Positions 1 to 64,000 of a DNA stretch of 64,000 bases are shown one piece after another. Source of the stretch: Candidatus Calditenuis fumarioli (GTDB lineage: Archaea; Thermoproteota; Nitrososphaeria_A; Caldarchaeales; Calditenuaceae); contig JANVYR010000001.1 in the NCBI GenBank assembly GCA_030059665.1, positions 480,001 through 544,000 of the forward strand, in the 5' to 3' direction. A program made the translations under genes and the position numbers. The notes beneath the pieces are model-generated. The model did no database searches and was not told where the DNA came from. It saw nothing but the letters and a program-made list of their open reading frames with translations. Each line of letters starts with the position of its first letter. Position 1 is the first letter of the stretch.

Positions 1-306
1 AGCATCGCTCCCGGACTCGATTACCCGGCCGTCGGCCCGGAGCACGCGTACCTTAAGGAGACAGGGAGGGCCCAGTACGTCGCGGTGAGCGACGAGGCTG
101 CGCTGAGGGCCTACGTGACCCTCGCACGGACCGAGGGGATACTGCCAGCGCTGGAGCCTGCCCACGCGCTAGCCTACGCCATGGAGCTGGCACCGACCCT
201 GAGGCCCGACGACGTCATAGTGGTGAACCTGAGCGGCCGGGGAGACAAGGACCTCGAGACCGTTCTCGGGTGGTTGCGGGATGAGGGAGCTGGAGGAGGC
301 ATTTGA
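1..306 (+). CDS. trpB: Tryptophan synthase beta chain, C-terminal part (runs off the window start)
   Basis: Frame 1 from base 1 reads [17 protein letters not shown]...[14 protein letters not shown]...[10 protein letters not shown]; overlaps trpA. Confidence 0.95.
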
Positions 307-1081
307 TCGGGCGAGGTCAAGGAGGGCTGCCGCGTTCGTCGCCTACATGACCGGCGGCTTCCCGGACAGGGAGACCTCTCTGCAGGTCCTGACGGCGCTG
401 GCCGAGGAGGGCGCGGACGTCATAGAGGTGGGCGTCCCCTTCTCCGACCCGATCGCCGACGGCGTGACGATTCAGGAGGCCTCGCAGATAGCCCTGAGCA
501 AGGGCGCGACCCCGAGGAACGTGCTCGAGACGGTGGCTCGTTTGCGTAGAAAGGTCGACGTGCCCGTGGTGCTGATGTCGTACCTCAACGTCGCGTTCAG
601 GTACGGCCTCCAGAGGTTCGCCGAGGACGCGCGTTCCTGCGGCGTCTCAGCCGTCATCTTCCCCGACCTTCCGCTCGAGGAATTGGGACCCATCGCGGAG
701 GTGATGAGGGGGAGGGGGCTGGGCGTTGTTCTTCTGGGATCGCCGGTGACTAGGGACGAGAGGCTCGTGAGGATCCTCGATGCCAGCGACTGCTTCACCT
801 ACCTCGTCTCGGTTACCGGTGTCACCGGAGAGAGAAGCGAGGTCCCCAGGAGCGCGATCGACCTGCTCAGGAGGGCGAAGTCCTTGAGGCCCAAGTCGAG
901 GGTTGCCGTGGGGTTCGGGGTCTCCTCACCCGAGCACGGAGCGCTGCTCTCCAGAGAGGGCGCCGACGGCGTTGTGGTCGGCAGCAAGCTCGTCTCAATC
1001 GTCAGGAGGGGAACGCTTGACGAGCTGAGGGACTTCGTGAGGGAGTTCCGGAATTCTCTCGTTAGATCCCACACACCCTAG
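281..1081 (+). CDS. trpA: Tryptophan synthase alpha chain
   Basis: [40 protein letters not shown] motifs. Confidence 0.96.
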
Positions 1082-1135
1082 AAGGTCCGAGGTATCGCAG
1101 AAGCCTGCGGACGCTCGGCTGTTCTCGGACTGTTT

Positions 1136-2035
1136 TCACAGCTGGACTCGTCCCGGTGAGAACGCCTCGAGGAAGACGTCCAGGTCCACGTCGATGAGGC
1201 CACCCGACTCCACGCCGCTCAGCAGCGCACGCCTCATCCGCACCCGCATCCTGTGCTCGTGGAGAAGGACCTCCGCCGACTCTCCTCCCGAGAGGACCGA
1301 TTCCAGGACCTTCAGGCCCACAGTAGCCGACTCGAGTGCGTAATCGCCGGCCCATGGGGGCAATACGTCACCGGATGCCTCGCCAAGCTCGAGGACGCCC
1401 TCGGTCCTGCGATCCTGACCTGCCAGGAGCGGGGTCCTGGAGAACGTCCTGCGATGGCTCTGGGGGTTTCCTACCTCCACCACGGCCCTCGGAGAGAGGG
1501 GTGCTTTGAGCGTCAGGGAGCGCCTGCCCACCTCGAGCGAACACTCGATCGAGGAGTCGATGACGGACGCCCTGACCTCGCCGACCCCAACCGGGTTGAG
1601 GGGTTGGGTGCTGACGAAGTGCTCCGCGGTCCCGGAGACCTCGCCGTGGGGCGTCTGGGCCCTGAAGGTGAACTCGCCCTGATCGGTACGGTGGAAGAGG
1701 GGCCTGCACCACGTGTGTACCTCGCAGCCTCCGAGCGTCAGGTGCTCCGCGAGCCTCCTCACGCCAATGACCCAGACCCTCTCGGAGGACCCCCTCACCA
1801 TCACCCGCTCGCCGAGACGGAGCTTCAGCGTCAGCTTGAAGGGACCGTGCAATAACGCCTCCTTCGGGACCCCTTCGGCCCTTATGGTCCCCTCCAGAAC
1901 CGGCAGGTAAGGGTGCCTGCCGCCGAGCCGGGGGCCCTCCTCCAAGACCAGAACCCTGAACCCCTTGGAGTGGAGGCGGTTTGCGAGCCAAACTGCAGTC
2001 AGATCAGATCCGTGCACAACCGCGTCGTACCTCAA
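1136..2035 (-). CDS. Degenerate FAD-dependent oxidoreductase-like protein (GGR-like fold)
   Basis: N-terminal YDAVVHGSDLTAVWLA...RVLVLEEGPRLGG resembles a Rossmann dinucleotide fold without an intact GxGxxG. Confidence 0.5.
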   Translation of the reverse strand: MRYDAVVHGSDLTAVWLANRLHSKGFRVLVLEEGPRLGGRHPYLPVLEGTIRAEGVPKEALLHGPFKLTLKLRLGERVMVRGSSERVWVIGVRRLAEHLTLGGCEVHTWCRPLFHRTDQGEFTFRAQTPHGEVSGTAEHFVSTQPLNPVGVGEVRASVIDSSIECSLEVGRRSLTLKAPLSPRAVVEVGNPQSHRRTFSRTPLLAGQDRRTEGVLELGEASGDVLPPWAGDYALESATVGLKVLESVLSGGESAEVLLHEHRMRVRMRRALLSGVESGGLIDVDLDVFLEAFSPGRVQL

Positions 2036-2038
2036 GAT

Positions 2039-2401
2039 TCACCTGACCTGATCCCTCACGCTCGCGGGTATCCTGTCTCGCCAACGTTCCACGAACTCGC
2101 GCTCCTTCCTCCTGTCCCTCAGGTCGTCCGGGAGCATCACGGGCACCTCGTCTATGACCGGGTACCAGCGGCCGCAACGCCTGCACGTGAGCAGCGCGTC
2201 GACTATCTCGAACCTCCAGCAGCTCCTGCAGTCCGGCTCCCTCCCGAGCTCGTTCAGCGCGGATCCGTGGTAGCCGCAGTAGAGCTCGCATTTCCTCACC
2301 TCCTTCGGAGAGTACCGCTCCTCGACTGAGTAGACTTCGAGGTCGAGGGGGAAGTGCTTGCACATCGGGCACGCGAGCAGGTCCATGAGCCGGTACTTCA
2401 C
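2039..2401 (-). CDS. trm112: Trm112-family methyltransferase activator
   Basis: MKYRLMDLLACPMCK...CRRCGRWYPVIDEVPVMLPD; GTG start at 2401 chosen. Confidence 0.9.
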   Translation of the reverse strand: MKYRLMDLLACPMCKHFPLDLEVYSVEERYSPKEVRKCELYCGYHGSALNELGREPDCRSCWRFEIVDALLTCRRCGRWYPVIDEVPVMLPDDLRDRRKEREFVERWRDRIPASVRDQVR

Positions 2402-2444
2402 GCCGCCACACGCCCGCACCAGTAGAAGAGCGTATTGCCCCAGC

Positions 2445-2927
2445 TCAGGCCACTGCGAGGTCCGGTATGCTCGAGAACTCCACGATGGCGTCGCAGTAGT
2501 AGCACTGGATGTAGCCGTCCTCCTTCAGGACCCTGAACCTCCTCACGACCGGGTCGCGCTTCGAGTTGGAGATGCACGTCACCTCCGGACACCTCACCCT
2601 CCCCTCGATCACGTCGGGGAGCTCGGGCTGGTACTTCTCGACCTTCCAGTCGCGGATGTAGTTCACGGTCACCGTGGGATAGATCAGCTTGACCAGCGCC
2701 GCGTCGGTCCTCGACATGTGGTGATGGTAGAGCTTGATGACGTCCTTCCTGCCGTACTTCCTGCTGGGAACGTTCTTCAGGACGATCACCGAGACCTCTG
2801 GGTCCTTCGCCAGCTGCTCGGCGTCGATCAAGCGGAGTACCCTGTCGGCCCTCCACGCCGGTATGTGATCTATCACGGTGCCCCAGTCGATCTTCCTGAC
2901 CAGCAGGCCCTCCTCCATCTCACCCAC
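2445..2927 (-). CDS. pyrI: Aspartate carbamoyltransferase regulatory chain
   Basis: GTVIDHIPA, KYGRKDVIK, CPEVTCIS...CYYC zinc site; directly after pyrB. Confidence 0.95.
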   Translation of the reverse strand: MGEMEEGLLVRKIDWGTVIDHIPAWRADRVLRLIDAEQLAKDPEVSVIVLKNVPSRKYGRKDVIKLYHHHMSRTDAALVKLIYPTVTVNYIRDWKVEKYQPELPDVIEGRVRCPEVTCISNSKRDPVVRRFRVLKEDGYIQCYYCDAIVEFSSIPDLAVA

Positions 2928-3867
2928 CCAGTATCAGGTGATACAGGGCCATCCTCACCGGCAGCCCGTACGAAGCCTGCTCGAAGTACCAGGCGTGCGG
3001 GGTTCCGTCCACCTCGGGGTCCAGCTCGTCCACCCTCGGGAGCGGGTGCATCACGCCCAGCGTGGGCCTCGCGTTGGAGAGCAGCTCCATGTCGACCCTG
3101 TAGCTCCCCTTCAGCCTCTCGTACTCCGAGGGGTCCGGGAACCTCTCCTTCTGGAGCCTGGTCACGTACAGCACGTCGAGCTCTCCGACCACCCTCGGGA
3201 TCTCCGACTGCTTCTCGACCTTATCGTAGCTGACGCCTCGCTTCCGCAGGTGCAGCTCCACCTCTGGCCTCACCTGGAGAGCCGGGGGAGCGATGAAGTG
3301 CATCGTGACGTCCTTGAACAGCGAGAGCGTGTAGACCAGCGAGGGAACGGTCCTCGAGAACCTCAGGTCTCCGAGAAAACCTATCCTGAGCCCGTCGATC
3401 GAGCCCCTCTTCCTCCTTATCGTGTAGGCGTCGAGCAGCGACTGGGTTGGGTGCTCCTGGCTTCCGCTTCCGGCGTTGATCACCGGGACCCTCACCACGT
3501 CAGCCGCGTACCGGGCCGCCCCCCTCGCAGGGTGCCTCATGACGATGCAGTCGACACCGTAGCCCTCGATCATCTTCAGCGTGTCGTAGAGCGATTCGCC
3601 CTTCGTGAGCGAGGTCATCTCCGGGTCCACAAGGGGCAGCACGTCGGCGCCCATCTTCCTGGCGGCAACGTGGAAGCTCGAGTAGGTCCTGGTGGAGGGC
3701 TCCACGAAGAGCAGGGCCACCCTCTTCCCCGAGAGCGAGCCGCTGAACCTCTCCGGAGACCTCAGGGCCTCGTCCGCGACCTCGAAGACCCTCTCTACCA
3801 TGGGCCTGGTGAAGTCCTTGGAGCTGACCACATCCGCACCTTTCAGAGAGACTAGGACCTCTCCCAC
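2920..3867 (-). CDS. pyrB: Aspartate carbamoyltransferase catalytic chain
   Basis: FVEPSTRT, HPTQSLLD, YVTRLQKERF, MHPLPR. Confidence 0.97.
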   Translation of the reverse strand: MGEVLVSLKGADVVSSKDFTRPMVERVFEVADEALRSPERFSGSLSGKRVALLFVEPSTRTYSSFHVAARKMGADVLPLVDPEMTSLTKGESLYDTLKMIEGYGVDCIVMRHPARGAARYAADVVRVPVINAGSGSQEHPTQSLLDAYTIRRKRGSIDGLRIGFLGDLRFSRTVPSLVYTLSLFKDVTMHFIAPPALQVRPEVELHLRKRGVSYDKVEKQSEIPRVVGELDVLYVTRLQKERFPDPSEYERLKGSYRVDMELLSNARPTLGVMHPLPRVDELDPEVDGTPHAWYFEQASYGLPVRMALYHLILGG

Positions 3868-4125
3868 CTGAACCCGCCCGTGGCCTCAGCCTCCGTCGAT
3901 ATCAAGGTTGAGCCGCTTTGCGGGCGGCCACGTCGTCCGATGATACGGAGGCCCTTTTTCGGTTCATTAGCCCGAAGCACGCGGAGGACGGAGTGTGCCT
4001 CAGCCCCCTGCGCTCCATGAGCAGCCTTGACCCATCACCTGATGCTCAACCGAGACCCCTTTTATCGTTCGGCCCCAGAGACGGGATACACTTATGAAAA
4101 CGCAGCGGATTAGCGAATGAGGGCT

Positions 4126-4199
4126 GCGGCCGTAGTCTAGCCTGGTAGGACGTGGGCCTGCCACGCCCAAGGTCCCGGGTTCAAATCCCGGCGGCCGCA
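4126..4199 (+). tRNA. tRNA-Gly(GCC)
   Basis: Acceptor GCGGCCG/CGGCCGC, anticodon arm TGGGC-CT-GCC-AC-GCCCA, T-loop GTTCAAAT. Confidence 0.95.
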
Positions 4200-4223
4200 C
4201 CGAACGGACGTCTCCGGATGGCT

Positions 4224-4790
4224 TCAGATCTCATCGGCCATCTTCCTGAACCTCTCGTGGACGCCGTGACCCACCTCGACCTCCTCGACGTTCTCGTAGC
4301 AGCGCCCGACCTCAGATGCGTCTCCCACCCGCGCAACCGACTCGCCCATCGGGAAGAGAACCAGGTTCTCCTTCCGGATGTGGTCCCTGAGCAGGTTGAC
4401 GTACTCCTCGCAGGTCGCCAACACGCCCGCAGCGGCCCCACTATCCCCGGACTCCAGCGCCCGCAGCAGCCCCTCGAGCCGTGCCACAAGCTCCCTCCCA
4501 ACCTGGTGCTCGTAGAGCATCACGCCTATCGGGCCGCCCTCCCTAGGTATCCCCCTCCTCTCGAGGCAGGGGAAGAGGCAGCGCTCCTCCTTTCCGTGGT
4601 GGCAGCGGTCGATGAAGGTTCTCGCGAAGCTGACGAACCTCCTCAGGGGTTCGGGGTCGACCCTTCCCGAGGCCCGCCACTCCCTCATCCTCTCCTCGAG
4701 GCGCTCAAGGGCCCTCAGGATCACCTCGTGGTCCTCCATCAGGGAACCAGTGAGCGGGTGCTCCTCACCGTGCATCGCGGTCATCGACAC
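4224..4790 (-). CDS. Hemerythrin-domain protein
   Basis: EDHEVI, HHGKEERCLFP, MLYEHQVGR, HIRKENLVLFP. Confidence 0.9.
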   Translation of the reverse strand: MSMTAMHGEEHPLTGSLMEDHEVILRALERLEERMREWRASGRVDPEPLRRFVSFARTFIDRCHHGKEERCLFPCLERRGIPREGGPIGVMLYEHQVGRELVARLEGLLRALESGDSGAAAGVLATCEEYVNLLRDHIRKENLVLFPMGESVARVGDASEVGRCYENVEEVEVGHGVHERFRKMADEI

Positions 4791-4885
4791 CGCTCAACGG
4801 ACGTTTCTGAAAAGCAGTCGTCTAACCCGTTCGCTTCGGGGAGGTGCGGATCCTCTTAAATCGTGCTGGACGGATCTGCACCCGG

Positions 4886-5563
4886 ATGGCGCTGGAGGAG
4901 GTCGCGAACAGGTGCAGGTTCCCGAGGGAGGCGCTCTACGACCTCCAGAGGCTGACCTGGTACCTCCCGATGGACGGCGGGGCGCTAAAGGTCGGGACGC
5001 TCCCGATCACCGTCAAGGGCTGGGGGAAGGTGAGGAAGGTCGAGGTGAAGCAGGTGGGGACGACGGTGGAGAGGGACAGGTCCCTGGCCTACGTCGAGGC
5101 CCAGAGGTACGTCGGCCACGTCCGGGCTTCCTTCGCCTGCAGGGTAGTGGAGGTCAACGACCAGCTGGCCGCTGAGCCCCACCTGATCCAGTCGGACCCC
5201 TACGGAAGGGGATGGCTGGCGACGGTGGTGCCGTTGAACGCTGGCGACGTCTCGGCGCTGAAGGGGTTCGAGGAGGTCAGGGACGAGCTGAGGAGGGAGA
5301 TCACGGAGAGGGGGATCGTGTGCTTCAGGGAGGTGCCGGACCTCACGATACCGGCGATCGGGGTGGAGTGCAGCATGGCCCTGATGGTCCTGAAGGACCA
5401 GATCGATCAGGTCCCAGTGGGCACGCTGATACACCTCGTCGCGGAGGGGGACGAGTCGTCGGAGCAGGAGGTGATGAAGTGGTCCTCCATAACCGGACAC
5501 GAGGTCGTCGACCTCTTCAGGGAGGGGAGGTTGGTGCACGTCCTCGTCAGGAGAACGAGGTGA
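4886..5563 (+). CDS. GcvH/LbpA-like domain fused to a C-terminal TusA/SirA-like domain
   Basis: VEAQRYVG...VVEVNDQL...SDPYGRGWL (H-protein fold, Arg at the lipoyl-Lys position) followed by GVECSMAL...KWSSITGHEVV (TusA-like); ATG 4886 chosen. Confidence 0.8.
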   Translation: MALEEVANRCRFPREALYDLQRLTWYLPMDGGALKVGTLPITVKGWGKVRKVEVKQVGTTVERDRSLAYVEAQRYVGHVRASFACRVVEVNDQLAAEPHLIQSDPYGRGWLATVVPLNAGDVSALKGFEEVRDELRREITERGIVCFREVPDLTIPAIGVECSMALMVLKDQIDQVPVGTLIHLVAEGDESSEQEVMKWSSITGHEVVDLFREGRLVHVLVRRTR

Positions 5564-5569
5564 TGTCCG

Positions 5570-6481
5570 GTGTATGTGATAGAGTCGGAGGACCTCTGGA
5601 AGACCTACGACGGCCGGCGCTGGGCCCTCTCGGGCGTTGACCTGAGGGTCCGTGAGGGGGAGGTGCTCGCCCTCCTCGGGAGAAACGGCGCAGGGAAGAC
5701 CACCTTCATCCGGATAGCCTGCAGCCTCCTCAAGCCCACCAGGGGATCGGTGAGGGTGCTGGGCATGGACGTCACCCAGGAGTCCTCGAGGGTGAGGGAG
5801 AGGATAGCGCTGGTGCCACAGGAGGGGAGGCCATCGAACCTGAACACGCCCTGGTCCCACGTCTACTACTACCTGATCGCGAGGGGCCTTCCGAGGTCCG
5901 AGGCCCGCGTCAGGGCGAGGAGGTACCTCCAGTCGCTGGAGCTCTGGGATGTCAGGGACGTGATCTGCGGCAACCTCTCAGGCGGGATGCGGCAGAGGGT
6001 GCTGGTGGCCATGGCGCTCGCGACCGAGGCGGACGTGCTCTTCCTCGACGAGCCGACGATAGGGCTCGACCCGCTCAGCAAGCAGACCGTCTGGGAGCAG
6101 ATAAGGGACAGCGCCGCTGAGGGGAGGACTGTTGTGGTGACCACGCACAACATGGAGGAGGCTGAGACGATCGCGGACAGGGTGGCGATCATCGACGAGG
6201 GCCGCATCGTGGCCTCCGGCACGCCCGAGGAGGTGAAAGCGAGGGTGGGTTACGAATACCGGGTTGACCTGAGGGGTGACGGGATCGAGGCGTCCGAGCT
6301 CAGCTCTTACGGGCTTGTCAGGAGGATAGGTGACCGGTACCGCGTCTACCTCTCCGATTCGACCGCACGGGAGCTGCTGGATCTGGCGATAGCAAGGGGA
6401 TGGACGGCCTCGCTCTCGAGGACCACGCTCGAGGACGCCTTCGTCCTGCTGGTGGGCGAGGTGGAGGAGCATGCGGGTTAG
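5570..6481 (+). CDS. ABC transporter ATP-binding protein (ABC-2/DrrA type)
   Basis: GRNGAGKTT, LSGGMRQR, LFLDEPT, TTHNM. Confidence 0.93.
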   Translation: MYVIESEDLWKTYDGRRWALSGVDLRVREGEVLALLGRNGAGKTTFIRIACSLLKPTRGSVRVLGMDVTQESSRVRERIALVPQEGRPSNLNTPWSHVYYYLIARGLPRSEARVRARRYLQSLELWDVRDVICGNLSGGMRQRVLVAMALATEADVLFLDEPTIGLDPLSKQTVWEQIRDSAAEGRTVVVTTHNMEEAETIADRVAIIDEGRIVASGTPEEVKARVGYEYRVDLRGDGIEASELSSYGLVRRIGDRYRVYLSDSTARELLDLAIARGWTASLSRTTLEDAFVLLVGEVEEHAG

Positions 6482-7232
6482 AGGCGCGCTCTCCGGTTTC
6501 CTCAGGTCCCTGTACGCCTCGACGATGCTCTTCGGCGTCCTGCCGTTCAAGCAGAACCCGTTCTGGGCCCTCTCGCCGGCCCTCGCGCCGTTCGCCTTCC
6601 TCCTCTTCCTCTCGATCTACAGGTTCCAGCAGGTCGTGCCGTTCGCCCTCATCGGCGGCCTCATCTCGATCGTCGTCGCCAACTCGATATCGATGGAGAG
6701 CGATGCGGCGTTCAACAGGATCGTCCTAAGGCTCGACTCGATGTTCGCCCTGACGAAAGGAGGCCTGATCCCGTACGCAATTGGGCTGGCGCTCGGCAAC
6801 CTGATCAACGCGGTTCCGGGCGTGGCCGTCTTCGCCGTGCTGCTCTGGACCATGGCAGGCATCACGTCACCGCAGGCATGGGCAACGATGCTCGGGGCCC
6901 TCACGCTGATCTGGGCTGTCGTCTCCCTCCTCGGCTACCTCATCAGCACCTACGCGAGGGACATAAGGGACCTCTGGGTCTACTCGCCGCTGATGACCGC
7001 GCTCCTCGGCTACCTGCCGCCGGTCTACTACCCGCTCGAGCTGCTGCCGGACCCGTTCCTCAGGGCCATCGCGTTCATCTCTCCCACTACCTCCGCAGCG
7101 AGGCTGATGCACAGCGCCGCCGGCCTCGTCAAGCTCGGCCCGGGGGAGTTCGCCGTCCTCTGGGCGATCCCTGCGGCCCACGCGGTCGTCTTCGCAGCGC
7201 TTCTGTACAGGAGGGTCAGGCGGCCCATCTGA
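6471..7232 (+). CDS. ABC-2 type permease
   Basis: About six hydrophobic segments, PPVYYP motif, overlaps the ATPase gene. Confidence 0.85.
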   Translation: MRVRGALSGFLRSLYASTMLFGVLPFKQNPFWALSPALAPFAFLLFLSIYRFQQVVPFALIGGLISIVVANSISMESDAAFNRIVLRLDSMFALTKGGLIPYAIGLALGNLINAVPGVAVFAVLLWTMAGITSPQAWATMLGALTLIWAVVSLLGYLISTYARDIRDLWVYSPLMTALLGYLPPVYYPLELLPDPFLRAIAFISPTTSAARLMHSAAGLVKLGPGEFAVLWAIPAAHAVVFAALLYRRVRRPI

Positions 7233-7337
7233 CGTGCTCTTTAGCAACCGAGATGGGATCGTCGTAGGTTCCATGTCCAGGCGGTCGGTGGCAGGGTTAT
7301 CACTTCGAGCACATCGCGTAAAACGGGAGGATCGCTT

Positions 7338-7808
7338 TTGGAGGTGAGGCTCAAACAGATAGGCGTCGTCAGGGTGAACGCGTCGGACGATGAGGTCAGG
7401 GAGAAGTCCGGGCAGCTGGAGGGCTACATCGAGGTCTTCGAGGAGTTCGCGGAGGGCCTCGATGGCATCGAGGAGTACTCCCACCTCTTCGTGATCGCGT
7501 ACCTCCACAGGTCCGAGTGGAGGGGGCTCCTGAAGGTCAGGCCGAGGAGGCTGCTCAAGAAGGGGTTCAGGGAGGACGAGCTTCCGGTGCTCGGGGTCTT
7601 CGCTACCGACTCCCCCGTCAGGCCCAACCCGATCGCGCTGACCCTCGTCAGACTGATCGGCAGGGAGGGGAACAGGCTACGCGTCAGGGGCCTCGACCTC
7701 TTCGACGGGACCCCGGTGCTGGACATAAAACCGTACCGACCGGATTATAGGGCGGAGGACTTCAAGATACCTGCGTGGGTGCTGCACGACACGCGGGAAG
7801 GGGTTTAG
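7338..7808 (+). CDS. tsaA: TrmO/TsaA-family SAM-binding protein (tRNA m6t6A37 methyltransferase family)
   Basis: GVFATDSPVRPNPIALT, GLDLFDGTPVLDIKPY. Confidence 0.88.
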   Translation: MEVRLKQIGVVRVNASDDEVREKSGQLEGYIEVFEEFAEGLDGIEEYSHLFVIAYLHRSEWRGLLKVRPRRLLKKGFREDELPVLGVFATDSPVRPNPIALTLVRLIGREGNRLRVRGLDLFDGTPVLDIKPYRPDYRAEDFKIPAWVLHDTREGV

Positions 7809-7827
7809 AGTCCACCGGGTTCAGGGA

Positions 7828-8445
7828 TCAACGGTTGCTTGACGTGAGGTGACGGACCACAATGGTCCTGAGCTGGTCCGAGAGCCTGCTCAACCTGTAA
7901 TCGATGGTGGCGTCGTAGATCATGCTGCCGTCGGCCCTGCTGACCCGAACGCCGCCGATGACGTCGATCGTCTTGCTCGAGACCTTCACCTTCACGCCCT
8001 TCTCCTTCGCGAGCTCCGAGGCCACGGACTTGACGGCCTTCAGGTCCTCCTCGCAGGTCTCCACCACGACCTCCTCCGAGCCGAGCGACTCGATGGCCTC
8101 CGTCAGCGAACTCCTGAGGAATTCCCTGTAGAGCTCGGAATCTCGGGTGGACTTGATCCGCTCTATCGCGTTCGTGACCGCCTTCCTCACGAGCTCCTCC
8201 AGAGTGTCGAGGTACTCGCGCCTCGCCTCGGCCTCCACCTGGCTGATCCTCCGCCTCCTCTCGGCGTCGACCTCCCTCCTGACGGTCTCGAGGCCCCTCC
8301 TGAGCTCCTGGAGCAGCTCCTCCCTGCTCCGCTCCAGCTCCTGACCGATCCTCTTCCGCGCCTCCTCGAGCCTCACCTCGTACTCGGCGATCGCCTCCTG
8401 GACCACCTCGTCTATCAGGGACTCGAGCGTGACCGACAAATCCAC
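7828..8445 (-). CDS. atpE: A/V-type ATP synthase subunit E
   Basis: Long charged coiled coil then IDVIGGVRVSRADGSMIYDATIDYRL. Confidence 0.85.
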   Translation of the reverse strand: MDLSVTLESLIDEVVQEAIAEYEVRLEEARKRIGQELERSREELLQELRRGLETVRREVDAERRRRISQVEAEARREYLDTLEELVRKAVTNAIERIKSTRDSELYREFLRSSLTEAIESLGSEEVVVETCEEDLKAVKSVASELAKEKGVKVKVSSKTIDVIGGVRVSRADGSMIYDATIDYRLSRLSDQLRTIVVRHLTSSNR

Positions 8446-8473
8446 GCCGATCCGTCATGAGCGATATTTCAAT

Positions 8474-8788
8474 TCATCCGCATCCGGCCTCGAGGCTGAT
8501 GAGGTAGGTCCTCCCCGAGTACCTTACCCTGATCGGCAGACCGTTTGAGCGGAGGAGCGCGGTGACCGCTTCCCCTCCCACCTCGACCACCACCGGGTCG
8601 GGGAAGACGTGGGGATACTCCCGCCCGAACCTCCGGATCAGCTCCTTCCGCTCCGAGTACCTCCTGCTCGCTTCCGCGAAGGCCCTGGAGAGTCCCAACC
8701 CATCGGCGGAACGCTCGTCCAATTCCAGATCGGGCTCGACCCCCTCCACCTCCACGACCTTCAGCCTGTAGGTCCTCGCGATGTCCAC
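8474..8788 (-). CDS. Hypothetical protein
   Basis: 104-aa ORF with host-like codon usage, abutting the upstream gene. Confidence 0.6.
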   Translation of the reverse strand: MDIARTYRLKVVEVEGVEPDLELDERSADGLGLSRAFAEASRRYSERKELIRRFGREYPHVFPDPVVVEVGGEAVTALLRSNGLPIRVRYSGRTYLISLEAGCG

Positions 8789-8812
8789 GAGCTCCCCACC
8801 GAGACTGACGCC

Positions 8813-9838
8813 TCACCGCCTCCTCAAAGCCCTGAAGGCCTTGGCAACGCAACCGACCCTCGAGCTGAGGGGGAGGGAGAAGGCGACGTTGGCGATAGAG
8901 AGGGCCAGCATCAGGAACGCGAAGAGGCCGGTCCTCCCCGTTGCGAGCAGGTACAAGGGCACCGCGAAGGGAGAGATCATGGAAGCCAGCGGACCCGCGA
9001 GGTACATCGCGAAGTACCCCAGCCTGCCGGCTTTGCTCCTCTCCCGGTCTATCTTGATCCCGAGGGCGACGACGAAGGGCCTTATCGATTTGGGGAACCA
9101 CCCCGCCCGGACCATGTTGGAGAGGCCGACGTAGTAGTGGCTGAACCTGAGACCCGCGATCGCGCCGACGACGAGGTGGGCGAGGTCGTGCGTGAAGAAC
9201 CAGAGGACGAACCAAGCGATCAGCTTCGCGATGTAATCGATGGGCCTCTCGAAGGTCCAGACGGTGAGGAAGAAGGCCGCCAGCAAAGCCAGGAGGCTGA
9301 GCGCGGTTCCGCGTGGAACCGATAGCTTGAGAGGGTCCCTGTAGACCGGCTTTCTTCCTCCTTCAAGGAGCGCCTTGATCGCCTCGACCCTGTACTCCAA
9401 TGCTCGTTTGAGGACGAGCCTCGCTGCGGGCATGAGCAGAGGGTTAGCGCTGAGCACGAACTCCTCGACGACGCGCGTTCCACCACCGCTCGACTCCAAC
9501 TTCTGGCTGTGTTCGAGCCTCGCCCCGAGGACGTCCTCGAGCACGTGAAGGCTCGTCGTATCGGTCTCCTCAAGCACCTTGAACCTGAGCGTCACAGGCT
9601 GCCCGAGCAATCTGCCTCCCACGGAGTACTCGGCACCCGCCTCGACCCTCTTGGGCCCCTCGACGACCCTCAGCGCGAACTCCTTGGGCCAGACCCGCTC
9701 GAGGTTGGAGACGTCCCTGAAGAACTCCTTGACCTTGCCTATTGGGACACCGACCTCGTACTCGAACCTCAACCTGCTCTGCAAGTCACAGAGCGTTGCG
9801 GAATAACGCTGAGGATATAATAAGGATGAGACGTTCAC
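8813..9838 (-). CDS. SRPBCC (START-like) domain fused to a peptidase M50-like membrane domain; true start probably near 9784
   Basis: FFRDVSNLERVWP...HSQKLESSGGGTRVVEE (SRPBCC); THDLAH and YLAGPLAS in a hydrophobic C-terminal half. Confidence 0.65.
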   Translation of the reverse strand: MNVSSLLYPQRYSATLCDLQSRLRFEYEVGVPIGKVKEFFRDVSNLERVWPKEFALRVVEGPKRVEAGAEYSVGGRLLGQPVTLRFKVLEETDTTSLHVLEDVLGARLEHSQKLESSGGGTRVVEEFVLSANPLLMPAARLVLKRALEYRVEAIKALLEGGRKPVYRDPLKLSVPRGTALSLLALLAAFFLTVWTFERPIDYIAKLIAWFVLWFFTHDLAHLVVGAIAGLRFSHYYVGLSNMVRAGWFPKSIRPFVVALGIKIDRERSKAGRLGYFAMYLAGPLASMISPFAVPLYLLATGRTGLFAFLMLALSIANVAFSLPLSSRVGCVAKAFRALRRR

Positions 9839-10104
9839 GCTACTTCATCCATGGGTAGCCTCCAAGCCTCTGTCGTGTTGCGGAACCGGTCAACAGCAGC
9901 TTCACAACGTCTTTGTGGACTTCAAGGCCACCGACCGAATTGCTTGTACCATGTCCCGAGCTGACTTTGGAATTAGGCCTGTCCCCACATCGCATCGGTA
10001 CCGACGGGTCGACGGAAAGGGGCGTCGCCATGGTATCCGCAAATTTCCAATCGCCCCCGCTTCGGTCTTCAAGCGCTCGTTAGTGCGAGGTTAGTGATGT
10101 CAAA

Positions 10105-10330
10105 AGGCAACTAAGGTAATACCATTTTTCAGCAACTGATAAGTGCTCTGAATTGAGTTGATATTGAGATTCAATTTTTCGCGCAACGAGCAGCATATAT
10201 AAATCATCTATATGAAATTTTCTGAAGACTACCCCCATCATCTTAAAATAGAGGTCAAAAGATTCATCCGTGCGAAGGGGTGGCGCGGCGGGAAGTCGCG
10301 CAGAGCCCGAAAATCCCGGAATCGGGAACG
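10105..10330 (+). promoter_or_regulatory. CRISPR leader (copy 1)
   Basis: AT-rich, TATA-like ATATATAAA, ends flush with repeat 1; near-identical copy at 54724-54949. Confidence 0.9.
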
Positions 10331-10634
10331 GTGATCCCGAGAGAGGGAGTTGAAAGCTGCTACCGGGATCGGCACGTCAATCTCCTCTACCCATGCCCAC
10401 GTGATCCCGAGAGAGGGAGTTGAAAGGACGCGGAGCAGAAGATCAGAAGTGGTGCGGTCAAGAAAGTATGTGATCCCGAGAGAGGGAGTTGAAAGGATAT
10501 CATTCGTGGCCATGGCCCAGATCCTTAACCTGTCCCGGGTTCTTGTGATCCCGAGAGAGGGAGTTGAAAGCGTCAGTCTGGAGGTGTCAAAAAATACGTT
10601 ACCAAAAAGTGATCCCGAGAGAGGGAGTTGAAAG
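10331..10634 (+). CRISPR. CRISPR array: 5 identical 26-bp repeats GTGATCCCGAGAGAGGGAGTTGAAAG, 4 spacers (44, 43, 49, 38 bp)
   Basis: Repeats start at 10331, 10401, 10470, 10545, 10609; TCCC/GGGA stem followed by 8-nt GTTGAAAG handle. Confidence 0.97.
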
Positions 10635-10723
10635 TCATGGGTGGCGGCCGCGTCATCCACAGCGCTCGCTGAGTCGAACGGGCCCGTTGCATCCGTAAAT
10701 ACTCGGACCGCAGGCCAGATCCG

Positions 10724-10885
10724 ATGAGCCCGCAGGATTCCGACCTCCGTTCGAGGGTCGAGAGGCTCGAGGCGGAGTTGTCCAGGTTAGCATCGAGGAT
10801 GGAGCGGATCGAGTCCGAGCTCAGGGAGGTGAGGCTCGAGCTGGAGGACCTCATCTCGAAGGTCGAGGAGCTGGAGCGGAGATGA
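10724..10885 (+). CDS. 53-aa coiled-coil (leucine zipper-like) protein, not in the ORF track
   Basis: MSPQDSDLRSRVERLEAELSRLASRMERIESELREVRLELEDLISKVEELERR; stop overlaps next ATG (ATGA). Confidence 0.7.
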   Translation: MSPQDSDLRSRVERLEAELSRLASRMERIESELREVRLELEDLISKVEELERR

Positions 10886-11787
10886 GCCGCGCCAGCGAGG
10901 CCTACGACATCGAAACCGATGCGATGTTCTTCTGCGACGACGAGCACTTCGACCACAGGGTCTACAGGGAGCTCGCGAAAAGGGAGAGGAACGGACAGCG
11001 AAGGGAGCTGCTCGAGCGTTTGGCGGAGATGGAGCGGAGGCACTACGAGTTCTGGCAGTCACTTGTCCCCTCCCACAGGCCGAAATCCAGGTCGCTCAGG
11101 TTCAGAACGATACTCCTGTTACGGGCCCTGCTGGGGTTGACGTTCGTGACGAAGCTCCTCGAGCGACACGAGTCCGAGGTCGTGAGGAGGTACAGGAGCG
11201 TGCTGGATAAGGTCGACGGTCAGGTCCGGGAGAAGGTCGAGGAGTTCCTGAGGGACGAGGAGGAGCACGAGAGGGCGCTGCTCTCGCAGATCGATGAGCC
11301 GCTGCTCAGGTACATCGGCTTCGTAGCTCTCGGCCTCTCCGACTCGATGATCGAGGTCACAGGCGTCCATGCCGGGTTCCTCGGCGTCACGGCGTCCACC
11401 GTTGTCGCTGGAGTCGCCGGCCTCATCGTCGGCTTCGCGGCTTCGATCTCGATGGGCGTCGCTGCCTACCTCAAGGCGAAGAGCGAGCTCAGGCAGAACC
11501 CAATTGCCTCCGGCCTCGTAACGGGCCTCGTTTACCTGCTCTCGACCGTTCTCCTCGCGCTGCCCTACTTCGCCACGCACGACATGCTCCTGGCCTTCTC
11601 GAGCTCCGTTGCGCTGGCGATCGCGATGGCGTCCTTCTTCACCTTCTACGTCGCGGTCGTCAACGACTCCAGCTTCGGGAGGGAGGTGCTGGAGAACGTG
11701 GCCCTGATAATGGGCACGGCGGCTGCGACCTTCTTCTTCGGCGAGTTCCTCGGCAACCTCTTCGGCATCCACGGATACTTCAGGTGA
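10882..11787 (+). CDS. Rubrerythrin/ferritin-like domain fused to VIT1/CCC1 membrane domain (MbfA-like iron exporter)
   Basis: EMERRH and EEEHE diiron-type motifs; LGLSDSMIEVTG...AASISMGVAAYL VIT1 signature. Confidence 0.85.
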   Translation: MSRASEAYDIETDAMFFCDDEHFDHRVYRELAKRERNGQRRELLERLAEMERRHYEFWQSLVPSHRPKSRSLRFRTILLLRALLGLTFVTKLLERHESEVVRRYRSVLDKVDGQVREKVEEFLRDEEEHERALLSQIDEPLLRYIGFVALGLSDSMIEVTGVHAGFLGVTASTVVAGVAGLIVGFAASISMGVAAYLKAKSELRQNPIASGLVTGLVYLLSTVLLALPYFATHDMLLAFSSSVALAIAMASFFTFYVAVVNDSSFGREVLENVALIMGTAAATFFFGEFLGNLFGIHGYFR

Positions 11788-13255
11788 GGCCGAGTCTTTC
11801 GTTGGCTTCTTTCAGCTCCCGGAGCAGCTGCGCCCGCCACCTCGGGAAGTCTGCGCTCCTCTCCGGGTAGTTCAGGTAGTGTTTGATCAGCCTCCTGCTC
11901 TTGTTGGCGACGTAGGCCAGGGACCTGGCGAGCTTCGGCCTCTCCCTCACCCTCCTCCTCAGCTCAGCGTCCAGCAGCACCCTCAGGAAGTTCGTCAGCA
12001 GCGGGAACCTCGGGTGCTCCCGGCGCTTGATGCTCTCGATGTCGTCCTCGCTCAGGAAGTGCTTCATCCCGAAGGAGATGTCGTCGTTCGGCAGCGTCTG
12101 CAGGTACCTCCTCAGCACCTCGAACCCAGCCATCTGGTAACCGTAAACCCTCACGTACTCGACGTTGTAACCCCACAGACCGTCTTGGCTAACGTCGTTC
12201 TCCTCGATGGCCCTCACCACGTTCCTCCCGAGGATCACCGAGCCGTAAAGGGATGGACCGAGCCCACCGGCGTCGATCGGCCTCGGCATCCACGCGGCGT
12301 CGCCGACGACGACGTACCCGTTCGCGACCATGCAGTCGTTCTGCCTCCTGACGGGGACCTGCCATGTGCTGTAGGTGTTCCCCTGGTCCGGGTAACCCTC
12401 GGGCTCCCTCGGGTTCACGATCGCCCTGTTGGCCCTGACGTACTGGTCTATCAGCGAGGTCAGGTTGTCCCTCAGCCCGTATGCGGCGTTCCTCCGGTCC
12501 AGCGCGGTCTTCTGGACGCCGAGGCCTATGTTCACCTTGCTCTCCCCTTTTGGGAAGGTCCAGCAGTACCCGCCCGGCGCTAGAAACTGGTCGAGGTGGA
12601 TGATGCAGTACCTCGGGTCGAACCAGGTCTCGTCCTCCACGACCCTGTCGAACTCCAAGATGTACCTGCCCGTCGCCTCCATGTCGTTCTCCTTGTCGAT
12701 CTCCCTCTCCACGTAGCTCTCTATCGGGAGGTTCGACCTCAGGACGGAGGCCGAGCCCGAGGCGTCCACGACGACCTTCGCCCTCACCTCGACCGGTTCG
12801 CCGTCCCTGCTGGTCCCCTTGACGCCGACGATCCTGTTGTCCTCCGCGATGAGCTGCCTCGCGTCAACCCCGAAGAGAACCTCCACCCCGAACTTCTCCA
12901 GGTACTGGAGCTGCTTCTGAGGCCAGAGCTTCCTGTTCAGGAGGTACCCCTCTCCGTCGAAGAGGACCTTCGTCTCGTGGTCCGGCGATATCACGAGGAC
13001 CCCGTCGACCTCGTGCTCGATCTCCGGCCGCTCGTACATGATCCCCAGGTTCTCCATGACGAACTCGAGGCTCCTCTTGCTCACCGCGTCGCCGCACGTC
13101 CATCCCCTTCTGGTCTTCTTCCCGAACTCCGACCGCTCGTTCCTGTCGATCAGGACCACCCTAATGTTCTGCTTTGAGAACCTCGCGACCGCCATCGCGG
13201 TGTGCGATCCCGCTGGACCTCCTCCGACCACGACGACGTCGCAGTCGATCCGCAT
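11780..13255 (-). CDS. Geranylgeranyl reductase-family FAD oxidoreductase
   Basis: VVGGGPAGS, CGDAV, VVDASG, GYCWTFPKG, VVGDAAWMPRPIDAGG. Confidence 0.88.
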   Translation of the reverse strand: MRIDCDVVVVGGGPAGSHTAMAVARFSKQNIRVVLIDRNERSEFGKKTRRGWTCGDAVSKRSLEFVMENLGIMYERPEIEHEVDGVLVISPDHETKVLFDGEGYLLNRKLWPQKQLQYLEKFGVEVLFGVDARQLIAEDNRIVGVKGTSRDGEPVEVRAKVVVDASGSASVLRSNLPIESYVEREIDKENDMEATGRYILEFDRVVEDETWFDPRYCIIHLDQFLAPGGYCWTFPKGESKVNIGLGVQKTALDRRNAAYGLRDNLTSLIDQYVRANRAIVNPREPEGYPDQGNTYSTWQVPVRRQNDCMVANGYVVVGDAAWMPRPIDAGGLGPSLYGSVILGRNVVRAIEENDVSQDGLWGYNVEYVRVYGYQMAGFEVLRRYLQTLPNDDISFGMKHFLSEDDIESIKRREHPRFPLLTNFLRVLLDAELRRRVRERPKLARSLAYVANKSRRLIKHYLNYPERSADFPRWRAQLLRELKEANERLGLT

Positions 13256-13500
13256 CGTTCGCCCCTCGTCCTCGCATGGGAAATAACTTTTCCTCGATGC
13301 ATGGGTGAGCGCGCTGCTATTCGTGCCTTCGTGAGAACAGAGGTAGATTCAGAAGGCGTACGTGCAATCCGATCGAGAACGCTGTCCGTGTCTGGAACGC
13401 GCGGTCTGGATGCCGACGACGTTTCCCTCGAACCTCACGCCAAGTTGATATCGAGGACCGAGGCACTCCTGTTGCCGGCGGACCGTCCACCTCGGCGGTA

Positions 13501-13574
13501 GGGCCCGTAGCTCAGCCAGGTAGAGCGGCCGGCTCTTAACCGGTAGGTCGCGGGTTCGAATCCCGCCGGGCCCG
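13501..13574 (+). tRNA. tRNA-Lys(CTT)
   Basis: Acceptor GGGCCCG/CGGGCCC, arm GCCGG-CT-CTT-AA-CCGGT, GTTCGAAT. Confidence 0.95.
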
Positions 13575-13630
13575 CAATTATACCTGACTAAAGGACGGAT
13601 TGACGCGTTCGAGCCCGCCAACTAGAACCA

Positions 13631-13720
13631 ACGTGTGTCGCACAGGGAGTTGAAAGTTCTCATCGACGCCCGTCGTGACTGCCTGACCAAGAATTCGGTA
13701 TCTCGGAAACGGATTGAAAC
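13631..13720 (+). CRISPR. Degenerate mini-array: pseudo-repeat 1 (13631-13656), 41-bp spacer-like segment (13657-13697), pseudo-repeat 2 (13698-13720)
   Basis: Pseudo-repeat 1 ends in AGGGAGTTGAAAG (13 nt identical to the array repeat 3' end); pseudo-repeat 2 GTATCTCGGAAACGGATTGAAAC aligns to the repeat at 19 positions with 3 gaps; spacing matches array spacer lengths. Confidence 0.7.
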
Positions 13721-13810
13721 TTGGGGAACGGCAGCGTGTGTTTCGACAGGCAGACTGGTTCGACCGGTATACTCCGATATGAGCTGTTGAGGGAATCACC
13801 AGATCCTATT

Positions 13811-14302
13811 ATGAAATTGATGGCTAAACGACAAAAACCGCATCCCCTCACTGTCAACGGTTATCTATTGGATGGGAAATTCTTTGATGCCGTGACTCAG
13901 GTGAGACCTGGGTCTGGAGGCCCCACTCTGGACGTGGACGAAACTATGCTGGATTATGCGGTAAGGATCGGCACAACCGCGCAAATTAGAGGGATCAAAG
14001 GTCATCAAATGGAGCAGCTGATGGTTTCGCTCGACTCGATCCCAGACAAAAGACTAGCTCTGCTCGTCACCGCGATCTTTGCCATGAGGCAGGCGGAGAG
14101 GAAGCAATTCAACGCAGAAGCCGCTAGGATAGTGTCGGAGGCGATGAAATACCTGTACGAGACCAATAGGGACGTTGATTCAGCGAGGGTGCTCCTCGGC
14201 TTAGCCAAGTGGGTGTACGAGGCGTCAGAGGGCCTTCAACTGAACAGGCCCGTAGGATCCGCCAAGGAATTCGTGAACCTTCTCACGGGGACGAGGCGTT
14301 GA
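13811..14302 (+). CDS. Type III small subunit (Cas11/Csm2-like)
   Basis: All-helical small protein (LLVTAIFAMRQAERKQF...ARVLLGLAKWVYEA), first gene of the RAMP/Cas10 operon; start uncertain (13811 or 13820). Confidence 0.65.
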   Translation: MKLMAKRQKPHPLTVNGYLLDGKFFDAVTQVRPGSGGPTLDVDETMLDYAVRIGTTAQIRGIKGHQMEQLMVSLDSIPDKRLALLVTAIFAMRQAERKQFNAEAARIVSEAMKYLYETNRDVDSARVLLGLAKWVYEASEGLQLNRPVGSAKEFVNLLTGTRR

Positions 14303-15021
14303 CGACCAACCTACGGCCTGAGGAGGTGCTCGACCTCGACGTGCTGAAGAGGCTGACGGTCATCAGGGGAAGGCTCAGGAACGAGACGCCGCTCAGGGTA
14401 GGGATTGGTCGCGAAGGTAGGCTCGGGTCGACGTCGGACATAACCGTCATTAGAACCAAAAGTCTGTGGGGCGAGGAGGTCCCCTACATACCAGGGTCGA
14501 GCCTGAAGGGGGTCTTCAGGTCCTTCGTCGAGCAGCTCGCGAGGTCCGGGGGTTTGCAGGTTCACGACCCATGGGACTTCGAAGCGATGGAGCGGGAGGA
14601 GCGCGGGGGCTTCTGCGTCGTCTGTGCGCTGTTCGGCAGCACAAGAGTCGCCTCGCACGTCAGGATCTACGACGCCTTTCCGCCGGAGGGCAAAGTGCCA
14701 ACTATCGTTTACAAGACCGGCGTGGGCATAGACAGAGACTTCCTCGGTGCCAAGCCGAACATCCTATACACGGAGGAGTTCGTGGAGCCGGGTAACGAAT
14801 GGGAGTTCAGGATGGACGTGATCAACGTTCCCTTCCCTGACGGCGAAGATCCGCGGACGAGGTACCTGAAGGAGCTCCTAGACTCTCTGAAAACGATGGG
14901 GCTCCAGGTTGGTGCCAGGAAGAGCGTCGGAATGGGCCTGGTCAAACTGGTCGGGGGTACCTACGAAGTGTACGCGGTCGAGGGAGGGTCCGTCAGTAAG
15001 GTCTCGGAGGGGACGATCTGA
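14299..15021 (+). CDS. csm3: Cas7-group RAMP (Csm3-like)
   Basis: ETPLRVGIG, PYIPGSSLKGVFRS, CVVCALFG, G-rich loop GARKSVGMG; TTG start overlaps upstream stop. Confidence 0.88.
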   Translation: MTTNLRPEEVLDLDVLKRLTVIRGRLRNETPLRVGIGREGRLGSTSDITVIRTKSLWGEEVPYIPGSSLKGVFRSFVEQLARSGGLQVHDPWDFEAMEREERGGFCVVCALFGSTRVASHVRIYDAFPPEGKVPTIVYKTGVGIDRDFLGAKPNILYTEEFVEPGNEWEFRMDVINVPFPDGEDPRTRYLKELLDSLKTMGLQVGARKSVGMGLVKLVGGTYEVYAVEGGSVSKVSEGTI

Positions 15022-15022
15022 G

Positions 15023-15916
15023 TTGAACGTCTACTGGACATCAGGAAGGCTGCTTCTGCGCGAGGTCGTCTTCGAGGCCGAGATGGTCAACACGGCCCCG
15101 CTCAGGGTCGGCGTCGGAAGAACTGCACCCCTCAAAGCACCCGTTGACCTCGCGGTCATCCGGATCAGACGAAACGGAAATGCTGAGGAGCCCTACGTCC
15201 CAGGATCTTCGCTCAAGGGGGTCTTCAGGACCAACGCCGAATTACTACTTCGCTTCAAGCGTCCCCGCGTCGCGCCCTGCAGCGGCCTCTCTAAGAACAC
15301 ATGCATGAACGTCAAGACCATAGGCGACAAGAAATTAATGGACGCGGTACAGGATTTGCAGCAAGAGGGGAAGAGCGAGGATGCGATGAAGCTCTTCTTC
15401 GAGAACGCCTGCCTACTCTGCAAGGTCTTCGGTGCTCCCTCCTACGCGGGCAGGGTCGTCTTCCAAGACGCTTATGTCAAGGGCCCCTTCAGGCTGGGGT
15501 TCCGGACGGGCATCGCGATAGACCGGAGGACGGGTGCCGTCTTCGAAAGACAGCTCTACCAAGTGGAGTACGTCGAGCCAGGTGCCAGGTTCGGGCTCGT
15601 AGTCTCGGCGAGGAACCTCCCGAACTACGCCATAGGCCTGCTGGCGAGGGTGCTTTTCATGCTGCACCAGGGCGAGATCCGGATCGGCGGCTTCAAGACG
15701 AGGGGCTTCGGCACCGTCAGGCTGGAGAGCCCCATCTTGAGGGTGAAGAACTACGCCGGCGGACAGGACCTCGAGCCGCTGGAGGACGTCGACGCTCCCG
15801 TGAGGCTGGGCGACATCTTCTCGGTAGAGGACGGACAGCACGTCGCCCGCGGTGACCGGGCGTGGGAGGCCCTCCGGAGGTTCGCGGAGGTGTGGGACGC
15901 TGTCAAGCTCAGTTAG
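15023..15916 (+). CDS. csm3: Cas7-group RAMP (Csm3-like)
   Basis: TAPLRVGVG, PYVPGSSLKGVFR, CLLCKVFG, IGGFKTRGFG; TTG start at 15023 chosen. Confidence 0.88.
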   Translation: MNVYWTSGRLLLREVVFEAEMVNTAPLRVGVGRTAPLKAPVDLAVIRIRRNGNAEEPYVPGSSLKGVFRTNAELLLRFKRPRVAPCSGLSKNTCMNVKTIGDKKLMDAVQDLQQEGKSEDAMKLFFENACLLCKVFGAPSYAGRVVFQDAYVKGPFRLGFRTGIAIDRRTGAVFERQLYQVEYVEPGARFGLVVSARNLPNYAIGLLARVLFMLHQGEIRIGGFKTRGFGTVRLESPILRVKNYAGGQDLEPLEDVDAPVRLGDIFSVEDGQHVARGDRAWEALRRFAEVWDAVKLS

Positions 15917-15917
15917 A

Positions 15918-16850
15918 ATGATGGTCAGAAGGGATAGGCCGCGGGACAGGAGCCAGCTTTCTGGCGTACGGGGACTCCTCCGAATGAGGATCAGGACGGA
16001 GGGCTACCTCCACGTCGGAAGCGGGCTAGAGCGGCTTGAGATCCCTCCCGCGGACAGGTTGAAGGAAGAGCTGAGGAGGTACGGATGGAACGCTGCGGTC
16101 GAGCGATTGTCCCGTGAGATCTCGAGGGGCTTCATGGAGATGGTCCTCGTGAACGGGAGGCCGTGCGTTCCTGGCTCGAGCGTGAAGGGGAACGTCAGGT
16201 CCCGGATAGAGCTCAGCATCGTTGCGAGGAACGGCGCGGTCAGGTCCTGCTACGTCAGGGCGTCGCCACCGCAGCTCGCGTCTGACAGGAGGGCGTGGCG
16301 TCACAGGGCGATCTGGGGCAATGAGGTGCTGAGGGAGGACAGGGGACCACCATGCGACCTGACGAGAGGGAGCAGCGTCTGCCTGGTATGTGACCTCTTC
16401 GGAACCGCAGGGTTGAAGGGGCTGATCGAGTTCGGCGACTTCGTCGGCGAGGACGTCGAGCTGGAACCCGTCGAGGGACAGTTCGGGCTGAAGCTCATGG
16501 CCGCCAAACCGGGCTCTCAGTTCATCGGGAACGTGTCGTTCACCAACCTCAGGCCCTGGGAGCTGGGCTTGCTTCTCTTCGGCATGGGCATCAGGAACGG
16601 GCCTGTGGGCGAGCAGGTCCTTCTTGGTCGGCTCAAGTACGTCGGCGCAATCGGAAACAGGCCCATCGGCAGGGTGAGGTACGTACTCGACGCCATCGAG
16701 CTCTCGCAGTACTCGGAACCGCTCTTCGACCTGAAACCCGGTCAGGTGCGGAGCGGCGAGAGCCTGAGCGGTGTCATCGTGAAACTGATGGAGGAGCTGA
16801 GGAAAGAGATGGGAGAGGAGCTGAGGTGGTCTGTGAAGGAGGTCAGGTGA
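15918..16850 (+). CDS. Cas7-group RAMP
   Basis: EGYLHVGSG, PCVPGSSVKGNVRS, CLVCDLFG, LLGRLKY. Confidence 0.85.
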   Translation: MMVRRDRPRDRSQLSGVRGLLRMRIRTEGYLHVGSGLERLEIPPADRLKEELRRYGWNAAVERLSREISRGFMEMVLVNGRPCVPGSSVKGNVRSRIELSIVARNGAVRSCYVRASPPQLASDRRAWRHRAIWGNEVLREDRGPPCDLTRGSSVCLVCDLFGTAGLKGLIEFGDFVGEDVELEPVEGQFGLKLMAAKPGSQFIGNVSFTNLRPWELGLLLFGMGIRNGPVGEQVLLGRLKYVGAIGNRPIGRVRYVLDAIELSQYSEPLFDLKPGQVRSGESLSGVIVKLMEELRKEMGEELRWSVKEVR

Positions 16851-16851
16851 G

Positions 16852-19542
16852 ATGCCGCTGGAGTTCAGGTCCCCCGGCTTCCCGGTGTTCAAGGCACACG
16901 TCGTCCCTTTGCGCGGAGGCCACCACTCTGCCGAGATGACGGAGCAGGACGTGCGAGATTGGGAAAGGGTTCTGTACTTGATGAACCAGTTCCTCCGGTT
17001 GCTGACAGGAATCTCCGAGAAGATGAAGGTTGATCGCACCAAGCACGAGAGGTACGAGTTCATCGGCGACGCGATAACGTGGTTCCTCAGGATACCTCTG
17101 ATGAGGGCTCCGCTGATGGGCCTTGTTCCTCACCCCTTCACCTACTACATGGTGTTCAGGCTCATGCACCCGAGGACGGGGAAGGAAGTCGAGACCGACA
17201 CGTTGACCTTCGTTGAGAGGTGCTTTGAGTACAGCGAAACAGCGGAAAGGTTGAGCGAGACAGTCCACGAAGTTACGAAATTGCTCGGCAGGCTCTGGTT
17301 CAGGTTGCCGGCGGACACTAGACCCGTGTACAACACCTCTGGACTCATACCGCACATGCTCCTGACATCGGCGATAGCCTGGGGTATGGTGGCCGACAGG
17401 GGCTTGAGCCGGGAAGACGCTGGGAAGCTGAGGCTCTCGGCCGTCTTCCACGACGCCTCGAAGCCCTTCGACTTCGAGCGACATTATTGTTTGGCGCCCG
17501 ACGTCATCCGCATCGCTCTGGACGGTGTACTGGCAGAAAAGGACATCGCTGAGCTTGAGTCATTCGTGAGGACTCACCACCTCCAGTCGGAGACCGAGCT
17601 GGGCAAGGTGCTGCATCAGGCGGACGTCATCGCAGCGGCATCCGACAGGCTGAGCTCGATCGCAAGGGAAGTGATCTATCCGAAGATCAGGGAGATGGGG
17701 GAAAACCCAGAGGTGGGATATGGCTCCGGGTCCTCAGCCTGGGAGTTCTGGAGGCAGCTGGAGCGCAAGAGGCCGGGGACGATGCTCGAGCTCACCGAGG
17801 AGGGCGCTAGGGCGGTCCTGAGTTCCGGGGTGAAGTCGCTCAGGAGAAGCGCTGCTGCAGAGAATCACGAGACCAACCTTGACGTCTGCCTCATCGATGT
17901 TGGCTCCATACAGGACTTCGTCATGGGGAGCAGCGATTTAAGGTCGGTTGCAGCCGCGAGCCTCGCCGTCGACTTCGCGACGCTGGCACACATACCGCTT
18001 CTGATCCAGTTCACGCTCTCAGACGAGAACGTCTGGGTACCGCTCGAGGCCTTCATGGTGGTCTCCGGCGGAACCATAACCGCCCTCCTTCCGCGCCGTG
18101 TGGCGGATCGGCTCAGGAGGGAATGGAGGGAGAGGATCGCACGGCACCTGGACGAGATCGAGCTCCGGACCTACTTCGCATCCTCGCCGTTCACCGGGAA
18201 CTACGTGAGGGACTCGGCAGAATTGGCAAAAAGGACGTACATCGAGAAGCTGGTTTCGGAGCCAGCGTCGATCAAGGTCCAGGTTCCCGAGGTGAGGGGG
18301 TTCGCGCCGAGGCTGTGCGTCAGCTGCCACACGAGGCCAGCCACAGATGAGGAGGGAAGGTGCCACGTCTGTGCGAAGCTCCGCAGGATCGGGACCGAAT
18401 TTCACTTCGGTAAAAAGTGGAATTCAGGATTCGAGCTGACGGTCGACGGTCGGACCGAGCAGATCGTCCCGCGCAAGTGTTACGAGATGGAGTGGGAAAG
18501 GGCGAGGGAGGGCGACGTGATGTACGTGATTGCCGGTCACGATGGCCCGTTCCTCGAACCCGGCGAGAGGGAGCGGAACTACGCAGTCGTGAAGGTCGAC
18601 GGTAACCTGATGGGCCCCTTCTTCGCGGAGACAGTCTCGCCAACAGACCTCCTCGAGCGGAGCGCGAGGGTCGACATCGCCCTGAAGTCCGCGATCGAGA
18701 TGGCCTTAGCTGAGCTCTTCAGCGAGGTGAGCGGGATCTCGCAGGACGATGCGAGGAAAGCGGTGGCAGCCTGCTTCCTCGGGACGCTCTACGCAGGCGG
18801 TGACGACGCCCTCATCCTGTGTCCGAGCTGGTGCGCCATCCACCTCGCTTCCAGGGTCTCTCAGCACTTCTCGGAGGAGCTCGGTGGTGTGAGGGCGCTT
18901 AGCGCAGGTGTTGCTGCCGCACCTGCGGAGCACAGCGTCTGGGCGCTGATCGAGGCTGCCTCCTGGCTGCTCGAGGTGGCTAAGAAAAAGGTGGGACGCG
19001 AACAGCCATCGGTTGGCGGCATAGCGTTCGACTTCGTCGAGGGTGGAATCCTCTCAGGTTCGTCGGCCGCGGCGAGACACGCGAAGGCCGAGGAGGCAGG
19101 GATCACCCTCCAACCTTACGCGATTTGGGACTCCGGTTCGAGGCCGAACCTCTCAGAGCTGATGGGGACGTTGCTGAATGACACAGGTTTCGGTTACGCG
19201 TACAAGGCATCCCGCGTCAAAGGAGGAAGTGAATACGAGGAGGTGAGGAAGTACCTCAAGAGGCTGAGGGAGGCTGCGGTCGAATCGATCGGCGTCTCCC
19301 GGAACTTCGCGGGCATCTCGTCCGGATCCGAGGTACTCGTGATACACGTAAGCAGGATGGCTGCTAGGGAAGGGAGCGAATCGGCTGAGCAGTCCGAACG
19401 TCTATCGGCTAAGCGGTACGAACGTCTGATGGAACTCGTGAGGTGGTCGATCTCCCGCGCAATGGTCGAAGGTGGCAGGCTGGCGGTCCCGCTCGCAGAC
19501 GTCCTCACCCTGATCAAGTTCCTGGGAGGTGGAACGATGTGA
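16852..19542 (+). CDS. cas10: Cas10 (type III large subunit) with HD nuclease and palm/cyclase domains
   Basis: PADTRP..HMLLTS, VFHDASKP, CVSC..CHVC zinc finger, VKVDGNLMG, YAGGDD. Confidence 0.95.
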   Translation: MPLEFRSPGFPVFKAHVVPLRGGHHSAEMTEQDVRDWERVLYLMNQFLRLLTGISEKMKVDRTKHERYEFIGDAITWFLRIPLMRAPLMGLVPHPFTYYMVFRLMHPRTGKEVETDTLTFVERCFEYSETAERLSETVHEVTKLLGRLWFRLPADTRPVYNTSGLIPHMLLTSAIAWGMVADRGLSREDAGKLRLSAVFHDASKPFDFERHYCLAPDVIRIALDGVLAEKDIAELESFVRTHHLQSETELGKVLHQADVIAAASDRLSSIAREVIYPKIREMGENPEVGYGSGSSAWEFWRQLERKRPGTMLELTEEGARAVLSSGVKSLRRSAAAENHETNLDVCLIDVGSIQDFVMGSSDLRSVAAASLAVDFATLAHIPLLIQFTLSDENVWVPLEAFMVVSGGTITALLPRRVADRLRREWRERIARHLDEIELRTYFASSPFTGNYVRDSAELAKRTYIEKLVSEPASIKVQVPEVRGFAPRLCVSCHTRPATDEEGRCHVCAKLRRIGTEFHFGKKWNSGFELTVDGRTEQIVPRKCYEMEWERAREGDVMYVIAGHDGPFLEPGERERNYAVVKVDGNLMGPFFAETVSPTDLLERSARVDIALKSAIEMALAELFSEVSGISQDDARKAVAACFLGTLYAGGDDALILCPSWCAIHLASRVSQHFSEELGGVRALSAGVAAAPAEHSVWALIEAASWLLEVAKKKVGREQPSVGGIAFDFVEGGILSGSSAAARHAKAEEAGITLQPYAIWDSGSRPNLSELMGTLLNDTGFGYAYKASRVKGGSEYEEVRKYLKRLREAAVESIGVSRNFAGISSGSEVLVIHVSRMAAREGSESAEQSERLSAKRYERLMELVRWSISRAMVEGGRLAVPLADVLTLIKFLGGGTM

Positions 19543-20186
19543 GGAGGTTCACCGTGAGGCTAAGGCCGATCGGGCTCCTGACGGTCGGAGGCTCTCATCC
19601 GGAGCTGGCCGGCGCTGACATCGCGTTCGTCACCACATCGGTGGACGGCCGGGAGGTGGTCTACGTTCCGGCGTCGAGCTTCAAGGGCGCGCTCAGGTCG
19701 TCCGCCAGCAGGGTAGCCGAGAGGTACGGATTCAGGTCGTGCGGCCAGACGAGCCCAGAGCTGATGCAGAGGGCCCACGCGGGATCCGGGACGTGCGACG
19801 TCTGCAGGCTCTTCGGCGTCCCCTCGAGGAACCCGAGCCAGCACCTGTTCTTCGACGACCTGCTTCCGGATGGGAGCCTGACGTCTCGTCAGCTGATAAC
19901 GCGGGTCAGGATAAACGACCGCTCGATGAGGGCCGAGGATGGCGGACTTTACACATCGGAGGCCGTCTATTCCGGCGAGTTCACAGGTCAGGTGAGGTAC
20001 AGCGAGGAAGTCGTTGAGCTGCTTCCGCTCCTGCTGCTGGGCCTCGCGGAGCTGAGGATGGACCGCTTCGGTCGGAGGTCATCGGTGGACCTGAGGCTGG
20101 AGGGGACTGACCAGCTGAGGCAGGACCTCGGGCGTGAGTGGCACCCGCTGCTGGACGCTCTGGAGGGATGGCTTTGGCAGCCCTGA
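19539..20186 (+). CDS. Short Cas7-group RAMP
   Basis: IGLLTVGG, YVPASSFKGALRS, CDVCRLFG; GTG start overlaps cas10 stop. Confidence 0.85.
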   Translation: MRRFTVRLRPIGLLTVGGSHPELAGADIAFVTTSVDGREVVYVPASSFKGALRSSASRVAERYGFRSCGQTSPELMQRAHAGSGTCDVCRLFGVPSRNPSQHLFFDDLLPDGSLTSRQLITRVRINDRSMRAEDGGLYTSEAVYSGEFTGQVRYSEEVVELLPLLLLGLAELRMDRFGRRSSVDLRLEGTDQLRQDLGREWHPLLDALEGWLWQP

Positions 20187-21295
20187 GGGTTTACGAGGTG
20201 AGGGTGAGGATCCTGAGCCCGACGATAATCACAAGGCGTAGGACGGAGAACGGCTTCCTCGGGCCCCTCGACTACATACCGGCCCAGACGTTGAGGGGTG
20301 CGGTCGTCAGCTCGCTCTTCATGGAAGGGCTGATGGACCGAAACAGGATGAGGGCAGAGGAGGAGGTGCCGACGGTCTTCTCGAGCCCAGCCTATCCTGT
20401 CATCGGTGGAGCGAGGACCTACCCCGCTCATCCGTTCGCGATGGAGTGCAAGGTCTGCGCTGAGAAGGGAGAGGCGACGCTCGTTGGCGAGCTGGACCCG
20501 ACGAAGCTGGAGGATTCCCTTGCGGAGCAGCGCGATCTCGAGCTCGTTCCGGTCGAGTGCGGGAGCGGCCACAGGGCCCTCAAACCCCTCCACCCGAACA
20601 AGTTCCTGGTGCTCGAGGGAGGGAAGTTCTCGGCTCCGAAGGAGAGAAGGGGAGGCGCGAGGGCTGAGGGTGGGGGCCGTGCCAGCGCGGAGAAATCCCA
20701 CTCGGTCTCTGTCGCGATCAGCAGGGGCAGGGCCGCGGGCATCAAGGGCATGCTCTACCACTACGAGTTCCTGATGCCGGGGAAGGAGTTCTGGGCGACG
20801 CTGGTCCTCCCAGCGGAGCTGAGCATTCCGGGAAACGGTCTCCAGCTAATGATCGGACGCGGCGTCTCGAGGGGCTTCGGGAGGGCGAGGATGCACGTCG
20901 TGGGTGAGGTGACCTCCTCCTTCAGCGGAACCGTTAAGGTCCTCTACGCTCTCTCGCCAACGCTTGGAGCCTCCGACGGTAATTCCACTTATCCTTCCAC
21001 AATAGAACTGCGTGATGTTGCCCGCAGGTTCGGGCTTGAGGCGGAAAGGACCGTTCGCGTATCGAGGGCCTACGGCAGGACGGTTTGGGTCAGCGCGGGC
21101 TGGAGCATGGTCCGAGGGGAGCCGAGGCCCAGAGTCCTTTGCAGGGCGCAGGGATCGCTACTGGTTTTGGAAGAACAGGTGGAGGGCGAGGCGTCGAAAG
21201 CGTTATCGCTGCTGAGGTACACGGGAACGGTGACCGAACTGAATGGCCGGAAGGTCTTCGGCTTCAATCACCTGGTGCCCCTGGGGTGTATGTGA
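20168..21295 (+). CDS. Cas5-group RAMP (Csm4/Csx10-like)
   Basis: ILSPTII, YIPAQTLRGA, IGRGVSRGFG, AQGSLLV; CKVC..CGSGH insertion. Confidence 0.8.
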   Translation: MALAALRVYEVRVRILSPTIITRRRTENGFLGPLDYIPAQTLRGAVVSSLFMEGLMDRNRMRAEEEVPTVFSSPAYPVIGGARTYPAHPFAMECKVCAEKGEATLVGELDPTKLEDSLAEQRDLELVPVECGSGHRALKPLHPNKFLVLEGGKFSAPKERRGGARAEGGGRASAEKSHSVSVAISRGRAAGIKGMLYHYEFLMPGKEFWATLVLPAELSIPGNGLQLMIGRGVSRGFGRARMHVVGEVTSSFSGTVKVLYALSPTLGASDGNSTYPSTIELRDVARRFGLEAERTVRVSRAYGRTVWVSAGWSMVRGEPRPRVLCRAQGSLLVLEEQVEGEASKALSLLRYTGTVTELNGRKVFGFNHLVPLGCM

Positions 21296-22272
21296 TGCAC
21301 CTCAACTCCCTCCGGTACAAGACCGTGGCGGTCTTCACCTTCCGCGTCAGGAACCCCCTCCACATCGGGACAGGCGAGTTCGGAGCCGTCAAGAGGATAC
21401 TGAGGATCGGCGACGGAGTCCTGATTCCCTCCTCAACGTGGAAGGGCGCCATCAGGAACGTGGCTGAGAAATTGGCTCGAGGCATGATAGCTCAGCTCGG
21501 TGGCCTCGAGAGGTTGGCGCTCGCATGCTACCGGGAGGAGTCCGGGGAAATCCGTTACGAACTCGACAGAGGACACCTGGAGCGGCTCTTCGGGCATGAG
21601 CGGGCCGCGCTGATCGAGGAGGAGTACAGGAGGGCGAGGGAGGAGTTCAAGAGGATTCTGAGAGAGCAGCTGGAGATCTACTTTAGAGGGGACGGGCTGG
21701 ACGGTATCGGGAATGAGCTGAGGACGCTTCTCGACATCGGTTACAGGCCGGAGGATCTGACCGACCACAGGAGGTTCCAGCTCGACGAGGCGTTCGCCGA
21801 GTACCTCGCCTACCACTGCCCGATCGGCCGCTTATTCGGCAATAGAGTGCTTTCGGGAAAGGTGAGACCCCAGGACACTCTCCTGATGCCCGAACGGATA
21901 GAGCTCAAGCCGGGCGTCGGGATCGATCGGAGGTCCGGAAAGGTCAGCGAGGGGCATCTGAGGTTCCTCGAGACGATACCGCCTGGAACAGAGGTGAAAC
22001 TCACGCTCGTCGCGGACAACCTCTTCCCGGGCGATGCGGACTCGAGGCTGATGGCAGGGGTTCTCGAGTGGATCAAGGATTTGGGGCTTCAGATCGGCAC
22101 TGGGAAGAGCACCGGACTGGGTCTGCTCGAGCTGGAGAGCGGCGAGGTCTGGCACTGGGAGCTCGGCGGGGACGCTGACTCAAGGGGAGCTGTCCTCGCG
22201 AACCCGTTCAGATCCGGCCTCAGGCCCATGGACGTCAAAGCCTTCGTCTCCCTGCTCAGGTCGGTAGGGTGA
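21295..22272 (+). CDS. Cas7-group RAMP (Csm5-like position)
   Basis: RNPLHIGTG, LIPSSTWKGAIR, HCPIGRLFG, IGTGKSTGLG. Confidence 0.85.
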   Translation: MHLNSLRYKTVAVFTFRVRNPLHIGTGEFGAVKRILRIGDGVLIPSSTWKGAIRNVAEKLARGMIAQLGGLERLALACYREESGEIRYELDRGHLERLFGHERAALIEEEYRRAREEFKRILREQLEIYFRGDGLDGIGNELRTLLDIGYRPEDLTDHRRFQLDEAFAEYLAYHCPIGRLFGNRVLSGKVRPQDTLLMPERIELKPGVGIDRRSGKVSEGHLRFLETIPPGTEVKLTLVADNLFPGDADSRLMAGVLEWIKDLGLQIGTGKSTGLGLLELESGEVWHWELGGDADSRGAVLANPFRSGLRPMDVKAFVSLLRSVG

Positions 22273-23771
22273 TGACAGCGGCCCAGGCGTCGGGCGTCCG
22301 ACCCAAGAGGCTCATCGTCTATCAGCTCCTGGGGAAACTAGAGACCTACAGGGTGACCCGGTACAGAGTGGGGGGCAGTGGTCGTGAGGTGGAGAGCTGT
22401 TTCTCCTCCGTCGCGATAGCAGATCACTACGCATTTGATCAGGGGATATCCGAATGCGAGATCAGGTTCTTCGCGCCCATAAGCCTCATCTCCCCGCGGA
22501 CGGACTCGAACGGCTTCCTGGACCTGGAGGTCTTCAGGGAAAAGATAGATGCATGGATCAGGCGGGTTGAGAAGGACGTTCGCTGGAGAGCTGAGATCGT
22601 CCCGCTACCCGCCTTCGGGAGCTACAAACCTGAGGACGGCGATCAGACCGTCTGGACCTACAACGCGACTCTCGGTTCCGTCGCAGCTGCTGCGCTGGTG
22701 GACATGTTGCGGTCGACGCACCTCATCAGGGAAAGGGACCAGGAGGTGCATCTGGTGCTAAACGTCTCGACCGGTCACAACTCCTACATACCGTCGCTGA
22801 TCGAGGCCCTCAAGGCTTTGCTGGTGCTTGACGGCGCTCTGTCGCTCGGAAAGGGGGGCGTCGTGGTCGATGCCTGCTATGCAGCGGTGGACGCGATGCG
22901 GCAAGAACCCGGATCGGTGCTGAACGTCTACCTGCTCAAGACCTCGGCGAAGTTCTTCATCGACTATCCCTTCGAATGGAAGGACATTGGGGGGAAGAAC
23001 TATACGCTCAAAGAGCTTTGCCGTGAGTCGGCAAATGTTCTACCCGAGACTCTTAAGATCGAGGCCAGACCTGTTCTGAAGCGAACGAATAAAGTCCTAG
23101 TCAAGGGGTTAAAGGCCTTTAACGCGTTCAGGTACGGAGCTCCTCTGGCGCTGCTGGACCGGAGACTGATCTCACTGGACTCACAGGAGGCCCTCGGATG
23201 CGCGGAGGAGGTCTTGAGCTTGGTCGATAAGATCCTGAGACCGACCGTCTCCGGGACGGTGATCTCGGTCCCCTATGTGGACTTCAACCAGCTGAGGTCG
23301 CTTCTGATCGCGTTCGCCATCGCTGCAGCCATATCGAGCAAGGTCTCGGAGCTGGGTGACTTTGATCCCCAGAGAGGTGTTCCGCTGGAAACGTTAGAAA
23401 GGTTCTCCCGCCTCTACGAGGATCTACCCGAGCTGAAGATCAACTCGAGACTGCTTTCGAAGGAGCTGCTGGAGCTGAAAACGCTCTCGTCTGAGGTCTC
23501 TTCAACAAGTTGGCAGAAGCTGAAAACTCTTAGGGAGCAGCGCGAGGCGAAATCCAAGGAGGGGGCGCTGAGGAAGGAGAGGCCCTCTCGCGATGACGAG
23601 AAATCCGAAGGGAAGGGATATCCCCAGACAAGCGACGAGAAGAGGAACTTCTACGCCCACGCAGGCCTGTCGAGGAACGAGGTCGAGGTGATGAAGGAGG
23701 GAGAGAAGATCCTTCTGAGATACAACGAGGACCGGATACCTGTGATAAAGAATTGGTTGCTGGAGCCCTAA
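22269..23771 (+). CDS. csx1: Csx1-type CARF-HEPN cOA-activated ribonuclease
   Basis: LNVSTGHNSY (DxTHG-class CARF motif variant) and C-terminal KRNFYAHAGL (R-x4-6-H HEPN). Confidence 0.88.
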   Translation: MMTAAQASGVRPKRLIVYQLLGKLETYRVTRYRVGGSGREVESCFSSVAIADHYAFDQGISECEIRFFAPISLISPRTDSNGFLDLEVFREKIDAWIRRVEKDVRWRAEIVPLPAFGSYKPEDGDQTVWTYNATLGSVAAAALVDMLRSTHLIRERDQEVHLVLNVSTGHNSYIPSLIEALKALLVLDGALSLGKGGVVVDACYAAVDAMRQEPGSVLNVYLLKTSAKFFIDYPFEWKDIGGKNYTLKELCRESANVLPETLKIEARPVLKRTNKVLVKGLKAFNAFRYGAPLALLDRRLISLDSQEALGCAEEVLSLVDKILRPTVSGTVISVPYVDFNQLRSLLIAFAIAAAISSKVSELGDFDPQRGVPLETLERFSRLYEDLPELKINSRLLSKELLELKTLSSEVSSTSWQKLKTLREQREAKSKEGALRKERPSRDDEKSEGKGYPQTSDEKRNFYAHAGLSRNEVEVMKEGEKILLRYNEDRIPVIKNWLLEP

Positions 23772-23826
23772 TGATCGCAATTCCCGATCTGGGTTAAGGC
23801 TGGTTTTTGGTGGCGAAGGAACCCTA

Positions 23827-24636
23827 TCATGGGTCAGAGAAGGCCACCCAGTAGATCACCCTGCCGAATTCGGTCATCTCGTACTTGCCGTCCCTCTCCC
23901 TGATCAGCATGAGGTCCTCGAGCATCCGCTCGGCGACCTCCTTACCGTACCTCCTCTCGAACTCTGACGCATCCATTGACCCCCTGCTGAGGTCCATCAG
24001 CGCAGACCTGTAAACCCTATCGAGGACGTCCTCCCTCCAATCGATCGGGAGCGGCGGGATGAAGACGGTGGTCCTGAAGTCCTCGTGCCTGTAGTAGACC
24101 GGCTTGCCCATGACGAATGCCAGGATGCTTAGGGCCGTCCCCTCGGGCTTGTATCCGCCGGTCGCGTTGACCAGGACCGCATCTTCCCTGTGCTTCTTGA
24201 TGAGCTCGTGCGTCACGAGCAGGAGGTTCTGGAGGCCCCTCTCCCTGAATTCCTCCTCGTTCCTGAAGCCCTCGATCCTCCTCCTCTCGGCCCTGATGCC
24301 CGATCTGTTCAGGTGCCGCTCGAGAACCGTACCGCAGACCTCTCCCACCTCCGTGTCCGTGTGGAGGAGATAGACCAGATCCACGAGCCTCCTATCGATG
24401 TGCTCCGACATCGAGGTTAGCTCGGCGCATGCCGCGTTTCCTTTTCGTGAGACGTACGAGAGCAGCGCCTCGACCAGCTCCCTTCGAGTGGGCCTTCCGT
24501 CCCTGAGGGCGTTCTCGACGTCCCGCACGCTCGATGCGTTGGGGAGCAGCTGTTTGACGTTCTGGTCATCCCTCAAAGCGTTCGTCAGCAGGCTCGCGCC
24601 TACCGTGACTATGTGGACGCGAACCCTCCTCGGCAA
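23827..24636 (-). CDS. APE2256/Crn1-like CARF protein with C-terminal winged helix; putative ring nuclease
   Basis: TVGASLL, ELTSM, LLHTDTEVGEVC, VNATGGYKPE, YYRHE; TTG start at 24636 chosen. Confidence 0.8.
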   Translation of the reverse strand: MPRRVRVHIVTVGASLLTNALRDDQNVKQLLPNASSVRDVENALRDGRPTRRELVEALLSYVSRKGNAACAELTSMSEHIDRRLVDLVYLLHTDTEVGEVCGTVLERHLNRSGIRAERRRIEGFRNEEEFRERGLQNLLLVTHELIKKHREDAVLVNATGGYKPEGTALSILAFVMGKPVYYRHEDFRTTVFIPPLPIDWREDVLDRVYRSALMDLSRGSMDASEFERRYGKEVAERMLEDLMLIRERDGKYEMTEFGRVIYWVAFSDP

Positions 24637-24963
24637 GTCGGGCCACCTTCGGTTCAGGCGGATGGCCCGGCCTATAAGAGCGTTCCGAGACTTTCTGACG
24701 TCACGGGGTGAGCGCATCTTCCTGAAGTTTTGATGTGTTATCGTGCTGCATTCATAGCCTCCAAATCCGCGAACTCCCTCACATCAACCTCCTGATGGAG
24801 ATCCAACCCGATCCGCATCCCGTGCCGCCCTCTCTCCGAACGCATTACCCACGGCTCCTCCAGGGACTCATCGGGGTCCATTTTTCAAGCTGCGGGTGTG
24901 AGTTACGGGGATCGGCGAACAGCGCAATGGCGCTCCCTGCGATGACCTAGGGTTTCTCCGACG

Positions 24964-25713
24964 CTAAGGCTCGACTTGCGAGGGCGAGTTCAGCTCTATC
25001 AGCCTGTAGATCCTCTCCCTCATCACGTCTCTGTCCTGCAGGCCCTCCACCCTTATGTCTGCGAGGACCTTCGCGGGCCTCCCGAAGACTATGATCCGGT
25101 CGGTGGACTCGAGGGCCTCCCTGAGGTTATGCGTCACGAATAGCGTCGTTATCCCCTCCTTCCTCACGAGCTCGAGGAAGTCAGCGCGGAGCTTGCTGGA
25201 GGTGACCTCGTCGAGGTGCCCGAAGGCCTCGTCCAGCAGAATGACCTCCGGCTCGAGCACCAGAGCTCTTGCCAGCGCCACCCTCTGCCGCATACCGCCG
25301 CTGAGCTGGTGTGGGTAGTAGTTGTAGAAGCTCCCGAGGCCGAGGGCGTCGAGCCATCTCTTTGCGCGTGAGATCTGCTCCGACTTCGGCACGCCGAGGA
25401 TCTCCAGCCCCAGCCTCACGTTGTCCAGCGCGGTCCTCCAGGGGAAGAGCCTGTCCTCCTGGAAGACGGCCGCTATCCTCCCCCGGAAGTGCATGAAGTC
25501 CCTGTAGGGCTCCCTGCCGTCTATCAGAACCCTCCCCGAGGTGGGGGTCTCTATGCCCATGACGATCCTGAGGAAGGTGGATTTGCCGCACCCGGTCGAC
25601 CCGACGATGCCCACGACCTCCCCGTCCCGAACGTCGAAGTCCAGGTGCTCTATCGCGACCGTGTAGCCACCCGATCCATGATAGACCTTCCTCAGGTTGT
25701 CGACCTCGATCAT
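24964..25713 (-). CDS. Nitrate/sulfonate/taurine-type ABC ATP-binding protein
   Basis: GSTGCGKST, FQEDRLFPW, LSGGMRQR, FVTHN; real start ATG 25713, not the extended track ORF. Confidence 0.92.
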   Translation of the reverse strand: MIEVDNLRKVYHGSGGYTVAIEHLDFDVRDGEVVGIVGSTGCGKSTFLRIVMGIETPTSGRVLIDGREPYRDFMHFRGRIAAVFQEDRLFPWRTALDNVRLGLEILGVPKSEQISRAKRWLDALGLGSFYNYYPHQLSGGMRQRVALARALVLEPEVILLDEAFGHLDEVTSSKLRADFLELVRKEGITTLFVTHNLREALESTDRIIVFGRPAKVLADIRVEGLQDRDVMRERIYRLIELNSPSQVEP

Positions 25714-26483
25714 CTCCTCCACCTCAGCGCCCACGACTCGATCAGGTACACGAGCCCCTGGAGGGCCAGCAGCGACGCGACGAGCACGACGGTCCACGCC
25801 ATGATCTCGCGTATGCTGAGGTTGCCGAGGGCGAAGTTGAGCGCGTACCCTACACCGGTCAGCGTCCCCACGAGCTCCGCCACGGTCACGACCCTTATCC
25901 CAAGCCCGAGGTTCACCTTCCACGTGGTCAGGACGTTCGGTAGGATCGATGGGAAGATCAGCTTCCTCAGGAGCTGGTACCTGGTGGGTCTGAAGACGAG
26001 CATGACCTCTCTGAGCTGATACGGTACTGATTTGATCCCGTCGAGGATGTCGATGGTGTAGCCCGGCATGCAGACCGCGAAGAGGACGAAGAAGACCCTG
26101 AACTCCTGCTCCCTGAACCAGAGTATCGCGAACAGGACCCAGCAGATCGCGGGAACTGCCATGACCAGCGAGACGATCGGCATCAGGTAGCGCTCCGCGC
26201 GCTTGGAGAGGTACATGATCGTGGCCAGCGCGAGGCCCGCTGCGAACGACGCCAGAAGAGCGACCGCAACCCGCAGGAGCGTGACGTAAACGTGGACGAA
26301 GTTGAGGTTCAGGATCGTCTCGAAGACCGCCTCCAGCGGGGGGAGCACGTATCCCGGCAGTACCCTGGAGAGCGCCTCCCAGATCACGAGCATCACGACG
26401 AGCGAGATGACGTAGTCCTTCCACGTCCCCACCCTCCTCATGAGCCGCTGGGCCGCCCTCTCGGAGGACTCGACGACAGCCAT
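25710..26483 (-). CDS. SsuC/TauC-type ABC permease
   Basis: Hydrophobic; VPAICW, PSILPNVL, VAELVG...GVGY. Confidence 0.9.
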   Translation of the reverse strand: MAVVESSERAAQRLMRRVGTWKDYVISLVVMLVIWEALSRVLPGYVLPPLEAVFETILNLNFVHVYVTLLRVAVALLASFAAGLALATIMYLSKRAERYLMPIVSLVMAVPAICWVLFAILWFREQEFRVFFVLFAVCMPGYTIDILDGIKSVPYQLREVMLVFRPTRYQLLRKLIFPSILPNVLTTWKVNLGLGIRVVTVAELVGTLTGVGYALNFALGNLSIREIMAWTVVLVASLLALQGLVYLIESWALRWRR

Positions 26484-26751
26484 CCCACCGGTCAGCGACG
26501 CGGGTCGCTATAATAGAGTTGACACCCTTCCCTCTTCTTTCATCTTTGCGCCCATTAGCACGGATTGTGCTGGAACTCCTCGGTCCGTCTTCAGCCCACG
26601 TGGCTGAGAAGCCTTCGCAACGACCACGAGCGGATCGGCGGGGTCGCCGACGAGGCGGTTCTGCTGGCGGTGAAGTACCGGGAGGACGCGGTCACCGACT
26701 TCATACCCGACGCCTTAAATAACCGGGTGGTGACGCACGGGCCGGTGGGGG

Positions 26752-27036
26752 GTGATGGCCTCCGCCCAAGGAACTTGGGAGGAGAGGAGGGCAAGGATAG
26801 CCCAGATCCTCGAGACGGTGGTGAACGACAACACCACGCCCAGGAACGTGAGGAAGGCGGTGAAGGAGGCCATGGACGAGCTCTTCAACGAGCGCTACTC
26901 TCCCTCCGTCAGGGCGGCCAACGCGATCGAGAAGATTGAGGAAGTCCTCTCGGACGGAAACATCCCCTCCTTCACCAGGACCCAGCTCTGGCTCGCGATC
27001 TCGCTGCTGGAGTCCATCAAGGCCGGTCAGTACTGA
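26752..27036 (+). CDS. UPF0147 family protein
   Basis: DNTTPRNVRKAV...VRAANAI...D.NIPSFTRTQLW. Confidence 0.9.
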   Translation: MMASAQGTWEERRARIAQILETVVNDNTTPRNVRKAVKEAMDELFNERYSPSVRAANAIEKIEEVLSDGNIPSFTRTQLWLAISLLESIKAGQY

Positions 27037-27086
27037 GGTGTCTCCGGGCTGTGGGGATCACGCCTCCCAGTAGCCTGAGGTTCGGT

Positions 27087-27260
27087 TCAGGACCCGCGAC
27101 CGAGGGCGGAGACCAGTAGAGGTGCCGAGCTGATCACGATGGCCACCGCTCCCCAGCTCACCATCGAACTTTCTCCGGTGATCCAGCCTCCGAGTATCAG
27201 GCCAGTCCCTATCCCCGCCAGCAGGAAGAAGAGCAGCACCCCGAGGACCGAGTACCCCAT
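27087..27260 (-). CDS. 57-aa two-helix membrane protein, not in the ORF track
   Basis: MGYSVLGVLLFFLLAGIGTGLILGGWITGESSMVSWGAVAIVISSAPLLVSALGRGS. Confidence 0.55.
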   Translation of the reverse strand: MGYSVLGVLLFFLLAGIGTGLILGGWITGESSMVSWGAVAIVISSAPLLVSALGRGS

Positions 27261-27425
27261 GCCGCCCCAAGGAGGAGAACCCCGGAGGTATTTGTCGGTA
27301 ACGCGCGGGTGACCCGTTGATCGCGAACTGCAGCGAGCCGGTGACCAGTCCAGCGGGACCGGAGCCGAACGCCAGGGTGTCTCAGCAATAGACCAATATA
27401 CGGACCGGTGGTAGTTCGATCGGTC

Positions 27426-29630
27426 ATGACGCAGAAGAAGGGTGTGCAGCTCAGGGTCGCGGAGGCGAAGCAGCGGGACATCGGCATGAGGATCGCCAGG
27501 ATCGACAACGCCGTCCTGAGGGAACTCAACCTATCTCCGGGGGACCTGATCGAGATAACCGGAAAGAAGTCGACGGTCGCGAAGTGCTGGCCCGCGTACA
27601 GGGACGACGAGGGCCAGAGGATGATCCGCATCGACAGCGAGATCCGGAGGAACGCGGGCGTCAACGTGGGAGATTACGTGACCGTCACGAAGGCCGAGAG
27701 CGTGAAGGGCGTGAAGGTCGTGCTGGCGCCGTATGAAAACCTCCCGATATACGGAGACATCTCGAGGATCGTGAAGCAGCAGTTGCTCAACCTCCCCGTC
27801 GCGAGGGGTGACACCGTCATCATTCCGATCCTGGGGATGGGGCTTGAGCTGAAGGTGGTCCAGACCGTCCCGAAGAACTACGTCTTCGTCACCGAGGACA
27901 CGGTGGTCGAGGTCTCCACGACGCCCGTCGCAAGGACCGAGGAGGTCGGTGGGGTCACCTACGAGGACATAGGCGGCCTGGCGAACGAGCTGCAGCGGAT
28001 CCGTGAGATGGTGGAGCTTCCGCTGAAGCACCCGGAGCTCTTCAGGCACCTGGGCATCGAGCCCCCGAAGGGCGTGATCCTCTACGGACCGCCGGGCACA
28101 GGCAAGACGCTGATCGCCAAGGCCCTAGCCAACGAGACCGGAGCGAGGTTCTTCAGCATCAACGGGCCCGAGATCATGAGCAAGTTCTACGGCGAGAGCG
28201 AGGCGAGGCTCAGGGAGATCTTCGCGGAGGCTGAGCGGAACGCCCCGAGCATCATCTTCATCGACGAGCTCGACGCGATAGCACCGAAGAGGAGCGAGGT
28301 GACGGGTGAGGTAGAGCGGAGGGTTGTCTCGCAGCTTCTGACGCTGATGGACGGTCTGAAGTCCCGAGGTCAGGTGGTGGTGATAGGCGCTACCAACAGG
28401 CTGGACGCGATAGACCCGGCGCTGAGGAGACCGGGGAGGTTCGACAGGGAGATCAGGATCGGTGTGCCAGACAGGAACGGGAGGAAGGAGATCCTCCAGA
28501 TTCACACGAGGAGGATGCCTCTCGCGGAGGACGTGAACCTCGACGAGCTGGCCGACATCACGCACGGTTTCACCGGCGCTGACATTGCGGCACTGTGCAG
28601 GGAGGCGGCGATGAACGCGCTGAGGAGGTTCCTCCCGAAGATCGACCTGGAGAAGGACGTCATACCTGCGGAGGTGCTGGAGGAGCTGAAGGTCACCCGC
28701 GAAGACTTCATGGCGGCCCTCAAGCTGGTCCAGCCGTCGGCCCTGAGGGAGGTGGTCCTGGAGATACCCAACGTGACGTGGGACATGGTCGGCGACCTCG
28801 AGGAGGCGAAGCAGGAGCTGAGGGAGGCGGTGGAGTGGCCGCTGAAGTACCCCGAGCTCTTCAAGCGCCTCGGCATCAGGCCCGTCAAGGGCATACTGCT
28901 CTACGGCCCGCCGGGGACCGGGAAGACGCTCCTCGCCAAGGCCGTTGCCACCGAGAGCGAGGCCAACTTCATCAGCGTGAAGGGCCCCGAGATCCTCTCG
29001 AAGTGGGTGGGAGAGTCGGAGAAGGCGATCAGGGAGATCTTCAGGAAGGCCCGGGAGACGGCTCCGTGCATAGTGTTCTTCGACGAGCTCGACTCGATCG
29101 CAACCAGGAGGGGAGTCCACACCGACGCGGGTGTCACGGACAGGATCGTAAATCAGCTGCTGACCGAGATGGACGGCATCCAGCCGCTGATGGGTGTCGT
29201 GGTGATAGGGGCCACCAACAGGCCCGACCTGCTGGATCCGGCCCTGCTCAGACCGGGAAGGTTCGACCGGATCATCAAGGTGCCGATACCGGACTTCAGG
29301 GCCAGGCTCGAAATCTTCAAGGTCCACACGAGGGAGATGCCGCTGGACGATGACGTGAACATAGAGAGGCTCGCACGGCTCACCGAGGGTTACACCGGTG
29401 CGGACATTGAGGCCCTCTGCAGGGAGGCCGCGCTGAACGCCGCGAGGGAGTTCACCAGCTCCGTCGCCGGCCGGAAGTTGACGGAGGAGGAGCTGAAGAA
29501 CGTGAAGGTCAGCTGGAGGCACTTCGAGAAGGCGCTGGAGAAGGTGAAGCCGAGCATCACCGAGGAGACCAGGACGGCCTACGACAGGATAGAGGAGCGG
29601 ATGAAGACGTCGATGGCCTACATCAGCTGA
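27426..29630 (+). CDS. cdc48: CDC48/VCP family AAA+ ATPase
   Basis: N-domain plus two AAA modules (GPPGTGKT twice, RPGRFDR twice). Confidence 0.97.
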
Positions 29631-29669
29631 CGGTGAGTTCGGAGTGAGGGCAGGTCAGGTGCGCGTGAC

Positions 29670-29954
29670 TTGGTCAGGGTGAGCTGGCAGGAGATCTCGA
29701 GGGCTCTCAGAGAGCTGCTCTTCGGTTTCTTCCTCTACTCCCTTTACCAGCAGGTCCTTCACACCAAGGCGAAGTACGAGGACATGTTCTACGCGCTGCT
29801 GATGGCCGAGTTCCTCGGGTTCCCGATGACGACCAACTACTACACGCTCAGGTTGCTCCCCTTCGTGGTCGAGGAGCTGGAGCGGACGAGGCTTAAGCTC
29901 TTGCGTGAGGTGGACCTCTTGGAGCTGTTGCACGAGGGCCCGGGAGTTCACTGA
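29670..29954 (-). CDS. Small protein resembling the cory-CC-star family
   Basis: EDMFYALLMAEFLGFPMTTNYYTLRLLPF resembles the family core; recognised from memory only. Confidence 0.45.
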
Positions 29955-30742
29955 AGGAGCTCGCGGAGCGCCTCATCGAGGCCCATTGTTGGCAGGCCCT
30001 CAACTCCCGAGGGCATCGAGCCCGCATCAACGATCGGCACGTCCCTCCTCCACTCCGCCAATTTCTTGAGCGTCCTCGCAGCCACGAGGAGCTTCCGTGA
30101 CTTCCTCTCCTCCCAGTTGCCCGACTTCGACTTCCCGATCGAGGAGAGCCTGCTGACGCCGCAGGTGAGGCACATGCCCAGCAGGACGACTGCCCTGGCT
30201 CCGAGCGCGACCGAGACGTACGCTGCCCTGTCGCCGTCGGTGAAGCCGCCGAAGTTGTGAACGTGTCCAACAGGCCGGGGGACCTGGGTGGTGGGCTCGA
30301 TCCTGTCTCCGAGCAGAGGCAGGGTTTCCCTGAGCGCGCCGATGTTGTCGCCGTGAGCGTGGACGAAGAGGAGGCTTCCGGACCTCGAGGCCCTCAGGAG
30401 CGCATCGACGGGGCCGTCCAGATCGGTCACGACGACGTCCGGGACTATCCCCCTTGAGAGGACGAGCGGTGTCGCGGTGTCGGCCACCACGAGGAAGGCC
30501 CTCCCCTCCCAGAGGGTTTGAAGGGAGAACAGGTGTTCGAGGTCGCGGAGGACGCTCTCTGACGCTCCGATCACGATCGCCACTTTACCCCCGAACTTCC
30601 TCCTCGCGTCCGGAAGGAGGCAGGGCCTGTAACGGAAGGCCTCCAAGGGGAGATCCAGAGCCATCCTGTCGGCCGACTCATCGATCCCTAGGAACTCCGT
30701 TATCCAGCGGTACTCGTCGCTCCAGAAAGGGGGCTCATCCAT
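29948..30742 (-). CDS. mptE: 6-hydroxymethyl-7,8-dihydropterin pyrophosphokinase (MptE, DUF115)
   Basis: VVTDLDG, VHAHGDN, NFGGFTDGDRA; adjacent to mptA. Confidence 0.88.
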   Translation of the reverse strand: MDEPPFWSDEYRWITEFLGIDESADRMALDLPLEAFRYRPCLLPDARRKFGGKVAIVIGASESVLRDLEHLFSLQTLWEGRAFLVVADTATPLVLSRGIVPDVVVTDLDGPVDALLRASRSGSLLFVHAHGDNIGALRETLPLLGDRIEPTTQVPRPVGHVHNFGGFTDGDRAAYVSVALGARAVVLLGMCLTCGVSRLSSIGKSKSGNWEERKSRKLLVAARTLKKLAEWRRDVPIVDAGSMPSGVEGLPTMGLDEALRELLQ

Positions 30743-31622
30743 TCCCCAGCAGGGCCCTCGCCTCGTGGAGGCGGCCCCTGTAAACCGCGAGCATGTCGTA
30801 GTCGTGCAGGCTCTCGACGCTCCTCATCCTGACCGTTACGCGGTCGTCCGGGTGGAGGTGACCGAGCTCCCTGACGATCGACGAGACGACCTCCCGCACC
30901 GCGTCCTCGATGAAGACGGGTTTCGTGACGGCCCTCATGACCACCTCCGCCTCGTCGAGCCTCTTCAGTCCGGGGTAAGCGGGGGAGCTCATGGAGTCGC
31001 GCAGCATCCGTGTGAGGGAGCTGAGCGGCACCGACTCTTCGGGCCTGAGCGAGACCGAGAGCTCGGCGATGGTCCGCTGCATGTGCGTCGCGGTGTAGTC
31101 CCTACCCTCCTCGCCGGTGAGGGCCTGGATGACGCTTTTGGCGCAGGGGCACGCGGTCACCCCAGCCACCCTGACGCTCACGACCTTACGGACGGGCCGA
31201 ACGACACCGTCCCTCACGGAGGTCGCCGTAACCCTGACGCGCGAGGTCAGGTAGACGGCCCTTCCGGTGATCGGAGAGGTGGTCGGCTCGAAGAGCCTAG
31301 CGGTGATGACGACGTCGGACCTTTCGCACCCGAGGTCCCGCTCGAGGACCGCCACCGAGAGCTCCGTCGCCATCTGGTCTAGCCCCCAGGACCTCCGATC
31401 GTTGGTGAGCTGGAGGATGGCTTCGTAGACCCTGCTCGCGTGGATCCCCCTCCTGTCCGGGGGGAGGCTGAGGAAGGCAGAAATCTTGACGTCCTGGAGC
31501 ACCTCGCCGTCGCCGCCCGTGCTCAGCAGGGGCACCGTGACGCCCTCGACCCCAACGAGGTTAATTCTGAGCCTTACGCGCGGCCTCTCCGACTGCGGGT
31601 CTGGGAGCCTCAACCTCCTCAA
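30735..31622 (-). CDS. mptA: GTP cyclohydrolase MptA/FolE2 family
   Basis: GIHASR, TACPC, THMQR, PVFIEDAVRE, ESLHDYD. Confidence 0.9.
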   Translation of the reverse strand: MRRLRLPDPQSERPRVRLRINLVGVEGVTVPLLSTGGDGEVLQDVKISAFLSLPPDRRGIHASRVYEAILQLTNDRRSWGLDQMATELSVAVLERDLGCERSDVVITARLFEPTTSPITGRAVYLTSRVRVTATSVRDGVVRPVRKVVSVRVAGVTACPCAKSVIQALTGEEGRDYTATHMQRTIAELSVSLRPEESVPLSSLTRMLRDSMSSPAYPGLKRLDEAEVVMRAVTKPVFIEDAVREVVSSIVRELGHLHPDDRVTVRMRSVESLHDYDMLAVYRGRLHEARALLGNG

Positions 31623-31725
31623 GCATCTGCGACCTATTCAAAAACGGTAGCCCAATTCAGCGGCCCGTAGGTCCGAGAAAACGCTAAAATCACGGTATGA
31701 TGCGATCCGGGGCCCAACTCCTCGA

Positions 31726-33015
31726 TCACGGGTAGGTCCTGCTGGGCGTGCGGGGGAAGAGGGATGCGACCCTTACACTCGGGAGGTCGAGTATCCACTT
31801 CAGGACCCGCTCGACGCCCATCCCGAATCCGGCGTGGGGGACGGATCCGTATCTCCTCAGGTCGAGGTACCAGGCGTAATCGTCCGGGTTGAGGCCGTTC
31901 TCCCTTATTCTCTGCATAAGCTCCTCCAGGTCGTCGATCCTCACGCCGGACCCGACGATCTCGCCGTTGCCCCTGGGAGCCAGAAGGTCGGCGCTCAGCG
32001 TCACCCTCGGGTCCTCCGGATCAAGCTTGTGGTAGAAGGCCTTCGCCTCGCGGGGGTAGTGCGTGACGAAGACGGGCCTGTCGAACTCGTTCGAGATCAC
32101 CCTCTCCTCGTCGGCTCCGAGGTCCGAACCCCACGGAAGCTCCTTGCCCCTTTTCCTGAGGATCTCGAGCGCCTCGGAGTACCTGATCCTGTAGAAGGGC
32201 CCCTCCACCTCCTTGACCGGTATCCTCCTGCCGAGCACCCTGAGCTCCCGCTCCGACAGCTCCGCGGTGCGGATCACCGTATACCTGACCAGCTCCTCGA
32301 TAGTCCTCAGAAGCGTCTCGAGGTCTGCGAAGGCCATCTCGGCCTCGACGTGCCAGAACTCGGTGAGGTGGCGGGGCGTCCTGCTCTTCTCGGCCCTGAA
32401 GCTCGGCTGGACGCTGTAGACCTTCTCCAGCGCGTATATCGCCGCCTCCTGGTAGAACTGCACGCTCTGGGTCAGGTAGACCTTCCGGCCGAAGTAGTTC
32501 ACCTCGAAGAGCGTGGCGCCGCCCTCGACGGCCGCGGTGATGAAGGTCGGGCAGTGGATTTCCACGAACCCCCTGCTCCGGAAGTACTCGTGGACGGCCC
32601 AGACGAGGTTGGACCTGATCCTCATCAGCGCTGTTAGCCTCGGACTTCTGATGTGGAGGTGCCTGACGTCGTAGAGCGCCTTCGCCCCCATCCCCTTCCT
32701 GACGGGGAAGTCTCCCATCGACTCGGAGACCTTCTCCGCCCTGAGGCACCGCACCTCGACGCCGAAGGGAGCCCTAGGGTCCCTCACCACGAGCCCCCGC
32801 ACCTTCACGACCGATTCCCTTCCGAGCTCCCTCAACAGCTCGAGGCTCTGCTGGTCGGTCGTTCCCGCCTTTGCGGCCACCTGGACCACGCCGGTCCCGT
32901 CGCGGAGGTCGACGAAGACGAGCTTTCCGTGCTCGCGCTTGTTCCATATCCAGCCCAGGAGCTCCACCTCCTCGCCCTCGGGAGCGTCGAGGACCTCCGT
33001 CACCGTCCTCCTCAT
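31726..33015 (-). CDS. asnS: Asparagine--tRNA ligase
   Basis: LTQSVQFY, FRAEKSRTPRHLTEFWHVEAE, PHAGFGMGVER. Confidence 0.88.
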   Translation of the reverse strand: MRRTVTEVLDAPEGEEVELLGWIWNKREHGKLVFVDLRDGTGVVQVAAKAGTTDQQSLELLRELGRESVVKVRGLVVRDPRAPFGVEVRCLRAEKVSESMGDFPVRKGMGAKALYDVRHLHIRSPRLTALMRIRSNLVWAVHEYFRSRGFVEIHCPTFITAAVEGGATLFEVNYFGRKVYLTQSVQFYQEAAIYALEKVYSVQPSFRAEKSRTPRHLTEFWHVEAEMAFADLETLLRTIEELVRYTVIRTAELSERELRVLGRRIPVKEVEGPFYRIRYSEALEILRKRGKELPWGSDLGADEERVISNEFDRPVFVTHYPREAKAFYHKLDPEDPRVTLSADLLAPRGNGEIVGSGVRIDDLEELMQRIRENGLNPDDYAWYLDLRRYGSVPHAGFGMGVERVLKWILDLPSVRVASLFPRTPSRTYP

Positions 33016-33139
33016 CCGAGAGAGCCCCTGACGGTCAGGCTTTATTCTTGCAGTTCACGTGAGCCCGAAGGCCAGCGATCTGGAAAGGTCGTCCGGGAAA
33101 CAGCTTTACGGACCCAACACGGGAACGAACGGGGCAGGA

Positions 33140-34024
33140 TTGTGCAGGATGGTGGCGCTGCGGTTCGACCGGAGGGCTGCAGGAGCCGCGAGGGCGCTGA
33201 TCGGTGCGCTGTTCGAGGCATCCGCGGAGGACCCGTACCTCCGTAGGCTCATCGGCGACGGAAGGCACTGCCACGGGTTCGGCTACGCGCTCGCCGGGAA
33301 GAGGGGGTCCTCGTGGGAGGTGAGCTGGGCGAGGTACGACGCTCAGGACGGGCGAAGGGACGAGCAGGAGGCCTGCGAGGCCAACCTCAGGGAGCTGGCC
33401 CGGGCCGTGAGGTCGCTCGAGTCCGCGATCGAGGGTTACGGTGAGGTCGCGCTCACCCTTCACAGCAGAAGGACGCTCGGTGAGCCGAGGGGGACGACCG
33501 ATGCCCATCCGTTCAGGGCCGAGCTGCCCCTCTCCGTTAACGGCGTTGCCGAGCCATTCGAGCTCTACCTCTCGCACAACGGAGGCGTCGACAAGCTGCC
33601 GCTGGCCGAGGAGATCGGGCTTCCAGCTGCGGAGAGGATGACGGACTCCCACGTGCTCACCCATTACGTCGCGTGGCACCTCCGCGGAACTGATGTGGTG
33701 GACCTCCCGGCGAGGATTGCGGAGTTAGCCCGGTCCATCGAGCGCCACGTCCGGTCCTCCCTCGACCTGAACCTGCTCTTCTTCGGCAGGTCAACAGGAC
33801 CCCTTCTGCTCGCGGTCGGGTACGTGGTCTCTAAGGACGAGAACAAGGTGCGCTACTACGAGCCGGTGCTCGTCAGGGGAGACGGCATATCCGGATACGT
33901 CTCGAGCACGGTCAGGGACCTCGTCGAGGAGAGGCTTAAGGAGCTGGAGTTCAGGAGCTTCAGGGACCGGTTCGTCGCGGTGCTGGGACCCGGATTTTAC
34001 GAACTCCTCGAGATCGGTGGGTGA
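33140..34024 (+). CDS. Class II (Ntn) glutamine amidotransferase-like protein
   Basis: TTG start gives MCRMV with N-terminal Cys; HCHGFG, HPF, LSHNGG, TDS. Confidence 0.8.
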   Translation: MCRMVALRFDRRAAGAARALIGALFEASAEDPYLRRLIGDGRHCHGFGYALAGKRGSSWEVSWARYDAQDGRRDEQEACEANLRELARAVRSLESAIEGYGEVALTLHSRRTLGEPRGTTDAHPFRAELPLSVNGVAEPFELYLSHNGGVDKLPLAEEIGLPAAERMTDSHVLTHYVAWHLRGTDVVDLPARIAELARSIERHVRSSLDLNLLFFGRSTGPLLLAVGYVVSKDENKVRYYEPVLVRGDGISGYVSSTVRDLVEERLKELEFRSFRDRFVAVLGPGFYELLEIGG

Positions 34025-35019
34025 TCCGTGGGTTGGAGCTGAGGAGGGGAACGAAGGGGCCGGTCCTGGTGCTCGACGACGGAAGGCAGCTCACGCTCGA
34101 CTCGGACGAGGAGTCCATCGTCGCATGCGTCTCGCACGCCCACATGGACCACCTCTCCGGGATGAGCTCGGGAGTTGCGCTGATGACCGAGGAGACGAGG
34201 CTGATCTTCTCCGCGAGGGGTGCCAGGTACCGGAACCACATGCCCCTTCAGCTCGGAGGGAGCGTGAGGCTGCTTGGGGGTGACGTGACCTTCTCGGCCA
34301 GGTCGTCCGGTCACATGCTCGGCTCCGCGGTCTTCTCGGTCGACCTCGACGGCCTGAGGCTCACCTACACCGGCGACATGAACACGTATCCGAGCGTCCT
34401 CCACGACCCAGCAGAGGTGGTGAGCGGGACCGATGTCCTCGTTATCGAGTCCACCTACGGATCTCCGGTCTACAGGTTCGCGGAGAGGGAGCAGGTCTAC
34501 GCCTCGATCGTCGGTTGGATCAGGAGGGTCCTCGAGGAGGGAAAGGTTCCGGCCTTCGAGGTTTACGCCGCCGGGAAGGCGCAGGAGGTGATAGCGCTCG
34601 TCAACACCTCGCTCGAGGTGCCGGTTGTGGTCAGCAGGGCCGTCGGGCGCGTTGCAGAGGTGTACAGGAGGACCTATCCGTGGCTCGACTTCGTGGTGGA
34701 GGGGACGAGGGAGGCGGGCGAGGTCGTGAGGGGAGGAGGGTTCGTCTACGTCTCGAACCGTAGAGCGCCGACCGCGTGGAGGTCCGAGTGGGCCGTCGCC
34801 ACCGGATGGGCTCTCACCCGCACCTTCCCCGGTTACGACGCAGCCTTCCCCCTCAGCAGCCACGCCGATTTCCACGGTCTGCTCGAGTACGTCCGCTCGA
34901 CGGAGCCGAAGCTGGTCGTTACAGTCTACGGCCACTCGGCGACCTTCGCCAGGTTCCTGAACAGGACTGGAGTTAAGGCGATATCCCTTGACGAGAAACC
35001 CCTCATCAGGATGATCTGA
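34021..35019 (+). CDS. MBL-fold beta-CASP-type hydrolase/nuclease
   Basis: SHAHMDH, SGHMLGS, YTGD, ESTYG, LSSHADF. Confidence 0.88.
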   Translation: MIRGLELRRGTKGPVLVLDDGRQLTLDSDEESIVACVSHAHMDHLSGMSSGVALMTEETRLIFSARGARYRNHMPLQLGGSVRLLGGDVTFSARSSGHMLGSAVFSVDLDGLRLTYTGDMNTYPSVLHDPAEVVSGTDVLVIESTYGSPVYRFAEREQVYASIVGWIRRVLEEGKVPAFEVYAAGKAQEVIALVNTSLEVPVVVSRAVGRVAEVYRRTYPWLDFVVEGTREAGEVVRGGGFVYVSNRRAPTAWRSEWAVATGWALTRTFPGYDAAFPLSSHADFHGLLEYVRSTEPKLVVTVYGHSATFARFLNRTGVKAISLDEKPLIRMI

Positions 35020-35094
35020 GGCGACCCGTCTCGGACAGCATCTCCTAATCCCAGAAGCGATTGCACCAAAAAGTGATCAATAGGTGACGGAGGC

Positions 35095-35991
35095 TCAGAG
35101 CTGGATGCCGAGCTTCTTGGCTATGCGCTCGAAGTCGTCCTTATAGAGTCCCGGCGCGAACTCCTCGGGGACCTCTGGGAGGACTGGGACTGGGCCGCCC
35201 TCTGGGGGACCTTGAACCACCTCGAGCTCGCCGTCGCCGGTCGGAGACATCCCCCTCCAGATCAACTCTATGTCCTTGTAGTCGGCTTGGCTGAACCTGT
35301 AGAGCTTCCTGTGCACTCCCTGAGCCATGTACTTCTTCGCCTCCGGGAACTTGTCGTTCTCTATTTTTGGGATCGGTAGCATCTTCCAGACCTCAACGCC
35401 CGTCACTATCTCCAGCGCCTTCCCGTATGCGAGTGCGTGGACCCCGCCCCTGACCAGCAGATACCCTATCATCTCCCTCGCCACCGGGTTGTCGGTCATC
35501 TCGTAGACCCTGATCTTGGCGAGGCGGGCGCCGCATTCGAGGAAGAAGTTGTGCAGAAGGTCAAGGGTGAGGTTTCCGCTGGAGAAGACGTAGCCGCCGT
35601 TCCAGAAGGCTCCCATGCTGTCGCCCACGAAGGAGGAGATTGCGGTGTTGATGAAGTGGAATGTGTTCCTTGCCGACTTGCCGCGCTCCAACGGTTTCCG
35701 GTCCGGCGGGACGTTCTTGGTCGATCCCTGCAGCAACGCGTTGACTGTGGCCGCCACAAGCTCGATGTGTCCGAGCTCTTCTGTTGCTATGTTGGCGATC
35801 AAATCTCTGAACGGCCTTAACGCTGGGTTGTTGTGTGCCCTGAAGTTGAACGATTGGTACGTGTAGTTCATCAGGGTCGACATCTCGCCGAACCTACCTC
35901 CGAGAAGTTCCTGAACCGCGGCAGCTGCGTCCGGATCAGGTTCCGTAGGTGCGGGGAGCTGTATTTGGAGCCGATCGATCCTAAGCCACAT
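35095..35991 (-). CDS. Manganese (non-heme) catalase
   Basis: GGRFGEMSTLMNY, IATEELGHIE, FFLECGAR, RGGVHALAY. Confidence 0.92.
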   Translation of the reverse strand: MWLRIDRLQIQLPAPTEPDPDAAAAVQELLGGRFGEMSTLMNYTYQSFNFRAHNNPALRPFRDLIANIATEELGHIELVAATVNALLQGSTKNVPPDRKPLERGKSARNTFHFINTAISSFVGDSMGAFWNGGYVFSSGNLTLDLLHNFFLECGARLAKIRVYEMTDNPVAREMIGYLLVRGGVHALAYGKALEIVTGVEVWKMLPIPKIENDKFPEAKKYMAQGVHRKLYRFSQADYKDIELIWRGMSPTGDGELEVVQGPPEGGPVPVLPEVPEEFAPGLYKDDFERIAKKLGIQL

Positions 35992-36028
35992 GGCATAGGT
36001 TCACCCGATCGGGAGTAATTAAGAGTCA

Positions 36029-36042
36029 TTCTCAATTGATAA
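36029..36042. promoter_or_regulatory. Candidate Fur/PerR operator (near-palindrome TTCTCAATTGATAA) upstream of catalase
   Basis: 12/14 palindromic, AT-rich, just upstream of a TATA-like TTAATTA. Confidence 0.45.
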
Positions 36043-36066
36043 CAACTGTTAAGTGCACTGTGCAGC

Positions 36067-36492
36067 TCAACGTCGTTCCCGACAATGCCTGCAGACGACC
36101 AAGACGTCGCATCCCACCGGGTTCAAACCAATTCTCGATAGGTATCTCAGAATCTTACGCGAACGGTGGGCCTCCATGTCCCAAATTCGTCCGCAGTTCA
36201 CACACATGACGTTGACGTGGGGCTCTGTTCGCAACTCAAACCTCGTCGAGTTCTTTAGGTCTGTCAACTCCCGAATTATGCCCGCTTTCTTGAAAAGGGA
36301 GATCGTTCGGTAGACGGTGGCGAGGCCTATCGTCGGCATTTTCCTGCTGACGTACCTGTAGACGTCAACAGCAACCGGATGGTCCAGCGCTGATATTGCT
36401 TCCGCTATCAGAATCCTTTGAGCGGTTATCTTGAGTCCCCTCGATTTGAGCAGCCTCGTCAGGTCTTCGGCCTCCGGAGCTTTCCCCCTCAA
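36067..36492 (-). CDS. Fur/PerR family transcriptional regulator
   Basis: GLKITAQR, HP.A..VY, IGLATVYRTI, H....CVNCG, CRHC. Confidence 0.92.
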   Translation of the reverse strand: MRGKAPEAEDLTRLLKSRGLKITAQRILIAEAISALDHPVAVDVYRYVSRKMPTIGLATVYRTISLFKKAGIIRELTDLKNSTRFELRTEPHVNVMCVNCGRIWDMEAHRSRKILRYLSRIGLNPVGCDVLVVCRHCRERR

Positions 36493-36556
36493 GCCGCGAC
36501 CTTCCCCGCAAACGATACGCGCATCAGGCTGTAAATAATTGTGGTGAAGCAGGCCC

Positions 36557-37612
36557 TCAGACCGGCCTCAGCGGCGGGTAGTTCAGGCCGGTCCTCTCGT
36601 CGATTCCGAGGACGATGTTCATGCACTGGACCGCCTGACCGGCGGCACCCTTCATCAGGTTGTCGATAGCCGCGAACAGTGCGGCCCTCCCCAGCCTCTG
36701 CTCCACAGCGACGCCGACGTCCGTGAAGTTGGAGCCGATGACGTACTTGGGATCCGGATACCTGCCCCTAACGATCCTGACGAAGGGTTCGTTGCCGTAC
36801 CTCTTGGCGTAGGTCCTCCAGAGGGCCAGCTCGTCGAGCGAGCCGTCGGTGAGCCAGACGTGCGAGGTAGCCAGTGCGCCCCTCACAGCACCTACTGCAT
36901 GGGGAACTAGGGCCACCCTCACCTCCTTTCCCGCGACCCTCCTCAGCTCCTGCTCCACCTCAGCCACGTGCCTGTGGCCTGATGCCTCATACGGCCTCAT
37001 CACGTTGGCCCGCTCGGGGTGGTGCGTGCCGATCGAGGGCTTCATCCCGGCCTCGCTGCTCCCGACCTTCACGTCCACCGCTATGTGCTCGGGATCGATG
37101 GCTCCGGCCTCGACCGCTGGGATCAGTGACAGGAGGGCGGCCGTGGCGTTGCATCCGGGGTTGGCGACCAGCTTGGCGCTCCTCAGCTCCTCCCTGTGGA
37201 GCTCCGGGAGGCCGTAAACCGCTTTCTCGAGGAGGTCCGGTGCGGGGTGCTCGAACTCGTACCAGACCTCGTACTGCCGCGGGTCCTTCAGCCTGAAGTC
37301 GGGGCTCAGGTCGATCACCGATAGGCCGTGCTCCAGGAGCTTGGGCGTGAGGTCCTTCGAGACGCCGGCGGGCGTGCTCATGAAGACCAGGTCGCACTTC
37401 TCCAGCAGCAGGTCTATTGAGAGCGGAGAGAACTTCAGGTTACCGACGAAGCCCCGGAGGTGGAAGTGTACCGAGGTGATCGGCTGGCCGGCGTACTCCC
37501 TTGATGTGGCCACGGTGACCTCGACCTCTGGGTGAAGGGCCAGAAGCCTGAGCAGCTCGCCTCCCGTGTATCCTGATGCGCCAACGATCCCGACGCGCCT
37601 CTTCGCGCTCAC
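36557..37612 (-). CDS. argC: N-acetyl-gamma-glutamyl-phosphate / LysW-aminoadipyl-phosphate reductase (ArgC/LysY)
   Basis: VGASGYTG, YGLPEL, ANPGCNAT, IDNLMKGAAGQA. Confidence 0.92.
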   Translation of the reverse strand: MSAKRRVGIVGASGYTGGELLRLLALHPEVEVTVATSREYAGQPITSVHFHLRGFVGNLKFSPLSIDLLLEKCDLVFMSTPAGVSKDLTPKLLEHGLSVIDLSPDFRLKDPRQYEVWYEFEHPAPDLLEKAVYGLPELHREELRSAKLVANPGCNATAALLSLIPAVEAGAIDPEHIAVDVKVGSSEAGMKPSIGTHHPERANVMRPYEASGHRHVAEVEQELRRVAGKEVRVALVPHAVGAVRGALATSHVWLTDGSLDELALWRTYAKRYGNEPFVRIVRGRYPDPKYVIGSNFTDVGVAVEQRLGRAALFAAIDNLMKGAAGQAVQCMNIVLGIDERTGLNYPPLRPV

Positions 37613-37704
37613 CTGTCGACCCCGAGTCGGGTCACCTATAACGATGACCGGGCCGGTTCGGGCGTCGACTGATAATTCCCCTTCCTTCTGGGGGTGAGCT
37701 TAAA

Positions 37705-38475
37705 TTGAGAGTCCGGCTGGATGCTGGAGGTGCGCGGAACGTTGAGCGGGTGGTCGAGATGCACCTGAAGAGGTTGGCGGCACCGGTAGTCTTCGACATA
37801 CCGCCGAAGGGGAAGAAGTTCGCTCCACGTCCGAGCCCAGGGCCCCATCCCATCGACTACTCGGTACCGCTGCTGGTGATAGTCCGGGACTGGTTGAGGT
37901 ACGCGTCGACCGCGAGGGAGGCGGAGAAGATCGTCCACCAGGGAAAGCTGCTCGTCGACGGCAGGGCCGTCCGGGACCCGAGGTTCCCCGTCGGGCTGAT
38001 GGACGTCCTCTCGGTACCGGAGACGGGCGAGATCTACAGGATGCTGCCGGTTTACAGGAGGGGGCTCAGGCTCGTGGAGATCGACAAGTCCGAAGCCGGC
38101 TTCAAGATCGGCCTCATCGTCAGGAAGCAGCACGTCAAGGGCGGAGCTCTTCAGTTCACCCTCCACGACGGAAGGAACGTCCTCGTCAAGCATCCGACCG
38201 AGAAGGACCTCTCGATCGGCACCTGGGACTCCTTCCAGATCAGCGTACCTGAGAACAAGGTGCTCGCCCACCTTTCGTTCGACGTTGGCAAGTACGCCCT
38301 GATCTACAGGGGTTCCAGGGCAGGCCTTCACGGCCCGGTCGTCGACTACGAGAGGGTCAGACGCTATCCCGCGAAGCAGCTCGTCACGATCCAGACCTCT
38401 GAGGGCGACATATCCACCATACTGGACTACGTCATGGTGGTGGGTGACGAGAGGCCATGGCTGAAGCTGCCGTGA
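37705..38475 (+). CDS. rps4e: 30S ribosomal protein S4e (start uncertain)
   Basis: HLKRLAAP, PSPGPHP, VDGRAVRD.RFPVGLMD, QFTLHDGRN. Confidence 0.95.
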   Translation: MRVRLDAGGARNVERVVEMHLKRLAAPVVFDIPPKGKKFAPRPSPGPHPIDYSVPLLVIVRDWLRYASTAREAEKIVHQGKLLVDGRAVRDPRFPVGLMDVLSVPETGEIYRMLPVYRRGLRLVEIDKSEAGFKIGLIVRKQHVKGGALQFTLHDGRNVLVKHPTEKDLSIGTWDSFQISVPENKVLAHLSFDVGKYALIYRGSRAGLHGPVVDYERVRRYPAKQLVTIQTSEGDISTILDYVMVVGDERPWLKLP

Positions 38476-39002
38476 GGGAGCAGGTCGAGCGGAAGGAGAA
38501 CCCGATGAGGAGGCTCAGGATAGAGAAGGTCGTGGTCAACTGCAGCGTCGGCGAGGCCGGCGCGAGGCTGGAGAGGGCTGTTAAGATCCTGGAGCAGCTC
38601 ACCGGTCAGAAGCCGTCGATCAGGAAGGCGAAGAAGACGATCAAGGGCTTCGGGATACACAAGGGAGAGCCCATCGCCGCGATGGTGACCCTCCGGAAGG
38701 AGAAGGCAGTTGAGTTCCTTCGAAGGGCCTTCGAGGCGGTGAGGAACACGATACGCGCGGAGAACTTCGACGAGTACGGGAACTTCGCCTTCGGCGTCAA
38801 GGAGCACCTCGACATGCCGGGGACCAAGTACGATCCGGAGCTGGGCATCATCGGGTTCGACGTGATAGTTCACATCTCGAGGCCCGGGCTGAGGGTGACG
38901 AGGAGGAGGATCAGGAGGTCGCGTATCCCGAGGGGCCACAGGCCCACAAAAGAGGAGGCGATTGAGTTCGTCCGCAGCACCTTCGGCGTCAACGTGGTCT
39001 GA
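38457..39002 (+). CDS. rpl5: 50S ribosomal protein L5
   Basis: NPMRRLRIEKVVVN, LTGQKP, GNFAFGVKEHLD. Confidence 0.96.
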   Translation: MAEAAVREQVERKENPMRRLRIEKVVVNCSVGEAGARLERAVKILEQLTGQKPSIRKAKKTIKGFGIHKGEPIAAMVTLRKEKAVEFLRRAFEAVRNTIRAENFDEYGNFAFGVKEHLDMPGTKYDPELGIIGFDVIVHISRPGLRVTRRRIRRSRIPRGHRPTKEEAIEFVRSTFGVNVV

Positions 39003-39037
39003 GCGATCGCCCGCTTTCTCACGGAAGACCTTGACCC

Positions 39038-39907
39038 GTGCAACGGGTTGACTTAATAGCGGCTGTTGTCGTCCGATGGCAGGAGGTCGAATTGGAGGAG
39101 AGGTGGGCGAGGAGGCTCGAGAGGCAGGAGGCTATAGCCGAGGTCAGGAACCGATTCCTCGAGAAGGACAGGAGCCTCGACAGGGCGGCTTTCGAGGAGG
39201 TCTTCGACGCCCAGACGCTCCTCACGGTCTACAGGCTGATGAAGAGGGGACTGATCGAGGACTTCCACGGCGTCATCAGCGCAGGAAAGGAGTCGAGGAT
39301 CTACCACGCCACGAGCAAGCAGAGAGAGGAGCTCGCGGTGAAGATCTACCTCGTCAACAACAGGGAGTTTCGGAGGGGCAGGCTCGAGTACCTCCAGACC
39401 GACGTCAGGCTTGGAAGGATAGGAGGGTCTGTGAGGAAGCTGATCTACGCGTGGGCCAAGAGGGAGTTCCTGAACCTGAAGCAGGCACACGAGGCGGGGG
39501 TTCCAGTACCTAAGCCCCACGCCGTCGCCAACAACGTTTTGGTGATGAGCTTCCTCGGTGAGAACGGACAGAGGTACCCGCTGCTCCGCGAGACCTCCCT
39601 TGGAGCCGACGAGTACGCTGTGATCTACCGCAGGGTGGTTGAGGGCATGAGGGCCCTCTACAGAGGAGCTGAGCTGATCCACGGCGACCTCAGCGAGTAC
39701 AACGTCATGTGCGGCCCAGACCTCTCCGTCTACTTCATCGACCTCTCACAGGCGGTGCTGATCCACCATCCACGTGCCGACTTCTACCTGATGAGGGACG
39801 TCCGGAACGTCAACAGGTTCTTCGCCTCGAAGGGGGTCGAGGTCCTCGGGGAGGAAGAGCTCTTCGAGCAGGTCGCCGGCCGGAAACCCTACGAACCGGT
39901 CGCGTGA
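39038..39907 (+). CDS. rio1: RIO1-family Ser/Thr kinase
   Basis: ISAGKES, AVKIY, WAKREFLNL, LIHGDLSEYN, IDLSQAV. Confidence 0.93.
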   Translation: MQRVDLIAAVVVRWQEVELEERWARRLERQEAIAEVRNRFLEKDRSLDRAAFEEVFDAQTLLTVYRLMKRGLIEDFHGVISAGKESRIYHATSKQREELAVKIYLVNNREFRRGRLEYLQTDVRLGRIGGSVRKLIYAWAKREFLNLKQAHEAGVPVPKPHAVANNVLVMSFLGENGQRYPLLRETSLGADEYAVIYRRVVEGMRALYRGAELIHGDLSEYNVMCGPDLSVYFIDLSQAVLIHHPRADFYLMRDVRNVNRFFASKGVEVLGEEELFEQVAGRKPYEPVA

Positions 39908-39989
39908 TGGGGGCGAGCCTCCGATCAAACAGGGCGACGTTCTCCCCGGTGCCTGATCCATAAATTTCAGCGGGTAGCAGGGATCCGGG

Positions 39990-40382
39990 ATGACCGTCTG
40001 GCACACCGACATCCACAAGAGGAAGAAGACCGGGGGAAGGAAGGGAGCCCATCGGAAGAAGCGGAGGTACGAGAGGGGCAGGGATCCGCTGCTGCCTGTT
40101 GTGGGTGAGCCCGAGAGGCTGGTCGAGCGCGTCAGGGGAGGCAACCTCAAGGTGAGGGTGAGGTACGACAAGTTCGCGAACGTGACCGACCCGTCCACCG
40201 GTAAGACGTCTCGGGTCCAGATCCTGAAGGTCCTGCAGAACCCGGCGAACCCGGACTTCAGCAGGATGGGCGTGCTCACGAGGGGTGCGCTGATCGAGAC
40301 GCCGCTCGGCGTCGCAAGGGTCACGTCGAAGCCCTCGTCAGACGGAGTGATCAACGCGGTTTTGGTGAAGGCTAAGGCGTGA
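39990..40382 (+). CDS. rps8e: 30S ribosomal protein S8e
   Basis: HKRKKTGG, RVRGGN, NPANPDF, TRGALIET. Confidence 0.96.
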   Translation: MTVWHTDIHKRKKTGGRKGAHRKKRRYERGRDPLLPVVGEPERLVERVRGGNLKVRVRYDKFANVTDPSTGKTSRVQILKVLQNPANPDFSRMGVLTRGALIETPLGVARVTSKPSSDGVINAVLVKAKA

Positions 40383-40383
40383 C

Positions 40384-40662
40384 ATGATCCGGAGGGACGG
40401 CTACGTCGTCTGGGTCCAGTACTTCAGCAGGGAGCTCTCCAGGTCCGAGGGGAGGAGGGTTCCCCTGAGGTTGGCGGTGAAGAACCCGACGGCCGATGAC
40501 GTGCTGAGGGCAGCGTCGAGGCTCGGGTGGGAGGCACGGAAGCTCGACCTGAGGTACCCTTCGCAGTGGTGGAGGCCAAGCTCCGCGGTCCTCGTCAGGC
40601 CCGACAGGCAGATGCGGAAGTCCCAGCTCTTGCTGCTCCTCGCGGAACGGATGAGGGGTTGA
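40384..40662 (+). CDS. srp19: Signal recognition particle protein SRP19
   Basis: VVWVQYF..ELSRSEGRRVP, YPSQWW. Confidence 0.9.
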   Translation: MIRRDGYVVWVQYFSRELSRSEGRRVPLRLAVKNPTADDVLRAASRLGWEARKLDLRYPSQWWRPSSAVLVRPDRQMRKSQLLLLLAERMRG

Positions 40663-40931
40663 AAGGGGAGAGGGTGGTGGTTCTCGGAGGGGTCGTCAGG
40701 AGCTTCGGCGACTCGGTCCTGGTCGTCTCCCGGGAGCCCGTCCCCATCGGCGCCAAGGTCTACTCCGAGAAGGGCGAGGTCGGTCACGTCTCGGACGTCT
40801 TCGGACCCAAGGACGAGGTGTACGTCCTGGTCAGGCTGGAGCCGGGTAGGGAGCCCGGGAGGCGGCTCTACGTTGTTCTGCCGTCGAGGAAGAGGGACGT
40901 AGGAGGGGCTTCGCGCAAAGCCCGATCCTGA
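40659..40931 (+). CDS. gar1: Gar1/Naf1-family H/ACA RNP protein
   Basis: IGAKVY...VGHVSDVFGP...YVLV; TTG start overlaps srp19 stop. Confidence 0.85.
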   Translation: MKGERVVVLGGVVRSFGDSVLVVSREPVPIGAKVYSEKGEVGHVSDVFGPKDEVYVLVRLEPGREPGRRLYVVLPSRKRDVGGASRKARS

Positions 40932-40988
40932 GTCCGTTGAACTCAAGATTTTATGGACGCCAAGATTGGCTAAGTGTGGACTGGCCGC

Positions 40989-41062
40989 GGGCCCGTAGCT
41001 CAGCCTGGCAGAGCGGCCGGCTCATAACCGGTAGGTCGTGGGTTCGAATCCCACCGGGCCCA
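40989..41062 (+). tRNA. tRNA with CAT anticodon, probably tRNA-Ile2 (agmatidine type) rather than Met
   Basis: GGGCCCG acceptor typical of archaeal Ile tRNAs; arm GCCGG-CT-CAT-AA-CCGGT. Confidence 0.85.
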
Positions 41063-41204
41063 CCTGTCTTTTCAAACCGAGGTTGTCGCGAGGCGGTGAC
41101 GTGCGGAAGGACTTGCATCTACTCCAACATGTTGCGGTTGATTGGCGGTCGCATACTATCTAATCCGACTCCTCTAGCCATGGGGATTCTGACACGCCGT
41201 CTTT

Positions 41205-41600
41205 CTATCGCACGTTCTCCAACTTTTCCAATTCGTTCAACATTTCAGAGAGCATCGCGGTGTTCAACCTGAATCTACCACGTCCTGCGAAGACAACAAA
41301 TGGATTAGATGTCAAGGCGTTCAACAGCTCGGTGCCTTTCAGCTGGGTGATCAACGATATTTCGCCCAAGTTGATAGTGTCATCCTCAATGAAACCTAAC
41401 GTCTTTGCCACGACCCTGCCCAACATGTAAGCCAAGAGAGTAGATATCCTGTTCGAAAACCGCCTTTTCAGAAGAACCACACCGTCTTCGGTCACCGCAA
41501 CGATCTCACCAATCCGATCGATTTCTTTGATTATCTCAGCCTTTTCGTCAAAGACAAGCCTCTTCAGCTCTCCCGGGATCTCCTTCGGTGGGCCTGCCAT
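41205..41600 (-). CDS. Hypothetical wHTH-like protein (paralog A), lower GC
   Basis: 131-aa ORF, visibly similar to the neighbour at 41607-42032. Confidence 0.7.
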   Translation of the reverse strand: MAGPPKEIPGELKRLVFDEKAEIIKEIDRIGEIVAVTEDGVVLLKRRFSNRISTLLAYMLGRVVAKTLGFIEDDTINLGEISLITQLKGTELLNALTSNPFVVFAGRGRFRLNTAMLSEMLNELEKLENVR

Positions 41601-41606
41601 GAGATG

Positions 41607-42032
41607 TTACCCCTCGGTTCTACTGCCGAGAGCTTTCTCAACTTTATCCAGAATTTCGTGAAGTCTGGCGAGCTGGACGATGTATCCACCTCGCTCCACC
41701 GTTTGAACGAGCTGCTGATCCTTGAGCTCCTTTAGGCGACCGGCTGTCGAGAAATAGTCAGCTCCGATCGCGGACGAAATCTCCTCTATCGTTGCCACGT
41801 CGTTCTCTATCAACCCGGCCTCTTTGGCGAGGCGCTTGCCTGCGAGGTACAGCAGCACCCGGGCCCAGATCGGCAGTTTCTCAAGCGGGACCAAAAAGAC
41901 GACCTTTCCGTCCCTAGTGAGCCGTATGAAACCCTTGACCCTGTCGATGAGGGCGGCCGTCAGCTCCTGCTCATCGATTATCAGCTCCCGCAACTTCGCC
42001 TTCAAATCCGCTTCTGACCCGGTTGAGGTCAT
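41607..42032 (-). CDS. Hypothetical wHTH-like protein (paralog B), lower GC
   Basis: 141-aa ORF; ATIEEISSAIG...RLKELKDQQLV...GGY resembles a winged helix. Confidence 0.7.
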   Translation of the reverse strand: MTSTGSEADLKAKLRELIIDEQELTAALIDRVKGFIRLTRDGKVVFLVPLEKLPIWARVLLYLAGKRLAKEAGLIENDVATIEEISSAIGADYFSTAGRLKELKDQQLVQTVERGGYIVQLARLHEILDKVEKALGSRTEG

Positions 42033-42327
42033 TTCTGGCAGACTGAGTTTTGCGAGACTAATAAATTTTACGAAAGATGCAGGTTCCTGAACCCGGCATT
42101 TCTGCGATCAAAAGCGCTATTTTCGTGAATTTCGCTCCGAGCGACCCGTTTACGCGCAAATGCAGCGACCTGTCGATGTGTGATCTCATAACGGCGAGTG
42201 CTCGACCCTTGGTGCTGAAGTCGAAGCGTGTCATCAGCGAAGACCGCAGCACAGCAATTGTGGACACAATCGTCATCGAGCCTTCTGCGCGGAAAACCCT
42301 AATGAAACTGCTGGGAATGGCGGTGTC

Positions 42328-43737
42328 GTGACTGACCGTGACGTAGTTTACCGGGTGCGGGCGCTTCTTGACGAGGACGGGAAGTTCCTTCCGGTTCTGG
42401 GCGGGCGCGGCGAAGGCGTCCTCACAGGAATCGGCACCATTGGGGGGAGATGGGTCGCGGTCTGGGCGAACGACCCGTCGGAGCGCGCAGGGGCCTTGAC
42501 CTCTCAGGGCATGAGGAAGGTGCTGAGGCTGACGGACCTGGCGGTGCGGTCAGGGATGCCAATCGTCTACCTCGCTGACTCCTCAGGTGCGGCGCTGCAG
42601 GAGGGGCCTGCCTCCCTCATCGCGGTGGGTGAGGTCTACAGGGCTCTGATCAAGGCTTCGAGGCGCGTTCCGAGGCTGGCGGCGGTGCTCGGAGGGTGCG
42701 TCGGCGGCAGCGTCTTCTTCGCGGCCTCGTCGGACGTCGTGGTGGGCAACCTCTCAGGAGGGTACGCGTTCGTCTCTGGTCCGAGGGCAGCCAGGTTCTT
42801 CACGGGAGAGGAGGTCGACGTGCAGGAGCTCGGCAACATCAGGAACTCCTTCAGCGCAGGGACCGTCCAGTTGGTAGGAGAGGACGAGGTCTCCTGTTTG
42901 AGGGTTCTGAGGAGGGTGCTCGGGTACCTCCCGTCCACGACCAGCGAGGTGCCTCCGAGGACAGGAGGGTGGAGCCCGCCGTCGTCGCGGCCCGAGGTCC
43001 CTGGGGGCGAGGACGAGCCCTACGACGTACGCGACGTGATAGCTGCGCTCGTCGACGAGGGGAGCTTCATCGAGCTCGATGCCGGCTACGGTGAGGCGGC
43101 GGTCGTGGGCCTCTCGAGGATCGCGGGGGAGGTTGTAGGGGTTGTTGCGAACCAGCCCTCGGAGAGAGGTGGCCTCATCGACTCGAGGTCGGCGGAGAAG
43201 ATGGCCAGGTTCGTCAGCCTCTGCGACAGGTTCAACATACCGCTGCTCACGCTCGTCGACACCCCGGGGTTCCTGCCGTCGAGGTCCGAGGAGCTCTCGG
43301 GCCTTCCCAGACACGGATCGAAGCTCCTCCACGCATACGCGGTCTCCGAGGTCCCGAAGGTGGCCGTGATCCTCCGGCGGGCCTACGCAGGCGGTTACGT
43401 CTCGATGTGCAGCAGGGGCATCGGGGCCGACTACGTCATAGGGTTGCCCAACGCGATCGTCGCGGTCCAACCTCCTCGCCTCGCCGCCGAGATAATCCAC
43501 AGAAGGGAACTCGAGCGAGCAGACCCGTCCGCCCGGGAGGAGCTTCTCCGGAGACTCTCCGAAGATTACGAGAGGACCTTCAGGGGCAAGGAGGCCCTCA
43601 TCGCGAACGGGGTGGTGGACGAGGTCGTCGAGCCCGGCGCCCTGAGGGAGAGGATCGTGGGTGTGATGGGCGCGCTGGTTGAAAGCTACCGCAAAAGGCT
43701 CAAGAACAGATCCAAGTTCTACTTCATCCCCTACTGA
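42328..43737 (+). CDS. Acyl-CoA carboxylase carboxyltransferase subunit
   Basis: DSSGAALQEG, GGCVGG, VGVVANQP, VDTPGFLP, AYAGGY. Confidence 0.92.
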   Translation: MTDRDVVYRVRALLDEDGKFLPVLGGRGEGVLTGIGTIGGRWVAVWANDPSERAGALTSQGMRKVLRLTDLAVRSGMPIVYLADSSGAALQEGPASLIAVGEVYRALIKASRRVPRLAAVLGGCVGGSVFFAASSDVVVGNLSGGYAFVSGPRAARFFTGEEVDVQELGNIRNSFSAGTVQLVGEDEVSCLRVLRRVLGYLPSTTSEVPPRTGGWSPPSSRPEVPGGEDEPYDVRDVIAALVDEGSFIELDAGYGEAAVVGLSRIAGEVVGVVANQPSERGGLIDSRSAEKMARFVSLCDRFNIPLLTLVDTPGFLPSRSEELSGLPRHGSKLLHAYAVSEVPKVAVILRRAYAGGYVSMCSRGIGADYVIGLPNAIVAVQPPRLAAEIIHRRELERADPSAREELLRRLSEDYERTFRGKEALIANGVVDEVVEPGALRERIVGVMGALVESYRKRLKNRSKFYFIPY

Positions 43738-43830
43738 GCCCATCCCGTCGGCGATCGGAACGTCTGACCGGCGTCCTCATCTACGCTGCGGGCTCCGGCG
43801 AGGGCTTAAAATTGGGCTCCGTGAATGTAA

Positions 43831-45459
<1,629 letters not shown>

Positions 45460-45505
45460 CGGAGGAATGAAAGTCGAGAATCGCCGAACGGTCACCAGGT
45501 GAGGG

Positions 45506-46255
45506 TCACTCCTCCACGACCTCAGGACCGTGTCCCAGCGTCAGCACGTGGAACCCGTAGACGTTGCACAGCTCCTCCGATGCGATGACCTCACCCAACG
45601 TGCCGAAGAAGGACCGGTCCCTGTTGACGCAGAGGACCTTGCTGCTGCGGAACGCTGCCAACGCCGAGACGTCGTGGGTGACCGTGATGACCGTCGTCCC
45701 CAGCTCCCTGTTCAGCCGTGTGATCAGTTTGAGGAAATCGGAGACGCCGGTGACGTCGATGTACGCGGTTGGCTCGTCGAGCAGAAGCAGCTCCGGTCCG
45801 TTGATCAGGGAGATGGCGAGTAGGACGCGCTGGAACTGTCCGCCGGAGAGGTGGAAGAGCGGCCTCTTCAATACCGACCCGGGGTCCTGGAAGCCCACCA
45901 ACCTCAGGACCTCGTTCACGTCCATCGCCCTCCCCCGGATCCGGGACGCCCTCAGGACCTCCTCGACCGAGACGGAGGTCCTCGAGAGCTGGGACATCGC
46001 GTTCTGAGGGACGTATCCGATCCTCCACCACTCCTTGAAGCGCTCTATGGGCGTGCCGAAGAGCTCGATCGAGCCCGAGGCCGGTTTGACGGCGCCGATC
46101 AGAGCCCTGAGGATGGTCGACTTCCCGGCACCGTTCGGTCCAAGGATGTAGAGCATGTCGCCGCGAGGTACCTCGAAGCTCACCCCTCTCACCGCGTACT
46201 GACCCCTCGAGTACGAGACCGAGAGGTCCTTGACCCTGACTACCACCTCCCTCAA
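45506..46255 (-). CDS. znuC: Metal (Zn/Mn) ABC transporter ATP-binding protein
   Basis: GPNGAGKST, IGYVPQ, LSGGQFQR, VTHD. Confidence 0.9.
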   Translation of the reverse strand: MREVVVRVKDLSVSYSRGQYAVRGVSFEVPRGDMLYILGPNGAGKSTILRALIGAVKPASGSIELFGTPIERFKEWWRIGYVPQNAMSQLSRTSVSVEEVLRASRIRGRAMDVNEVLRLVGFQDPGSVLKRPLFHLSGGQFQRVLLAISLINGPELLLLDEPTAYIDVTGVSDFLKLITRLNRELGTTVITVTHDVSALAAFRSSKVLCVNRDRSFFGTLGEVIASEELCNVYGFHVLTLGHGPEVVEE

Positions 46256-47199
46256 GCCTCGAACCCCTCCAGCAGCGCCTGCAGGTTCTCCCTCATCCGC
46301 TCAAGATATCCCCTGCCCGAGATGGCCTCCTCGAGGGTCATCGACTCCATGGTGTCCAGCCTCAGGACCTTCAGGCCGAGTTCCCGGGCGAACGACTCGA
46401 CGGTCTTAGAAACGGCCGACGGGTTGTCGACGTAGATCGCCTTTATCCCCTGCTCCTCGACCAGCGACCTCAGCTCAACCAGGTGCCTCGGGTCGGGCTC
46501 CTGCTCCTCGACGCCCTTGACGGCCACGTTGGTCAGCCCGAATTCCCGTGCGAGGTACCTGAAGGCCAGGTGCTCGGTGAGGAAGGCCCGTCCGGCGTAG
46601 GGTTTCAGGCGTTCCCGGTATTCCGCAAGAAGGGAATCAGCCCTCCCCACCAGCGTCGCCTCGTTCCGGTCTATCACCTCCCTCAGCTCGGGGTAGAGGG
46701 CCCTGAGGCTTTCTGCGATGTTCCTAACGAGCGCCACGTAGTTCCTGAGGGAGAGCCAGAGGTGAGGATCGATTCGATAGCGCATTTGTCGATCCTCCAT
46801 GCCAGACAACGGGATCGTCTCTACCCCTGGTGCCCTCTCGAGGATGACGATGGGCCCCCTGTAGCCTGAAGAAGCGACGAGGCCCCGCATCCATCCCTCC
46901 AGCGCGTCGGTGAGGTAGATCACCAGGGTCGCCCTGCTGACCTCGGAGACTTCTTTCGCTGACGGTTCCCAGTCGTGAACCTCCGCGCCCGGCGGCAAGA
47001 GGACCCTCACGGGCACCCTTCCGTCTGTGAGTCGATACACGATCTCCCCGATCAAAGCCGTCGAGACGACCACGTTCCCCCCACGACCGGTTTCAACTGC
47101 GGAGTCCTGGGGGAAGAGGTTGAAGGCTATGGCAGCCGCAGCTGCAGCCGCAAGGACCGCGGCCACCAGAACGAGGGGCCGCAGAACGCTCACCTGCAT
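46252..47199 (-). CDS. Metal ABC transporter substrate-binding protein (ZnuA/TroA cluster)
   Basis: EVHDWEP, DPHLWL, EHLAFRYLA; N-terminal membrane anchor; ATG 47199 chosen. Confidence 0.92.
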   Translation of the reverse strand: MQVSVLRPLVLVAAVLAAAAAAAIAFNLFPQDSAVETGRGGNVVVSTALIGEIVYRLTDGRVPVRVLLPPGAEVHDWEPSAKEVSEVSRATLVIYLTDALEGWMRGLVASSGYRGPIVILERAPGVETIPLSGMEDRQMRYRIDPHLWLSLRNYVALVRNIAESLRALYPELREVIDRNEATLVGRADSLLAEYRERLKPYAGRAFLTEHLAFRYLAREFGLTNVAVKGVEEQEPDPRHLVELRSLVEEQGIKAIYVDNPSAVSKTVESFARELGLKVLRLDTMESMTLEEAISGRGYLERMRENLQALLEGFEA

Positions 47200-47621
47200 G
47201 ACCAGTGAATCACCTCCTTGCCGTGGACGCAACGATCGGGCCAGTTGAGGGACCTGCACATGCTCGCGACGACGCGTTCTCCCACCAGATGTCCGATCTT
47301 GGAGGCCTCCCTGCAGGCGTATTCGACGTCGAGCCCAAACGCGATCACGAAGTACGACTCGATGACGCGATGGTTGTGAAGGAGCGTTTCTGCGGCTCTC
47401 CTCCCACGTGCCGTCAGCTCGAACCTCCCCCAGCCAGTCCTCCTCACCATTCCCTTTCCCTCCAGCCGCTTCAGTACCTCCGAGACCGTCGGCGGCCTCA
47501 CCCCAAGCCTCCTCGCCAGCTGAACCGTCCCCGGGCTTTCGCCCTCCTCGATCAACCGCTGCAGTTCCAGGAGGAACCTCGCATCCGAGCTGGACAGGTC
47601 CTGAAGCGAAACCTTAGGCAT
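47190..47621 (-). CDS. DtxR/MntR-family metal-dependent regulator
   Basis: LARRLGVRPPTVSEVLKRL, LHNHRVIESY, EASKIGH, CVHG. Confidence 0.92.
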   Translation of the reverse strand: MPKVSLQDLSSSDARFLLELQRLIEEGESPGTVQLARRLGVRPPTVSEVLKRLEGKGMVRRTGWGRFELTARGRRAAETLLHNHRVIESYFVIAFGLDVEYACREASKIGHLVGERVVASMCRSLNWPDRCVHGKEVIHWSCR

Positions 47622-47661
47622 CACCTAAATTAGGTGCATCCTAAATTTAGGATTCACCTCA
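47614..47661. promoter_or_regulatory. Three tandem TTAGG-N5-CCTAA palindromes (DtxR-family operator array)
   Basis: TTAGGCATCACCTAA 47614-47628, TTAGGTGCATCCTAA 47630-47644, TTAGGATTCACCTCA 47647-47661. Confidence 0.8.
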
Positions 47662-47721
47662 ATTTGCAACCCCTTGTGATATGCGCAACCTATAATTGGG
47701 GCGAGGTGACCCTGGACCCGA

Positions 47722-48429
47722 ATGGATAGGGCTGAAGCATCAGTTCTGATCCAGCACCTATTGCGTTGCCGGAGGCCGCCCGTTGCCATCCGGTTCATCT
47801 CTGAGGGAGAGGAGTTCCCGGAGCTCCCCCGATCGAACGAGTGGGTCCCCTCCAGCTGCGCCTTCTGGAACCTCGCGGCACAGCGCTCCTTCCTCACGTC
47901 ACCCGAGCAGCACGTGAACTGCAGCATCGGTGCGGTGACGCACGGCGTGAGAGGTCACGAGGAGGTGATGCCGGGGTGCGGGTGCGCCGACGTGGACGCC
48001 CTCATCGCGATGGGAAGGATCAGACCGGAGGATTTGACCTCCCTGCCCTCGGTACGGAGAAGACCTTCCTCGATCGCCTACGGGCCGCTCGAGGACTTCC
48101 CGGTGGAGCCCGACGTGGTCCTGATAGTGACTGAGGCGAGGGGCGCCCAGATGGTTTTCGAGGCCGCGAGGAGGGCTGGTCTGCCGGTGGAGGTGCAGGG
48201 GATGCCGACGTGCGCCGGCATACCGATCGCGCTCAACAACGGCTCGGTGGTGATAGGCCTCGGGTGCTCCACCAGCAGGCTCAGGGCTTCGTACGGAGAC
48301 CACGAGCTCGTCGTCTTCGTGCCAGGAAGGGCCCTCGAGAGGCTCGTCTCAAGCCTCGAGGATGTTGTGATCGCCGACAGGGCCCTTGTCGAGGCCGAGC
48401 TGGGGAACCGGAACCCCGGAGTCCGGTAA
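47722..48429 (+). CDS. DUF169 family protein
   Basis: PPVAIRF, CAFW, CSIGA, PDVVLI, PTCA, GLGC..SR, DHELVV. Confidence 0.8.
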   Translation: MDRAEASVLIQHLLRCRRPPVAIRFISEGEEFPELPRSNEWVPSSCAFWNLAAQRSFLTSPEQHVNCSIGAVTHGVRGHEEVMPGCGCADVDALIAMGRIRPEDLTSLPSVRRRPSSIAYGPLEDFPVEPDVVLIVTEARGAQMVFEAARRAGLPVEVQGMPTCAGIPIALNNGSVVIGLGCSTSRLRASYGDHELVVFVPGRALERLVSSLEDVVIADRALVEAELGNRNPGVR

Positions 48430-48468
48430 GTCCGGGAGAGCTCAAATATTCGGTCGGGGCACCGCTGG

Positions 48469-48957
48469 GTGAGCATGGCGTCGCTCCCTCCCCACGTGGA
48501 GGACGTTTTCGAGCGGTCGCTGGTGGCCCTATTCACGACGGTCAACTCGCGGAACGAGCCGGTCACGCACCCGATGCTTCCGCTGTACGAGCGGGGATCC
48601 GGGAGGATCTACTTCACCTCGAGCGTCCTCTTCAGCCGCAAGCTCGAGCACATCAAGAGGAACCCGAAGGTCTCAGTGCTCTTCTCGGAGAGGGAGTTCA
48701 CCCGCTGCGAGAGCGGTGACGCGGTCCTCGTGAAGGGAACGGCCCGGGTTGACGACTCGGACCCGAGCAACGGCTGGATGAGGTTTCTGCCGCTCTGGAG
48801 GAGGAAGGAGCCATACATCGACGCCTACCTGAAGCAGCGTTTCGCCTTCCCCCTCTTCTGGGAGCGCGCGGTCATCGAGGTGAGGCCGGACGTGGTCTAC
48901 GTGTGGCGGGGCGGCGACCTCGACGCCGAGCCGGAGGTGTACGATCTGAGGAGGTGA
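48469..48957 (+). CDS. Pyridoxamine 5'-phosphate oxidase-like (split-barrel FMN/F420-binding) protein
   Basis: FTTVNSRNEPVTHPM...KLEHIKRNPKVSVLF...VLVKGTARV. Confidence 0.85.
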   Translation: MSMASLPPHVEDVFERSLVALFTTVNSRNEPVTHPMLPLYERGSGRIYFTSSVLFSRKLEHIKRNPKVSVLFSEREFTRCESGDAVLVKGTARVDDSDPSNGWMRFLPLWRRKEPYIDAYLKQRFAFPLFWERAVIEVRPDVVYVWRGGDLDAEPEVYDLRR

Positions 48958-48962
48958 GGTGG

Positions 48963-50288
48963 ATGAGCGTCGCCACCGACCAGGAGCTTTACGAGCAGAG
49001 GGCCATCTCGTTCGTCGACGACGACGGATACCCGGTCACGGTCCCGGCGCGCGTCAGCGTAGAGGACGGAGAGATCAAAGTGAGGCCCGCGAAGGGCTTC
49101 GATCCCCCGAAGATTGCGGGAAGGAGGGTGAACGTCGTCCTGAACCACATCACGCCTCTCCCCGGAGGGGGTTACACGGACCGGAGGTACATCGCCTTCA
49201 CGGGGCAGGCCGCGGCGGAGGGCGACCAGCTGGTCGTGCGGCCCGAGCGGACGTACAGGTGGAACGAGCGCGAGGTCCCGTTCCCTGAGTACGTCGAGGT
49301 CTCCACTCCCCGGGCGAGGAGGTACCTCGAGGCCCTCGGGAAGAGGCTGGGCGTGGACTTCAAGCCCGCGATCGGTGCGTTCTGGCGCTTCTTCAGGGTC
49401 GTCAGGTTCCCGTTCCTGATAGCGACGGCGGTTCCGGTGGCGATCGGTGGCGGCGTCGCCCTTTACCACGACTCGTTCGATGTAGCGCTCCTCCTGCTGA
49501 CCTTCCTGGGACTGGCGCTGATCCACATGGGCCTCAACGTCGCCAACGACTACTTCGACACGGTCCTCGGCGCAGACCCTGCCAACAGGAGGCCCACGCC
49601 CTTCAGCGGCGGCTCCAGGTCGATCCTTTATGGCCTGATCTCCGAGTCCGGAGCTCGAGCCCTTTACGCCTCCCTCTTCGGCTCAGGGGTCGCGATCGGC
49701 CTCTACCTCGCCCTCACCCGGGGCCTCCTGCCGATACTTGGCCTCACGGCTCTCGGTCTCTTCCTGGCCTACTTCTACACCGCTCCGCCGATCAAGCTGG
49801 CGTACAGGGGCCTAGGTGAGCTGGCGGTGGGCACGGGCTTCGGTCCGGTCATCGTGATGGGCACGTACTTCGTCCAGACCCAGAGGTTCTCGCTCGACGC
49901 GTTGGTCGCCTCTGTTCCGATCGGTCTGCTGATCATGCTGATCCTCTACGTGAACGAGATCCCAGACGCCGAGTTCGACCGCATCGCGGGCAAGAGGCAG
50001 CTCGTCACGCGGTTCTCGAGGGAGCAGGCGCTCGCTTTCCTAGCCGGGTCTTTGGCAGCCACGTACTCCGTCATCGCCCTGATCCCCGTTCTGAGGCTGG
50101 GGCCTCCGACGGTTCTCGTAGCGCTGGCCACGATACCGCTGGCCGTCAAGGTATACCAAGGAGCGCGGTCCAACTTCGGGAAGCAGTACGAGATGATACC
50201 CACCATGTCGCTGAACGTGAACAACGCCGCGATCACCGGGGCCCTCATCGCTGCTGGCTACTTCGTCGGAGCCCTCCTCGGCCTCTGA
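48963..50288 (+). CDS. UbiA-superfamily MenA-like prenyltransferase with N-terminal PNPOx-like domain
   Basis: ISFVDDDGYPVTVP (split barrel) then NDYFD, PFSGGSR, YTAPP, NEIPDAEFD..AGKR. Confidence 0.85.
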   Translation: MSVATDQELYEQRAISFVDDDGYPVTVPARVSVEDGEIKVRPAKGFDPPKIAGRRVNVVLNHITPLPGGGYTDRRYIAFTGQAAAEGDQLVVRPERTYRWNEREVPFPEYVEVSTPRARRYLEALGKRLGVDFKPAIGAFWRFFRVVRFPFLIATAVPVAIGGGVALYHDSFDVALLLLTFLGLALIHMGLNVANDYFDTVLGADPANRRPTPFSGGSRSILYGLISESGARALYASLFGSGVAIGLYLALTRGLLPILGLTALGLFLAYFYTAPPIKLAYRGLGELAVGTGFGPVIVMGTYFVQTQRFSLDALVASVPIGLLIMLILYVNEIPDAEFDRIAGKRQLVTRFSREQALAFLAGSLAATYSVIALIPVLRLGPPTVLVALATIPLAVKVYQGARSNFGKQYEMIPTMSLNVNNAAITGALIAAGYFVGALLGL

Positions 50289-50425
50289 TCTCGTCCGGCA
50301 TCGCTCTTAGCTTTCTTGAACTCCGATCTCTCAGTTACAGTATCAGCACGTCATCAAATCACGACCCAACCGAAATCAAGCGGCCACCGAAGGACAGGTC
50401 TGCAGTAGATCGGACCTGTATCGGT

Positions 50426-50854
50426 TCACCTCTTGGGCTTCTTCACCTTGCCCGTGATCAGAAGCTTCAGGGGAACGCCGTTCACCATGAAGACCTCGTA
50501 CCTGACCCCGGGTAGGTCGCCGTAGGACTTGCCCAGCGTCCCTCCTATGCCCTGGACCAAGACCTCGTCGTGCTCGTCGATCACGTTCAGCGCTCCGTCG
50601 CCCGGGCAGAAGGCGGTGATCACCTTGCCGTTCTTGATCAGCTGTACCCTGACGGCCTTCCTGACGGCGCTGTTCGGCTGCCTCGACTCGATCCCCTTCT
50701 TCTCCAGTACTATCCCCCTGGCCATGGGCGCACCCTCGAGCGGGTCGTACTTCTCCTTCAGCCTGAGCATCCTGATGCGGTAGGGTCGATAGCTCCACCT
50801 GAACTTCTGACGCGTCTTGATCAGCGACCTCGCCGCGAACTCTCCGTTCCCCAT
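50426..50854 (-). CDS. rps12: 30S ribosomal protein S12 (uS12)
   Basis: [36 protein letters not shown]. Confidence 0.96.
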
Positions 50855-51026
50855 TCCCCGCTCCGGAGCCTCCGACGAGCTCTAAAATCTAACCCTCCAG
50901 CCTCCGGTCATCTGGCCCTCCATCGGTCGACCACGCATTGAACCTGCGAATTGCCCGCTTCGCTCGGCCTCTGGGTAGTCCCTCCCAAATCCTAATTTAC
51001 GACCCGAAGGTGCAGGAGTAGCGGAG

Positions 51027-51992
51027 ATGATCTCGCTGGTCCTCTCGGACCGGGAGCGTCCGGGTGTGAGGGAGCTCGAGAGTTACGGACGCCTGGTCAG
51101 GCGCGGAACGACCGCGGTCAAGAGGGGGTTCGCGCACATGCTGAAGCACGGCGTGGTGATGGACGTCACCAACGTCGAGCAGGCCCAGATAGCCGAGGAG
51201 GCCGGTGCGGTGGCCGTGATGGTTCTGGACAAGCTCCCCTACGACGTGAGGAAGGCGGGAGGGGTCGCCAGGACCGCCTCCATCAAGGCGATAGAGGAGA
51301 TCATGGACCACGTCACGATACCCGTGATGGCCAAGTGCAGGATAGGTCACACGTGGGAGGCGAGGGTGCTCGAGGAGGTGGGGGTGGACATGATCGATGA
51401 GTCGGAGGTCCTTACTCCGGCTGACGAGGAGAGGCACATCTGGAAGTGGGACTTCACGACACCCTTCGTCTGCGGTGCCCGCGACCTCGGTGAGGCCCTC
51501 AGGAGGATCGAGGAGGGCGCATCCATGATCAGGACAAAGGGAGAGCCGGGTACCGGGAACGTCGCCGAGGCGGTGCGACACATGCGCATCGTCAAAGCCG
51601 AGATACGGAGGATCAGGGCCATCTACGAGGAGGGCGACGAGCAGGAGCTGATCAAGGCCGCGCGTGAGCTGAGGGTGTCGTACGAGCTGGTCGTCGAGAC
51701 CGCGAGGCTGGGGAGGCTGCCGGTGGTGAACTTCGCTGCGGGAGGGATCGCAACGCCCGCCGACGCGGCGCTGATGATGAGCCTCGGCTGCGACGGAATC
51801 TTCGTCGGCTCCGGCATCTTCAAGTCGGCAGACCCCCTCGAGAGGGCTCAGGCGATCGTGCTGGCCACCACCTACTGGGACAGGCCCGAGAAGGTGCTGG
51901 AGGCCCAGAGGATGGTATCGGAGGCGAAGTCGATGACCGGGATGGACCTGAAGACGCTGGAGCTGAGGATGCAGGAGCGCGGCACCGGTTAG
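51027..51992 (+). CDS. pdxS: Pyridoxal 5'-phosphate synthase lyase subunit
   Basis: [37 protein letters not shown]. Confidence 0.96.
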
Positions 51993-52769
51993 TCACAGAA
52001 CGTAGGCCCCGACGTTCCTGTTGCTCAACCTCTCCCTCCTCTCCTGCTCGAGCCTCTTCGGATCCAGCTCGACCGTCAAAGTCCCCGGCTCCTCTCCAGC
52101 CTCGACCTCAGAGGTCCTCGCGACCCTGAATTCGTCCAGCTCAAGGTCGACCGCGATGGAGCGGCCGTTGAAGGCCCTTCCGAGCACCACGTTGCACCCG
52201 ATCACCTGGACCCTGTTCTCCAGAGCCCTTGCCCTGAGGTAGACGTGCCAGGGTTCGACGCCCTCCCTCCTGATCCGGGAGGGGTTCAGCAGCAGCTCCG
52301 CGCCCTTGAGGACGAGGGTCCTGGCGGACTCGGGGTAGACCACGTCGTGGCAGACCATCACGCCGAACCTCACACCTCCCGCCGAGAAGACCTTGAATGC
52401 GTCTCCGGCTTTCAGGAAGTTCCTCTCCTCCCTGAACGGATGGACCTTCTCCTGGAATCCGACAATTTCGCCGCTCGGAGAGATGACCGGCACCGTCGCC
52501 GCGTAACCGTCCCGGAACCTGAGGTAGAGGGCGCCGCCGACGATGGTGGAGCCGAGGGAGGCCGCGAGTTCCCGCAGGACCGCGAGCGCTCTCTCTGAGG
52601 CCTGCACGGCGCCCGCGATGTCGAGGATCGGGGCATGATGGATCCAGGCCTCGGGAAGGACCACCAGGTCGGCCCTCGTCCCGAGCGAGGAGAGCGTCCT
52701 CGAGACCCACTCGACGTTCCTCATCGGATCCCCTTCTACTGGAACCTGGACGATCGCGACCCTTACCAT
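51993..52769 (-). CDS. Carbon-nitrogen hydrolase (nitrilase family)
   Basis: VLPE, QEKVH, VCHDVVYPE (E-K-C triad). Confidence 0.9.
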   Translation of the reverse strand: MVRVAIVQVPVEGDPMRNVEWVSRTLSSLGTRADLVVLPEAWIHHAPILDIAGAVQASERALAVLRELAASLGSTIVGGALYLRFRDGYAATVPVISPSGEIVGFQEKVHPFREERNFLKAGDAFKVFSAGGVRFGVMVCHDVVYPESARTLVLKGAELLLNPSRIRREGVEPWHVYLRARALENRVQVIGCNVVLGRAFNGRSIAVDLELDEFRVARTSEVEAGEEPGTLTVELDPKRLEQERRERLSNRNVGAYVL

Positions 52770-52810
52770 CCCTCTGAACCCAAAAAAGGAGGGCCTGGCA
52801 CGGGATATGG

Positions 52811-53353
52811 ATGACTCCCGACGACGCTGTTGGTGATGAGGGGCCTCGCGAGGGACCGGAAGGGCCCGGGCACGAAACCCCGCCCGAGGGCGAACGGGAG
52901 GAATCGGAGCTGAGAATGGAATTGGAGAGGCTGAGGGAGGAGCTGGTGGCGCTCAAGCAGGAGCGGATGAGGCTCGCCGGTGCGGTCGAGAGGCTCCTCC
53001 GTCACCTGATAGGCGTCTCGGAGACCGTCGAGCGGGTCGCAGGCCTCTACGAGCTCTCGGAGGACGCCAACGCGAGGGCCCTCTCCGAGGGGCTGAGGAT
53101 GGTCTCGTCGGCGATCGAGCGCGCCTTGAGGGAGGAGGGGGTGGAGGTGATAGGTTTTGTCGGATCGAGGTTCGACCCGGCGCTGCACGAGGCCGTCGGC
53201 TTCGTCGAGTCCGAGGAGCACGAGGAGGGGACCGTCGTCTCGGTGGTGGAGAAGGGTTTCGCGTATGCTGGCAAGGTCCTCCGGCCTGCGAAGGTGCTCG
53301 TGGCGAAGAGGCCCCAGCCGGAAGGAGCGGGTGAGGCCGGACGGGTCACCTGA
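52811..53353 (+). CDS. grpE: Nucleotide exchange factor GrpE
   Basis: Coiled coil then FDPALHEAV...KGFAYAGKVLRPAKVLV. Confidence 0.9.
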   Translation: MTPDDAVGDEGPREGPEGPGHETPPEGEREESELRMELERLREELVALKQERMRLAGAVERLLRHLIGVSETVERVAGLYELSEDANARALSEGLRMVSSAIERALREEGVEVIGFVGSRFDPALHEAVGFVESEEHEEGTVVSVVEKGFAYAGKVLRPAKVLVAKRPQPEGAGEAGRVT

Positions 53354-54197
53354 GGCCCAAGACCCTCTCCGCGTTCCTCCAGAGGATCATCTCCTTCGTT
53401 TCGCGCTTCAGCTCGATCCTCTCGAAGTCAGCGAGCCACCTCGAAGGCCTGATCATCGGGTAGTCCGATCCGAACAGGACCTTCTCGGGGATCAGGTTGT
53501 CGGCGTACCTCCAGACCACCTGCGGTATGTACCTGGGAGACCAGCCCGAGAGCTCGATGTACACGTTAGCCTTGTGCTGAGCGATCGCCAGCGCCTCCTC
53601 GTACCAGGGCCAGCCGAAGTGGGCCATCACGACCTTCAGGCGCGGGAACTGGGCGGCGACGTTGTCGACGTAGATCGGCCTGCCGTGGTCCAGCCTGATC
53701 CCACCTCCTCCTTCCAGGCCAGCCCCTATCCCGGAGGTGCCCGTGTGGAAGAGCACCGGTATCCCGAGGTCCTCCGCCATCTGGTAGACCTCGAAGCACC
53801 GCTCGTCGTCTGGCCGGAACCGCTGGAGCTGGGGGTGAAGCTTAAGGCCCCTGAGCCCTAGGTCCTTCACCGCCCTCTCCAGCTCGAGCACCGACCTCTT
53901 CCCTCCGAGGGGGTCAACGGTTGCGAAGGCGATCACGCGTTCCGGGTCCACCCGCTGGAGCTCGGCCATCTGCTCGTTGCTGTCACCGGGGATGCCGGTG
54001 AGCCTCGACGCGTCGAGCGGCAGAAGCACCATCCTCCCCACACCAGCCTCCTCGTACTCCCTCAACGCCTCCTCGATACCTATCTGCCCGAAGTCGCTCC
54101 TGAAGTAGGACCTCATCTTCTCCACGAACGGGCCCAGGGTCCTGAAGAAGCCCGGAGTGGTGAGGTGGACGTGGAAGTCGATCGGTCTCCCGCTCAT
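53346..54197 (-). CDS. Amidohydrolase-2 family protein
   Basis: IDFHVH, GLKLHP, LFHTG, MAHFGWP, LFGSDYP. Confidence 0.9.
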   Translation of the reverse strand: MSGRPIDFHVHLTTPGFFRTLGPFVEKMRSYFRSDFGQIGIEEALREYEEAGVGRMVLLPLDASRLTGIPGDSNEQMAELQRVDPERVIAFATVDPLGGKRSVLELERAVKDLGLRGLKLHPQLQRFRPDDERCFEVYQMAEDLGIPVLFHTGTSGIGAGLEGGGGIRLDHGRPIYVDNVAAQFPRLKVVMAHFGWPWYEEALAIAQHKANVYIELSGWSPRYIPQVVWRYADNLIPEKVLFGSDYPMIRPSRWLADFERIELKRETKEMILWRNAERVLGLR

Positions 54198-54263
54198 GGG
54201 TCGTGTGGTGAACAGTCACAGATTAGAATTTGCTCGGTCGGAGCTTCCAGAAACGCAAATCCG

Positions 54264-54335
54264 TGGACCGGGCGGGACTCGAACCCGCGACCTCCCGGGT
54301 GCGAACCGGGCGATCTGCCGCTGATCTACCGGCCC
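54264..54335 (-). tRNA. tRNA-Ala(CGC)
   Basis: Reverse complement GGGCCGGTAGATCAG...CCCGG-TT-CGC-AC-CCGGG...GTTCGAGT...CCGGTCCA. Confidence 0.93.
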
Positions 54336-54723
54336 AAGCATCGACTATTTTCCATCTTAGCATTTAAACCTTAAGTAGAGGATGCCTTGTGGCTTATTTC
54401 ATCGGCCTATTTCTGCTGGATATTGCGTAATCATAACTACTGGTAATTACCCACAGGCATTCGATTCTGAGGTCTTTCCTATCGAGGTTCAGGGGAGTAA
54501 GCAAGAGGTACCTCCAAGCATACCTATCGATCCTAGCGCTTCTGATCGACATGCCTAGGAGTTGGTTCAGTCCGCTGCTATCCCTTTCGATGCCGAGACG
54601 AGCGTTTGTAAAATTTTGGTTGACGGCGTGAACGGGAAGGGGACGTCGTTATCAGATCCGTAGATCTCCGGTCATCCCCTGCTCGGCCTCTACTCGTCGG
54701 TTTGGCGTACGGTCGATAGCAAG

Positions 54724-54949
54724 AGGCAACTAAGGTAATACCATTTTTCAGCAACTGATAAGTGCTCTGAATTGAGTTGATATTGAGATTCAACTTTTAC
54801 CTCATCGAGCAGCATATATAAATCCCCTAAATGAATTTTGCTGAAGACAACCCCAATCATCTTAAAATAGAGGTCAAAAAATTCATCCGTGCGAAGGGGT
54901 GGCGCGGCGGGAAGCCGCGCAGAGCCCGAAAATCCCGGAATCGGGAACG
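54724..54949 (+). promoter_or_regulatory. CRISPR leader (copy 2)
   Basis: 226 bp, colinear with 10105-10330, about 14 substitutions by eye, no indels. Confidence 0.9.
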
Positions 54950-54975
54950 GTGATCCCGAGAGAGGGAGTTGAAAG
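54950..54975 (+). CRISPR. Solitary perfect CRISPR repeat (no second repeat)
   Basis: GTGATCCCGAGAGAGGGAGTTGAAAG, identical to the array repeat. Confidence 0.92.
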
Positions 54976-55010
54976 TCCATATCAACGAATCGCGTGGGGA
55001 GCGAGTAGGG

Positions 55011-55766
55011 TCAAGCCCTCGAGAAGGGCTTGGTCCTGAGGTTTTCGGGGTCGAGGCGCGCTATCACCTCCCTCTCCTCCCTCGTGGGCTCCCGCGTGGG
55101 CGGTGCATCCCTGCCTGTGACGTCGAAGCCGGTGGACGCGATCACCTCGTCGACGGATGACCAGGGATGGACCGACAGGAGCCTCCACGCCCTTTTCTCC
55201 CTCTCGTGCTCGAGGAGGCAGAGGTCTGTGCAGAGCAGGACCCTGTTGGACGCGTTCCTGGCGGTGGCGGTGACGAAGTCGACCCGCCTGACGAGGCTTC
55301 TTGGACCGTGCCTGAAGTTCCACAGGACCGCCTTCCTGACGAGAGGGAGTATGAAGGCAGCAGCCGCGCCTCCGGGCAGCCTCACCTTCGGGCTCTCGAG
55401 CTGGCCGATGACGGAGACGTTGACGTTCGCATCGGAGTCGATCTGCGCCGGTCCTAGGAACATCACGTCCACCTTGCCCTTCTGGGCGAGGTCGAAGGCG
55501 TCGACCGTTGGCATGACGGCCCCCAGACCAGCCAGCTCAGGGTCACCGGTGGAGCGCTTGACCTGGATGTCCGCCAGCGACGGCTCGTAACCCTCCGCGA
55601 CCGTTGTGACCCTGATCCGCTTCCCGTGGACGAGCTTGGCGACGGCCGCCGCGAGCAGAGCGTGGTGCGAGTTGAGGCCCACGAAGACCAAGTCGCCGTC
55701 GGAGAGGAGGTCCGCCATGCAGGTCACTATCAGGTCCGCAGCGTAAGTGGGGTCCCGGAAGGCCAT
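55011..55766 (-). CDS. CoA-transferase beta subunit (GctB/PcaJ-like)
   Basis: MFLGPAQID...NVSVIG...RLPGGAAAA, VRRVDFVT, TDLC, TGF. Confidence 0.85.
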   Translation of the reverse strand: MAFRDPTYAADLIVTCMADLLSDGDLVFVGLNSHHALLAAAVAKLVHGKRIRVTTVAEGYEPSLADIQVKRSTGDPELAGLGAVMPTVDAFDLAQKGKVDVMFLGPAQIDSDANVNVSVIGQLESPKVRLPGGAAAAFILPLVRKAVLWNFRHGPRSLVRRVDFVTATARNASNRVLLCTDLCLLEHEREKRAWRLLSVHPWSSVDEVIASTGFDVTGRDAPPTREPTREEREVIARLDPENLRTKPFSRA

Positions 55767-57700
55767 CAGCCTCCCCCACCCGCCTGTAGGGACCTTTTCA
55801 GCGACTCCACAGCGGCCCTAATTTCCTCAACGCTGGCCTCGTCCTCCAACGTCGACAGGTCTCCCGGCTGAGAACCCGTCAGCACTGCCCTCAGAACCCT
55901 CCGCATGATCTTTCCCGTCCTGGTCCTCGGAAGCCGGTCGACCAAGTACACCGCGCCGATGACCGCCACCGGCCCCACCTCCTTCCTGACGATCTCCCTG
56001 ACCTCCTCCTCGAGCTGCCGCGGATCGACCTCGTGACCCTTCCTCAGCGTTGCGAAGACCGCCAGCACCTCGCCCCTCACCGGATCCGGGACCGAGACGA
56101 CGGCCGCCTCAGCCACCGCGGGATGGCGCGCCACCGCGTTCTCCACGTCGGCCGGCGCAAGCCTGTGACCCGCCACCTTTACCACGTCGTCAACCCTGCC
56201 CAAGATGTAGACGTATCCCTCCTCGTCGACGTAGCCGTAATCGCCGGTGAGGTAGAGCCCCTCGAACCTGCTCCAGTAGGCCTTGACGTACCGCTCGGGA
56301 TCACCCCAGACGCTGTACATGAACGCGGGCGGGACCGGGGGCTCGATCACCACGTTCCCCCTCTCACCGGGGCCGAGCGGCTCACCGCTGTCGGAGAGGA
56401 TCCTGATCTTGATGCCGGGATAGGGAAGGCCGACTGAGCCCTGCTTGTAACGGATGCCGCCGGCGATGCCGAACCCGAGGGGCGCGGCGATGAAACCGGA
56501 GTTCTCCGTCTGGCCCCATGTCTCGATGACGTGGCAGTCCTCCCTCTCTCGGGCGACGTTCCTCTTCAACCACCTCCAGGCCTCGACACCGAGGATCTCG
56601 CCTGCGCTGACTATCAGCCTCAGCGAAGAGAGGTCGTACCGCTTCGGGACCTCGTCGCCGTACCGCATCAGGAGCCTCACCGCCGTGGGCGCGACCCACA
56701 TCGAGCTCACCCTGAACCTCTCCACAATCTCCCACCAGATCCCCGGATGGGGGTGATCCGGTGCGTCCTCGTACCAGAGAACCGTGACGCCGTTCAGCAG
56801 CGGGCCGTAGGTGCTGTAGCTGTGACCGTTGATCCATCCAATATCGGGCGTGGAGAAGAAGACGTCGCTTTCTCCCCATCCGAAGAGCCACTTGTTGTGG
56901 GCGCAGGCCCAGACGGTGTAGGGGCCGTGAAGGTGGACGACGCCCTTAGGCCTCCCGGTGGTCCCCGACGTGTAGAGGATGAAGAGCGGGTCCTCCGATC
57001 TGACCCTCTCCGGATCGGAGCTCGAACCCGGGGTTTGACGCTGGACTAGCTCGTGGTACCAGTGATCCCTCCCCTCCCTCATCGGCGTCCGATCGAGGCC
57101 GACGCGCCTCAGAACCACAACGCTCTCGACGGTTCCGGCGAGCTCGGCCGCCTCGTCAACGACCCGCTTCAGCTCGATCACCTTACCCCTCCTGAACATC
57201 CCGTCGGCGGTCACGACCAACCTCGACCCCGAGTCCCTGATCCTCTCCGCGAGAGCTCCGACGCCGAATCCGCTGAAGACGACGCTGTGGACGGCTCCGA
57301 TCCTCGCAACCGAGAGCATCGCCACCATCGCCTCGGGCACCATCGGCATGTAGATGGTTACCCTGTCTCCCTTTCTGACCCCGAGCTCCCTCAGGGCCGC
57401 CGAGAACCTCCTGACCTCTTCGAGCAGCTCAGAGTAGGTGAGCCTCTTCGTCTCGCCATTGCTGCCGCACCATATCAGCGCAGTCCTTCCTCCCCTGCCC
57501 TCTTTCACGTGTCTGTCGAGGCAGTTCTCGGTCACGTTGAGCTCGCCGCCGACGAACCACCTGTAGAAGGGAGGGTTCGAGCTGTCCAGCGTCACGTCCC
57601 ACTTCCTGTACCAGCTCAGCTCCGACGCCACCCTGCTCCAGAAGCCCTCTGGATCCCGGATGGACTCCTCGTAGACCTCGCGGTAGAGCTCCAGCGACAT
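55766..57700 (-). CDS. acs: AMP-forming acetyl-CoA (short-chain acyl-CoA) synthetase
   Basis: YTSGTTGRPKG, ETWGQTE, TGD, GRVDD, PRTRTGKIMRR. Confidence 0.94.
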   Translation of the reverse strand: MSLELYREVYEESIRDPEGFWSRVASELSWYRKWDVTLDSSNPPFYRWFVGGELNVTENCLDRHVKEGRGGRTALIWCGSNGETKRLTYSELLEEVRRFSAALRELGVRKGDRVTIYMPMVPEAMVAMLSVARIGAVHSVVFSGFGVGALAERIRDSGSRLVVTADGMFRRGKVIELKRVVDEAAELAGTVESVVVLRRVGLDRTPMREGRDHWYHELVQRQTPGSSSDPERVRSEDPLFILYTSGTTGRPKGVVHLHGPYTVWACAHNKWLFGWGESDVFFSTPDIGWINGHSYSTYGPLLNGVTVLWYEDAPDHPHPGIWWEIVERFRVSSMWVAPTAVRLLMRYGDEVPKRYDLSSLRLIVSAGEILGVEAWRWLKRNVAREREDCHVIETWGQTENSGFIAAPLGFGIAGGIRYKQGSVGLPYPGIKIRILSDSGEPLGPGERGNVVIEPPVPPAFMYSVWGDPERYVKAYWSRFEGLYLTGDYGYVDEEGYVYILGRVDDVVKVAGHRLAPADVENAVARHPAVAEAAVVSVPDPVRGEVLAVFATLRKGHEVDPRQLEEEVREIVRKEVGPVAVIGAVYLVDRLPRTRTGKIMRRVLRAVLTGSQPGDLSTLEDEASVEEIRAAVESLKRSLQAGGGG

Positions 57701-57749
57701 TCGGGTCCCCTCTGATTCGACTACGCATAAGCGTTTTCAATGGGGGACG

Positions 57750-58271
57750 ATGAGGTCTCAGCGGATGATCAAGGCCTTCGTCCTCGGAGTGGTCGGCAGC
57801 AGGAGCGAGCTGGTCTCTTCGCTCAACGCGATCAGGAACCTTCCGAACGTCGAGGAGGCCTACCTGCTGTGGGGGACCTACGACGTGATCGCTAAGGTCG
57901 TGGTGCCGAGCCTGGAGGACCTGAACTCCGTCCTCGACGGGCTCTACAGGTCGGGCGTTGTGGACTCGAACACGCTGATCGTGAACCCTGGAGGCCTCTC
58001 CCTCGAGAAGCCGGAGAGCAGATCGAAGCGGAAGTGCGCCTACACCTTCATCAAGATCAGGAGGCCGGCCGCACCGAGGCTCTGGGGCAGGTTCCTCAGC
58101 GAGATAGACGCGGTGATGGAGGCGTACGAGATCTTCGGGATGTACGACGTGATCGTCGCCGTCTCAGAGGACGTCAGGACCGACTTCTTCGACTCCTACT
58201 TCCGGAAGCTCTGGATCCTCACCGAGATCAACATGAACAACACGACCACGATGTTCACCGTCGAGGTCTGA
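57750..58271 (+). CDS. Protein with two Lrp/AsnC ligand-binding domains and no HTH
   Basis: GTYDVIAKV and GMYDVIVAV repeats. Confidence 0.75.
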   Translation: MRSQRMIKAFVLGVVGSRSELVSSLNAIRNLPNVEEAYLLWGTYDVIAKVVVPSLEDLNSVLDGLYRSGVVDSNTLIVNPGGLSLEKPESRSKRKCAYTFIKIRRPAAPRLWGRFLSEIDAVMEAYEIFGMYDVIVAVSEDVRTDFFDSYFRKLWILTEINMNNTTTMFTVEV

Positions 58272-58369
58272 GGCCGCTGGACCCCCTTGCATCGGGCAGT
58301 TTGGGGACAGCCCTGGCGATGGATATTAACCAAACCGCGCTGAATGGTTGAGCGGGCCGGCGTTCGGAG

Positions 58370-58458
58370 GGGCCCGTGGCCTAGCATGGATATGGCGCCG
58401 GCCTCCGGACGGGAAGGGGGAGAGCCGGAGGTCCCGGGTTCGAGTCCCGGCGGGCCCG
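58370..58458 (+). tRNA. tRNA-Arg(CCG) with 14-nt intron at 37/38 (58409-58422)
   Basis: CCGGC-CT-CCG-G[ACGGGAAGGGGGAG]A-GCCGG; acceptor GGGCCCG/CGGGCCC. Confidence 0.88.
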
Positions 58459-58537
58459 ATCGTCCATTTCTTCCGCTCTCAGCTGCAAGGTGCACCCTGA
58501 AAGCCATCGGCGGAGCGATCGGTACCGATGCGCTGTT

Positions 58538-58903
58538 TCAGTGCTTGAAGTAAACCGAGAGGAGCATGTTGATGAAGCCGAGGTTGGGGTTAGGCTTGGT
58601 GATCGCGACGACGATGTCACCTCGATAGTGGAGCGCGAACATGTAACGCCTGTCCTCGAGCTCGACGTAGATCCTCTTGTAGTCGCCGAGCCTCATCATG
58701 TCAAGGACTGAGGTGACCACGCCCGAGACGGTCGAGACCGCGGCGGCCAGGAAGTCGGGCCTGAGGGAGATGGTGTTGGCGTAGGCGACCGGCGTTCCGT
58801 CGGGCTTCACCACCATCAGGACCTCCAGGGCTCCCCTGCTGACCCTGATTATCTCGTCGAGGTAGCTCTTGAGGGTCTCAGGGTCCTGGACGTAGCTGCT
58901 CAC
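58538..58903 (-). CDS. Roadblock/LC7 domain protein
   Basis: VLMVVKPDGTPVAY...FLAAAVSTV...IYVELEDRRYMFAL...VVAIT; GTG start at 58903 chosen. Confidence 0.8.
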   Translation of the reverse strand: MSSYVQDPETLKSYLDEIIRVSRGALEVLMVVKPDGTPVAYANTISLRPDFLAAAVSTVSGVVTSVLDMMRLGDYKRIYVELEDRRYMFALHYRGDIVVAITKPNPNLGFINMLLSVYFKH

Positions 58904-59601
58904 TCCCCCCTCACCCCCAGCATCGACCGGAGGAAGGAGGAGCACGAGCTGACGGCGTTCCTCAGCGTCTCCGCCGGAACCCTGCCGAAGGGCCTGACGT
59001 AGACGAAGACCTCCCTCTCAGCAACCGCCTCGAGCCGCGCAACGGCTTCCGTTACGTCGTCCTCGAGGAGGACCATCTTGACGCCCTCGTTGGACATGGA
59101 GATGACCGAGTAGGCCTCGGCGAGCAGGGCCGCGACCTTCTCCGCCTCCACGTCGCCAACGTAATCGATGACCTGACCGGCCGAGTCGAAGAGGACCACT
59201 CCCTGGAGGTTGAAGTGCCGCGCGATCTCCGCGAGAGATTCGAACTTCACCGGCTCGGCGGCGGTCACGGTCAGAGTCCTCTGAGCGGGTTGCTGGGGCT
59301 CGGGCGACAAGGGCCCTTCTACCTGCGACGTCTGGGTCTCGGGTCTCGCAGTTTCCTGGGAGCTCGGGGTGGAGGGTTCGGTTGGGGTCTCGGGGACTGG
59401 TCTCTCCTCCGCCGGCGTCTCCGGTCTCGTGGGCTGCGGCACCTCTCGCACGGTTATCTGGAGGGCCTCCCGCATCAGCTTCAGCTCGGTCGTCAGCCTC
59501 CTGACAGACCCGAGGACCTGAATTACGAAGACCAGCAGTATCGCCACCACCACGCCGATCGCCAGCAGCGTCGTGAGCTCCGCACCCACCAGCATCTCCA
59601 C
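58900..59601 (-). CDS. Membrane-anchored protein: N-terminal TM helix, Pro/Thr/Glu linker, C-terminal roadblock-like domain
   Basis: LLAIGVVVAILLVFVI; PETPAEERPVPETPTEP; GVVLFDSAGQVIDY...EKVAALLAEAY. Confidence 0.7.
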   Translation of the reverse strand: MEMLVGAELTTLLAIGVVVAILLVFVIQVLGSVRRLTTELKLMREALQITVREVPQPTRPETPAEERPVPETPTEPSTPSSQETARPETQTSQVEGPLSPEPQQPAQRTLTVTAAEPVKFESLAEIARHFNLQGVVLFDSAGQVIDYVGDVEAEKVAALLAEAYSVISMSNEGVKMVLLEDDVTEAVARLEAVAEREVFVYVRPFGRVPAETLRNAVSSCSSFLRSMLGVRGE

Positions 59602-59707
59602 CGCTCCGAGCGCTTTGCGGAGTATAAAGGTCGATCTCCAGCATCAGGCCGATATCATCCCGCGAGGTTCAGGGGAATTCCGGGATAGAGGCCCTTGAAT
59701 CCCAACG

Positions 59708-59935
59708 TCAGCGGGCGCCCGCCTCGATGGCCGAGAGCCTGATCCTCAGACGGGCCTCCTCCAGCAACACCTTCCTCATGTAGCAGAGGGCGCAGACCGG
59801 CCCGGAGGTGTGGAGGACCGTGCAGCTGACGCAGATCAGCCTGCCGCAGAGTCCGCATCTCCTCGGTGCGAACCTGTCCGGGTGGTAGTAGCACTTGAAC
59901 GTCAGGCTCTCCGCCTCGGCAAGAGGGATCACCAT
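59708..59935 (-). CDS. Small B-box-type zinc-finger protein
   Basis: CYYHPD.....CGLCGRLICVSC........VCALC. Confidence 0.75.
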   Translation of the reverse strand: MVIPLAEAESLTFKCYYHPDRFAPRRCGLCGRLICVSCTVLHTSGPVCALCYMRKVLLEEARLRIRLSAIEAGAR

Positions 59936-60071
59936 CCCGCCTCAACGCAGTTGTCCTCCCTAATGTCCTCAGGACCCAGCGCCGATCGGACCGTTTTCCA
60001 CGTATCCACGCCGACTGTCCACGTTAATACCCTCGGAATCCCTCAACCCGTGTTTCTGGAGTTCTCCCAGA

Positions 60072-60389
60072 TCAGCCTGACCTGCCGGAATGCCCCTTGC
60101 CTCCACGAGGGTCGGGGCCGAGCAGGATGTATTTCCGCCTGTCGGAGAGGAGCTTGACCCCGTAGAGCCATCCGGACATGCAGGGCGCTGCGCCGAGGAC
60201 TTCCACGCGAACGCCCGAGACGTCTATCACCAGGGTTCCGGGCCTGGTGACGTTCCCCGACCGCTCGAACCAGTGGACCACGATCAGCCTTCCCGGCAGA
60301 AGAAAGACGTGGCCCTCGATCACCTCCAACAGGTCCTTCCCCTCGAGACCCGGGCTCGTCGGGAGTCCTCTGCGATCGGAGCCGGTCAT
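60072..60389 (-). CDS. Hypothetical protein
   Basis: 105-aa ORF overlapping the upstream stop; no recognisable motif. Confidence 0.45.
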   Translation of the reverse strand: MTGSDRRGLPTSPGLEGKDLLEVIEGHVFLLPGRLIVVHWFERSGNVTRPGTLVIDVSGVRVEVLGAAPCMSGWLYGVKLLSDRRKYILLGPDPRGGKGHSGRSG

Positions 60390-61516
60390 CTCCTCGTCCC
60401 GAGCACGAGCACCTTGTCGTCGCCGGTTCTCGGCGTCCCCCTCCCGTCCCGATTGCTGGTCAGGACGTAGATGGCACCGTCCGGTCCCTGCCTGACGTCC
60501 CTGAGCCTTCCGTAGGTCCCCCGGAGCGTCGTGAAGTGCTCCACAGGTGAGAGCTCGTCGCCGTCGAACCTTACCGCGTGGAGCGCACTACCCCTCAAAG
60601 CGGCGAAGAGCAGGCAACCGCTGAGTTCCGGCGGGTCGGGAGAGGTTAGGAAGTCGCAGCCCGATGGCGCCCAGGTCTCGCTCCCGCTCTCCAGCACGGG
60701 ATCGATGAACCTGGGGTCTCCCGCCCTTCCGATAGCGAGGGGCCAGCCGTAGTTCCCGCCCGGAACTATCAGGTTCAGCTCGTCGTGGGCGAACGCGCCG
60801 AACTCCCCGGTCGGCCCGTGCTCCGTCGCGAAGAGCCTCTTGTGCTTCGGGCTCCAGGCGAGTCCCTGGGGGTTCCGGTGGCCCAAGCTGTAGACCGGAG
60901 ACCCGGGAAAGGGGTTGTCGCCGGGAGGAGATCCGTCGGGCCTGATCCTCAGGACCTTCCCCGCCATCGAGTCGAGCCTCTGGGCGAGCTCCGGCCTCCT
61001 CGCGTCTCCGGTGGTCACGTAGAGGTTGCCGTCCGGACCGAGCCTGACGCGGCCGCCGTCGTGGACGCTCGATCCCTCAATTGGCCCAAGCAAGTCCACA
61101 CCGTCCTTCAGGGTGAGGTCGTCGTAGGACGTCACGACGTTGACGAGAGATCCGCCGGACGTCACGGTCCTGTAAAGGACGACCCGTGGACCGGGCTTGA
61201 CCACCTCGCACCCAAGCAGCCCTCCCTCGCCGACGTGGGACACCTGAACGGTCGCGAGCACCTCGGACCTTCCAGTCCCGAGATCGACCAGCCTGACCCT
61301 TCCAGGCCTCTCGGTGACCAGCGCCTCGTCGCCGGAGAGGAAGGCGATCGACCAGGGGATCTCGAGCCCCGTGACCAGCTCGTTCACCTCGAGCTTCTCG
61401 GGACCACCTGTGCCTCCGTTCCTCTCCCACGTCGAGCTCCTGCTCAACACCAGGTAGGCGGCCGCTAACCCTCCAGCTGCGATGGCGGCGATGAAGGCCC
61501 TCCTCCCTAACCTCAA
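60386..61516 (-). CDS. PQQ-dependent sugar (aldose) dehydrogenase, beta-propeller, with twin-arginine-like N-terminus
   Basis: PWSIAF, TERPGR, HDGGRVRLGPDG, SLGHRNPQGLAW, GGNYGWP, GRLRDV; TTG start at 61516 gives MRLGRRAFI. Confidence 0.9.
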   Translation of the reverse strand: MRLGRRAFIAAIAAGGLAAAYLVLSRSSTWERNGGTGGPEKLEVNELVTGLEIPWSIAFLSGDEALVTERPGRVRLVDLGTGRSEVLATVQVSHVGEGGLLGCEVVKPGPRVVLYRTVTSGGSLVNVVTSYDDLTLKDGVDLLGPIEGSSVHDGGRVRLGPDGNLYVTTGDARRPELAQRLDSMAGKVLRIRPDGSPPGDNPFPGSPVYSLGHRNPQGLAWSPKHKRLFATEHGPTGEFGAFAHDELNLIVPGGNYGWPLAIGRAGDPRFIDPVLESGSETWAPSGCDFLTSPDPPELSGCLLFAALRGSALHAVRFDGDELSPVEHFTTLRGTYGRLRDVRQGPDGAIYVLTSNRDGRGTPRTGDDKVLVLGTRR

Positions 61517-61577
61517 TCCCCTCCACCCGAAAGTCCGGGAGCAAAAAATATCTGACGATTCCGAAGAGTAGAACGTC

Positions 61578-62033
61578 GTGACGCAGTACTGGATTCTGAT
61601 CGCGAAGGACCACAGGGGGAGGCAGAAGGGGGCCCAGATACCCGCGCAGGCGGTGATCGAGCGGAGGGTGAGGTACGGCATCTGGTTCATCAACCCGAGG
61701 AACCCCTACGCGAGGAGGGTCGAGCAGGGCGACAGGGGCCTGATGCTCGCGCTTGGGAAGGAGGGGAACCAGTTCATGGGGGAGCTGACGATCAACAGCA
61801 GGCCCATCCCTGCGGACGCGGCGCTCGAGTCGCTCAAGGAGGGCGTTCCGTCGACGATGCTGACGCATTACCTCAAGGTCACCGCGATCCTCTGGCCTAA
61901 GCCGAAGCCCCTCGAGCGCTTCCTCCACAGGCTCGAGTTCGTCAAGAACAGGTCCAAGTGGTACGCCTACTTCCAGGGCTCGCTGAAGCCTATCTCGGAG
62001 GAGACCTTCAGGGCCATCGCCTCGGACCCCTGA
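61578..62033 (+). CDS. EVE-domain protein
   Basis: YWILI...GIW...RRVEQGD...FMGE PUA-like pattern. Confidence 0.7.
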   Translation: MTQYWILIAKDHRGRQKGAQIPAQAVIERRVRYGIWFINPRNPYARRVEQGDRGLMLALGKEGNQFMGELTINSRPIPADAALESLKEGVPSTMLTHYLKVTAILWPKPKPLERFLHRLEFVKNRSKWYAYFQGSLKPISEETFRAIASDP

Positions 62034-62038
62034 GGACG

Positions 62039-63307
62039 TCACCTCGCCGGAACCGCGAAGACCCAGCTCGGTCTCCTCACGGTGACCACCTCACCGCGCT
62101 CGAGCACATCCTTGAAGGGAGGGACCTCCAGGTAACCGTCCGAGAGGGCTATGGTCGAGAAGGCCGAGGACTCCGATACCATGGGCCGGCAGAGCGTCCT
62201 CTCGCCGTCGCGCTCCAGCCTTACCCAGACGACCTTCCTGAAATCGACGTACTTGGTGAACCTGAGGCCCTCGGCGAGCACGGCCCGCGTCGTGTGGACG
62301 AGCTGCTCCGGGTCGAAGGACCCCAGCCTGCCCAGTATCGGGACGGCCAGGTAGTTGAAGACGTTCACGGTGGAGTGGATGAGGGCCGGGAGCATCACGA
62401 CTGGTTTGCCGTTCATCACCGCGACTCCTCCGACCCTTCCGGGCTGGAGCTGTAGGCCCTGCACGAAGAACCAGTTGCCAGATCCGTGAAGGAGGGAAGT
62501 GACGTCGGTGTCGCCGACGCTGGATCCCCCTATCGTCAGCACCATGTCCGAGGAGGACAGGGCACGCTCGAGCGCCCCGGAGACCAGACCGAGGTCATCG
62601 GGGACGAGTCCGGCGTATCTGGGAACGCACGGGAGGGCAGAGAGGAAGGAGAGCACCATAGGTGCGTGGGTGTTGAGCGTCTTCCCGTCACCCGCCTCCT
62701 CCGGGTCGTCCGTCAGCTCCGAGCCGATCGCGAGGACCGAGACGACTGGCCTCCTGAAGACCTCGATCCGCCTCACGCCGAGGGTCTCAAGGAGCGCCGC
62801 CTTCACCGGCCTCACAACCTCGCCTCTCCTGGCCACCAGCAGCCCCTCCACGACGTCAGACCCCTTCCGATCGACGTACTGGTACGGCGCTGCGGGCCTT
62901 TTCAGCGCGATCTCCTCCCCGACGACCTCCACCTCCTCCTGCGGGACCACCGCATCGGCGCCTTCCGGTAACAATCCCCCGGTCAGGATCCTCCTCGCCC
63001 TTCCGGGGGCCAGCGGCGGTCCTGAGACGTTGGGTAGGTTCACGTGGCCGTCGAGCCTCAGCCTGACGGGCCTCTCCTCCGAGGCGCCCTCGGTGTCCCG
63101 CGACCTGACGGCGTAACCGTCCATGTGGGACGCGTCGGCCGGCGGCCTCGAGACCGGCGAGAAGACGTCGGCCGCGAGAACCCTTCCGATCGCGTCGAGC
63201 GGCCTGACCCTCTCCGTCTCGACGATGGGCGAGATCCTGGAGAAGACCTCCCTCAGGACCTCATCGACCGGATGGAAGCGCTCGATCGCCCGGTGCCTGT
63301 GGACCAT
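62039..63307 (-). CDS. moeA: Molybdopterin molybdotransferase MoeA
   Basis: GRVLAAD, SHMDGYAV, RILTGG.LPEGADAVV, IGSEL, TIGGSSVG, QPGR. Confidence 0.93.
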   Translation of the reverse strand: MVHRHRAIERFHPVDEVLREVFSRISPIVETERVRPLDAIGRVLAADVFSPVSRPPADASHMDGYAVRSRDTEGASEERPVRLRLDGHVNLPNVSGPPLAPGRARRILTGGLLPEGADAVVPQEEVEVVGEEIALKRPAAPYQYVDRKGSDVVEGLLVARRGEVVRPVKAALLETLGVRRIEVFRRPVVSVLAIGSELTDDPEEAGDGKTLNTHAPMVLSFLSALPCVPRYAGLVPDDLGLVSGALERALSSSDMVLTIGGSSVGDTDVTSLLHGSGNWFFVQGLQLQPGRVGGVAVMNGKPVVMLPALIHSTVNVFNYLAVPILGRLGSFDPEQLVHTTRAVLAEGLRFTKYVDFRKVVWVRLERDGERTLCRPMVSESSAFSTIALSDGYLEVPPFKDVLERGEVVTVRRPSWVFAVPAR

Positions 63308-63828
63308 TCCTTCCCAGCGTTCTCCGCCTCGAACCTCAATAGCATTACCTTGAGGCGCGGATGTGGAGAGTAGCCTCCGGCCCCTCCGTCGGACCTGACC
63401 ACCCTGTGGCACGGGATCAGAACGGGCAGCGGGTTCGCCGAGAGGGCTGAGCCGACGGCCCTCGCACCGCTTGGCACGCCGATGGACCGGGCGACCTCGG
63501 CGTACGTCCTCGTCTCGCCGTAGCGGATCGCTGAGGAGGCCCGCCAGACCCTGAGCTGGAACGGTGTGCCCACGGGTCGGACCGGCAGCACGAAGGACCT
63601 CCTCGATCCCCGGAAGTACTCGTCCAGCTGGCGGAGCGCCTCCCTCAGCACCGGATCCGTCGAATTCGATCGAGCGCCCTCAAGGATCTCGGGTTCGTCG
63701 ACGAGTGACACCAGCGTCACGTCGCCGCGCGACACGACCACGTACACCCTACCGATCCAGGTCTCGACGAAGCCGATCGAGACGGCTTCAGGTGGAGCGC
63801 CTTGCACCGGCCTCAAGGACCTCAGCAC
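63253..63828 (-). CDS. ogt: Methylated-DNA--protein-cysteine methyltransferase
   Basis: GTPFQ, IRYGETRTY, ARAVGSAL.ANP, IPCHRVV. Confidence 0.95.
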   Translation of the reverse strand: MLRSLRPVQGAPPEAVSIGFVETWIGRVYVVVSRGDVTLVSLVDEPEILEGARSNSTDPVLREALRQLDEYFRGSRRSFVLPVRPVGTPFQLRVWRASSAIRYGETRTYAEVARSIGVPSGARAVGSALSANPLPVLIPCHRVVRSDGGAGGYSPHPRLKVMLLRFEAENAGKEWSTGTGRSSASIRSMRS

Positions 63829-64000
63829 CCGAATGTGTGCCGAGCCTACGCGTGACCTCCCGGTGGACCATCTCGGCTATCTCGACCGAGAGGCCAGTGT
63901 ACGCCAACGGATCTTTTGGCATCACGTCCTCGACCCGCGCGCCGTATTTCCTGCAAAGCTCCCCGACTGCCTCCCTCAGCTTCAGGCCCGAGGCCAGAAG
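63788..64000 (-). CDS. C-terminal part of an unidentified protein (runs off the window end)
   Basis: Open frame LLASGLKLREAVGELCRKYGARVEDVMPKDP... to TGA at 63788. Confidence 0.55.
   Translation of the reverse strand, partial: LLASGLKLREAVGELCRKYGARVEDVMPKDPLAYTGLSVEIAEMVHREVTRRLGTHSGAEVLEAGARRST

Follow-up and report, generated by a model that had tools for sequence, protein, structure and literature searches.

For a spacer-less CRISPR locus made up of a leader and one repeat, the closest described counterparts include an engineered construct: in Escherichia coli, a type I-E leader with a single repeat acquires spacers as well as the full array does, and the authors of that work predicted that recombination between repeats may leave a single repeat (Yosef et al. 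2012, PMC3384332). Natural loci down to one repeat, with fixed positions and slow turnover, have been described in Escherichia and Salmonella (Touchon and Rocha 2010, PMC2886076). In Pyrococcus furiosus, which has several arrays away from its cas genes with a conserved leader and repeat in common, Cas1-Cas2 use a short leader joined to a single repeat as an integration substrate (PMC6698737). Repeats outside normal arrays, with the potential to give a tag-bearing RNA, are also known from the mini-arrays and single repeat units behind the crRNA-like regulators CreA, scaRNA and crlRNA (Shmakov et al. 2023, bioRxiv 10.1101/2023.03.03.530964), and Racrs and viral solitary repeat units carry a solitary repeat identical to that of the host array (Camara-Wilpert et al. 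2023, PMC10651486).

Here we analysed a locus with a leader and a single repeat, termed locus C, in Candidatus Calditenuis fumarioli. The window (the whole stretch of 64,000 nt that was analysed; G000:C1:480001-544000) belongs to a Caldarchaeales-like genome of 1.57 Mb in three contigs, which is 91% complete. Locus C has the same composition as the E. coli construct; however, that construct was engineered in a bacterial type I-E system, whereas locus C occurs naturally in the chromosome of an archaeon with types I-A and III-D, and no acquisition was seen at it. It is natural and fixed in position like the Escherichia and Salmonella loci, but those occupy ancestral CRISPR positions, often after cas loss, whereas locus C came in by a lineage-specific insertion and complete cas modules are present in its genome. 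Dispersed arrays with a common leader and repeat are shared with P. furiosus, whose arrays, to our knowledge, hold many spacers each and are never spacer-less; in contrast, all loci described here are tiny, with 0-7 spacers. CreA, scaRNA and crlRNA lie in or beside cas loci, usually have degenerate repeats and come without an acquisition leader, none of which holds for locus C, and their spacer partly matches the promoter of a cas or toxin gene, a match that locus C lacks. Racrs reside on phages and plasmids, whereas locus C is chromosomal, lies among housekeeping genes and has a full leader. From these features, locus C would be best filed with minimal or empty CRISPR arrays, and not with regulatory mini-arrays or viral solitary repeat units.

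A leader and one perfect repeat in a genome with complete cas modules

Besides the type III-D operon in the window (Table 1), the genome encodes a type I-A module on contig C2 at 267-277 kb, comprising Csa5, Cas7, Cas5a, Cas3', Cas3'', Cas6, Csa1, Cas1, Cas2 and Cas4; Csa1, Cas1, Cas2, Cas4 and Cas6 are all full-length (G000:C2:273-277 kb). This cas content agrees with the combination of types I-A and III-D published for Candidatus Calditenuis fumarioli (PMC10547907). The repeat and leader occur at seven sites in the genome, with 0-7 spacers each, which puts locus C, with zero spacers, at one extreme of a family of very small arrays. In the stretch examined around the type I-A and adaptation module (G000:C2:262001-282000), no CRISPR array lies within 20 kb, and the arrays of this genome are dispersed orphans. 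A Cas1 N-terminal fragment of 75 residues adjoins the distal end of array E (G000:C2:414061-414285).

Table 1. Features at and around locus C, and the seven leader-repeat loci of the genome (window positions unless a contig is named)
Feature	Position	Strand	Remarks
CRISPR leader copy C	54714..54949	+	five further leaders of the genome share 90-96% identity
Extended upstream leader region	54603..54713	+	common only to loci A, B and C
Single CRISPR repeat, 26 nt, GTGATCCCGAGAGAGGGAGTTGAAAG	54950..54975	+	exact match to consensus
Native intergenic remnant, not a spacer	54976..55010		aligns with the CoA-transferase-to-tRNA spacer of three relatives
CoA-transferase beta-subunit-like gene, 251 aa	55011..55766	-	PF01144, E 4.9e-22; convergent with the leader
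Inverted repeat (hairpin) across the CoA-transferase stop codon	55007..55037		TTTT on the plus strand at 55042-55045
tRNA-Ala(CGC)	54263..54335	-	ARAGORN and Rfam; ancestral neighbour of the CoA-transferase gene, displaced
Putative replacement tRNA promoter cassette (TTTAAAT box)	54336..54382	-	~85% identity to the tRNA upstream region at G000:C1:626.8 kb
Dispersed element, ~155 nt	54453..54608		within the inserted block
Type III-D effector operon (Csx7-like RAMPs, Cas10, Csx10) with Csx1 and ring nuclease	13721..24717		Pfam and NCBIfam
Locus A	C1:307 kb		8 repeats, distal ones mutated
Locus B	10105..10634	+	leader + 5 perfect repeats, 4 spacers; reference copy
Locus C	54714..54975	+	leader + 1 repeat
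Locus D	C2:384 kb		2 mutated repeats + remnant
Locus E	C2:414 kb		3 repeats, abuts the Cas1 N-terminal fragment
Locus F	C2:497 kb		1 perfect + 1 degenerate repeat
Locus G	C2:174 kb		38 nt of leader + 1 degenerate repeat

The initial annotation had described, by eye, a second leader colinear with that of locus B (about 14 substitutions, no indels), followed by one perfect repeat and then by 35 nt up to the stop codon of a convergent CoA-transferase gene, with no second repeat visible. All of this was borne out. In pairwise and six-leader alignments, window positions 54724-54949 matched leader B (10105-10330) over 226 positions with 93.8% identity, 14 substitutions and 0 indels, and in all copies the homology reached ~10 nt further upstream, to ~54714. 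The extended leader of locus C (~110-115 nt) was 76-86% identical to that of locus A (G000:C1:307062-307177) and matched that of locus B more weakly. The core of the leader, 91 nt at 54859-54949, begins at the TATA-like TTAAAATA and is conserved across species, being matched also in leaders of two further genomes (G005 and G016). In the six-leader alignment, this core was pure consensus in copy C, and the seven substitutions private to copy C all lay at least 95 nt upstream of the repeat, with a distal patch at 95-156 nt; the leader-proximal 94 nt and the repeat carried none, unlike leaders A, B, D, E and F.

The leader directly abuts the repeat, GTGATCCCGAGAGAGGGAGTTGAAAG, which occurred exactly at 54950-54975 and five times within 10331-10634, with 0 matches in 100 shuffles; it was identical at 26/26 positions to the consensus of arrays A and B, and it ends with the 8 nt GTTGAAAG. 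With up to 8 errors allowed, a fuzzy search found no second repeat within 400 nt. The best local alignment of the repeat with the next 200 nt scored 20, as against a mean of 20.5 in 3000 random genome windows, 62% of which scored at least as high as the downstream stretch; the absence of a second repeat thus extends to degenerate copies. A degenerate repeat hidden in the 3' end of the CoA-transferase gene was rejected, given that the searches stayed at chance level and that the C-terminal codons are orthologous to those of the relatives. The formal definition of an array, at least two repeats around a unique spacer, therefore leaves locus C outside.

Within 53900-55300, the only known RNA family detected with Rfam was the tRNA. 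On the minus strand, an open frame at 54690-54980 spans the whole leader and the repeat, and it is open in five of the six copies. As a protein-coding gene, this 83-codon frame antisense to the leader was dismissed: the variable columns were spread 14/12/14 over the codon positions, and copy F is frameshifted. Since there is no codon-position bias, the frame is probably a chance feature inherited by copying.

Insertion between a CoA-transferase gene and tRNA-Ala(CGC)

In three related species, genes for an AsnC-type regulator, an acetyl-CoA synthetase (ACS) and the CoA-transferase are followed, ~70 nt past the CoA-transferase stop codon, by a tRNA-Ala(CGC) gene in the same orientation, and the contigs of these species carry neither repeat nor leader at the orthologous site. 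CoA-transferase orthologues have 75-85% identity, and those on the contigs of these three species 77-83% at the amino-acid level. In the window, 675 nt separate tRNA-Ala(CGC) from the CoA-transferase stop codon (55011-55013, minus strand). Given the distance of only ~70 nt in the relatives, the leader-repeat unit is held by a lineage-specific insertion of ~0.6 kb, in which the repeat, the leader, ~110 nt of extended leader, a dispersed element of ~155 nt and ~70 nt of remaining sequence succeed each other from the repeat towards the tRNA.

One junction of this insertion was resolved within 3 nt and coincides with the spacer-side end of the repeat: in the alignment with the three related species, native homology restarts 0-3 nt behind its final base. 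The 35 nt at 54976-55010 align with the corresponding spacer of the relatives, indicating that they are native DNA; this alignment also rules out a former spacer at this position. Their minus strand carries TTGATAT, the TATA-like box of the ancestral tRNA-Ala; in the relatives this box precedes the tRNA by 31 nt. We read this box as the old tRNA promoter, now apparently orphaned beside the repeat and pointing into it. The insertion would have separated tRNA-Ala from this promoter, and the tRNA may now use the TTTAAAT cassette in place of the lost box.

As to the source of the insert, no convincing transposon-like terminal repeats or target-site duplication were found around it. Copies of the ~155-nt dispersed element are present at G000:C2:51386-51540 (78%) and C1:763441-763555 (75%), and at least five occur in a related genome (G015, 81-83%); the element has no Rfam match. 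In one relative, which is without the array of locus A, the native flank of this site contains the initial 12-14 nt of the locus C extended leader, which weakly suggests that locus C was copied from an A-like locus. The leader-repeat module that was inserted in the ~70-nt spacer between CoA-transferase and tRNA-Ala(CGC), in the lineage of the species, thus probably originated as a copy of an array-A-like locus in the same genome. Neither a virus nor a plasmid nor an integrated element was found as a carrier of locus C. Its flanks are chromosomal housekeeping genes (amidohydrolase, tRNA-Ala, CoA-transferase and acetyl-CoA synthetase) and were the same in all assemblies.

Several of the other loci also coincide with changes in gene order. 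Compared with genomes of the same genus, locus B too is an insertion, the genes on either side of it lying 970 nt apart here and 154 nt apart there, and loci A and F are at synteny breakpoints. No insertion junction was obtained at nucleotide level at these loci, as the surroundings of B are too diverged, A and F lie at synteny breaks and D has no conserved downstream flank. The NuoD-like and S15 genes, which are next to tRNA-Ala in the relatives, are ~23 kb away here and inverted (G000:C1:557544-559466); this displacement is a separate rearrangement with a breakpoint beside the tRNA.

A CoA-transferase paralogue with 55% identity is located ~530 nt upstream of leader D, with the gene for ribosomal protein S14 in between (G000:C2:383290-384021), and in the related genome G002 this paralogue abuts the left flank of locus A (G002:C3:18666-20753). 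The region of the paralogue is rearrangement-prone. A shared duplication as the reason for the paralogue near leader D was rejected, as only the gene and the leader are paralogous, the S14 gene intervenes and the relatives have no repeat at that place. Both locus C, at tRNA-Ala, and remnant G, 64 nt after an intron-containing tRNA-Leu gene (G000:C2:173910-174155), lie less than 300 nt from a tRNA gene; positions no more than 400 nt away from such a gene make up ~2% of the genome, and the comparison with tRNA-adjacent loci was made post hoc.

A possible transcript reading into the CoA-transferase gene

The leader carries a TATA-like box conserved across species, and the predicted fold of the transcript region is stable (z = -3.8). 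The hairpin across the CoA-transferase stop codon, together with the TTTT behind it, is a possible end point of leader-driven transcripts. Fold, hairpin and TTTT are compatible with a discrete RNA without being evidence for one. Inside the CoA-transferase coding sequence, a 16-mer at 55061-55076 is complementary at 14/16 positions to the 3' part of the repeat, and a similar stretch (about 13/16, counted by eye) is found in the coding sequence of the G002 orthologue, so that the 16-mer is older than the insertion. In a read-through transcript, pairing between the 16-mer and the repeat would be possible.

The initial annotation had considered that the solitary repeat might give a handle-bearing RNA whose guide is the downstream 35 nt and continues antisense into the CoA-transferase gene. 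Spelled out, Cas6 would cut the leader-driven transcript to an RNA that begins at 54968 with the 8-nt tag GUUGAAAG and whose guide is antisense to the CoA-transferase/ACS mRNA at its 3' end or 3' UTR. Loaded with this RNA, the type III-D complex would cleave the mRNA, with Cas10 inactive on account of full pairing between tag and anti-tag. We consider this scheme, together with its effector step, very unlikely, even though its geometry is fitting: the repeat ends in GTTGAAAG, the convergent stop codon follows after 35 nt, and, as far as can be read from the positions of its T-runs, the convergent mRNA probably terminates only past the repeat. Type III crRNAs are trimmed at the 3' end and loaded without a downstream repeat, and pairing of the tag with the target allows RNA cleavage and blocks Cas10 activation. 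The stable fold of the transcript region and the existence of single repeat units in other systems also speak for the scheme. The guide, however, is unmodified ancestral intergenic DNA, as seen in the alignment with the three relatives. A search of the genome for trans targets of 54976-55020 gave a 14-mer as the best non-self match (E = 0.16), so that the relation to the CoA-transferase gene in cis is the only antisense relation. The full acquisition leader and the perfect repeat are unlike those of described regulatory mini-arrays, and the distances are large: 31 kb to the nearest cas gene in the III-D operon, 30 kb to the ring-nuclease gene, and the type I-A module on another contig. Moreover, the terminal repeat of any array would yield the same type of by-product.

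There is thus no sign of selection for targeting, because the guide is ancestral, has no other target and comes without the traits of mini-arrays; what had been proposed as a guide is the DNA of an orphaned tRNA promoter, and the proposal found no support. An antisense effect of such an RNA would amount at most to clipping of the 3' UTR. On the reading of locus C as a spacer-less array, too, transcription and cutting by Cas6, if they occur, would give one crRNA-like RNA with native DNA as its guide. This by-product should be harmless, because a PAM for type I-A is absent and full tag pairing marks it as self for type III.

An empty locus in eleven assemblies

An exact-sequence look-up with the CoA-transferase protein retrieved ten other assemblies from other samples, eight NCBI MAGs and two JGI metagenomes. 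In all ten, the region between CoA-transferase and amidohydrolase measured 813 nt and differed from the window by 0-2 SNPs, and no spacer was present at locus C in any of the 11 assemblies (the window genome and these ten). The comparison of orthologous loci named as a check in the initial annotation thus gave two answers: locus C is constant within the species, with the same spacer-less structure throughout, and the unit is missing in the three related species.

This result bears directly on the suspicion, raised in the same annotation, that the assembly had collapsed a longer array. Short-read assemblers do have difficulty with such loci, as seen from contigs of other assemblies that end at the leader of array B, which exists in several copies. 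However, a branching repeat would normally be expected to break contigs and not to join a leader to a trailer, arrays with 1-7 spacers were assembled in the same genome, and ten independent assemblies from other samples agree on the same 813 nt. An assembly artefact is thereby effectively refuted and seems to us extremely unlikely, and the spacer-less state appears to be fixed in the sampled populations.

Array B behaved differently. In two JGI contigs it contained one spacer, as compared with four here, and none was in common. The JGI spacer (L053:578-620) overlaps the target region of spacer 3 (10496-10544), and its borders and several positions differ, indicating that it was acquired independently. 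The targets look related, and the two spacers may represent independent acquisitions against related invaders. Because the spacer content of array B varies between strains, adaptation has operated in the species. In one JGI sample with an altered array B, locus C was empty; that both contigs stem from the same strain is probable, although not demonstrable.

Taken together, locus C is probably a genuine spacer-less CRISPR locus, naive or collapsed, that arose from a leader-repeat insertion. The initial annotation had gone one step further in calling it a naive or collapsed array still able to acquire spacers. Its first part agrees with our results, and the consensus leader core, the perfect repeat and the complete adaptation module are consistent with its second part; since no acquisition was seen in 11 assemblies, we keep that ability as an inference. 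The leader-proximal sequence and the one repeat of locus C match what Cas1-Cas2 need for integration in tested systems. Spacers may never have been acquired, or they may have been acquired and lost through recombination between repeats, and in nature the locus would see little or no use. Between leader C and the other copies, 4-10% of positions differ, which suggests that leader C has existed for some time without a net gain of spacers.

The absence of spacers from all 11 assemblies, while array B differs completely between strains, may also mean that locus C is incompetent and not just empty; the orphaned promoter facing the repeat from the other side could interfere. The strongest form of this thought is that the leader-repeat copy is an inert relic, a neutral by-product of segmental duplication or rearrangement that neither the adaptation machinery nor the effectors use. 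Decay is visible at loci D, F and G, which have mutated or truncated repeats or leaders, loci A and F are at synteny breakpoints, and mini-arrays near type III loci have been judged to be for the most part degraded, non-functional repeats (Shmakov et al. 2023, bioRxiv 10.1101/2023.03.03.530964). Nevertheless, no absent sequence feature can be named at locus C, and its repeat and the 94 leader-proximal nt have stayed free of private substitutions, which sets this copy apart from the other five leaders; we therefore regard an inert relic as unlikely, if less so than the regulatory scheme. The best description of the probable spacer-less array is that it is empty and rarely used or repeatedly collapsed, as a competent but idle locus and an inert one would look alike in sequence. 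On the best reading, it is an ordinary object of an already-known kind that points to no new mechanism.

A wider idea concerns the position of the insertion junction. In spacer integration, Cas1-Cas2 make a nick at the spacer-side end of the first repeat, and leader-repeat modules in the Caldarchaeales lineage might have founded new loci as discrete units with this end as their downstream edge. We put this forward as a long shot. If it were true, locus C would be the birth of an array caught in progress, through a broken or misjoined integration intermediate or another reaction specific to the repeat end, and would not derive from random segmental duplication; the tRNA-adjacent leader-repeat units would then go back to the same process, as would the breaks in synteny at loci A and F.

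In theory, an array without spacers is the ground state of CRISPR memory; natural examples are rarely documented because array finders require at least two repeats. Locus C is well pinned down, with an empty ancestral site in three relatives, a junction defined to 3 nt and a probable donor locus in the same genome, and many samples show the same fixed state, in contrast to the turnover of a sister array. Locus C is a neat natural illustration of an array at, or close to, its birth, and it offers a natural substrate for comparing active with silent leaders in an archaeon with multiple arrays and for studying the origin of new arrays.
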